Made by a program: the position numbers and the translations under genes
Notes under the pieces: model-generated
Told to the model about the DNA's origin: nothing
Database searches by the model: none
The model's input: the letters and a program-made list of their open reading frames with translations, nothing else
Part shown: one piece after another, positions 1-64,000 of the stretch
Layout: every line of letters begins with the position of its first letter
How positions within the stretch are numbered: the first letter of the stretch is position 1
Assembly (NCBI RefSeq): GCF_000002075.1
Contig: NW_004797426.1
Coordinates: 103,807 to 167,806 of the forward strand
Direction of reading: 5' to 3'
Source of the DNA: Aplysia californica
Lineage: Eukaryota
Length of the DNA: 64,000 bases

Positions 1-12200: not shown

Positions 12201-15200
12201 CATTGGGAGTATCACTGCCACTGCTTACCAAGGCAACTGATGTCCCACAGCAAAGAAGAAAACTAGGCAGCAATGCCAGGCCCCTACAAAGCACTGTACA
12301 AAAAAAATCCACTGAAAAGTCTATGAAATACCAGTACTAATGAAAAGATAGTAAGAGGACAAAGTACCTGATTCCCTGAGACCAGATGTGCTTGTTCAGT
12401 CTGGTGTCAACACGCACATCAGGGGTGCCCATCATCTTCTCAGCAAACTTGCGAATTTCTTTGATGGCACGGGGAGCCTTCTGTTTGAAGCCACTGAAAA
12501 CAAAACAAAAACAACATTATACAGCTAATTCATGTCAGTGTCCATGTACAAATCATAGCTGCCACTCAGAAATTTTTAAAAAGGAGGAAATTCACGCGAA
12601 AGCGTACGCGCGCTCTCCGAAACCAGTGAGATCCAGAGGCAATATATACTGGAAAATCTAGCCTACGGTTTTGGAAGGGAAAACTGTCATATTGTTAACC
12701 ATAGGCGACTGAATTAAAATGTATTTGAAAAAAACAACAACAACAAAAAACAACATAAAGGCAGTAAGTTGACTAACAAGCATTCGAGTCAATTTGACAC
12801 AGTTTGGACTTGGTGACTAAAAATCTAGTGTTTTTTGCCAGCTGGTGTCTCATAAAAAGATTTCTTTCACTTTAAACGTGTACATACATAGACGTAGAGC
12901 AGTATCGGATCAAGGATACACAGGCACTCCTGTACAATTGCAGTCCCGTTTGCACTTAGTGCCCCTGTAGTGTGTTTCTTATTTAGAGATAAACTGAATT
13001 AAAATTATAGCCTAGGCTATCTTATCTAGATCTAGATATATCTAAATATGTGTATCTATATCTAGAGATATATTTTCTAGATCTAAATCTAGATCAAGAT
13101 TCACTTCCGCAGCAGCCACAATAGCCGTCATGTAAACAAACGGGACCGCAATTGTACAGGACTGTAACAGGAGTGCCGCGGGCCGTGATTTCTTTCGCAA
13201 AAAACAGCTAGTTCAATTTTCTAATGAACTTTTCAAGTCGCACATCGGCTGCTTCTTTCTCATTCCAGCTCCTTTTATTTTTGCATTCTGAATCAATTTC
13301 TCTCGAATTTCCACCAATTTCAATGACAACTCGGCGCGCTAACGTCCCGATGCCCGATCGACACTGTGTTGCTCCACAACAATAAACAATGTGAAACTAG
13401 CGCTGGGCCTAGAAGAACGGAAGTAGAAAGCTACGGGCGGACATGCGCAGACCGCGTTTTCGTCTCTCTCCCGGTTCGGTGTTTTCCGCGTGGGGAAAAA
13501 AGTACGAAATTTGCGACCAAGAGCGGTCCAGCGGAGGAAGGAGGAAAGTTGCGGGGAAAGCTAGATGTAGCGGAGTTTCCGCTATTTAGCGGGAAAGTGG
13601 CAGCTATGACAAATAAAAAATGTATCATGCAGATCGTTGTTGTCCCAGGAAAAATGAGTCAATCCAGTGTTCTTTGTTGACGCTCAAAAGCAAACTCAAC
13701 TATCAACAGAGACAATGAAATATATGTATGGCACTTCTCAATGTCAAATATACAAAAACTTAGCAATGCCAATGAAAATTTTAAATTTTCACTTTAGCAC
13801 TTTTTTTTGGGGTACCTAAGAAAGAATTTTCAATTCTAAGAATTATGCTTCTTGAATTTTGAGAATCGGTTCATAAATAAAAAAAGTTATGGGGTTGTAA
13901 AGGTCGGCAAAATATGGATGACCCACATATACGAAAATACTCCTAAAATGTGGACCACGCAGTAGCAGATTCTGTAAGAAAATCGACGATATCTCGGTAA
14001 CTAATCGGAGTGTTCGAGAGAAACTTGACCACCCGATGTGTTTTTGAGTGTAGAAATCATTTCTGCAGTCAGATTTACTACCAATTTCGTAGTTATTTTG
14101 TTATAATTAAAATTGTGGTGTACATATTACGATTTTGCGGAAAAGGAGTGTCGGGATGAGTCCATTTTATTTATAGCATCGTATCACAACATGGGATCTT
14201 TAAGAATATATGTCGGCAGCGTGACTAAATAATTGCAAAGCTTTTTATGACGACTTTAGACTTTAGACCATGCCAACCGTAAAAGATAAGTTAATTCAAT
14301 CTAGCATGCCGTACAATTAAAAATTATTTTTCCCCGTGGAGACGAGATAACCTCGCCTCGGAATACCCCCATTGCGGTGTAACAGGGGGATAGAGAGAAA
14401 AACAACCGGATGCGCGCGCCCGCCATTGCCCTATTTCAAGTGACCAATGAACGGGCCCGGAATAGTCATGCGGGGATTTGTAGGTCACATACATTTGCCA
14501 CGAGAGTGAAGTGAAAATGGCCGGTCTCCGTGCGAAGCCGCTTTGGATAGGGGGGTAGTCGTGCATTTATGATCGGGTCTAAACAACTACTTGACACAGA
14601 ACGTTCAAATTTGAGCACACTATAGAGTTAGATAGATCTATTACCATCTCGGCGTTGAAATTCAAACTCCTTATAGTTTTCGGTGTACACAATACGAAAG
14701 TGTTCCCCACACCAAAAGTATAGGTTAATTTATGTGTACGAACTTCAACGTCCACATATCATTAGTTTGCCCTATTTTCTGATTGGTTGCCGAGTTTCAT
14801 TCGGATTGGTTCGGATATAGAGCAGACCGAGGTTGACAAAGTTAGTCACCTACGCTTCGGCCGGGTCCGCAAAATCGCCCGTAAACGGGGACCAAATTTT
14901 CGCCGCGCAGGAAAGCCCGATTGGCATTGCTAAAAAATTCCCATGAGTAAACGTCATGTATGATTCAGCTGTCTTTCCCTGTATGAAGACTCACTAGAAC
15001 AACTGTCAATTATGATACCAGACTATCCCCTATCCAATTCAAATACAGAAATTATCACCAGAAAAGATGCCATTCTTTCTGGGAATCTCTGCTGAAATAA
15101 TACCGGCGCACAGGCCCTATAATATATAAAGGGCATGAGCCAGGCTACCTGGGAAGCGTGCAGGCCCTATATAAAGGGCATAGACCCTGACCTTTATCAA

Positions 15201-15841
15201 TGGAAAATTTTAGTATTCCTTATATGAAAAATGATGTAGGTCAAATTAAAAATAGTGACCAATGACTGCCAAGATATCGATCGATAAAGTGACGAGGTCC
15301 AGCAGAGCGACTATGTGTTATCACTTGTTCCGCTGTGGTAAATGAATAATTGTTGAGTTCATCGCATTTTGTTCTTTGTATTTATTTGATTGCTTATCAT
15401 TTTTAAATGGCTCATTCTATCATCTTTAAGAAAAGATATGGTTTTATCATCTGTTGAGCCCTAAATGGTCATTTTTCAGTTGCAGGTATACATCTCTGGT
15501 ATCTCAGCTGATATCCCCCCGCCGAACCCCGATAGTTACAACCGATCGGCCCAGGCGGCAGGACATTTTTGGCGGGTTACTTCTCGCAAAGGTTTTTTAA
15601 AAAGTACAAACGTAGAGATAATAGTAAGAAAGTCCTACGAAAAGTGTTTGTTCACGGCCTAGATACACACCCTGACCCAGGGTGAGAAAGGCAATGATGA
15701 TGATGAAGTCCTGCGAGTCCATAGAAACATTGCAACTTACATGCCATGGATTTTTTTGTGCATGTGGATTGTGCACTCCTTGGTGATGACCTCATTGGTC
15801 ACAGCCTTCTTTTTCTCACGCTGCTTGCGAGGAGGAGCCAT
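9190..15841 (-). CDS. RPL31: 60S ribosomal protein L31 (eL31), 4 coding exons, 123 aa
   Basis: Exons 15841-15741, 12493-12368, 10675-10563 and 9221-9190 join in frame through GT-AG introns (372 nt): [123 protein letters not shown]. Clear eL31 signature. Confidence 0.97.
10225..10549 (-). mobile_element. Retroposon family A copy (internally deleted) in the last RPL31 intron
   Basis: 12-bp TSD GTGACAATCTCA at 10213-10224 and 10550-10561. Confidence 0.88.
10563..10675 (-). CDS. RPL31: RPL31 coding exon 3
   Basis: ctcag acceptor, gtgag donor; [37 protein letters not shown]. Confidence 0.95.
10748..10968. mobile_element. hAT-like MITE, TIR CAGGGATGCCA, 6-bp TSD
   Basis: TSD TTTGAA on both sides. 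Confidence 0.78.
12368..12493 (-). CDS. RPL31: RPL31 coding exon 2
   Basis: ttttcag acceptor, gtac donor; [42 protein letters not shown]. Confidence 0.95.
12922..13177. mobile_element. MITE-like inverted-repeat element
   Basis: GGCACTCCTGTACAATTGCAGTCCCGTTTG ... CAAACGGGACCGCAATTGTACAGGA..GAGTGCC. Confidence 0.55.
13761..14932 (+). mobile_element. Diverged relative of the 7-bp-TSD DNA transposon
   Basis: TIR TAGCAATGCCAAT / ATTGGCATTGCTA; TSD AAAAACT vs AAAAATT (6 of 7 match). Confidence 0.8.
15741..15841 (-). CDS. RPL31: RPL31 coding exon 1
   Basis: ATG at 15841; acceptor ctcag ends at 15850; donor gtaagt at 15740; [33 protein letters not shown]. Confidence 0.95.
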
Positions 15842-16694
15842 TGCAATCCCTGAGGGAAGGATCAGAAAAAATAATCACTTTCATCATCAAACAAATTCAG
15901 GCCTATTTTAGGTTATTTGAAATTCTAAATCTAATCTAGATAATCTAGATCTAGATCTAGATTCTAGATCTATGTAATAACATCACAAAAACATGACAAA
16001 TGGACTTTAGGATAAAGCCCTATGTCTGTTTACTAGCGCGTTGATTCTTAATCTCGGATCAGAATAGAGATCATCTAGATGATTTTAAATCTAGAGTCTA
16101 GTCTAGATCTAGATCTAGATCATAAAGAAAAAAACGTAGGGCCTATGTGAATATCCATATTCCTTGACCACACTCTCAAAATCAATTTATACAGGTCTAA
16201 ATCTATCACAAACAACCATTGACTAGACTGTCCAGCATGAGAAAAGGGAAAAAGGGAGCAAAATCCAGAGAACAAACCCCCTCATTCACATTGGTCCTTA
16301 CACATTCAGTGATAACCTACACCTCTGTCCAGTCCATAATTTAGATTTAAAAACTTTTTGTTGCAGCCAAGGCCACTCCTTAAATATACCAAATAACATA
16401 CTAAACTGCTTAGACTTTAGACGAAAGAAGGGACACGAATAGGTGTTGGAATGAACAGAAAAGTTGTTAATAATTTCTCGCTGTTGAAGCAGTCAACAGA
16501 ATCTTGTACGAGGGAAAGGGTGCAACCGGTTCAACAACATAAGAGACAAGGGACAATGTGAGTGGGTATTTCAAATTGTTATATGCATTGAACAAAAGTT
16601 GCTGGCTAAAATCAACACGGTTGGGAAAGGATAATTGCTTTTAACGATCAAGATTACGGGGATTTTGGAAAGTGCCTTTATTTTTCTTACTTAC

Positions 16695-16740
16695 TTCAGC
16701 TACGACAATAATCAAAAAGGAAGTTGCTATGGACTTCCGG
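16695..16740 (-). promoter_or_regulatory. RPL31 non-coding exon 1 with 5'TOP/TCT start and ETS site
   Basis: Minus strand reads CCGGAAGT (ETS/GABP-type, 16740-16733), then pyrimidine tract CTTCCTTTTT from ~16723, then donor gtaagt at 16694. Typical ribosomal-protein gene 5' end. Confidence 0.75.
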
Positions 16741-17125
16741 TGTAAGGTTAGAACATCCCTACGAAAGACTACTCTTAAAAATAAGACAGACTAGAAACTG
16801 TTTGATTGCGTCCCTTTGTATACAAACAAAAGCGGTTTGGTCCAGGCCACAGAATTCTACTCTTGTGGTGTAGAAGTGTAGAATTCCGTGGTCCAGGCCT
16901 ATAATATAGAAGCGAGAAACTTGTTTTCCGAAAAGCAAGAGAGGGTGAGAGAAATATGGAGGAGAGAGAAAGATTGTGGAGAGAGAGAAATACCGAGGAA
17001 AAAGAGAGAGGGAAGGGGCAAGTGTGTCTGGGTGATTGTTTGTGTGAAAAGAGAGATGAGAGAGACATTAAGGACAGAGAGAGAGAGAAATAATTAGAGA
17101 GAGAGAAAGAGAAAGACAGAGAGAG

Positions 17126-17185
<60 letters not shown>

Positions 17186-17331
17186 GGGGGGTAGACTTAA
17201 ACAAAGCGACAGAGAGACTGAGAGCAGTGTGGGCCTAGGGAGACAGGGTCGGCTAATCAAAGTGAGACAATTATAAGGGACCAGATAGAGATGAAGTCAC
17301 GCAGGAATTAAACTTTCCCACGAAACGAATA

Positions 17332-18076
17332 TACAGTCGAACCTGCCCTGACGGCCACTTCTATAAGATGCCCGTCCAACGCGGCCGCGGCCACCATATT
17401 TCAACACACAACCCCTATCACACAAAGCAATGTCTTAGGCGGCCACCTTAGAGACTCCATTACGCTTTGTCATAAATCAACAATTGGGCCCTGGCGTTGT
17501 GGGCGGGCCGTCATAATCTAAAAACCTGTCGTTGTTAGGTAGTCCCTCCAACTGATCATGTTGCGTAGGCCCCTCCCACTGTTGACCAATAGGTAACAAA
17601 ATTAATTTTCAGCTGCTGGGGAGGGAAGCGTGTGATCCCTCATAACCCATAAGCCCCGCCCAGAACCCATACACAAATCGCAAGTGAGATGAGTGGTCAC
17701 TGTTTACCCAGTCTGTAACAAAGTAACAATGGACGTCAACATGAACTTGTGACAGAAGCGTTGCTTGTTCTCCGAGTGGTAGTACGTGTGTTTGTTTTAG
17801 CATAGCACTTGGTCCTCCTTGTCTGACACATTTCGTTTTATTGTCACCCGTGCACAAAAGCAGCAACAAAAGAAAAGAAAACCCAGCGAAAACAACAACA
17901 ACAATCAACAATGCAACGACCTTCGGTTGGGACCTCAGAAAGGGAGGGTTTGTTTTCTCAGAAAGGAATGGTTTGTTTTCTTCATCTGGATCAGTCCTGT
18001 CTAAGACGACCACCTGTCTTATACGGCCACTTTTCTCCTTGACAATGGGTGGCCGTCTTACACAGGTTCGACTGTA
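17332..18076. mobile_element. Tc1/mariner-pogo-type MITE (same family, inverted, with ~390-bp insert)
   Basis: TACAGTCGAACCTG ... CAGGTTCGACTGTA termini. Confidence 0.8.
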
Positions 18077-18854
18077 ATTAACAAAACTTTTTAACGGGAG
18101 GCGGCATCACTGAATGAGTTGAGAATGAAAACAAATCATGAATTCAAATTGAATGTAATTCACCTGACAAAACAATCGAAAAATGTATAATTAACCATTA
18201 GATAGCCCACTTTTGAGCAGAATATATAACTTTTAAACGAGATCGAGGGGGGAATAATGGTCTCAGTGTTGTTGGGTTTATTTATTTGTTTGTTGTTTTT
18301 TTGTTTTTTGTTGTGTTTTTTTTTAACAGTAAATTGTTACTTAAGGTGTGAATACACAAACAGGAGTTAAAGAAGCCGAGATGACAATGCTACAAATGCA
18401 TCACCAATTTGGTTCCAAATTTGGCTGTCTCTATCTTGCCTTTTACGGCCAGGATCGACACATATAACTCCATGCCGTGACCTGAGATATGGAGCCGTCA
18501 AACGTCGAAAGGGGTGGGGGGGGGGGGACAAGTACTCACCCAGCCTTGAGATTAGGAGTTGTTCTCCTTGAAGGCAAACAGCATCAGATATTCTGGCTGG
18601 AGAGCCAGAGGAAGACCAAGAGTACGACACTGGAGCAAGTCTGAGTCAGACGTACCCTCAGAGCTCACGGGATGTCCCTCCTACAGGCCACTCGCCTTGC
18701 TGCAGACAGACGCCTGTTTCTCCTTCCTTACGGCACCCACCGGTACAAGGGAAGAAAAAAAGTTAAGATAAGTTGTCTTCGAACAAAGCTGAGGATTTTC
18801 AATTCAGAAGTGAAGTCAGGCCTGTTTTATGAATGTGAGACATGTAACGCATCA

Positions 18855-19456
18855 CAGACTTGCATAAGAGGATCCATATTTTCTTGAACAAGTGTCTAAG
18901 AAAGTTACTGAGGATCAGATGGACCGACAGGGTCACCCAACGAGGAAGTGTTAAGGAAAACAAGACAGATCCCAGTCAGAGATGAGGTAGGGAGAAGGCG
19001 GTGGTGATGGATTGGACATACTCTTGGGAAGTCAGGCAGCTGCATAACAAAGAAAGTTTTGGATTGGAATCCACAGGGTAAGAGTAAGAGATCAGGGGGA
19101 AAACCGTGTGGAACCTGGAGAAGAATCACAGAAATTGATGCAGGCCTACAGAAAAAGTGGGAAGACATGGAATAACTTCAAGAGGCTATAGATAGCCCAG
19201 CATAGAGAAAGGTGGAAAGTGTTTGTCCGTGGCCTCCTGGACACCCGAAGGACATCGCAAGAGGAGAAGACCCAAATATGTGACCCGGAGACGAACAGTA
19301 GCGTCTGAAATGAAGTCATGGGACCATTCACGGGGGACGTTGACCAAGATGGCCCAAAACAGACAGATTCAGATCCTTTAAAATTGTTGATGCCCTAAAC
19401 GCCAGTAAATTAGTACATATACCCTGGTGCAGGGTGAAAAAGGCAATGGTGATGAA
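18855..19456 (+). mobile_element. RTE LINE 3' fragment, same family, interrupted at ~19235-19418
   Basis: Colinear with 6735-7140; frameshifted. Confidence 0.82.
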
Positions 19457-20238
19457 GTTTTCCCTCCCTTTTTAGGGAGACTCTACCAGTCTAATTGGTA
19501 ACCTAATATAGTCAATATGCTTTGTAACGGAAAGGGGTGAACAGGATATCGCTGTGTGGCAATGAACTGTTTCAAGTATTGTGCACACTGTTCAAATTTA
19601 AATTGAATGTACATTTATTTAAATTTAAAAATCATACGTCTATGGATGAAGTTCACGATGACTGTGTTTCTCAAATTGCAGAAGGGAAGCAGTGATCATT
19701 TGATAATGTAGACACTTTGCTCCTGTGTAAGGGGAGGGGGGGGGGTGAATGANNNNNNNNNNNNNNNNNNNNNNNNNNNNNNNNNNNNNNNNNNNNNNNN
19801 NNNNNNNNNNNNNNNNNNNNNNNNNNNNNNNNNNNNNNNNNNNNNNNNNNNNNNNNNNNNNNNNNNNNNNNNNNNNNNNNNNNTTGTATCCCAGATGCTT
19901 CGTTTTTCAATGCAATTAATTCAATGATTAGTCAGACAAGGTATATTTATAGACTTATACAAATTTTACACGTTTCATTATTTAGGCTACGTGTAGATTC
20001 CCTTTTGAATTCTGCTACATGTAATTTGTACTGTGGGGATCCAAAACAACTTTTTCAGTATTGGGTGGGATCCACCTATTAAGACTTTACTTTAGAATTT
20101 ATTCACGACAACATTAGTAGGATCTAAATTTTGAGGTTGAACGGCTAATTTTACTCCGTCAGCAAGGGAAGTCACTCCTGTTCAAGTTTTCTTTCCGGTG
20201 TTTGCTGTACTGGCTGTGCCTGCTGTTCGGCTTTCAAA

Positions 20239-20381
20239 ATGAATTCGTTCACATCACGATTAAATTCCCTGTTTGCTTTCACACTAAGTGTGATGGCAGC
20301 ATTAACTTTTGGATGCTTTCTTACTACAGTTTTCAATGATAACTTGAGACCTGTCGAACTGAGTGTTGGAAAAGTGTCTGT
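20239..20381 (+). CDS. SPCS3: SPCS3 coding exon 1
   Basis: aaaATG start, N-terminal TM segment, donor gtaagt at 20382. Confidence 0.94.
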
Positions 20382-23300
20382 GTAAGTAACGGTTACCATG
20401 CCATATTGCCATCTTGTTGCTACTGAACAAGTTGAGTGGGAAGGCTGACGTGTTCCTAAACCCTAACCCTCGTCATTACTTTCACTGTCCATAGGATAGG
20501 CCTGTTCAAAGTATGAATTGAAATTTGTATATTACTGTCAATTATTTGTGATACATGTATGGATACCTAAGTCTGAATCTAGATTAGTTCAGGTTCTTTG
20601 TTGATGAACTCGGAGGGGGTGGGGGGTGAGAAATTCCACTCCACCATGCCGTGACCGAATAAAAATGCCTTGATGATTGATATCTGACTGAATGTCCCAT
20701 TCATGATCCGCCCTGGGGTGGATTGTACTTTACCAGACCACCCGTCTGGGCCCATGATTACTATGTGTGCCTGACAAGTGGTAGTTCCGCGGGCGATTTT
20801 TTGTAGAGAAAGGTGGTGGTTGAGGGTGGGTAGGGGATGGGGTAGTTAGGGGATTTAACTTTGATGGACCCACCGTGTATCCAAACAATTACAACACGAG
20901 GGGGGGGGGGTTCAGGGGGGCTTGCCCTGGGAACAATAATAAAAAAACAACCCACAATATGTATGCAAAAAAACAATAACGTGAGCGGACCATGACGCTA
21001 AGTGGACAATCGGGGTAATTAGAGTTGGAAGAGGCCAAGCCTTGCTTCGCAGCACTCGCAGAATCACAAGCAGGACCGAGGGGGTTGCAATTTTATGCAA
21101 ATGAGCGCTCGTGCGCACAGGTCAAAGGGCACGGTGGCACTGTCGTGATGACTGAAAAACGCAGTAAAAGACGTCAATCGGTAGTTGGCAGTCGAAGGAT
21201 CAAGACGTAGGAATATGAGTAGGAGAGTGAGTAGGGGAGCTCTGACTCTGAAAGGAAGAATAGCGGACCACTAGACACCAGGGGCGCCATAGTGAAAGTA
21301 CTTCCGACCGTTGGTCTGGTAAAGTACAATCTTACCTTGCCCTGTTCCCTTTAACTAGCAATGACAATGAAAAATTAAATTTTCATCCAAATTGCTTAAA
21401 AATGGGCTTAAATGAAACTAGAGTAAATTCTAAGAACTATGGTTTTTAAATTTTAAAAATCCATTGATAAATAAAAAAGTTATTGGGATTTTTGTTTGCA
21501 AAATGTTGGAGGACCTTCATATAGGAAAAAATCGCCAAAATGTGGGACATGTTTTGATGTATTTTGAGGAAAAACTGTTCATACAAGTCAGTAATGAATT
21601 GGAGCATATGAATGAAACTTGGCATCTCCATGTGATTTTTAGTGCCGAATCTAGTTCTGCTATCACTTTTTCGTTGTCTTCATTACTTTGGATCTTAAAG
21701 ATTGATATTTGCGTGAAATTTGTTGAATTGCGTGACATCGTTTTTACCGCGACGCGATCACCCCTTCTAAAACTCAGTAAAGCGCTATCGGGAAAACCCG
21801 CGATGTAGTCATCGGTGACTCATTTGGTTATAGGCAGCCAATCACATGCCACCTAGCGATCACGCGCCTCTTGCATGCCGGCACCTCGCGTTTGGAATGC
21901 GCGATTAAGTTTCTAGATCAATGGGTGGGTGGTAATTTTAAGTTGGTACGGAAAATCTACCAAACGCAGAGATCTGAAATTTTACAGCAATAAAGAAGAC
22001 ATGTGGGGCGCTTGTGTGGTCGGCGATCAAACAGCAGCTCCGCTTAGTTTTCGAACCGCAGAGGAAATTCGCACAAACACGGCAATATCTCCGGTTCTAG
22101 TAATCGTTCGGGATTGTACGCTGGCATGTCGTTAGTTTAACCTTTCCTCTGGTTGGTTGCCGAGTTTCATTTATTTTCGTCCAGGAGTTTTCCCGTAACT
22201 ATACTTAGAAGAGAGTCACTTCTGATTCCGAGCGGCCCAAAAAATACCCCTCGCGCGGAGGCCGATTTCCGGCCCAAGGCGCAGCGGGCGATTGGCATTG
22301 CTACTTTAACAGTAACTTATAAATATATATATATATTTATATATATACCAAATTAGAGGGCAAATTAGAGAGTGTGTCCCTACGCCAGGCTATCCTATTC
22401 TACCCAGAATGTTAATTTTGATGAATTAAAGTCTTGTCCATCTTGATGACTGAACAAATGCAAGAACAAATCATAATGTGTTATTAATTTGATAAGTAAT
22501 TTTTCCAATGGCGATAATGGGAGTGTCCAGTCACCCATATGAACCACAGGAAAAGCCCTTACTGACTTTAATTGTACTGGTGCCATTTCCTTACATTGAT
22601 TCAGAATTGCTGCGTTCAGTATTTATTTCAAACCAGGGTGTTCTTAATGAGTGATGATACTTTTGTTGACAAAGTACGATTTTCTCATGGTTTATGATAA
22701 AAATTGTATGAAAGTAGTCTCATAAACAAGCTCCTAGTACCCTTTGTTTATGAAATAGTATTGTTGAGTGGGACGGACTTCCATAACGAGCAACCACCCC
22801 AATAAACACAACATAGACGCGACCTAACCGTAACCCTGACCCAACCCCTACCCTTACCCCTAAACCAAACCCAAACCTACCCCAACCCCAAACCGTAATC
22901 CTCTTTTCTACTGTTTCGTAGTGGTCACTCTTTACAGAATTCCTCCCGTTGAGTGGATTTTAGTAATTTAAGCTATATTATACCTCTACGAAGTACTGGT
23001 AGCCGGTCATAATCTCTTTTAGAATTGGTGTGGGTGTATTCTCAGTATGCTTACTACTGCAACTATGATTTAGATAGACAATAATATAACATATCTTGTG
23101 AATCAAATTATAAGACCTTTCTGAAAGGCAGCGATTATTCATTGTGCCTGCCTGAGATTAATGCGCAGGCTGTTCTAGAAAGGCTCAAGTTGACTTCATC
23201 CCTGAGATGAGGTCAGTCACCTGTCACGATACCAGCTGATGAAATGTTTTTATTTAATCTTAAGTTGAACTGATCAATATGCAGCATATATAGTTTCAAT

Positions 23301-26300
23301 GTAGCAGACGATGAAATAAACCTTTCTGGTGTTATTGTTATTGGGGGGTTTTCTTTTCTAGTCTATGTGCTTGGAGCTGAACTTCTTTTAGATTCTGACT
23401 ATAGCATTGTCTGCGGTGTAAGCTCTCAAGTTACGTAATCTTTGCGGCTTTGTTTTTACTTTGTGATCATTTTTCCTCGTTTTATTTTCTTGTCCAGGAA
23501 AAACGTCCCTGACTACTCAGCTGACAGAGACAAGAGTGATCTTGGGTTCATCACCTTTGACTTGTTCACTGATATCCTTTGTATTATACCTTTGAGATTT
23601 AATCAGTAGTGTTAGTTTGATACACTGCTGAGTGGTTTCAATGAGAAAGCTGTCCCTGTGATTTAACGTCTTGTCATTTCATTGCTTTGTTAACTTTATC
23701 AATTTCAATATATAGAAAATTCATTCTCTTTGTATTTGGTTTCATTGATTTACTTTTAACTCTAATGTTGTCATTAGTATCAGCCTTTCTCCTGTAGCAT
23801 TGACAAAATACAGTGTTGTGAGGTTCTCTAAGGTCTCCACATCTGTCTACTAAGAGTAAGAGAAGGTAGGAAACATTTGGTCTCACTAAAGTGTACATTT
23901 GTAAGAGAGCTCTTTCATTGTTCGTGTTTAGTACTAAGTAAACTTCTCTGCAGTTTAGACGAGTCTCTATTCAGAGGTTATGTAATACTTTTACCTTCAG
24001 AATTCAGGCTAATTTCAACCCATTTGTGTCAATGGTTTGTCTTTTTTTCCTGAACTTTTACTACATCTGAGCCCGATCTTCAACTGGAATGTGAAGCAGT
24101 TGTTCCTGTACCTCACTGCTGAATATGAGACCAAAGATCACGTGAGTGGCATGATTGATATTGCGTTTGTCTCTAACTGTTTGGTTGAAATGAATTGGGT
24201 GCGTATAATGTAAACTGAAAGTGGAAAGGGGGTTGGGATTTGACTAAGGGAGATGGTTTAGACACTTACCTATCGAAAAAGACGAGTTAAATTATCTGCA
24301 GGTCTGATCACTTTAAAATAAAATCGATATATCAATTACTAGCCTTTTATTTATTTTTTATTTCAGAATTTGTCTGTCATTTTTTAAAGTTTAAAATGTT
24401 GTCATTAATGGTATGAACGCTCTTTTATTTTTATTATGATAGTTATCTAACTCATTAGATTGTGTTCCTTTGGGATCTTGTTCTTTTGTTCCTTGTACAG
24501 CTTTCCTGTTTCACTTTGATCTGACTTTTTCTGCAAATGGAATAAAATGTGGGTGGTTAGCCAATGCTCTGGCGTGGCTTGCTCCTTCTTTTCTCTCAAA
24601 CATCTATTGCCCTTATCTCTCCTTCTTTTCTTTGTTCGTTACTCTTGTAATTCATCTAATCTTTGTCACTTACGTGACGTAATTGTGTTGCAAGTGCCAT
24701 AAAACTTTTCCCTAAAACTAAACTAACTGAAGAAATAAAGTAGGCTATACTTTGTCAATATGCATCACTTTTCCCCGAACTTTTAAGTTAATAGCATGTG
24801 CTTTAACGAAGACTGTACCGGTTCTGTAAAGGTCAAAATTTGTGCTCTCCTCACTGATCAGGTTTCATTGTAGGGAGAGGGGTGTGTTGTGGAATGGTTA
24901 TTGACATAATTGAGCCAAGAATCGATTATATTACTCTTTTTTCCTCAAGATATAAAATAGTATTGGGTAAAGGTCCTGTATCATTTGTTTGAATACTTGT
25001 AAGTCTCCATTGTTTTTAGTTTTCGTGTTATTCCAAAACAGAGACATAGTCATAATTTTTGTGTTGTTAGGATAAAAATCTGAAGTGTGCTTACAAATTG
25101 AGTTACTTCTCGGATTCAAGCCCTATGGAAATAGATAAACACGCTTATGGGTGAAAGTTTTGCAGTTTATAAAAGTATGATATAATAAAAAGCACGCAAG
25201 ACTCAATATATGGCCTCAATTGAAAATCTGCAAACTTGACCCTAGTGTAGATTTTTGGCTTATATCTCCACTTGTGGATTACGAGAAGTAACTCATTTTG
25301 TCAGCACACCTCGTATATACTGTCTCCTTTTCTGCACTTTCTATTTCAATGCACATCGTTATTTATTTATTTATTTATTTTTATATATTTTTGTTCTGCC
25401 TCAGACTCTGAACCAGGTGGTCTTGTGGGATAAGATCATCGAGAGGGGAGACAACACCATCCTGGACCTGAGGAAGGCCAACACCAAGTACTACTTCTGG
25501 GACTATGGCAATGGGCTCAAGTAAGTGTTCTTATCAATCAATATATCACAGTTACTAGCCGTTTCTATATTCTTTATTTTAAAATTTGTCTGCAATTTTT
25601 TATCTTAGCTATCTGGGTTGTTTTGGATGTCTTTCCAGGGCATAATTTTTGTAATTAAGTGGTGTTGAAAGTTAGTTGGTTTGGCAACAAGACTTGTGTC
25701 ATTGTGAGTATGTGGGTTTGGGGGTTCGACGCTCAGCCCAGTCTGATGTTGTGTCCTTGGGAAAGGCACTTTAAACGAATTTTCCCCGTTTGGATCATTC
25801 GAATCGGAGGCGAATATCAAACTCTTACGTAAGCTTACAGTATTGCAAGTGGTATTAAACCTAGATAATTTAACACAATTTAAAAAAAATCATAATTTAG
25901 TGTTTTATTTTACAGTTTGCTTACTGGCATGTCATAACTCAGAATCTCAGTGGCTTCTGATCTTTTGACGAGTTCCAGTATAGAACAATAACAAGAAGAT
26001 CTATTTCTTTTTAGGGCATTCAAATTTATGAATACCAGTATCTGTAGTGTTATATTTAGACCTTTTACTGTGTGTACCTGAAATGTTGTTGATGGCCTAT
26101 GCTCCACTGGGAGTTAAAAAGGGCAAGAGAGAGACTGTTGTTTGCAGGAAACATTGGTTAGATACTCACGAGTATCTCTGTACACCTCATGGGATCATGT
26201 ATTCCCGTCAGCCTGCATTTGCCCTGAGAGAAAAGATCGAAGCTAACGGTCACCTAAAAAATCTGAATTGTGTCACCAGAGGTGAAAAACTTATAATACA

Positions 26301-26641
26301 CACACACACACTAAAAAACCCTCCTGAATATTGACTGTGGCCTTCAAAAACTTTTTGACCTGTTGATTTTGATTCAGTAAAATTTTACTTTTAATGTACC
26401 AATGGCTAATGCCTAGGGCCAACACGGATGCTTTCCACCGAAGGAAAGTTTTTAAAGCCCACTGACAGAAGCTTTTGGTTTATATTTATATATATATTAT
26501 ATATTCCTCAGAGGGAACCAGAATGTTACGTTGACACTCTCTTGGAATGTGATTCCAAACGCCGGCACCCTGCCCAAAGTTCGAGGCTTCGGCAGCCACA
26601 AAATTGTCTTCCCAGAACAGTATACTGCCGGCAGGTTTTAG
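20239..26641 (+). CDS. SPCS3: Signal peptidase complex subunit 3 (SPC22/23), 5 coding exons, 179 aa
   Basis: Exons 20239-20381, 23498-23571, 24065-24141, 25405-25520 and 26512-26641 join in frame (540 nt): [30 protein letters not shown]...[33 protein letters not shown]...[11 protein letters not shown]...[18 protein letters not shown]...GRF*. Intron 2 is AT-AC. Confidence 0.97.
20721..21331. mobile_element. MITE with 20-bp TIR
   Basis: GATTGTACTTTACCAGACCA ... TGGTCTGGTAAAGTACAATC. Confidence 0.65.
21356..22303 (+). mobile_element. Non-autonomous DNA transposon, TIR TAGCAATGMCAAT, 7-bp TSD
   Basis: TSD CTTTAAC on both sides; near-identical copies at 49558 and 51168. Confidence 0.9.
23498..23571 (+). 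CDS. SPCS3: SPCS3 coding exon 2
   Basis: tgtccag acceptor; [24 protein letters not shown]; followed by U12 donor ATATCCTTT. Confidence 0.93.
23572..24064 (+). other. U12-type (minor spliceosome) AT-AC intron
   Basis: 5' end ATATCCTTT; branch-point-like TTCCTGAAC at 24047-24055; 3' end TAC. These boundaries keep the reading frame (FT-D-LSPIFNW). Confidence 0.93.
24065..24141 (+). CDS. SPCS3: SPCS3 coding exon 3
   Basis: [26 protein letters not shown]; donor gtgagt. Confidence 0.93.
24549..24725 (+). mobile_element. Retroposon family B copy
   Basis: GTGGGTGGTT..GCTCTGGCGTGG start with the shared tail; diverged. Confidence 0.75.
25405..25520 (+). CDS. SPCS3: SPCS3 coding exon 4
   Basis: [39 protein letters not shown]; cag acceptor, gtaagt donor. 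Confidence 0.95.
25660..25830 (+). mobile_element. Degenerate CORE-type SINE
   Basis: B-box-like GGTTCGACGC followed by TGTTGTGTCCTTGGGAAAGGCACTTTA (CORE-like motif). Confidence 0.55.
26512..26641 (+). CDS. SPCS3: SPCS3 last coding exon
   Basis: [42 protein letters not shown]; candidate AATAAA signals at ~27604, ~27752 and ~27976. Confidence 0.95.
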
Positions 26642-29108
26642 CGACTCAGTTCCTGTGTTGACGTTTTAAAAATTCATTTACCATACCGTCTTGTTTTAGT
26701 TTAATTGTTGTATTTTCTTCTTTTCAACCGTTGTCATGGTTCAGGTGTTTTATTCCTTTTTCTGAATGAAATCAAATTTCTTAAATTTATTTGTTTTTAT
26801 GTTTCAGTTTTCGAGATTGTCGTTTTGAGATGAATGTTTCGAGTGTTTGTGATGTTCAAGTATGAATGCGACGCAGAAAGTCTTGGTGATGGTTGTTAAG
26901 TTGTTGTAATTTTATTAATGTGTAATTGATTTTAAAAAGATGTTTTTCTTGATTCCAGTAACCACCTGGAAAGTTAGAATATAATGCTATTATTGTTATT
27001 AAATCTTTTTATGGGACATCATCATTTTATAGACTTCTTTCTCGTTTGTTTTCTGGTATGGTACTTTTGTGTGTTGTAAAACATGACTTTATAGAGAATT
27101 GTCTGAGTCTGAGTGTCGCTTTGATTGATTGAATGATGAGTGCAGGCCGCCAGATCGCGTTTATGTCAGGGGCAGTATGTGAAGCTCCGTGAGAAATGGC
27201 ATAAATTGCTTGTTGTTTGAGTTTGAGTGGTTGAGGTTGTGTTTCTTACAAGACTTGAAAGAAATGGATTTTGGGCATTTCTTCACCATGATGTTTGTCA
27301 AATTTGTTTTTGATGGAATGAGAATTTTTTTTCTAAAAATTGAAAGCTTCGTGGCAGTGTTTGCTAGTTTTAAAGACTTGTTTGTTTCATTTATGATATC
27401 ATTATTTGAGATGTTGGGTCTTTTTCTTTTGTTGTGGTAACTGAAAGCTTGAAGTAAGAAGCAGGTGAGTTACCAGATTTGTTGTTCACAATTTGTCTGT
27501 TGTAAGATTTACAATGTGCCCTTAAAAAAAAAAAAAGATTTGATGTGAATGTGAGACATTCAGTATAGGCTGTTCTGTATTTGTTTTTTAAAAATTTGTT
27601 TAAAATAAAAATGTAAATGTTATAATTTATTGCCTTGAAGTTTGTCCAGGGGGAAAAAGAATGTTGATTTACTGGTCTGGGTGTGGTTGTGGGGTTGCGG
27701 AGACTGACGATGCTATGAAATTCTTGATAACCAACTTATTTTTGTCGCAGAAATAAAACTTTGCAAGGTCATTATGTCTACATGTTCAAGTATGCTCCGT
27801 AGTTTGTCTTTATTTGTCATCTACTTTTATTTTTTCCTTTTTCTATATTTACGGCAGTAATAAGACCTATTTGTGTTGCAAGTACTGTAAAACTTTTACT
27901 AAAGATTTAAAAAGCTACACATATTTCCTTAATGTATATGTAATTACAAACACTGTCAATGAGTTGGTCAATGGAAATAAAGTACTTGAACCACATAGCA
28001 ATTTATCTCTATCACCTCACAGTTTTGTCAGGTGTTTGGAAGGTGCTGTAGATCGCTCTCTACCTCTCTCTCTCCCACCTGTCTGTGCACTCTCTTCTGC
28101 TAGCTCTCACCCTGTCCCAACATAGCTTTAACTGGGTTAGGTGAGGGCTGTAGTTACACTCTAGCACGTACAGAGCGAACACGCACATAGTGAACAGATT
28201 TTCAGGTCTTGATTTTTTTTCTCATGCCTCTATGGTCACTTTTAAGGACAAGCGGGCTAACCCAAACTTCTGGGGTTTCCTGAAATCTTGACCTACTCTA
28301 AAAGGGGGCATTGCCCTACCTATAGGAAAAGTTTGGTTTCATTGGTGTGTATATATATTTGTTTGGTTATAGAGAAAACTCTCCTTGTATTTTACTTTTA
28401 AAGAAACTGAACAAGAATCCAAAAATTTAACTTTGATTTTCTCAAAACAGCATTTTTCGGGAGCCTCCTTGTGCTTAAAAGTAAAAGCGATCGTATGTCT
28501 ATTTTTTTTGTATTTGAAACGCGTATGTAATGAAATTCGTGCATTATGAAAAATTTCGACTTCCCACTGATTTCGCTATGTGCGTGCTGAACTATTATGC
28601 TAATTTCCAAGTAAATTATGAAATGACTGTTTTGGACATTTCAGAGCCGGGAATCCCATTTCGACCCTGATCACATTCAGTGTGGTGCTCTGAGGAAGAA
28701 GAAGTAGAGATTCTGCTCCCTGCTCAATAGCCTTATCTTTGACAAGCTTTGTTGAGTTTTACTTTTATCCAGTCTAGTCACAAGTTATCTGCCCAAGAGA
28801 GCTTTTACTTTTATAGTTTAACTCTGGTCTCTGAGTGAGAGGTGGAAGTTGAGCATTTGTTCCGGAGTTTGCGTGGATGTGTGTACGTGATGTCAAGACC
28901 AACTCTCTCATCTCTCTGACGTTTCCTACGCAGCAGTTACTCTGTGCCTGCTCGTCTTTTCCTTGTAGTTTTTGATAGTATTAAGGACAGCATCAGTAAT
29001 AATAAACTCCTTGAAATCATTTACGAAAAAGTGTGTGAGTGTGATGATTGACATGATATTTTCTGTTGCATTGTTGTTGTTGCTTTGAGCATGAGGAAAG
29101 TTCACAGC

Positions 29109-29295
29109 GTGGGTGGTTGGTGGGTGCTCTGGCGTGGTTTACTCTGTCTTTTCTGTCTAACGTCAATTTTCCACTATCTCTCCTCCTCCTTTTCTTTGTC
29201 ATATTACTCTCTTGTAACACCTCTAATCTTTGTCCCTTATATATGACCAAACTGTATTGTAAGTGCTGTTAAACTCTTCCTATACCGGTAACTAA
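29109..29295 (+). mobile_element. Retroposon family B copy
   Basis: Match to family B; diverged. Confidence 0.75.
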
Positions 29296-29647
29296 AACAA
29301 GCTTACAGTTAAAAGTAACGCAAAAAGTCTCATCTTGACCCAGCCAGTGTCTGTTGTGTAGCAGTAGTTAAGCTCTTTGCCTTTGCATGTGAAACACGGG
29401 GGTTTGATTCTCATGTGGAGGTTTCTATTTTAAATTGAGCATTCACGTCTTTCTGCTGAAATGCATGCTGAATCATGCTGTATCCCACTTGGCCAGGGTT
29501 GGCCTTTTTTGAGGCAGGATCGAAGCAGCCTTCATCAACACATTTTAGGTCATTTCAGATGGAAGACCTTTAACTTGACATACATATATAAACAAGGTCA
29601 AAAGGACTAAGCCTAGTGTAAATTTAAAATAAAATAAAAAAAAGTAA

Positions 29648-30430
29648 TACAGTCCATGCCGGCTTTAAGCACGGTCGTCGGGAGAAAGCTTAAGCGTGCT
29701 TAAAGCCGAAGCGTGCTTGAGTGCGAAGTAGATATAATCCAGAGATTTTCATGTAGAAAATTTTGCGTGCTATTTCCCTTTGTTTATAAGTAAGCCTATA
29801 GCGGTCCCGCAAAAGTGTGCACTGTTATTTAGACTTGGACACCCGCCATTGTAGTTTTTGTTCGCTTGTTTGTGTTTGTTTTGTGGTCGAATGGGAAATG
29901 AAAACTTAATTTAGACGGCCAGTCACGATACAGCACACTAGGCCTACACACTGCCTGTGCGTACCACTTCCCGCTGTGCCACTCATACCACCGCCGCCTT
30001 CATCCCACCTCGCGCGTGATACACAATCAGGATTAATGGATAGCGAGGGTCAAAGGTGAAATCGCAGCCAGCCTCCCTTTCTTGCCTCCCCGACTCTCTT
30101 TGTATTTTGTTTTGGTAGCTTTGCCTAGGCTAGATCCTATGTCCACGCGCGCGGCTGTGTGCATCTCTCTGCCTTCCTCTCCGCCTGTGTGAGTGTGTGT
30201 GTCCATCACTTGTGTTCTTTGAGTTTCTCTTAACACACTCCACTGCTGCAGTGTAGGCTGTGTTCGAACTTCGATGGGTCATCATAAAAGTATTGACTGT
30301 CTTGAAAATGAAGCGGGCTTGAAGCCGAAGTTACCGTGCTTAAAGGCGTGTATTTTATATAGCAAAAATTCGGTAAGAGCTGTTTAGCGTGCTTGAGTCC
30401 GAAACGTGCTTTAAGCCAGCACGGACTGTA
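29648..30430. mobile_element. Tc1/mariner-pogo-type MITE (second family)
   Basis: TACAGTCCATGCCGGCTTTAAGCACG ... CGTGCTTTAAGCCAGCACGGACTGTA termini. Confidence 0.8.
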
Positions 30431-30815
30431 GTAGAGGGTTTTATGGCGCTTGCAACTGCATAAGGTCATATGAGCGCCAAGGAGTGGGTGTCAACAGAGA
30501 AGTCTTTACAGGGAATCAGACTGAGACTGCTCACCTCTCTAGCTTCAACAGCACAAGGTTTGCTTCGAATATCAAAGCACCCCAAAATAGCAAGTCACAA
30601 GAGAAAGACAAACAAACATACAAAAGTAGTAGAGGAAAATGACAATAGTAAGGATCAGGAAAGAAAAGCAGCAGTTCCCTGTTGTAGATCAGGCACAGTT
30701 ATGAGCCTGACATGAGTCAGCCCATTTACAATTCTACTATGCTTGAACGAGAAATGTCCCCCCTTTGGGAATGGCCTAAAGACACTAACGACAGTCAGTG
30801 GCACTGCCCCGGGGG
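30431..30815 (-). mobile_element. Retroposon family A copy
   Basis: Match to family A; the tail abuts a MITE end. Confidence 0.85.
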
Positions 30816-31509
30816 GTTGCGTAAATCTAAAAAATAAAATGAGCTCAGTTTTAAGTATACAGTATAAAGTATAACACGGGTAGGTCGAACATAGAAGACT
30901 TGAAATCACGCATCCATCGCACTGTGCCTGCGGCCCCGGTTTTTTTTTTTCCATCTTTATCTTTGTAAGATATTCCTCAAACTCTCGAGGCTTTTCCCGA
31001 TGAATTCAAGCTATCCGTGTTATTATGCTGTATTAAGGTTCAGGAATGGACGAGGAGCCAAGCTGCCAGCAGCATAGTCCAGAGTCGTAGAAGAAGAGGG
31101 GGGGTAGGGTGTCACTAGGGGACCTGGTTCTTCATGACATTGCCATTAACATCAAAAACTAAAACTGAAGTCGTTTTAGAAGAATTTTCCTCTCTTTATT
31201 GAGAACTTCCACACGCAGACCGCCAGTCAGCAAGACACGGAGAAGTGACTGGAGTTCAGTGTAACAATTCCCATCAAGCGAAAACATCACAAAGTGTACA
31301 GACAAACCCACCAAATCACTTCTGAAACATGACACGACATAACACACACGCGCGCGCACACACACATACGCAAACAGACACTTGTTCGATACAACAGCCA
31401 AACACAAGAACAGTCTTCTGTCTACAGAAAGAAAGTGTGCACATTTGTTAAGTTTCTTTTTTCTTTCAACCATGCAAACTCGAGGTACAGGCAGCTTCTA
31501 GACCTAATG

Positions 31510-31800
31510 CGACAAAGTCACACGTATGCTTTAAACTCAATCAAAGATATACACACTTTAAACTCAATCAAAGTCACACGCAAGCTTTAAACTCAATCAA
31601 AGACACATGCATGCTTTAAAATCAATCAAAGACACACACGCTTTAAACTCAATCAAAGATACACACACTTTAAACTCAATCAAAGATACACACGCTTTAA
31701 ACTCAATCAAAGTCACACACACGCTTTAAACTCAATCAAAGTCACACGCAAGCTTTAAACTCAATCAAAGACACACGCATGCTTTAAACACGTAAAGACA
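31510..31800. repeat. Minisatellite, ~25-29-bp unit TTTAAACTCAATCAAAGACACACRC, ~10 copies
   Basis: Seen directly. Confidence 0.9.
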
Positions 31801-34453
31801 CATACACATGCTTAAAAAAACACAGTCAAAGACAAACATGCGGACTCGTGAACACACAGGCCTATAATATTCATTCAAAAAAATAAACTAATCTCACAAA
31901 CTGACAAGAAATCTAAATCTTTGACAGATGGAAACAAATCTCCCAAGGGAACAGAGTGTGTGAATCATATGTATGTATCTGTGTGCATGAGGGTTTTTAT
32001 CACTAAAAATAATGCAAGTGCAAGACCACAGACCAGAACCCTCCCCCCCAAAACTCATCCTTATGTCCCTACAATCTCAACAACTTTCTTTGCAAAACTG
32101 CTACAAGTATACCAAAATCAAATAACTTTCTTGGCAAAACTTCTACACCAAATAACTTTCTTGGCAAAACTGCTACACCAAATTTCTACGACACGACAAA
32201 TACTTAGTGCTGCTCTCAGGAGCTGCACTGTGTCCAGGGAAAAGAAGACTGCGACTGATCAGAACACACTGACCAACAATATCATCATCGATTTACAGTA
32301 CAGCAGTCCAGCACACACATAGCAAACAGTTTTCGGGTCCCAAATTTTTTCCTTTTCTTTTTATCATATGTGTCTATTCTTCATTAAGTCATTAAGACAC
32401 AAACATACACGGCAAAATTCGTACATATGCTCGTAACAAAACAAACATTTCCGTATCCCGCCAATTTTGCTATGTGCATGCTAGATTGTAAGTTGAATCC
32501 ACAAAACAGTCTTGGAGTTGGAGATAAAGTAAGAAGGTAGAAATCTGTCTCGTGATGGTGGTACCATTATCTTTCAAAATAACCAGTACAAGAAAAGTAA
32601 GAGTGTGTTCTGGTGAGACAGAAATGTGTATGCCCAAGTGGGCCTACATTCTAACACATGGAGACGAATACAGACAAACTCATCCACGGCTCAACACAAG
32701 ATTCTAACATTACTAACATATATATATATGCCAATTTTTGCAAAAATCACTTCTTTTTTTTTTTTTAAACATAATCGATAATTGCATCGCCAAACACATT
32801 GTGTCAAAAGATGAGCTCTCTGGGATTACTGCATACGAAGTTGATGCAGAGTTATTTATTATCTATTATCATTTTTACACTGCAAAAGTTTGAATTTCAT
32901 AAAACTGGATGATAAAGTAATAAATTTTGCTTCTCCTGAACAATTTCCTAAATGGCTTTTGGTTGAGTCTTACACCCAAGGAGGCGATATATCATATACA
33001 CATGTACCAGTAAAGGTGAATACATGTATATATATGAACACACATCTACACATGCAGATGAGATACACACGCTCTAAAAAATAGTTTTGAGTGTGCACAT
33101 TCATTCTGACAAAGTAGTTTACACATTCATCCCCATGCGAATACACTTTAGTGGACCATACAAGACCACCTTTTCACACACAGCACACAAGAAACACAGA
33201 CACACATAAATACAAATGTGGACACTCATTCATACAAACAAAGCGCACACACAAACGCACACACAAAGACAGTTGTATCCTTTAACAGACACACATTTAT
33301 AGACAAAGCTCACATAAACGCTAAACACACATACGCACACACGCACAAATCACATGCTTGACTAAACACGGGCTCATATACAAACGCACTCTCTCTCACA
33401 CACACAGACACACACACACACACAAATATGCAAAGAGAAATTATATACACACACACAAACACATGTGAGGACGCACACTTGTACGCAGATGAGGATCAGT
33501 ACAAAGGAACGGTATGTTACAACAATCTCCAGCTATGTACAAAAGCCATAGTATCAGTAGCATCAGTATCATCCATCATTTTAAAACTGGGTTTTACAAA
33601 TCATCATTTAATCATATAATTGTAATAGAATAATTAAAGGAAATAATTTTTGTTACCATCATTAAAATTATCTGAGGAATATTTACATGACAACAATGGT
33701 AGGATGAACTAGTGGGCACAATAGAACCGCCATGCATTTGTACAGAACAAAATAAACACCAAAACAAAAGTGCAACGTTCCATACCTCCGGATCTGAACT
33801 CTGCACAAAATTGTAATCCCTACAACATTTACAACAAAAAAAAACAACAACCCACAAACAAACAAATAACAAACCCAGTATCATTTCCTCTTAAGCAAGA
33901 AGATCAGAACGGGGAAAAAAAAAAAAAAAAAAAAAAAAAGAACAAATATTAAACAAACTACCACCAACAAAAACTACAACAACAAAAAAAAATCTAGGGA
34001 GAAACTCCCGTGGTTGGCCTTTAAAGCTGGAAAAATCTGGGCTTTCGTGACGTCTGAGTGGCCTATCCTATGGGGAACCTCAGCACCTGCTCCACCGCCA
34101 GTGTAACATGACCGAGGGACGGTGTTTGCCGGTTTGGCCAGCGATGAGAGGAAGGATGTGGTGTTTGTGATATCGCGACATGATTTGGCTGGCATTTAAG
34201 AGAGGGGGTAGAGANNNNNNNNNNNNNNNNNNNNNNNNNNNNNNNNNNNNNNNNNNNNNNNNNNNNNNNNNNNNNNNNNNNNNNNNNNNNNNNNNNNNNN
34301 NNNNNNNNNNNNNNGAAAAAAAAAAAAAAAAAAAAAAAAAAAACAACTATTAAACAAAAATTCTGTTCCCGTGACAACACTACGGCCATACATCAATGAC
34401 TGTTGTTGGGTAAGTTGTTTTATGGCGACGCATCTTATGGCAGAGGCTGACTG

Positions 34454-34640
34454 CAGGGATGCCAAATGAATTTAGAAAAAAAACCTGAAAATGAGTGAAG
34501 CGTCACATCTCACCTAAAACGAAACATGTAAAACCTTTAAATGAGCAAACAAAAACATTTCTCTTATCATTCTCCTTTCCTCTGCAAGTGTAGGAAAAAA
34601 AACGGAAAAAGCCGGAAAAACCAGAGATTTGGCATCCCTG
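34454..34640. mobile_element. hAT-like MITE, TIR CAGGGATGCCA, 6-bp TSD
   Basis: TSD TGACTG on both sides. Confidence 0.8.
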
Positions 34641-35533
34641 TGACTGGTAAAGGTTACAGCACACACGGTTAAACTATCTAATACTTCTCGTTGAGCAAGA
34701 CGTACAACTAACGTTATAATTGCTACCGCAAGCTGTACAAACGCACCTACAAACAAACAATCCTGCTACTCACGGGAGGGAAAGAGACGCAAAGTCCCGA
34801 AGAATGTTGTAACACTTTGCCGTCGCATCTCGCCGAACTTCCACTCCCGTCACAAAACGCATATCGGCGATGTTTACCACCCAGTTTCTTCCCATTTCCC
34901 CCAAAATGCCTTTGCCTTTGATGTCAAGGGTTTTTTTACTATTCGAGCCTAGTGATGGCAAAGGGTTAAACAAGTTGCCATTCGGCACTTACATGACCTT
35001 ATTGCGTTGCAAGAGCCATAAAACACTTACCTAAACAAAAAAGAAATTGCCCAACATAAAGACAGCGTCTCATATCCTGGGTGAATGACAATACATGATC
35101 TTACAATAAGGGGCAGGCTTCTTATAGTGCTGGAAACAATGTTACCAGAAAATTCAGGTGATGGACCAAAAACATTGAGAGAGAGAGAGGAAATTTTGTG
35201 TTGAAACAATCCATCAAAGGTGCAATAAACGTTTGCTTGAGTTATGTAGTCGTGTTTAAAAAAAACAACCAAAACAATATTGACGGGAAATCTGGCTAAA
35301 ATCCAAATCTCAATTCACAGGAGATTTAACAATAGAGCTGCAATAATACAATAGAATTCCCTTCATTCTCTCTTCTTTCTTTCTATCCTTTCTATCTCCA
35401 CTCTCTCTGTGTACCTCTCACTCTGTTTGAAGCCCACAATTTCTTTTACTCCCTCTGTTTGTCTCACTCTTTCTCTTTTCGTATCTCTGTCCCTCACATT
35501 TTCTCTCTCACTCTCTCTGACTACCAGTATTCG

Positions 35534-35571
<38 letters not shown>

Positions 35572-36879
35572 TCAACCCTGTCAGAACTCCATTCGTTGAC
35601 ACTGCACTTGTTCCATAGGCCTATACTATATATCCTTACTTGCTTTATGTTATACGCCCATGTCAAATCGCAAACTTCACAAGATAATTAATCAAACGTT
35701 TGCAATCACGGCATACATTTTTTTTTTACCTTCAATTCAATGCCAAACAACATAATTAGACAAATGTTTGCAGTCACGGTATATATATATCATGCAGCCT
35801 TCTTTCACCTTCAATACTAAACAACACAAAGAAGAACCGCTACGTTCCATAAGCCAGTGCCAGTATTGAGACAAAGATACATCTGCAGTCGAAACATCTG
35901 CCCTTTTTTTTTCTTTTCCAGCAGAGAATCAAGCACTGGTAAGCTAAATATACAGCCATACATACATACGTATAGGTAAATATATATAAATATATATATG
36001 CTAGTCATCTTGACCACAGCTCACAGGAATGTAAGGACCACTCAGTATGTTAAAGTTAGAGCATACCCTATAGCCGTTTCACTACGCACACCTGTCTGTA
36101 AGTAACAACACGATCATTATGTACAAACAAACATATCTTGATTATGGTACACAAAATAAAACTCATAAGAATCAAATACAAACCTAAACTCACACTATTC
36201 CACATCACTGGGTGTTACTTTACACTCCCAGAACAAATCTTAAATTTAAAAAAAAAAAATTAATATATTTTTTAAAAAGCAAAAACTCTAAACTTCAATA
36301 AGCAAAAACATAAACAGAAAACACAATTTTTATGAGGAAAACTTTTGTGGACTTCACATTGCAGACGTTCAAGAGGAAACTCAGTTTTCACACAAGTATC
36401 TGTCTCTACCGGTGATTTTTTAGTGCCACAGTCTAAATTCTCTTGTTCATTAGATTACTCTTAAACTTTAAGTCCCCAACCCCGAATCTAATCTGTTTAT
36501 TCTATAGATTATAATATGACCCCCCCACCCCCAAATTATTTTTTCCACATGTTGTCTTGAGAGTTAAGACTTCATTTCTTAGAAATATCCGACTGCATGT
36601 TTTATGTTACTGTTGTATTGTATTATGTAAAGCGCTCAGAACCTGTGTACCTAAATCAGGGTTGTGCGCTACATAATAAATGTCATTTATTATTATTATT
36701 GTTATTATTAAGACACTTGGACGACATATCCTCACTCCTCACGGAATGTATCTTCCCGCCTTGGGGAAAGTGACAAGTAACCCCCCCCACACCCACACAC
36801 ACACACACCTCCCCGATTTACACAACACCACACAGAGCTACAAGTTTCATCAACAGAAAACTCCTCCGAGTCTCAGCAA

Positions 36880-37215
36880 TGAAAGTGTGTCATCAAGACC
36901 TACGATACTCTTAAAGAGTCGCGACCTACGCACGATTCTGAAGGTGTGTCACGATCTACAACACTGTCAAAGTGTGTCAAGACCTACGACACTCTCAAAG
37001 TGTGTCAAGACATACGACACTCTCAAAGTGTGTCAAGACCTACGACACTCTCAAAGTGTGTCAAGACCTATGATACTCTGAAAGAGTCACGACCTACACA
37101 CAACTCTGAAAGAGTGTCATGATCTACAACAACACTCTCAAAGTGTGTCAAGACCTATACTATGAAAGTGTGTCACGACATACGACACTCTGAAAGTAGG
37201 GTACGCCACGACCTA
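36880..37215. repeat. Minisatellite, ~28-bp unit GTGTGTCAAGACCTACGACACTCTCAAA, ~12 copies
   Basis: Seen directly. Confidence 0.9.
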
Positions 37216-38038
37216 TGAAAGAAGTCGGCCCAACTCATTGCCAGGAGAGAGGGCCAAGTAAGGACAACATCACCACAAACAGAAAACTGTGGATGAAGCA
37301 AGAAGAAGTAGCAGAAGAAGCTCCACTATCGTTCCCAGTGAGGGAGTGAGTGTAACTCTATGTTAGATGTACAGTCAAATCTCGCTGTACCATCACTAGT
37401 TGTACCACCGNNNNNNNNNNNNNNNNNNNNNNNNNNNNNNNNNNNNNNNNNNNNNNNNNNNNNNNNNNNNNNNNNNNNNNNNNNNNNNNNNNNNNNNNNN
37501 NNNNNNNNNNACCCCGTTGTTGCACCGCCAACTTCATGCGCGTCCCAAGGTAGGCGGTAAATGCAAAAGTTTTCCCACCGGTGAAGACAACTAAAATTAA
37601 AACCCAAACATCCAAATTATCATTTTCTCGCTGTCCTCGAACTGAGAAAACTGCGTTACCTCTCGAACGTCTGCTATATCACAAGGAACTGTAGTCAAGC
37701 TATATCACAGACCTCAACACAGAATGGTCACCCCATATATATATATATATCCTTATGACATATATATATATATATATATATCAATACGGAAAACCATGGA
37801 TGCTCACACACAAAAATAATTTTTACGTTATGGTCAGATTATGAAAACAAAAAAAAAGTATTCAACAAGCTCTCAAATGCTTCGTGTAAGGTTAAGAACA
37901 GATTATGTCATCAAGCAAAGCATCCGAGAAAGGCATAAACACACGGTATCCATAGAGTCAACAAACAACAGTCTACTGGACCCCTCAACATTATGGTTAC
38001 TAGAACCAGTGTGTGCGAATCTTATTACAACATCCTAG

Positions 38039-38220
38039 CAGCGAGGGAGCCAAAAGTCAAGACTGGTCAGGCGAGGGAGCCAAAAGTCGAGACTGGTTAG
38101 GCGAAGGAGCCAAAAGTCGAGACTGGTTAGGCGAGGGAGCCAAAAGTCGAGACTGGTTAGGCGAAGGAGCCAAAAGTCGAGACTGGTTAGGCGAGGGAGC
38201 CAAAAGTCGAGACTGGTTCG
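38039..38220. repeat. Minisatellite, 30-bp unit GCGAGGGAGCCAAAAGTCGAGACTGGTTAG x6
   Basis: Seen directly; near-perfect copies. Confidence 0.95.
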
Positions 38221-39609
38221 GCCGCCTCCTTCAGGCCTATTTTAACACACCACAAATGAACACATCTCGAGGGAAGAGAGAAAAAAACAACAAAAAACAA
38301 AAAACTGAGATAGCAGTCACAAGACGAGATCAAAACAAATGCCCGTGGAGTTAGATTAGGAACATTCACTCTGAGATTTTTCTTCTAAAGTACAAGGCCT
38401 ACCTAAAATGCTCAATGCGCAAAAATGGGTAAAAAATCAACAATCCAAACTTGTTATTATTCAGTAATCTAATGAATCAAATGATCCTCGTCAATCTACA
38501 ATATGTTTCACTATCTCACACGAAAAAATTCACAACAAAAAACACACCTCCACCACCTAAAAAAAAAAATCCCCCAAAATCAAGACTGTCCAACATGTGC
38601 AAACAGTCTCAATCTTCACACAAACATCAACTCATATTATTATATATATCTCTGGTTGCAATAATCCCTCACTCAACACAGCAACAAACAATTTTCTCTT
38701 TAAGTCACATCAATAGTAGATTCCATCTTGTAATCATCAAGCAAAATCCTTGAACAAACTGATACAAAAATGAAAAAAAAAAAATGAACAAACAACTCCC
38801 CCAATGAAACAAAACAAAAAAACCAGAAAAACATATTTATACCATTGCACTCGTTTCTGCATAACCACAATCTGGTACCTCTCCGCCAACAGGATCAAGG
38901 TCACAGGGTCATAAGTTCTTGAATCTAGCGGGAGCTTCAGAAGGCTACCCGTCAGGATTAAGTAATTTTTTTTAAAAAGAAAAAAGAAAACCAAGACACA
39001 AAAAAACCCCAAAAGAAATTCAAATACATCATGTAAAACATAATACAGGCAGAAACAGCAAAAGAAGCTCCGGGACAAGACAGACGGAGACAGAATTTTT
39101 ATATTTCCAGGGGCTGAGGACATTTTAACAGCGACGTACGCGACAAATAGGTCGAGCTTTTGCTCTTGCGTGCAGAAGACACCAATTTGAATCTGTCCCC
39201 CCTCCCCCTCCACGGGGAAGTGTACTGATACTTTATCGAGTATCTCGTGTCTCTCTGCTGGGATACAAGATCCCATCCAGCTGGGGCTGATGGTTTCTCG
39301 GCAGACAGGACCAACCAAGAAGCCAGCCTCCAATAAGATCTAAATTGTGTCGATGGAGACGTACCGTAAAACATTTCACAACTAGAGGGCATTTTCTAGA
39401 CTGTTGTTAGATTCCCCCCCCCCCCCCCCCCTATTGTAAAGAGAATAAATTCCACAAGTGTTTCGTGGTGGTCCTCGAGGCACAAAAATCCCACACAACT
39501 CTCTGAATAGAACAAAACAAACAGCCAGAGAATGAAACATGGTGTAAGAGGTCACTGGCCAGGGGGAAGGAGGAAGGAAGGAGGAAGGATAGGTAGGGAA
39601 GGAGGGAGG

Positions 39610-39648
<39 letters not shown>

Positions 39649-40893
39649 ACAAAAAAAAGGAGTGAACCCGCGACCCCTTTGGAGTAGCTCGCACAATGGG
39701 GTCGGCTTACGATTAACTTGAAGGGGCCAAAACTTTGTATACAGGTATCAGATTAAGGTCAGTACAAATAGCAATTCAAAGAGAAACAAGAAAAATAGGG
39801 TCAACCTAGGTCATTCCATATTCAAAAAGGGGGATTACTATTTTATGGGGGGGGGGGGGGGGGGGGAACCATGACGTCTCGGACATACACAAGTGGTGCC
39901 TTCTTCGCACTGGGTGAAATTTGTGCAATGTAAAAAAAATTGTAGAAATAGGGAAAGTAGTTGTAGGTACGCATTCTTCAGTCCTTGTATATATGGAGTC
40001 AAATTGGTACTGTTCCAACAATTATAAAAAGGAAGAGAAAAATGCGGATGCATTCCAGACAGTTTTTTTCCGCCTGGATTCACCCCCGATTTTTAAGAAA
40101 AAATCTGTTTTTCATTATTATAATCATACCACCACAGTGGAAAAGCTATAGCAATATTAAGTGACAGTCTTATCACTTACACAACTCTTTGCCATATCCA
40201 CAGGCAGGAAGGGCTAGAACTCAAATGGCCGCTGAATCGTAAAGGTAAAGTAAGAGTATCACTTCCATCATACCATGTTTTTAATAGGAGCTAGTAAACC
40301 GTATAACTTATATCAGGTTCATATAATAGGACAAGGGTTTTCCATCTGTGTAAACTTGCTTATAGGGAGAATGAAGATTGATCATGGGTAACTGAAATAC
40401 TGACTTCTTCTGTACTTGTTAAATAATCATCAACAATATCCATGTTGCATACCAAGCGTTCAACAGAAACACATCTAAAATGAAAAGCTCTCAAGTTTTT
40501 AGTCTTATTTGGACACACAAACCTGAACGAAAGAAAAAATGTTGGTCGGACCTACATACAATTAAGGTTCAAGAAAAAATGGCCCCCAAGCACAAAACAA
40601 AAACAAAACAACAACCCCCCCGACCTCCCCCCCCCCCCCCAAAAAAAAGGTGAATAGGTACAGAGCGAAGAAGCGAAAAGCGAGAGCGGGGCGGTACAAT
40701 ATGATGAGCCGCCTCCACAACAGACCGCGAAATCTCTTTTGTGCGGCAGGCGATCCACCACCCTTTTGCGTCGTCCCCCCCCCCCCACCCCCTCACATTA
40801 TGCCTCGTGGTTTTTCTGCCTCTGCGCTTGGAACAAAAACATTCTCGTAAAACAAAAAAATAAATAAATAAACCGGCAGTACAAACTCTTGGG

Positions 40894-40998
40894 TTACTCC
40901 CGGGACTGATAAAACAAAATGTATCCAGATTCTGACGAGTTTTTCTGCATGTCTGATGGCACCCCATAGAATTCTTCGATTTGGCTGGCATCAATTTT
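40894..40998 (-). CDS. USP46: USP12/46 last coding exon
   Basis: [34 protein letters not shown]. Confidence 0.95.
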
Positions 40999-43900
40999 CT
41001 GAGGAGGTTTAAAAAAAAATGTTGTTTTTAAAGGCAAGAATTAGATTAAAGACAACTGCAAAAAGCAAAGAACATTAATCCTATCCATACGTCGTGTTTT
41101 ACTATCTTATCCATACAACGTGAGGAACTCTGTGCCCCCGGTTCTTGTATCTACAATAATGTCATTAAAGAATAAATAGGGTTAACATCTGTTTTTGATA
41201 TCATCATTGGAAGAATAAGGACGTATTTATATATATCTACAGTGTCATCATTGGAAGGATAAAGACGTAATTTACATCTGTGATGTCATCATTGGAAGAA
41301 TAAAGACGTATTTGTATCTTCATCATTGGAAGAATAAAGCCGTACTTACATCTATAACATCATCATCAAGGAAAAAAGCTGTACTCACATCTATAATATC
41401 ATCGTCAAAGGAATAAAGTAGTACTCACACCTACAATATCATCATCAAAGAAATTAAGTACTACTCACATCTACAATATCATCGTAAAAGAGAAAAAAGC
41501 GGTACTCACATCTACAATATCATCGTCAAAAAGCAGCCAAAAGCCGTGGCTTTTCACGATGCTGATGTAGTGACCTCGATTTGGTCCAGACCCACAATGC
41601 ACCACCACAGCCACTAGATCGTAGAGACGCTCGGGGTTGAAGGCATCGTCAGACTGAGAACAGCGAGTCACAGAAAAAAACTGTCTAGTGCATTTTTACG
41701 ATACAACAGCAACTCGATACCCTAGAATTACATAGTTCTATCTGCCCAGTACCTAGTTTTGAGAAATTTGACGTAAAAAATTGCTGAGTTTCACAACAGG
41801 TCGAGCTTAGTCGAAAGCAATTTTTAAAAATATATCTTGATGACGACTCCGAATAATCTTATGAATTTGATTGAGCAGATAGAAAATTAGCGCTGTATTC
41901 TTCATGGGTCTCAACTCAGAATTTTCAAAAAGGAGGAACTTTCTGTGGGATCGCGTCAGAAGACCATTTTCACGAGACACCCATTATTATTATACTGTTT
42001 AACCCTGGAACACTGAAAAAACCCATCAATTTACCAAAGCAAGGTTATTTAATAATATCAATTTGAGGGTCTGGAAGATAATTTCAAGGAAGAGTCACTT
42101 ACCAAATATTTACAATTTTGATTATGTACAGAAAAGTTGTGGTTTAGCGGAGGAAATGGTGGTAACGGAAATCCGCTAAATTGAGACGAGACCCATGATT
42201 CTTCCTGGGACGTGTTCTTAGGTCTGCTGGGGTAGTCAATGATAGTAAATAACAAGATGGGCCACTCAGCCAAAAAAGTGTCCGCAGGAAGTATGCTCTT
42301 TGCTTCAGATGGTGCTGCAGTCTGTTTTGAAGCTCTCTTTCGTTTTTCCANNNNNNNNNNNNNNNNNNNNNNNNNNNNNNNNNNNNNNNNNNNNNNNNNN
42401 NNNNNNNNNNNNNNNNNNNNNNNNNNNNNNNNNNNNNNNNNNNNNNNNNNNNNNNNNNNNNNNNNNNNNNNNNNNNNNNNNNNNNNNNNNNNNNNNNNNN
42501 NNNNNNNNNNNNNNNNNNNNNNNNNNNNNNNNNNNNNNNNNNNNNNNNNNNNNNNNNNNNNNNNNNNNNNNNNNNNNNNNNNNNNNNNNNNNNNNNNNNN
42601 NNNNNNNNNNNNNNNNNNNNNNNNNNNNNNNNNNNNNNNNNNNNNNNNNNNNNNNNNNNNNNNNNNNNNNNNNNNNNNNNNNNNNNNNNNNNNNNNNNNN
42701 NNNNNNNNNNNNNNNNNNNNNNNNNNNNNNNNNNNNNNNNNNNNNNNNNNNNNNNNNNNNNNNNNNNNNNNNNNNNNNNNNNNNNNNNNNNNNNNNNNNN
42801 NNNNNNNNNNNNNNNNNNNNNNNNNNNNNNNNNNNNNNNNNNNNNNNNNNNNNNNNNNNNNNNNNNNNNNNNNNNNNNNNNNNNNNNNNNNNNNNNNNNN
42901 NNNNNNNNNNNNNNNNNNNNNNNNNNNNNNNNNCCGCCTCATTTGCCATCTTTTTTAGTAGAGGGTTTTACGGCGCTCGCAACTGCATCAGGTCATACGA
43001 GCGCCAATCATTTGCCTTCTGCCTTTCCAGTGAGAGCAACATGTGTTCCTGAGATATCCCGCCAGCTATCGTGCTAGAACCCGTCTGCTGGGACATTTCA
43101 GTAACCCACTTTCAGCACTTTTTAAGGACCCCCGGGCGAATGTTGAGTTCCTGCGTGCTGTCGGCATCGCTGACCGTTTATGAAGCCACAGCGCCAGAAG
43201 AGAGAGAGAGAGAGAGTGAGAGCAAGAAGTGACAAAGTGTCCTTATGTTCAGTGAAGTGTCCCAGAAACCACATTTATTTATCACTTACCGTGTTGAAAA
43301 GGCGTAGTTCTAGGGGAAACACAACTCTGTAGGAGACCTTGATGTAGCGGTTTAAGTGCTCCATGTACTTGAAGCGTTTCAAGTGCAGGGCCAAAATCTG
43401 AGGCAATTTCTTCACTCGCATTCTGAAGAAGAGTAGAAAAAAAAAAAAAATTCAAATTAAAAACACAGTCCAAGGAAAAGAGAAGTATATCAATTAATCA
43501 ATATGAAAGAATTGTAATGTGATAGAAAAAAAAAGCCAAAGTATAGCATCACAAAATTTTGATTTTTTTTTTAATTTAAAAAATTAGCTGGCTTCAGAAA
43601 ACACATCTCTTCAAAAATAATATTATAAATTAATCTTTCCCACGACAAACAGAATATAATGCTCCTGGAACGTACTTCATAACACATCATCTCCAAGAAT
43701 CGTTCACTTAATGAAACAAAACAAAAATCTACACTTCAAAAAAAAAAAAGAAAGCTTTATATCTATAGTCTCACTTTGTATCTACACAATTCTGGCTTCA
43801 GGCGAAGAAGTAAGGGACAAAAAGAGTTGAAGACAAGATATTTAGTTTTAGTAAGAGTTTTACAAGCACTTGCAACACAATAAGGTCATATAAGTGCCGA

Positions 43901-44466
43901 AGATTAGAGGTGTTACAAGAGAGTAACAAACACAAAAAAGAAAGAGGGGAGATAGAGAAGATAAAACTTTTTATAGAAAAGAAGTAGCAAACCACACCAT
44001 GGGCACCCTACAACCACCCACTTCCTGGCTTCAGATGATAAAGTATGGGACAAAAAGAGTTGAAAAAACAAGATGTGGGGGAAACAAAAACAAAACAAAA
44101 CCACCACATTTAGAAAAAACTCAGATCAGAACAGTGCTGACCTCTTCTGCGCCTCTTGCTTGCTACAGCAGACCTCGCAGTAGTACTTGTGCTCCGAGCA
44201 CAGCGTCTCCGTGTTGCTGAAGCCCCTGAGGCAGTGTGTGATGGACGTGTTCTGCTCCACGTCCACGCTCAGGTCCAGGAAGTCCTCGTCTTTGCTGCTC
44301 ACCTGCAGGAACGGAAAGCAAAACATGGGAGGCACCGAGGTGAAATCAGGCGCTCGCATCAGAATATCATTGTGAGTATGTATCTAGCTTAAGATTATTA
44401 TTGTTTTATATTAATGTTAATTCGTATTATTATGCATGTGACTGCAAGCCTGCGTGTGTGAGTGCA

Positions 44467-44504
<38 letters not shown>

Positions 44505-47500
44505 TGGTGAAACATCAAACCAATACGCCAGGATCTGGACAATAAAGATATATTCTATCTTATCTTATCTATTTAATGAAATCAAAGGAACTGGCATATA
44601 TATATATTCACCGGTTTAGCAATTTTTATCGAGTTTTTGTTTTTTGGCTCTGCACCTTTTTATGCCCATTCAAAAACACATTTGTGTGTGGATTTTACCG
44701 AAAAACATTGATTAAATCCACAAAAAAAGTAAAATTTCAGTTTTTTATGACTTACTGTTTCACAATTAAGACATCTCGTCTCATTTGTCAAAGTTCCCTG
44801 AAATATGTCGTGGACCCACGTCGGATCTGGTTTAGCGTTGGCGTTGTTCTCCGTTCCTTTCTGGGCACCTTTCTTCTCCGCTGCAGAGTGAAGGACAAAA
44901 GAAGACAAAATTAACTAGGGCTTTCTATTCTTCCCTAGCGCAAAATGTTGACGTCTAAACATCTGAGAGAAGTAGGGGNNNNNNNNNNNNNNNNNNNNNN
45001 NNNNNNNNNNNNNNNNNNNNNNNNNNNNNNNNNNNNNNNNNNNNNNNNNNNNNNNNNNNNNNNNNNNNNNNNNNNNNNNNNNNNNNNNNNNNNNNNNNNN
45101 NNNNNNNNNNNNNNNNNNNNNNNNNNNNNNNNNNNNNNNNNNNNNNNNNNNNNNNNNNNNNNNNNNNNNNNNNNNNNNNNNNNNNNNNNNNNNNNNNNNN
45201 NNNNNNNNNNNNNNNNNNNNNNNNNNNNNNNNNNNNNNNNNNNNNNNNNNNNNNNNNNNNNNNNNNNNNNNNNNNNNNNNNNNNNNNNNNNNNNNNNNNN
45301 NNNNNNNNNNNNNNNNNNNNNNNNNNNNNNNNNNNNNNNNNNNNNNNNNNNNNNNNNNNNNNNNNNNNNNNNNNNNNNNNNNNNNNNNNNNNNNNNNNNN
45401 NNNNNNNNNNNNNNNNNNNNNNNNNNNNNNNNNNNNNNNNNNNNNNNNNNNNNNNNNNNNNNNNNNNNNNNNNNNNNNNNNNNNNNNNNNNNNNNNNNNN
45501 NNNNNNNNNNNNNNNNNNNNNNNNNNNNNNNNNNNNNNNNNNNNNNNNNNNNNNNNNNNNNNNNNNNTGCTTTCCTAGTGCCAAATGTTGATGTCTAAAC
45601 ATCTGAGAGAAGTAGGGGGGGGGGACTGCTATGACATAATAATAAACGTAATGTACACCCTAAGGGATGTTAAATATTAATATAGCTCTAAAGAATGATC
45701 AGCCATTAGTACTACATGAGAATAAATAATAATACTAACTTGATTTCATAAAAATATTTTAAAAAATGTGAAACACTGATCCCATGCACTTCATTAACAC
45801 TTTGCCACCACAAGGTTCAAATAGTAAAAACTCTTGCCATCAAGGGAAAAGGCATTTTGGGGGAAATCCAAACAAACTGAGTGGTAAACATCAACGATTG
45901 GCAAGGCGTGACGGCAGAGTGTTAAACAATCAACTGTTTAGAAGCACACCATTTTAAACCCACCGAGGGTGCAAAAACAGAAATTCATGTACAGAAAAGT
46001 GGGAAGACATGGAATAACATCAAGAGGCTAGCCCACGATAGAGAGAGGTGGAACATTTTTGTCTGTGGCCTTTACCCTGGTGCAGGGTGAGAAAGGCAAT
46101 GATGATGATGATGAGGAGGGAGCAAAAAGAATTGGGTTGCTATTGGTACAGAGACTTTTCTATATTTCTAATGAGTATGCGAAATGGAATGTCTCCGCAA
46201 AACCCTTAACATCACAAGTCGAGACAGGCAGAGAAATGAAAAGTAAGAGCAGCTATCGGCATTGAGTCCTGCCTGCATTACAAAGAAAGACAGAGAATAA
46301 AATGGATTGGCCACCTGTCACGTATGTCACCTGGCCAGCCAGCCTCGAGGGCCAACAACACCAAGCACTCAGGCTATAAAGGAAGAGGAAGGCCACGCAA
46401 AAGGTGGATCGAGGGTGTCAAGGAAACCCTGAGCAAACATAATATCACAACTGAAAGGCTGCGGAGCTGGCCCAAAATAGAAAACTGCATCTCTCCTCAA
46501 CACTTAACGGCAACAGAGGATGAAAAAGTTTTTTTTTAAAAGGTAAAAGAGAAAAAAAAATCTGTTGAGGGTACCTGTGAGTAGATCTGCCACTGTGTTG
46601 AGCAAATAGTTGAGGAACTCGTGGGCATCCTGCTGCAAGTAGTTGTCAAAGAGCTCTGTGAAAAAAAAAAAAATGACAGCAAAAGTGAAGTAAATATTTA
46701 TTTCTTTTACAACTGACATTTTTTTTTCGAGGAAAAGAGAAGTTGTCTCTTTAACGATGAGCAAACTGTTTGTTTGTTTGTTTGAGTAATGAGATGCACA
46801 TCGACACAATAATGGTCATTTAGTGTTGGGAAAAATTAAGACAGACAAAGAGAAACAAAGGGGAAAGTAAAGAAGTAGGACCTACCAGTGGCGCCCTCCA
46901 ACCACCCACAAATGAGCAAGCTAAGAAAACAGTGAAAAAAAAAAAATTCTTTTATCAGCCTNNNNNNNNNNNNNNNNNNNNNNNNNNNNNNNNNNNNNNN
47001 NNNNNNNNNNNNNNNNNNNNNNNNNNNNNNNNNNNNNNNNNNNNNNNNNNNNNNNNNNNNNAGATCTTGAAAGTCCAACCTTCCCAAACCTTTTTATAAT
47101 CAACAAGAGGAGGGAAAAAAATACATGAAACCACATCCACAGTAAAACAATAAACAGTGCCCCAGTCAACACTATCCTAATCCGCTCATCAAGGTTCTAC
47201 AGCAAACTTAGCAGTCGAGAAGTGAATGAAACAGCACCACGTACCATTTTCTTTTCGTAACCTCGTGATAAACTTTTTCGGCGCAAGGGTTCCCACTTTC
47301 TTCTTCTGCGTGGCAACGCTGTAAAACAGGTCGGCCAGACAGGTGAGAAGCGTCTCCTTCTTCTGGTTCTTGACCTGCTGCTTGTACTGCAGCACTTTCT
47401 CTCGAAACGGCCGGCAGAAGTAGAGCGCCTGCAGCACCGAGTTGCAGTAACACGTGTTGCCAAACTGTCGAGGAATATACACAGAACTAACGTAAGAATA

Positions 47501-50500
47501 CGAAGAACCTACTCAGTTTTAGTTTTAGTAAAAGTTTTACAGCACTCGTAACACAATAAGGTCGTATAAGTGCAGAAGATTAGAGATGTTACAAGAGAGT
47601 AACAAACACAAATAAAAAGGAGCAGAGATCAGGACGATAGATTTTTTCTAGGAAAGAAGGAGAAAACCACACCAGAACACCCGCCAACCACCCACAAGCT
47701 ACTCAGAACACAACGCACAAGACTCAAATAACACATGTACAGTTGTTTTATAAACTACTACAACCACCAAAATGACAGTGTGGGGAAGTGGGCCAAACTG
47801 CAGAACACATCCTTCAGCAGTGCAGGACACACAGAGCCCTGAGACAGGGAAATCACACACACACACGCACACACAAACACTGTATACACACACACACACA
47901 CACACACATCCTCCAGCAGCGCAGGACACACAGAGCCCTGAGACAGAGAACGTCGCCAACCCCATAAAAACACTACAAGAGAAGCTATACAAGCCAAAAG
48001 ATGAACTGAGCAGATGGCCCAGTATATGATAAATAATTGACTCCAAGTGTGATGTGACTGAAAAGAAGAAGGAGGAGGAGGAGGAGGAGGAGGAGAAGAA
48101 GAAGAGGCAAGAAGAAGAAGAAGAATTTTGAAAAAGAGGAGGAGGAGGAGGAGAAGAAGAAGAGGCAAGAAGAAGAAGAAGAGACAAGAAGAAGAAGAAA
48201 AGGCAAGAAGATAGAAGAAAAGAAAGAGGAGGAGGAAGAGGAGCCCAAGGATTCTCTTATCCTCTTGATGCCCATTGGGACACATGATGACATAAAAGAT
48301 CTGTTTTCACCTGGCAAGCTCTGTGTATTCAATTTTGGTATGACCACAACAGGCAATGAATGAATGCCTTGGTGCATCTGATACAGATTTACGATGAATT
48401 CAATTTCAATTCCCAAGCCACACACATTTAGACAGGGAAGTTAGAGCACAGGGCAAGTCAAGTCAAAGCTAAAAGAGACAATAAATAATAACAAATACAT
48501 CATTTTCTTCTTACATTGACCAATCCAAAGTAATGTTCATTGGTTGGGAACTGCTCCGAGCCAATTTCCTTCTCCAGCTGGGAAGCATTGGCCCCCTGAA
48601 GAAGATAAAAAGAGTGTGTGTCAATGTCAACAAGCCTGGAAGCATGAAACGAAACATCACAGGATGGCAAAATATATCAAAATGCACACAATGTTTATCA
48701 TAAATGACAGGAAACAATGCACATAAAAAATGTGACTTCGAACCTGTTAAACAAGGCTTGAGATGCTGAGAGTGAACCGGAAAAACTGGCCATTGAATTT
48801 CATGATGTAGGCCTATTTATATTTTTACTCCTTTTCATAAATAACAGAGGTTAGAAATTTCCCCTGACAATGTTAGCACTACAGAAAATCAACAGTGAGC
48901 TTTTCACAGTGCTATCAAAGGTAAGAAAGTGTTTGTCTTTTCTGTGGCATCATGTGAATCAGTAAGTTTTTGAAAATTTTACAAATAAACCTTTTAATTT
49001 ATTTAATTGTGCCAGATTATAAGGCTTGAAATAAATGACCAAAAAATCCTACCATTCAACTAGCAGGTTGTTTGAAATATATCTATTTAATTTTGCAAGT
49101 TAATCTATTAAAGTACTGTGTTATTTTTGGCCCTCATTTCCCTCTAAGTAGTGTGAGGCCCCGGTGATACCGGAGTCATTTATTCCTCAGGCCCAGGAAA
49201 TACTGAGGGTAGATCTGCAAATTTTTGCAGACATTTTAAAAATTGATTACTTTTGTCTTGATAAAAGTTTTAAAAGATAACATAGAATATTTTTCAGAGC
49301 CAATAGGATATATAGATTTTTTTTTAAACATGTGAGAAAAAAAAGAATGGCTTTTGATTATGTGCTTGGCTGGGAAAGTGGTTGCTGTTGTTGTAAAATG
49401 AGAATCTCTTCAAAGAAATAGTAAAATTGTATAACGTTTCATGCGGAAGTTTAATTTACACGAGGATGATCATTGGATGAAGCTATCGTAACATGTTGAC
49501 TGAGAACAAAATTTGAATTGCCTTTACAAAAACTCACAACCGACTTCAAAAGCACATTAGCAATGACAATGAAAAATTAAATTTTTGTCCAAATTGCTTA
49601 AAAATGGGCTTAAATGAAAATAAAGTAAATTCTAAGAACTATGGTTTTTAAATTTTAAAAATACATTGATAAATAAAAAAGTTATTGGTATTTTTGTTTG
49701 CAAAATGCTGGAGGACCTTCATATAGGAAAAAAATCACCAAGATGTGGGACATGTCTTGATGTATTTTGAGGAAAAACTGTTCATAAGTCAGTAATGAAT
49801 TGGAGCATATGAATGAAACTTGGTATCTCCATGTAATTTTTAGTGCCGAATCTAGTTCTGCTATCACTTTTTCGATGTCTTTTTTACTTTGGATCTTAAA
49901 GACTGATATTTGCGTGATATTTGTTGAATTGCGTGACATCATTTTTACCGCGACGCGATCACCCCTTCTAAAACTCAGTAAAGCGCTATCCGGAAAACCC
50001 GCGATGTAGTCATCGGTGACCTATTTGGTTATAGGCAGCCAATCACATGCCGCCTAGAAAATCTACTAAACGCTGAGATCTGAAATTTTACAGCAATAAA
50101 GAAGACATGTGGGGCGCTTGTGTGGTCAGCGATCAACCCGCAGCTCCGCTTAGTTTTCGAACCGCAGAGGAAAATTCACACAAACACGGCAATATCTCCG
50201 GTTCTAGTAATCGTTCGGGATTGTACGCTGGCATGTCGTTAGTTTAACTTTTCCTCTGGTTGGTTGCCGAGTTCCATTCATTTTCGTCCAGGAGTTTTCC
50301 CGTAACCATACTTAGAAGAGAGTCACTTCTGATTCCGAGCCCAAAAATTACCCCTCGCGCGGAGGCCGATTTCCGGCCCAAGGCGCAGCGGGCGATTGAA
50401 ATTGCTAAGCACATGAAATTCTTTGTCTCTTGACAAATTCAAGGAATTTTTACAGTAAGTATGAATAACTTTGACCCTCTTTCTTTCGTCTTATTTATTC

Positions 50501-52812
50501 CAGTAGTGCTCTCATGAGAAAAAACAGGCGGTCTCTTCGATATAATTATTCTAACGAGCGCCTTATTCAACCACGATGCCACACATGATATGTTATAATA
50601 GGCCTGTTGCCATAGAGTTGAAAAACTAATAAACTTTTGAAGTATGTAAAGTCGAAATTCATTATGAAAAACCAATAAAGATGAACAAAAAACGTTCAAA
50701 AAATCAATCTGAGCATGAGACGCGAGTGATACTAAAATAACACAGAGGTGTTCACTTAACAGTAACCTGGATAAAGGGTCCCACCTGTCTCACAACAACC
50801 TCAGCTTGTTATAACAACGAAATTTTCCTGTATAATTCATCATTATGACTCCCTTAACAGTAACCTTTTTCACCAACAGCAACCTGCACTGCCATGATAT
50901 GAATGACAAAATTTTTGTTTACGATTTAAAAAAAACAGCGTGAAAAATGAGAACAACTTATAATTTTAATGTGTGTTATTATATCCCCTTCCTCTCTTGT
51001 TTATCTCTTCACAACACCAGCTTAGCTTCTAGAGGTTATAGTGGACACTATATTATTCTGAGTATTGCGGAGAACAGGCTACAGGAGTTCAGTCAGTACC
51101 CTCTCGACAAGGCCCACTCTCCTTCAAGAGTCTCCAAGCTGGAAGGAAAAATCTCAGCCACTGTGTGTAGCAATGCCAATCGCCCGCTGCGCCTTGTGCC
51201 GGAAATTGGCCTCCGCGCGAGGGGTATTTTTTGGGCCGCTCGGAATCAGAAGTGACTCTCTTCTAAGTTTAGTTACGGGAAAACTCCTGGACGAAAATCA
51301 ATGAAACTCGGCAACCAACCAGAGGAAAGGTTAAACTAACGACATGCCAGCGTACAATCCCGAACGATTACTAGAACCGGNNNNNNNNNNNNNNNNNNNN
51401 NNNNNNNNNNNNNNNNNNNNNNNNNNNNNNNNNNNNNNNNNNNNNNNNNNNNNNNNNNNNNNNNNNNNNNNNNNNNNNNNNNNNNNNNNNNNNNNNNNNN
51501 NNNNNNNNNNNNNNNNNNNNNNNNNNNNNNNNNNNNNNNNNNNNNNNNNNNNNNNNNNNNNNNNNNNNNNNNNNNNNNNNNNNNNNNNNNNNNNNNNNNN
51601 NNNNNNNNNNNNNNNNNNNNNNNNNNNNNNNNNNNNNNNNNNNNNNNNNNNNNNNNNNNNNNNNNNNNNNNNNNNNNNNNNNNNNNNNNNNNNNNNNNNN
51701 NNNNNNNNNNNNNNNNNNNNNNNNNNNNNNNNNNNNNNNNNNNNNNNNNNNNNNNNNNNNNNNNNNNNNNNNNNNNNNNNNNNNNNNNNNNNNNNNNNNN
51801 NNNNNNNNNNNNNNNNNNNNNNNNNNNNNNNNNNNNNNNNNNNNNNNNNNNNNNNNNNNNNNNNNNNNNNNNNNNNNNNNNNNNNNNNNNNNNNNNNNNN
51901 NNNNNNNTTTTCCTCAAAATACATCAAAACATGTCCCACATTTTGGCGATTTTTTCCTATATGAAGGTCCTCCAACATTTTGCAAACAAAAATCCCAATA
52001 ACTTTTTTATTTATCAATGGATTTTTAATTTTTAAAAACCATAGTTCTTAGAATTTACTCTATTTTCATTTAAGTCCATTTTAAAGCAATTTGGATGAAA
52101 ATTTAATTTTTCATTGTCATTGCTACTGTGTGTAACAATACTGCCCTACGATCAAACAGTGGTTAACTTGAAAGTTGATACTACTTATGCCGTCACTTTC
52201 TAGTGTAGTAACATCAGCACACTTCATGATTAGGACTTGTGCGTGTGTGTAAGTCTAAAGAAAGTGAGGCGGAGGTGGGCAGGAGACCTTTTGAAAATTG
52301 AGTTAGCGGCAATCTTCATCAAACGGTAACCAAGGCTTCTCCCAAGGGGCAGGTTGTTTGGTAGACACCACTTCCCTGTTCAAGTCCTTTAAATTTTCAA
52401 GAAGTCCAAAAATAAGATGTGTGCTTTTTAAATGAAAGACAGCAGTCAGCAGCAGCAGCTGCAGCGGAAGAGATGTGCTTCTGATTCACAATTGAACATG
52501 TCTGCCATACCATACAAACTCTTGAGTCAGTCAGAACTAAAAGACAAGGAACACTATTGGGACAGTTGGTTAATTCTAGTGATGATCTGAATCTGCGAAT
52601 GTTTTGTTGTTTCAGCGTGTCGCGGGTAGGCTAGGTGTAGGCTACTCATACACTAAACTTAGAATACAACTCTTCTACTCTCAGATTCTACTGAACTGTG
52701 ACTGTGACAGTTCCAGTCCAGTCTCACAGTCACTGGTTCTATCGAGTCTTGGAGGAGAAAACGTAACAAAACAACATGGGGATAAAAACTTTCCAGAAAG
52801 ATCACCTACCAT
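40894..52812 (-). CDS. USP46: Ubiquitin carboxyl-terminal hydrolase USP12/USP46 ortholog, 9 coding exons, 350 aa
   Basis: Exons 52812-52810 (ATG), 48595-48515, 47464-47245, 46655-46575, 44880-44756, 44302-44142, 43422-43290, 41653-41510 and 40998-40894 join in frame (1053 nt). Contains Cys box [20 protein letters not shown], His box [14 protein letters not shown] and C-terminal [10 protein letters not shown]. Probably co-orthologous to vertebrate USP12 and USP46. Confidence 0.96.
41145..41530 (-). repeat. ~40-bp tandem repeat derived from the USP12/46 exon 8 donor junction, ~10 copies
   Basis: Minus-strand unit TTTGAYGATGATATTGTAGAT|GTGAGTAC..CTTT. Confidence 0.92.
41510..41653 (-). CDS. USP46: USP12/46 exon 8 (His box)
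   Basis: [48 protein letters not shown]; donor gtgagt at 41509. Confidence 0.96.
43290..43422 (-). CDS. USP46: USP12/46 exon 7
   Basis: [44 protein letters not shown]. Confidence 0.95.
43841..44021 (-). mobile_element. Retroposon family B copy
   Basis: Match to family B; flanked by a ~50-bp imperfect direct repeat. Confidence 0.8.
44142..44302 (-). CDS. USP46: USP12/46 exon 6
   Basis: [54 protein letters not shown]. Confidence 0.96.
44756..44880 (-). CDS. USP46: USP12/46 exon 5
   Basis: [42 protein letters not shown]. Confidence 0.94.
45985..46520 (+). mobile_element. Two RTE-type LINE 3' fragments
   Basis: 45985-46115 is the same family tail; 46260-46520 encodes [18 protein letters not shown]. 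Confidence 0.7.
46575..46655 (-). CDS. USP46: USP12/46 exon 4
   Basis: [27 protein letters not shown]. Confidence 0.95.
47245..47464 (-). CDS. USP46: USP12/46 exon 3 (catalytic Cys box)
   Basis: [25 protein letters not shown]...[11 protein letters not shown]. Confidence 0.96.
47517..47696 (-). mobile_element. Retroposon family B copy
   Basis: Match to family B; CTACTCAG direct repeat on both sides. Confidence 0.8.
48060..48243. repeat. (GAA)/(GAG) purine-rich simple repeat
   Basis: Seen directly; intronic in USP12/46. Confidence 0.9.
48515..48595 (-). CDS. USP46: USP12/46 exon 2
   Basis: [27 protein letters not shown]; ttcag acceptor, gtaaga donor. Confidence 0.94.
49558..50407 (+). mobile_element. 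Same 7-bp-TSD DNA transposon (internal deletion)
   Basis: TSD AGCACAT on both sides. Confidence 0.9.
51168..52125 (-). mobile_element. Same 7-bp-TSD DNA transposon, inverted, spanning an N gap
   Basis: TSD CTGTGTG on both sides. Confidence 0.88.
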
Positions 52813-52915
52813 CTCTCCGACAGCGCAACAGGCGCTAAACGTGGGCTTCAAAGCTGTTATGTTTGCAAAGTTTGATATCCTCCTCAAAAAAATACGATAA
52901 TATCACCCAGGAAGT
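52810..52915 (-). other. USP46: USP12/46 putative first exon (5'UTR ending in the ATG codon)
   Basis: Minus strand ...ggagagATG|gtaggt; phase 0 fits the next exon GANASQ; ETS-like CAGGAAGT at 52908-52915 and YY1-like CAATATGGC nearby. The 5' end is approximate. Confidence 0.65.
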
Positions 52916-53377
52916 ACAACTAGGTAGCCATATTGTTTTAGTTTGATGCATTTTGGGTTCAGATATCAGTAACGGACCGAATGGGATTTATCAACATTGA
53001 AATCAATACCTGTGAATTAAAAAGATACGTTGATTTAATATTACTAAAATTCCAAATGAATATAGATCTAGATTCTGATTAACTCCTACATGTAGTCTTT
53101 GAATTATATTCTCTCATTTTCATTTCCACAAGTCAAGAGGTGAAAGCGGTGTAGATGCAAATTATATTACACTTTCAAAAAAGAACTTCTTCAGGGCAAA
53201 ACAGACAAAACAAAAATGCAAAGCTCAAAATAAATGGTCACTGAAAAAGTAATAAAACGTATTTCACGTCAATTTAGCATAACCAGGGTAAATAATCATT
53301 TAAAACTGTCTCTGTAATTCTGCTTTCAAACATTACCGTGAAATTGGGAAAGTCGACAAATTTATCTCATCACCGGT

Positions 53378-53410
53378 CCTTTTCCCCTTGCATGCCGTTT
53401 GGAAGCGCAG
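53378..53410 (+). promoter_or_regulatory. RPL21 non-coding exon 1 with 5'TOP tract
   Basis: CCTTTTCCCCTT pyrimidine tract, a 33-nt exon, then CAG|GTAAAA donor. The next exon (acceptor at 57466) carries the ATG, so an upstream exon is required. Confidence 0.7.
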
Positions 53411-54048
53411 GTAAAACATGACAGGCTGACATTTTAAGTTTTATACATCATCCAAATAAGTATTCTGGCAATTTATTGAAACTTTTATTCTTTTTTTTAT
53501 TAATAAAGTAAGCAATACACATGGGTTTGTCAACTTCAGGTTCATAGTTTTCCTCGTTCACAAGTCTCACAATCGATCCCCGATTCCTTCCCTATTTTCG
53601 ATAACGGGATGGGCGCCACGAGTGGAATAGTTACAGTGTGAAGAGCCACGTTTGGTCTTCTTACATCGCCTTTCTTCGTTTTAGTCTGAAAAACGATAAT
53701 TCAGGTTTGACAAGTGTAGTTTTTCAACTAAGTTTGACTTTCGCAGAATTTATAACTGGTTATTGTGTCAAAATCTAATTATGGAGCAGATGGGAGAATA
53801 GCAGAAGAAGCTGACTTTGTCCTCACCCTCACCACTCACCAGTCTCAGCCTACCCCAACTCCAGTCAGCTACCCCCACTGTTGGGATCATACACCTTCTT
53901 TCTTCTGTCTCTGTTGCCATTTGACGATCTTTGACCTTTGTTGAAGTAGCTAAGTTGAAGATCTGATATGATATTTCTGTCTGAAGTTGAGCCCTTGTAA
54001 TCAAATAAACTCTTGTGCATGATGACCACCACACCACATTCCAGATGA

Positions 54049-54660
54049 ACAGGCGGATAGTTAGAGAATGTCAGGAGTACGCCATTTTCCTATATTTATA
54101 GTAACATCCATCTTGTTTGACCTAGCCTATTCTTTAACATAATAATATAATGAGCATTATCATCTACACTTTGCTAAAATGAAAGAGAAGAAAAAGCGGT
54201 GCTTTTTCAGTAGTTCCCACCCCCCTTATTTGAGCCTAACCTAGATCTACATCTATACGTTTGATTCGCGGTGAGCTAAGATATCAAACCTAACAACTGC
54301 AAAACATTAAAGGGAGTGTATACAGACCCGGTAACCGGGAATAAAGTCACAAAGTATACAGACCCGGTAGGGGAACTCTTTTGTGATTTCGGAAACTTTC
54401 AGCACCCTCTTTGGCTCAGGGTAGAACTAGATCTAGATCTAGGTTCTTCTAGATCTATGGCCTAGGTCTAGATCTAGACAGACAGATATAAATCATTGAT
54501 CTAGTTTCGAGGCTAGCCTAGATCTAGATTCTAGATCTAGATCTAAAACTAAATGAAGATTGCGGATGTCTTTTCGATGAACGATCGTTTTTCCCCTGTT
54601 TTGGAGTTAGAGGAATCACAATTTGAAGAAAAGAACAATGTCATAATTTCAATCGAGCAG

Positions 54661-54693
<33 letters not shown>

Positions 54694-54800
54694 GTATCGC
54701 TCGCATTCTTTTTTTCTTTGTTTGTCTCTGTCTTTCGTTCCTTCCTGCCAACTGGCAGACATGTCATATTATATACATTTTGCTAGCACTTCCCCCTGCG

Positions 54801-54855
<55 letters not shown>

Positions 54856-56088
54856 ACTCACACACACACACACACACACTACCGGGTCTGGGCGCTGAAA
54901 CCCTCCGAAATCACAAAAGAGTTCCCCTACCGGGTCTGTATACTTTGTGACTTTGTTCCCGGTTACCGGGTCTGTATACACTTCGAACATTAAATTATGG
55001 TAAAATTCAGGGGGGCATGCCCCCCTGAAACCCCCCTTCCTATTTTTATTAGCCCCCCTGAAACCCCCCTACTCTTGTGGCCCAAACCTGTGAATAAAAT
55101 TGCTGGGTGGGAACTACCGAAAAAGCTTTCTTTTTTCGAAGTGGCTATGCGTACGGCCCTCCCGTACGCATAGCCACTTCGAAGCATCGAGGCTATGTGT
55201 ACAGCCGTCCACTTCACTTAGGCTTTGTAGGCGGCACATAAACTATCAAACTGGACAATACAAGTGGACAAACTTAAACCCTGGAAGCGCGCAGGCCCTT
55301 TATATAGGACGTGAGCCAGGGAGCGCGCAGGCCCTAGATCTATATATAGGGAGGACCTACTGCGATTGAGAAGCTCCCAGCTATAAAGGGCTAAGACGCT
55401 GACCTTTTTTTCTATGGAAAATTTCAGCATTCCTTGTAAGGAAAATGGTGTAGATCTAGTAGTAAATTACAGGTCAAAGTTATAAATAGTGACCAATGAC
55501 TTTGCAAGTTATCTTGACCTTGTAGACAGTCTCTTGGCCAAAGATCGTACTAACAAAATATTTCACTCAGCCAAAAGGGTGTACGCGGAAGTCCGCACAT
55601 TGGTTCAGATGATGCTGCAGTCTTTGTTTTGAAGCTCTCTTTCGTTTCACCAGAAGAAGAATAGGAATAGCACAGTTTGTTAGTTTCACTTTTATTATAT
55701 ATTTTCACACAAGTAGGGTAACTGATCTCAAAGTCCGCACTTTTTGGAAGAGGGTACCACAGAATATTGAGGACACTTTTTTAATTGGCTCAATTATAGA
55801 GAGTGAACTATCTTCTTATACACAAAATCTTTGTCTTGGCAAAGATATCGATCGATAAAGTGACGCAGTCCAGCTGAGCGATTATCAAGGCCGTGAGCAT
55901 ATTTCTATCTAAATTTAAGGGCCGTACGCATAGCCACAGGCTTTTTTTTTTTTTTTACTCCTTTTTTTTCCGATGAGACAGTAGGTCTAGAACTTCTTTT
56001 GTCAGAATGAAGAACACTGTTTTATGACACTGTTACTCTAAATATCGGCCAATGGCGTACTCCTGATGTTCTCTAACTATCCGCTTGT
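54049..56088. mobile_element. Long-TIR non-autonomous DNA transposon (host of nested inserts)
   Basis: TIR ACAGGCGGATAGTTAGAGAA..TCAGGAGTACGCCATT; TCCAGATGA repeated at 54040-54048 and 56090-56098. Confidence 0.8.
54312..54985. mobile_element. Mutator-like MITE, ~80-bp TIR, 9-bp TSD
   Basis: TSD AACATTAAA at 54303-54311 and 54986-54994; near-perfect long TIRs. Confidence 0.88.
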
Positions 56089-57192
56089 GTCCAGATGACA
56101 TGTCATGTGGTGAAGAACAGTTGTCAGGGAAGGGCTAGGATAAAAGTTCTACCGGTTTCATCTCTCATCTCTCCTGTTTGAGAAGAACACTGAGGATTCT
56201 CTGAAGGGATAAGATCCCAAACACAGAAGTTCTTGAAAGGGCATAAGCACAGTGTCTTGGCATAAGCACAGAGTGTCTTCTTCCACACTAGAAAAGTTCA
56301 CCTTAGACAGGTGGGACACATACAAATGCCAAACTCAAACACATGGTTCCCCAGAGCTATTTTTGACAATCTCCGGTTTTGGCTCCAAGAGTAATGAAAT
56401 ATTAATGGTATATTTAAATGATAGTTGGGATTGCAGTAGGCTAGGCCTATAGGAAAATAATGGAATGGGCCTAAACCAGATTAGATCTTATCTCCTATTT
56501 TCTACTCAGAATTGGTGTATGACTTTGTGGAAGATTACATGTATCGAGATGTATCATGGCTTGTAGTTGACTATTATGCTACCTGTTGTTGTGTAGTGTG
56601 TTTAAATTGTAAGGCACCAGAACTTTTTAGAATCTAATCATGTGAGGGAAGGAATTCGGTAACGTGTGACCAATATGAAATAGAGGTTTTGGGTAAGGGG
56701 TTGGGTCAGGGTTAGGTCTCTTCTCTATTGTATTTGTTGGGGCGGTTGACGTTAGAGAAGTCCTTCCCGTGTGTGAGAGTGGGTGGTGGTGTGTAACCTG
56801 AGACAGGACGTGTGGCTCTGCATTGGGCCGTATGGTGTGTGAATTACGGTTTTGTTTGTGTGAGTGTTTGTGATTGAATGTGAAATGGATCGAGAAGTGA
56901 TTGCACAAAAGGGGTGGTAGATGTGTTCCGACTCTGACCAGTGTTGGTTGCATTGTCGTAATTGTGATGTGGTAAGGGCGATCTTCTTTTTTTAAAAGAA
57001 AATAAATAAAATCTGTCATTCTAAGGCTCATCAGCGTCACTCTTGCTTCGACACAGAAAGACCAATCACTTTCCATCCTTCATCTATTTATCGAGTAATA
57101 TAGCGGGTAATTTTCATGACGGTTGTGTTTTATTGTCGGGACTTTTTCTCATTGTGATTTACTTAAATTACAGATGTGTCAAATATATTTGT

Positions 57193-57370
57193 GTGGGTGG
57201 TTGGCGGGTGCTCTGGTGTGGTTTGCTTCTTCTTTCCTATCAAACATCTATCGTCCTTATCTCCCTTTCTTCTTTTTTTATGTTTGTTACTCTCTTGTAA
57301 CGCCTCTATTCTTCTGGCTCTCATATGACCGTATGCAGTTGCGAGCGCCGTAAAACCTCTACTTAAACTA
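57193..57370 (+). mobile_element. Retroposon family B copy
   Basis: 12-bp TSD AAATATATTTGT at 57181-57192 and 57371-57382. Confidence 0.88.
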
Positions 57371-57479
57371 AAATATATTTGTCAATCCCCGTGTTCAAGA
57401 TATGTATGCTCAACTGTATTTATTTAAAGAAGTATATTTGAATGTATTATTTTTGTGTTTCCTTAGGGCCTGAATCACA

Positions 57480-57608
57480 ATGACGAATCCAAAGGGATAT
57501 CGCCGCGGTACGCGGTACATGTTCTCCCGGAAATTCCGGACAAAGGGTGTCACCAAGCTGTCACGTTATATGCACGTGTACAAACGCGGAGATATTGTTG
57601 ACATCAAG
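57480..57608 (+). CDS. RPL21: RPL21 coding exon 1
   Basis: [43 protein letters not shown]; donor gtatgt. Confidence 0.95.
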
Positions 57609-60600
57609 GTATGTTACAGGTGGCTGGACTAGGAATATGCTCCCCATACATAGTCCATATTTTTTGGTGGTGTGGTTGTGTTCCTCGGGGGGGGGTGTAA
57701 AATAAATCTTGGAAAAATCGTAGTAGAGTCTGTGTGTTTAAGAAGCAGCATGAAGATCACATGGCTTGAAGATTGTAATTTCCATTTTAACTCGCTGGCT
57801 GTCGTTACCAACAGTGCAATAGTTGGCCTGGACATACAGGAAACGCCAAAGCTGCACCCGTCAGTTTTGATTTCATCACTGTTTTTACACTATTTGCTAA
57901 TCTGTGTTTAGCCAAGCCAATTGTATGAAGGGAAACCCTGCTATTAAATGCCTTGACTAGACTTGGGCTGAGATTTTGTTTTGCATAGTCGTTGCGAAAT
58001 GTTTCTTCTTCCTTTTGATTCTTAACCCTAACTCTGACAAGTGGTTTCAACAGGAATGGCAAGGCTAATCAGCCGAAACATGCACATGCTTTACAAATAA
58101 AATTTATGAACTTGTATCAAATAATAACCCTACAAAAGTATTTATTTTCTGAAAGGTAATTGAATGAACTTTTTCATTTTGTATTTGAACATATGATTTG
58201 ATTTAATTTACAAGGGGTTATGTAACTTTGAAGTCCAAGATGGCTGACATAAAAAATGTACATACTCATTAGCATATTCACCAATCTAATATATTTAATG
58301 TTATGAAACATGTGAGATAGCAGAAATATAGGTTTTTCAATAACTTTTCAGAAAATGTATAGTTTTATAATTATAGGTTTGAGAAGAACAGGTAATGGGT
58401 TATAATGACTGTTTCAATTTGTCATGTGGTCTGTTTCGAACACGACTGATACTCGCAACTCTCACACCATACTCAATTTAAAAACACTCTAAGTACAGCG
58501 ATTGGTTTTCAGCAATCTGCTTGTAGTCTGTAATATAAGTAGTATTGCAAAAGGAACCTACTTTACTCTATAGCTCTCCTTTTTCTGCCCCTCTTAGACT
58601 CCCAAAGGTAGTGTTCTATTTGAAAGAGAAGTTGGGGCAGGATAAGAACTGGTAGCCCCATTGTCTGTCAGATCTAATCCCAATTCTTTACTGAACACCA
58701 ATAAATCCATCACTAATACTGTCTAAATTACTTTCCCTAGTCGATTCACTTTCAAATGTATAGAACAAAGATCGATTTTTGGCCATTTTAGAGCCACATG
58801 AGTAGCACAAGTGATAGATCTACACTGGCTTGTGTTCCGATCAACAAGCGTTCTAAACATCCCTCTGTTTTGAAAGGAAAATCTCTTCCCCTAAGCCAGA
58901 ATGGTAGAAATATTCTGATTGGTTGAAGGTCAGCCTTTTAGCCAAGGAAAAATCACCTTAGGAATCCCCAAATATTTAGTTGGAAGGCAGAAGCAGCAGT
59001 TTACTATACGGTCCTATGAGATCGGCCCTGCCAGTTTCATCATATTCATGTCAGGAAATGGGCCGATCTAATCGGCCCTTGCCAGAGTTACGGATAAATA
59101 AACTGTTCAAAGTGTGATTACATTTTCGAAACTCCGAAGATGGCTCTACTATTTTAAAAGCGATGCTGTTCACGTGAGCTAGGACAAGCAAATGATGAAT
59201 ACGATATTGATGAAAACAGAAGAAGTTAAGGGTCGATTCAGATGAATCAGATTTAGAATCTAGATCCAGAGCCTGACCACGAGGGTGGAGTGGCTGCTAG
59301 GTCAGAAGTAGTAAAATTAAAACATTTCGAAGAACCTACAGTGCCAATTACGTTTTATTTTTCGTAAACTACATTTATTTCTCTCGTTATTTTTTCGCCA
59401 TTTTGTGATATTGGTTTGGTTTTGTATTTTGGGTTTTTGTTTGTTTTTATACTTGTATCCAGGTGGTGGGTTATCTCCCCTTGCTTAGTATTTGGGAATA
59501 CTATAGACTTCCCGTTCAAACCCTTGGGGGTGTAATGGGTTATGGTAGTTGTTTCCTTGATTCCCCAATCTATGCGGATGTAATGAAAACTGCTGCCAGT
59601 GAAATAAGTCTGAATGAAGGGCTAGTTTGCTGCTAGTAATGGTAGCTGCAGTGGGGAAATGGATCAAGTTTCATTAATTAATATTGTGGGAATCATCTTC
59701 TCATGGTAGTTTTGAAACCTTGTGTGCACACTTCTTTTTTTCAGGGTGATGGTGCTATCCAAAAGGGTATGCCCTACAAATTCTACCACGGAAAGACAGG
59801 CCGTGTGTTCAACGTCACACCACATGCCGTCGGTGTGGAGGTCAACAAACAGAACGGGTAAGATTCTTCTCTTACTGCACTTTGTTGTGGGTGCTGTTCC
59901 CATGTTGGTTTCACTACCATGCCTGGAACTAGATATTGATGGGATGCTTTTAAAAAAAACAAACAACAACTGTCATTTACAGTTTTTTCTGTTATGTTGG
60001 AAGTGCAAGGTGATCTCTTTGACAAAGATACGGTTCTGAAAGAGGAAAAGAGAATGTCGTCATTAATTGTTAATTTTTGTGATGTGTGAGCCACAAGGTT
60101 AGCTTAACCTTGAAAGTGAGGAAGGAAAAAAAAATATATGAGTATACTGTTGTATGTGAAAGGACAGTTTGTATTTCTGTTTTCTTTTTCACTTGATGTT
60201 ACATTTTTTTTATAAATAACTTTGTACTTAGTTCTAGAGCACAATGCTTTCTTTTATTTGAGTAATTTGCCTGTATTCAATTTGGGCAGCCCTTAGTGTT
60301 ACTTTTGTATTGGAAAAAAAATGAAGAACTTTTTACTTACATCTTCCATCATATTGGCGATGGTTTTTGTTGCTTGTGCTGTGTATAGCTTACATTGTAC
60401 ACTATGAGCTCTACTGACTGGGAAGGGGTTCATTTTGGAAGTGAAATGGGGGAGTTTTTATACTTTGTCGTCTTTGAACCTCTCCTATCTCCTCATATTA
60501 TAATGATTACTAATTACTATTTTGTTTTGTCTGTGTGCAGCAACCGCATCCTCAGCAAGAAGATCAACGTGAGGCTTGAGCACATCAAGCACAGCAACTG

Positions 60601-62529
60601 CCGTCTGGACTTCTTGAAACGTGTCAAACGGAACGAGGCCCTCAAGAGAGAAGCCAAGGAGAAGGGTGTCAGAGTCAACACAAAGAGAGTGGTGAGTTGT
60701 TGGCTCTCAGGGCTACATTGAGATTATATTGGTTGAGAGAAGGGGCCTCTCTTGGTCTAGAGGTACTATGTTTGCCTTTCATTCAATAGGTTCTGGATTT
60801 GAAACCTGTCGGTGACGGGGGGGGGGGGGGGTGGATTCTCTAAAATTGTCTCATTTCGTATCCTTCCATGTTCTGATCTCCACTACCCCGTCCTCTGGGT
60901 TCCTTTCGCTTTAATTTTGACTCTTTTCTACTGTTTTCCTTGTTTCTTCTTACTGCTGTCTTTCAACTGATAGTGGGTGGTTGGCGGGTGCTCTGGTGTG
61001 GTTTGCTGCTTCTTTCCTATCAAACATAGATCTATCGTCCTCATCTCCTCCTCCTTTTTTATGTTTGTTACTCTCTTATAACACATCTAATCTTCTGACG
61101 CTCATATGACCTTATGCATCCCTGATCTTAGGGCAGGTAAAATCCAGCTTCCAGCCTTTTCGGATACAGGTGAAAAATCTTGTAGGTCCTGTGTGCAAGT
61201 TGAGAGCATTAAAAATCCTTTGGTGGGCTTTGGCTGCTACCCAGGCAAAATTTAAAGTTCCTACCAAAACTTAAAATACTCCAGTCTGAACTGTAGCAGG
61301 AGAACACAAAGAAGGAGTGTGGGGAGATGTGGTTACTTTGTGGGTGTTATTGTTTTCTGTGAAGAGGTTCTAAATTTTTCTTGGTCATGTGGTACATAGG
61401 TGTTGAGTCTATCATACTCAAACGTACTTGTAACTGTCCCCGTGGTTTGATGCACCCTGCATAATTTAGCAAAATGTGATCATTTTTTGCATAATTTCTG
61501 GTTATTTTCTTTTATCGTTCTTTGTTAAAATTAACGGAATCGCATAATTTCTCTTTTTTGTGCTCAGTGTGCATAAGTTCAGAATTTTTCTTGCATAAAA
61601 CGACGGTGACAGTTATAAGGCTTTGTCAGCCATTTGTCCAACTTGTGTGTACTCATCAAAATGTCGTGTTACAACTGTTGATGTCTCGCGTGTGTAATGA
61701 ATAATAATGGTATATGGGTAGAGTGTTGGCCTGTCTCTGCTTCTTCGAGTGGAAGATTCTACTAATCCCACTTTTCTGTGCTGTATTGGGTTTTTTTCCT
61801 CACGCTTTTCTTATTTTTGCTTGGAGGGGGGTGGGGATTCTTACGTCGTGTGAATTTTTAAGCCCCCCCCCCTCCTCCTGTAGTAAGTCATGTTTCTTGG
61901 AAGGCTCCTGTAGTGGGTGGGTTAGTCTGCCACGCATAATTTAGCAATATTTGATAATTTTTTTCATAATTTCTGATTATTTTCCTTTATCGTTCTTTGT
62001 TAAAAAATTAACAGAATCGCATAATTTCATATTTTTGGGCTCAGTTTGCATAATTTCATTAAATTTTTTTTTGCATAAAACCAAGGGGACAGGTTAGTAA
62101 ACTCAGGTCCTCAAAGGTCATCAAGAATGGGATGACTTGTGGGAAGATGGGTTCATTTGTTTGTGCTTGAGTAATACACATTCCTCAGAAAGAGCACTGC
62201 GTTCTGGGGGGTCATTAATAGTATGGTAATGATGTGTTTTTATCATTTTTTGTCCCATTGGGATTTAGGCTGTGTTGTTATTGGGGGGGGGGGGGTTCTT
62301 TTTTTCATTCTGAAGGTTTTGTGTTTTATTGTTGCAACTTCAAGTGCCTCTTTCTTGTTTTGTTTTGTTGGTTCTGAGATTTTTGGGTTTTTTTCCTGTT
62401 GTAACCTCAAGTCTCTTTCTCTCTGTCCATTTTCCACAGCCTGCTCAGCCCAGAACAGCCCACTTTGTGAGCACCAAGAGGATCCAGCCTGAGTTCCTCA
62501 CACCTATCCCATACGAGATCATTGCATAA
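57480..62529 (+). CDS. RPL21: 60S ribosomal protein L21 (eL21), 4 coding exons, 160 aa
   Basis: Exons 57480-57608, 59745-59857, 60541-60691 and 62440-62529 join in frame (483 nt): [23 protein letters not shown]...[32 protein letters not shown]...[24 protein letters not shown]...[19 protein letters not shown] at 62544-62549. Confidence 0.97.
59745..59857 (+). CDS. RPL21: RPL21 coding exon 2
   Basis: [38 protein letters not shown]. Confidence 0.95.
60541..60691 (+). CDS. RPL21: RPL21 coding exon 3
   Basis: [50 protein letters not shown]. Confidence 0.95.
60741..61275 (+). mobile_element. SINE family C copy in the last RPL21 intron
   Basis: Degenerate tRNA head (TGGTCTAGAGG..GGATTTGAAACC) and Nin/Deu-like domain at 61155-61265. 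Confidence 0.7.
60973..61118 (+). mobile_element. Retroposon family B copy inside a Nin/Deu-type SINE
   Basis: Match to family B; end of tail missing. Confidence 0.8.
61432..62098. mobile_element. MITE-like element with a duplicated ~160-bp right end
   Basis: AACTGTCCCCGTGGTTTGATGCA is inverted at ~61592-61614 and ~62072-62095; direct repeat 61458-61615 / 61935-62095. Confidence 0.55.
62440..62529 (+). CDS. RPL21: RPL21 last coding exon
   Basis: [29 protein letters not shown]. Confidence 0.95.
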   Translation, partial: PAQPRTAHFVSTKRIQPEFLTPIPYEIIA

Positions 62530-62611
62530 GGAGAGCTGGTGTTAATAAATATGTGAAAAATACTTTCACGAGTTTTGTAATGTTTTGTATAGTGTTTTTT
62601 GTCTTGGGAAG

Positions 62612-62779
62612 GAGGGTGCTCTGGTGTGGTTTGCTTCTTCTTTCCTATCAAATTCCTATCATCTTTATCTCCCCTCCTTCTTTTTTGTGTTTGTTACGCT
62701 CTTACAGAACCTCTAATCTTCGGCAGTTATATGACCATATTGTGTTGCATGTGCCGTAAAACTCTTACTAAAACTAAAC
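62612..62779 (+). mobile_element. Retroposon family B copy
   Basis: Match to family B, immediately after the RPL21 poly(A) signal. Confidence 0.78.
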
Positions 62780-63076
62780 GAAGCTGGGAAGTAACGAGAA
62801 AACTTGGCGGTAGAATATCTTTAGTGTCTGACTCAGTGTATCTGGCAAATTAGACCAAACCCTTTTTTTTGTGTGAAAATTATGTTCTTCACAGCCTTTA
62901 TTACACTCAATTGGTTATCTTGTAGTAAGTAAAAGGAATTCTGGATAACAATAGAATAGAAAGGAATTAGGCTATATTTTTTTATCCCCCGAAAAAGCGT
63001 TTGACCTTATTTGGCAGATACATAGTTTGACGGACACCAATAGTATGGGGTTTTTTTTTGGGGGGGGGGGGGGGTA

Positions 63077-63445
63077 ATAGTACAGGGTTTTACAACGCTC
63101 GCAACTGCATTAGGTCATATGAGCGCCAAGGGGTGGGTGTCAACAGAGAAGTCTTTACAGGGAATCAGACTTACTCTGCTCACCTCTCTCATTTCAACAG
63201 CACAAAGTCTGCTTCTACTATTAAGGCACCCCGGAAATAGCAGGTCACAAGAGAGTGACAAACAAAAGAAGTAGAGGAAAATGACAATAGTAAGGATCAG
63301 GAAAGAAAAGGCAGCAGTTCCCTGTTGTAGATCAGGCAGTTATGAGAGTGACATGAATCAGCCCATTTACAATTCTACTATGTTTGAACGAGAAATGTCC
63401 CGGGATGGCCTAAAGACACCACAGTCAGTGGCACTGCCCCGGGGG
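63077..63445 (-). mobile_element. Retroposon family A copy
   Basis: Match to family A. Confidence 0.85.
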
Positions 63446-63536
63446 GAAATAGTGTGTTTATTGTTTAAAAACAATGGATAGTCTCAACACTGAAGTTTGA
63501 TCTGTAAGTTGTAAGTGTAATTTAAAGTAGGCCTAA

Positions 63537-64000
63537 TTGACCGAGCAGCTAGACATAGATGGAAAAGATCTGAGAATTGTCAGGAATTTGTACTGGGACC
63601 AAAACGCTGCTGTACGAATTGATGGAGAATACAGTGAATATAAACAGATTAGGCGAGGAGTGAGGCAAGGATGTGTTATGTCACCAGACTTCTTTAACAT
63701 GTACTGTGAAACAATCCTTACAAACAGAAGAATGTCCAGGTCTCAAGTGGATGGTTGGCAGGTGCTCTGGGGTGGTTTGCTTCTTCTTTCCTATCAAACA
63801 TCTATCATCATCCATATCTCCCCTCCTTTTTTGTTTGTTACTCTCTTGTAACACCTATCTCCTGATGCTCATATGACCTTATGCAGTTGCGAGCGCCGTA
63901 AAACCTCTACTACTAAAACAATATCCAGGTCTCAAAGTATGGAGAAAATATTAATAATTAATAACATCAGGTATGCAGATGACACAGTTTTAATAGCAGG
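63537..64000 (+). mobile_element. LINE (RTE-like) reverse transcriptase fragment, degraded, running off the window
   Basis: GKDLRIVRNLYW..IRRGVRQGCVMSPDFFNMY, plus RYADDTVLIA at ~63969-63998; frameshifts and a family B insertion. Confidence 0.9.
63747..63920 (+). mobile_element. Retroposon family B copy inserted in a LINE RT fragment
   Basis: TCCAGGTCTCAA direct repeat on both sides. Confidence 0.85.

Follow-up and report, generated by a model that had tools for sequence, protein, structure and literature searches.

A minisatellite of exon-junction units carrying four spare donor sites in the last coding intron of a USP12/46 gene of Aplysia californica

The window, by which we mean the whole 64,000-nt stretch of DNA that was analysed, carries on its minus strand a USP12/46 gene, of which eight coding exons were found, from 48595 to 40894; all are bounded by AG/GT, and together they give an uninterrupted translation. 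Exon 1 was not located in the window, and the number "exon 8" is that of the preliminary description made from the sequence. For both exons flanking the array described here, the best PDB matches were human USP12/USP46 (E about 1e-24 for the penultimate and about 1e-10 for the last exon), which bears out the identity given in that description. The 3' UTR reaches 40400 or beyond, and down to there no joint is listed in it (one low-complexity patch lacked coverage). As the 511-nt intron is followed by the exon with the stop codon, the array sits in the last coding intron. The donor GT lies at 41509, next to the exon end 41510, and the acceptor AG precedes 40998; both exon ends had been placed there before, and spliced contigs join the two. 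The features of the locus, in window coordinates, are:

41510..41653, minus strand: penultimate coding exon of USP12/46, with the His box and the start of the Asp box (Pfam UCH, E 1.4e-10)
41531..41547, minus strand: exon positions -38..-22, to which unit tails in the intron are homologous, suggesting a founding unit of ~44 nt
40999..41509, minus strand: last coding intron, 511 nt, GT..AG, also skipped in spliced contigs
41128..41530, minus strand: exon-junction minisatellite of ten units of 34-44 nt, u0-u9, with u0 spanning the genuine boundary
41504..41509, minus strand: genuine 5' splice site GTGAGT, the sole donor seen in use
41471..41473, minus strand: in-frame TAG on read-through into unit 1, after 12 codons
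41463..41468, minus strand: spare donor 1 (+41), GTGAGT, following position 41469
41423..41428, minus strand: spare donor 2 (+81), GTGAGT, following position 41429
41383..41388, minus strand: spare donor 3 (+121), GTGAGT, following position 41389, its 11-mer identical to that of the genuine donor
41344..41349, minus strand: spare donor 4 (+160), GTAAGT, following position 41350, the best consensus match (8/11, genuine donor 7/11)
41169..41329, minus strand: distal subfamily u5-u8, with derived bases in common (in the tail also with u4) and without GTRAGT donor
41074..41139, minus strand: one unit of an unrelated dispersed repeat of ~66 nt, which adjoins and cuts u9
40894..40998, minus strand: last coding exon, which encodes the C-terminal 34 residues and carries the stop (USP46 residues 326-358, E 1.3e-10)

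TRF reported arrays of period 40-41 at 41332-41530 (score 256) and 41195-41353 (score 150), and ten units could be aligned, the genuine junction unit u0 included. The preliminary description had seen about ten repeats of the last ~21 nt of the exon; the number of units stands, but their exon-derived part is probably ~38 nt rather than 21. When compared with exon positions -38..-22, the tails of u0 and u4 were matched or exceeded by 0.19% and 0.02%, respectively, of 5,911 background 17-mers, the u3 tail gave a weaker result (1.6% of background), and those of u1 and u2 were not significant. GTRAGT is kept in four of the nine intronic copies (u1-u4); the reported succession of three GTGAGT and one GTAAGT at +41, +81, +121 and +160 was recovered in the sequence, as was the stop met by read-through after 12 codons (TAG at 41473-41471). 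An extra AG|GT site at window position 41431, 2 nt upstream of spare donor 2, is due to a mutation in unit 2.

An assembly artefact, which the preliminary description had named as an alternative to be exposed by long reads, is ruled out by the contigs of X8, X1, X2 and X4, which cross the array with 0 gaps and 0 other letters; a contig of X11 covers 40880-41499 with 1 other letter. A dispersed repeat family or a second gene copy was likewise ruled out, as the 386-nt array matches the genome once (927 Mb searched). No change of array length was seen in contigs of five samples, but contigs collapse alleles, X1, X2 and X4 represent one study, and the samples may be related; the label VNTR is therefore not applied here. 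In the listed tables, X13 ('Organism B') shows a single base difference and a single gap, and this near-identity makes it no cross-species test.

Other repeats were recorded in passing. The ~66-67 nt repeat of 41074-41139 occurs in very high copy and in short tandem runs elsewhere (contigs C8, C70, C736): the search gave 1,523 candidates, of which 40 were scored, and at least 70 matches at 86-95% besides the repeat itself. Further tandem arrays lie at window positions 4540-5077, 31513-31807, 36893-37197 and 38041-38222, with units of 6, 27-29, 28 and 30 nt, respectively; in the three of these four that were examined, the minus strand held no GTRAGT ladder. Minisatellites abound in this genome. 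By eye, a stretch of ~200 nt was seen twice in opposite orientation (about 50200-50420 and 51200-51380, with ~800 nt between) upstream of the mapped exons, possibly as the ends of a small transposon.

Splicing was read from assembled contigs, which drop rare isoforms, of runs whose RNA nature is a presumed label. All three spliced contigs (X10, X15 and X13, from three studies) join 41510 to 40998, skipping 511 nt with canonical ends, and no joint from any spare donor was found in the contigs of eight runs. As assembled RNA uses the first donor alone, the four spare donors are likely silent; as contigs drop rare variants, spare-donor use at a few percent would be missed, and what is shown is dominant, and not exclusive, use of the first donor. 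Low-depth unspliced intron contigs in X10, X15 and X13 and an unspliced contig in X11 may stem from pre-mRNA, a retained intron or DNA and were left out of this evidence. In u1-u4, the donor hexamers carry 1 change in 24 bases and the exon-derived 21-mers 8 in 84 (Fisher p=0.68, low power), and there is thus no sign of extra constraint on the donors; the retention of GTRAGT in all four proximal copies concerns 24 bases and is within chance. The other donors of the gene match the consensus at 6-7 of 11 positions and are without a ladder.

Splicing from any spare donor would replace the last 34 residues with 12 unrelated ones, in agreement with the truncation after 12 codons and a TAG predicted in the preliminary description. 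In an alignment, these 34 residues fall at the end of the USP46 domain that was crystallised, and the truncated enzyme would presumably lose activity. As a rule, which may hold in this animal as well, a premature stop triggers nonsense-mediated decay (NMD) if more than 50-55 nt separate it from the last junction downstream. Use of the donors at +41, +81, +121 and +160 would leave 2, 42, 82 and 121 nt, respectively, between the stop and this junction. Because the array is in the last coding intron, two of the four alternative stops fall inside the 50-55 nt rule: the distance is reached by +121 and +160, while +41 and +81 would escape, so that the truncated mRNAs cannot be called "mostly NMD-prone", as they had been.

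Other exon-junction arrays, for which the preliminary description had proposed a genome scan, are present in number. For MAGGTRAGT repeated three times at a spacing of 31-61 nt, the genome gave 413 matches and the reversed pattern 115; the single motif occurs less often than its reverse (21,499 vs 28,472), and the rate of ladders per motif is 1.9% for the donor and 0.40% for the reversed motif. Among the matches listed (the first 100 of the 413), contigs C1-C214, which both listings cover, hold 25 donor ladders, most of them at exon ends, and 9 reversed-control arrays. Merging of units shared between paralogues left 22 donor ladders. With 22 to 25 ladders, the enrichment is 3.2-3.7 fold (binomial p 0.0015-0.0003) over a control that is not matched for adjoining G+C-rich exons, and the excess may be a gene-region effect. 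These rates are per motif and not per annotated splice site. In eight of the 25 ladders, a protein match ends within about ten residues of the donor. The ladders are grouped by support as follows:

Supported, Pfam E below 1e-4: L093 (AAA), L095 (myosin head), L122 (laminin G), L125 (ETF), L127 (ABC membrane), L133 (EGF)
Supported: L100 (sodium/calcium exchanger), L126 (GM2 activator)
Weakly or paralogue-supported (5/25): L117; L101, L106 and L130 (E about 0.1); L123 (E 0.76)
Exonic by eye or G+C alone (7/25): L104, L109, L116, L124, L129, L132, L134
Not looking exonic (3/25): L092, L128, L131
Preceded by N (2/25): L094, L105

The 100 nt before the first donor had a G+C content of at least 0.48 in 18 of the 22 ladders free of N, compared with 30% of background positions, and a blind test for an acceptor and an open frame, which is weak, was positive for 17 of 25 ladders and 382 of 1000 background positions. 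The exon-derived part of the 25 ladders measures 3-34 nt and in most does not decay with distance, so that polarity is no mark of the class. The USP12/46 ladder lacks MAG and is thus outside the 413 matches, and the class is accordingly larger than this count. Paralogous genes carry related ladders at the same exon end (fibrinogen-like L101, L106 and L130; myosin L095 and L117), and some ladders must therefore be older than the gene duplications or have spread by conversion. Ladders of the 6-mer GTRAGT repeated three times were uninformative (33,398 matches, control 33,872), with many of the listed matches in simple GT/GAGT repeats. In the 30 of 53 UCH-family matches that were scanned, three of which are the USP12/46 gene, no second donor ladder was found. 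In the nearest candidate, at L045:1226-1490, a 39-nt minisatellite starting from the stop codon of another USP gene contains GTGAG motifs and no donor ladder. Many long uninterrupted kinase matches (L062-L091) are clustered on several contigs, which suggests large amplified kinase families.

On the acceptor side, TYYYYNCAGR repeated three times gave 764 matches and its control 451, on 280,319 and 195,660 single motifs, respectively, which is a 1.18 fold enrichment for a motif diluted by background matches. The matches listed (the first 100 of the 764) fall into 29 distinct places, one at a supported exon and one at a likely exon; at the other listed places of these 29, no exon was seen at the end. 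The supported ladder, L168, ends at a histidyl-tRNA synthetase exon (E 7.5e-4), and L139 ends at a likely exon with a weak P-loop match. The L168 array (L168:800-1573; contig C45, about 427,800-428,570, plus strand) has a 46-nt unit made of the intron end and the start of the synthetase exon, and the last AG is preceded by about 17 near-identical copies of it. Given how sparse these exon-linked cases are, acceptor ladders exist but look much rarer.

Within the USP12/46 array, identity to the exon unit u0 was 83, 83, 90, 80, 56, 61, 59, 60 and 56% for u1 to u9. The preliminary description had divergence rising away from the exon; identity indeed falls with distance (rank correlation rho -0.80 to -0.83), but in a step after u4 and not as a slope. 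The unit nearest to u0 is u3 (90%, compared with 83% for u1). Units u5 and u7 are 94% alike, each being 65% like u0, u5-u8 share derived bases at several columns, u4 shares their tail, and in 8 of the 36 intronic pairs the two units resemble one another by over 8 points more than they resemble u0. The array growth was simulated in a crude way (no deletions, no conversion). With copying anchored at the junction, eight or more sister pairs appeared in 0 of 3000 runs, at a median rho of -0.88; with duplication of random neighbours and the exon part held fixed, at least eight sister pairs had P=0.21 and a rho of -0.83 or lower P=0.14. A gradient as steep as the observed one arose in 14% of cases under the random and in 66% under the anchored model.

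These data support an origin of the array by duplication of the exon-intron junction, as had been proposed. In the history that we favour, a single founding duplication of ~44 nt (exon -38 to intron +6) would have placed a copy of the junction in the intron; this copy would have lost a few bases and then multiplied locally, through slippage or through unequal exchange between neighbouring units, with two groups as the outcome, a proximal one (u0-u4) and a distal one (u4 tail to u8). Protein selection would meanwhile keep the exon copy constant, and a gradient away from the exon would follow from this on its own. If, as may be inferred from F7, the spliceosome settles on the donor that lies furthest upstream, the downstream copies are free of cost, and the spare donors would at most act as fall-backs that give a truncated enzyme. 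Taking the observed joints together with the analyses above, we consider it quite likely that the four spare donors are silent and that the array is a tolerated, old repeat and no switch.

Three other readings were weighed against this one. Serial duplication always from the exon junction, with the newest copy adjoining the exon, had been offered in the preliminary description and would account for the drop of identity to u0, whose rho of -0.80 to -0.83 is not far from the -0.88 of the anchored model. The derived bases shared by u5-u8, a u3 that is nearer to u0 than u1 is, the failure of all 3000 anchored runs to produce eight sister pairs and the lack of decay with distance in the exon part of most of the 25 other ladders speak against it, and we regard it as very improbable. 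The sister relations among the distal units reject strict copying from the junction; a mixed history, with some anchored and some local events, may apply. It is also unlikely, in our judgement, that the spare donors bind U1 snRNP and thereby aid exon definition or keep the last intron from being cleaved prematurely, a protection that U1 gives to transcripts, and so help to maintain donor ladders genome-wide. This would fit with the restoration of exon inclusion by engineered U1 directed downstream of a 5' splice site (parts of PMC4822034, PMC4289686 and PMC3349419), with the moderate consensus match of the genuine donor (7 of 11 positions), and with an enrichment of 3-5 fold for donor ladders compared with 1.2 fold for acceptor-like ones; however, the other donors of the gene match equally (6-7/11) without a ladder, the spare donors show no excess conservation (p=0.68), and the motif is lost in five of the nine intronic copies.

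The remaining reading, again from the preliminary description, is a rheostat of unproductive splicing, in which regulated use of the spare donors would lead to decay of USP12/46 mRNA or to a protein whose catalytic domain would lack its last 34 residues. Four intact donors, one of them nearer to the consensus than the true donor, and an in-frame stop after 12 codons are what such a device would need, decayed isoforms would be rare in contigs, and minor use of proximal pseudo-sites is on record for 6-16 and CBS (in part of PMC1557585). Against this, all three spliced contigs use 41510, with 0 alternative joints in the contigs of eight runs; with the two proximal donors, whose counterparts are the ones used in the human precedents, the stop would be 2 and 42 nt before the junction and escape the distance rule, with the others 82 and 121 nt; the 3' UTR would lengthen by only 107-226 nt; and the donors give no constraint signal (p=0.68). 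Among the papers listed, our literature search found nothing on regulated USP12/46 splicing. A rheostat at this locus is, on this balance, quite improbable, and we retain the reading as a silent, tolerated repeat.

Neutrality alone does not explain the genome-wide enrichment of donor ladders. Selection against harmful arrays can only lower their rates, yet donor ladders are enriched and acceptor ladders barely so. We tentatively entertain, with a good deal of doubt, that the locus belongs to a set of hundreds of arrays with their origin at 5' splice sites, which would point to a duplication of DNA that is coupled to splicing or transcription and favours donors over acceptors, the donors being either a mutational hot spot for the birth of minisatellites or positively kept in ladders as U1-loading pads. 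Taken alone, the USP12/46 locus is an invertebrate example of a described class, and it agrees with first-donor selection. The donor-anchored arrays of the whole genome matter more, as they raise the question whether tandem duplications start from 5' splice sites, and hundreds of natural ladders would allow first-come donor choice to be examined.

In the 'poison' switches of alternative splicing coupled to NMD, an alternative splice brings in a premature stop. The USP12/46 locus is alike in that an alternative donor would do the same, and unlike in that no alternative junction was seen, the last-intron position puts the stop too near the junction for the distance rule with two of the four donors, and no conservation signal was found. 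Closer parallels come from minisatellites. In human F7, 6-16, CBS, LMNB2 and PDGF, the first unit spans the exon-intron boundary (this and the following from part of PMC1557585). F7, LMNB2 and PDGF combine this anatomy with use of the first donor, which for F7 was shown by mutagenesis against stronger downstream sites: the minigenes are spliced only from the functional donor that lies furthest upstream and, when this is mutated, from the next one. [quoted passage not shown] In human segmental duplications, exon-intron boundaries are changed by repeats in about 7% of genes (part of PMC2812944), and the relevant part of a catalogue of splicing-associated repeats (PMC10078293) has nothing specific to this class. 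No published genome-wide count of donor-anchored minisatellites was found, most subscription journals being outside the search.

The 37-bp VNTR of F7 intron 7 resembles the USP12/46 array in its boundary unit, its intact downstream donors and the use of the upstream one. It differs in having 4 exonic bases in the unit (USP12/46, 21-38), identical pseudo-sites and a polymorphic array, and its spare sites were shown to be silent by mutagenesis, those of USP12/46 by assembled contigs alone. The CBS intron 13 VNTR, c.1444_1467+7(16_21), with a 31-bp unit of 24 exonic and 7 intronic bases (part of PMC2630376), is mostly exon end and thus closest to the inferred 38 + 6 unit of USP12/46; unlike the latter, it has 16-21 units, is polymorphic and has two pseudo-sites in use, where none was seen at USP12/46. 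Amphioxus mirages, known from the Adh3, BflGb6, BflGb9 and PGBD5 loci, are spliced across normally and show local homogenisation, and the passages concerned describe single loci and give no genome-wide rate (PMC3087553, PMC3902484). They have been proposed as a route to intron gain, for which their repeats would be raw material, the generating mechanism being unclear (part of PMC3087553). Their cluster length varies between haplotypes, whereas the USP12/46 array is unvaried in five samples and more decayed (identity between units as low as 41%). By its organisation, the USP12/46 array is an exon-junction minisatellite of the mirage/F7-IVS7 type, a kind already described in human and lancelet genes: it has head-to-tail units of minisatellite size, a terminal unit across the boundary, a splice motif repeated in the intron and, at contig resolution (3/3), a normal mRNA made with the authentic site.
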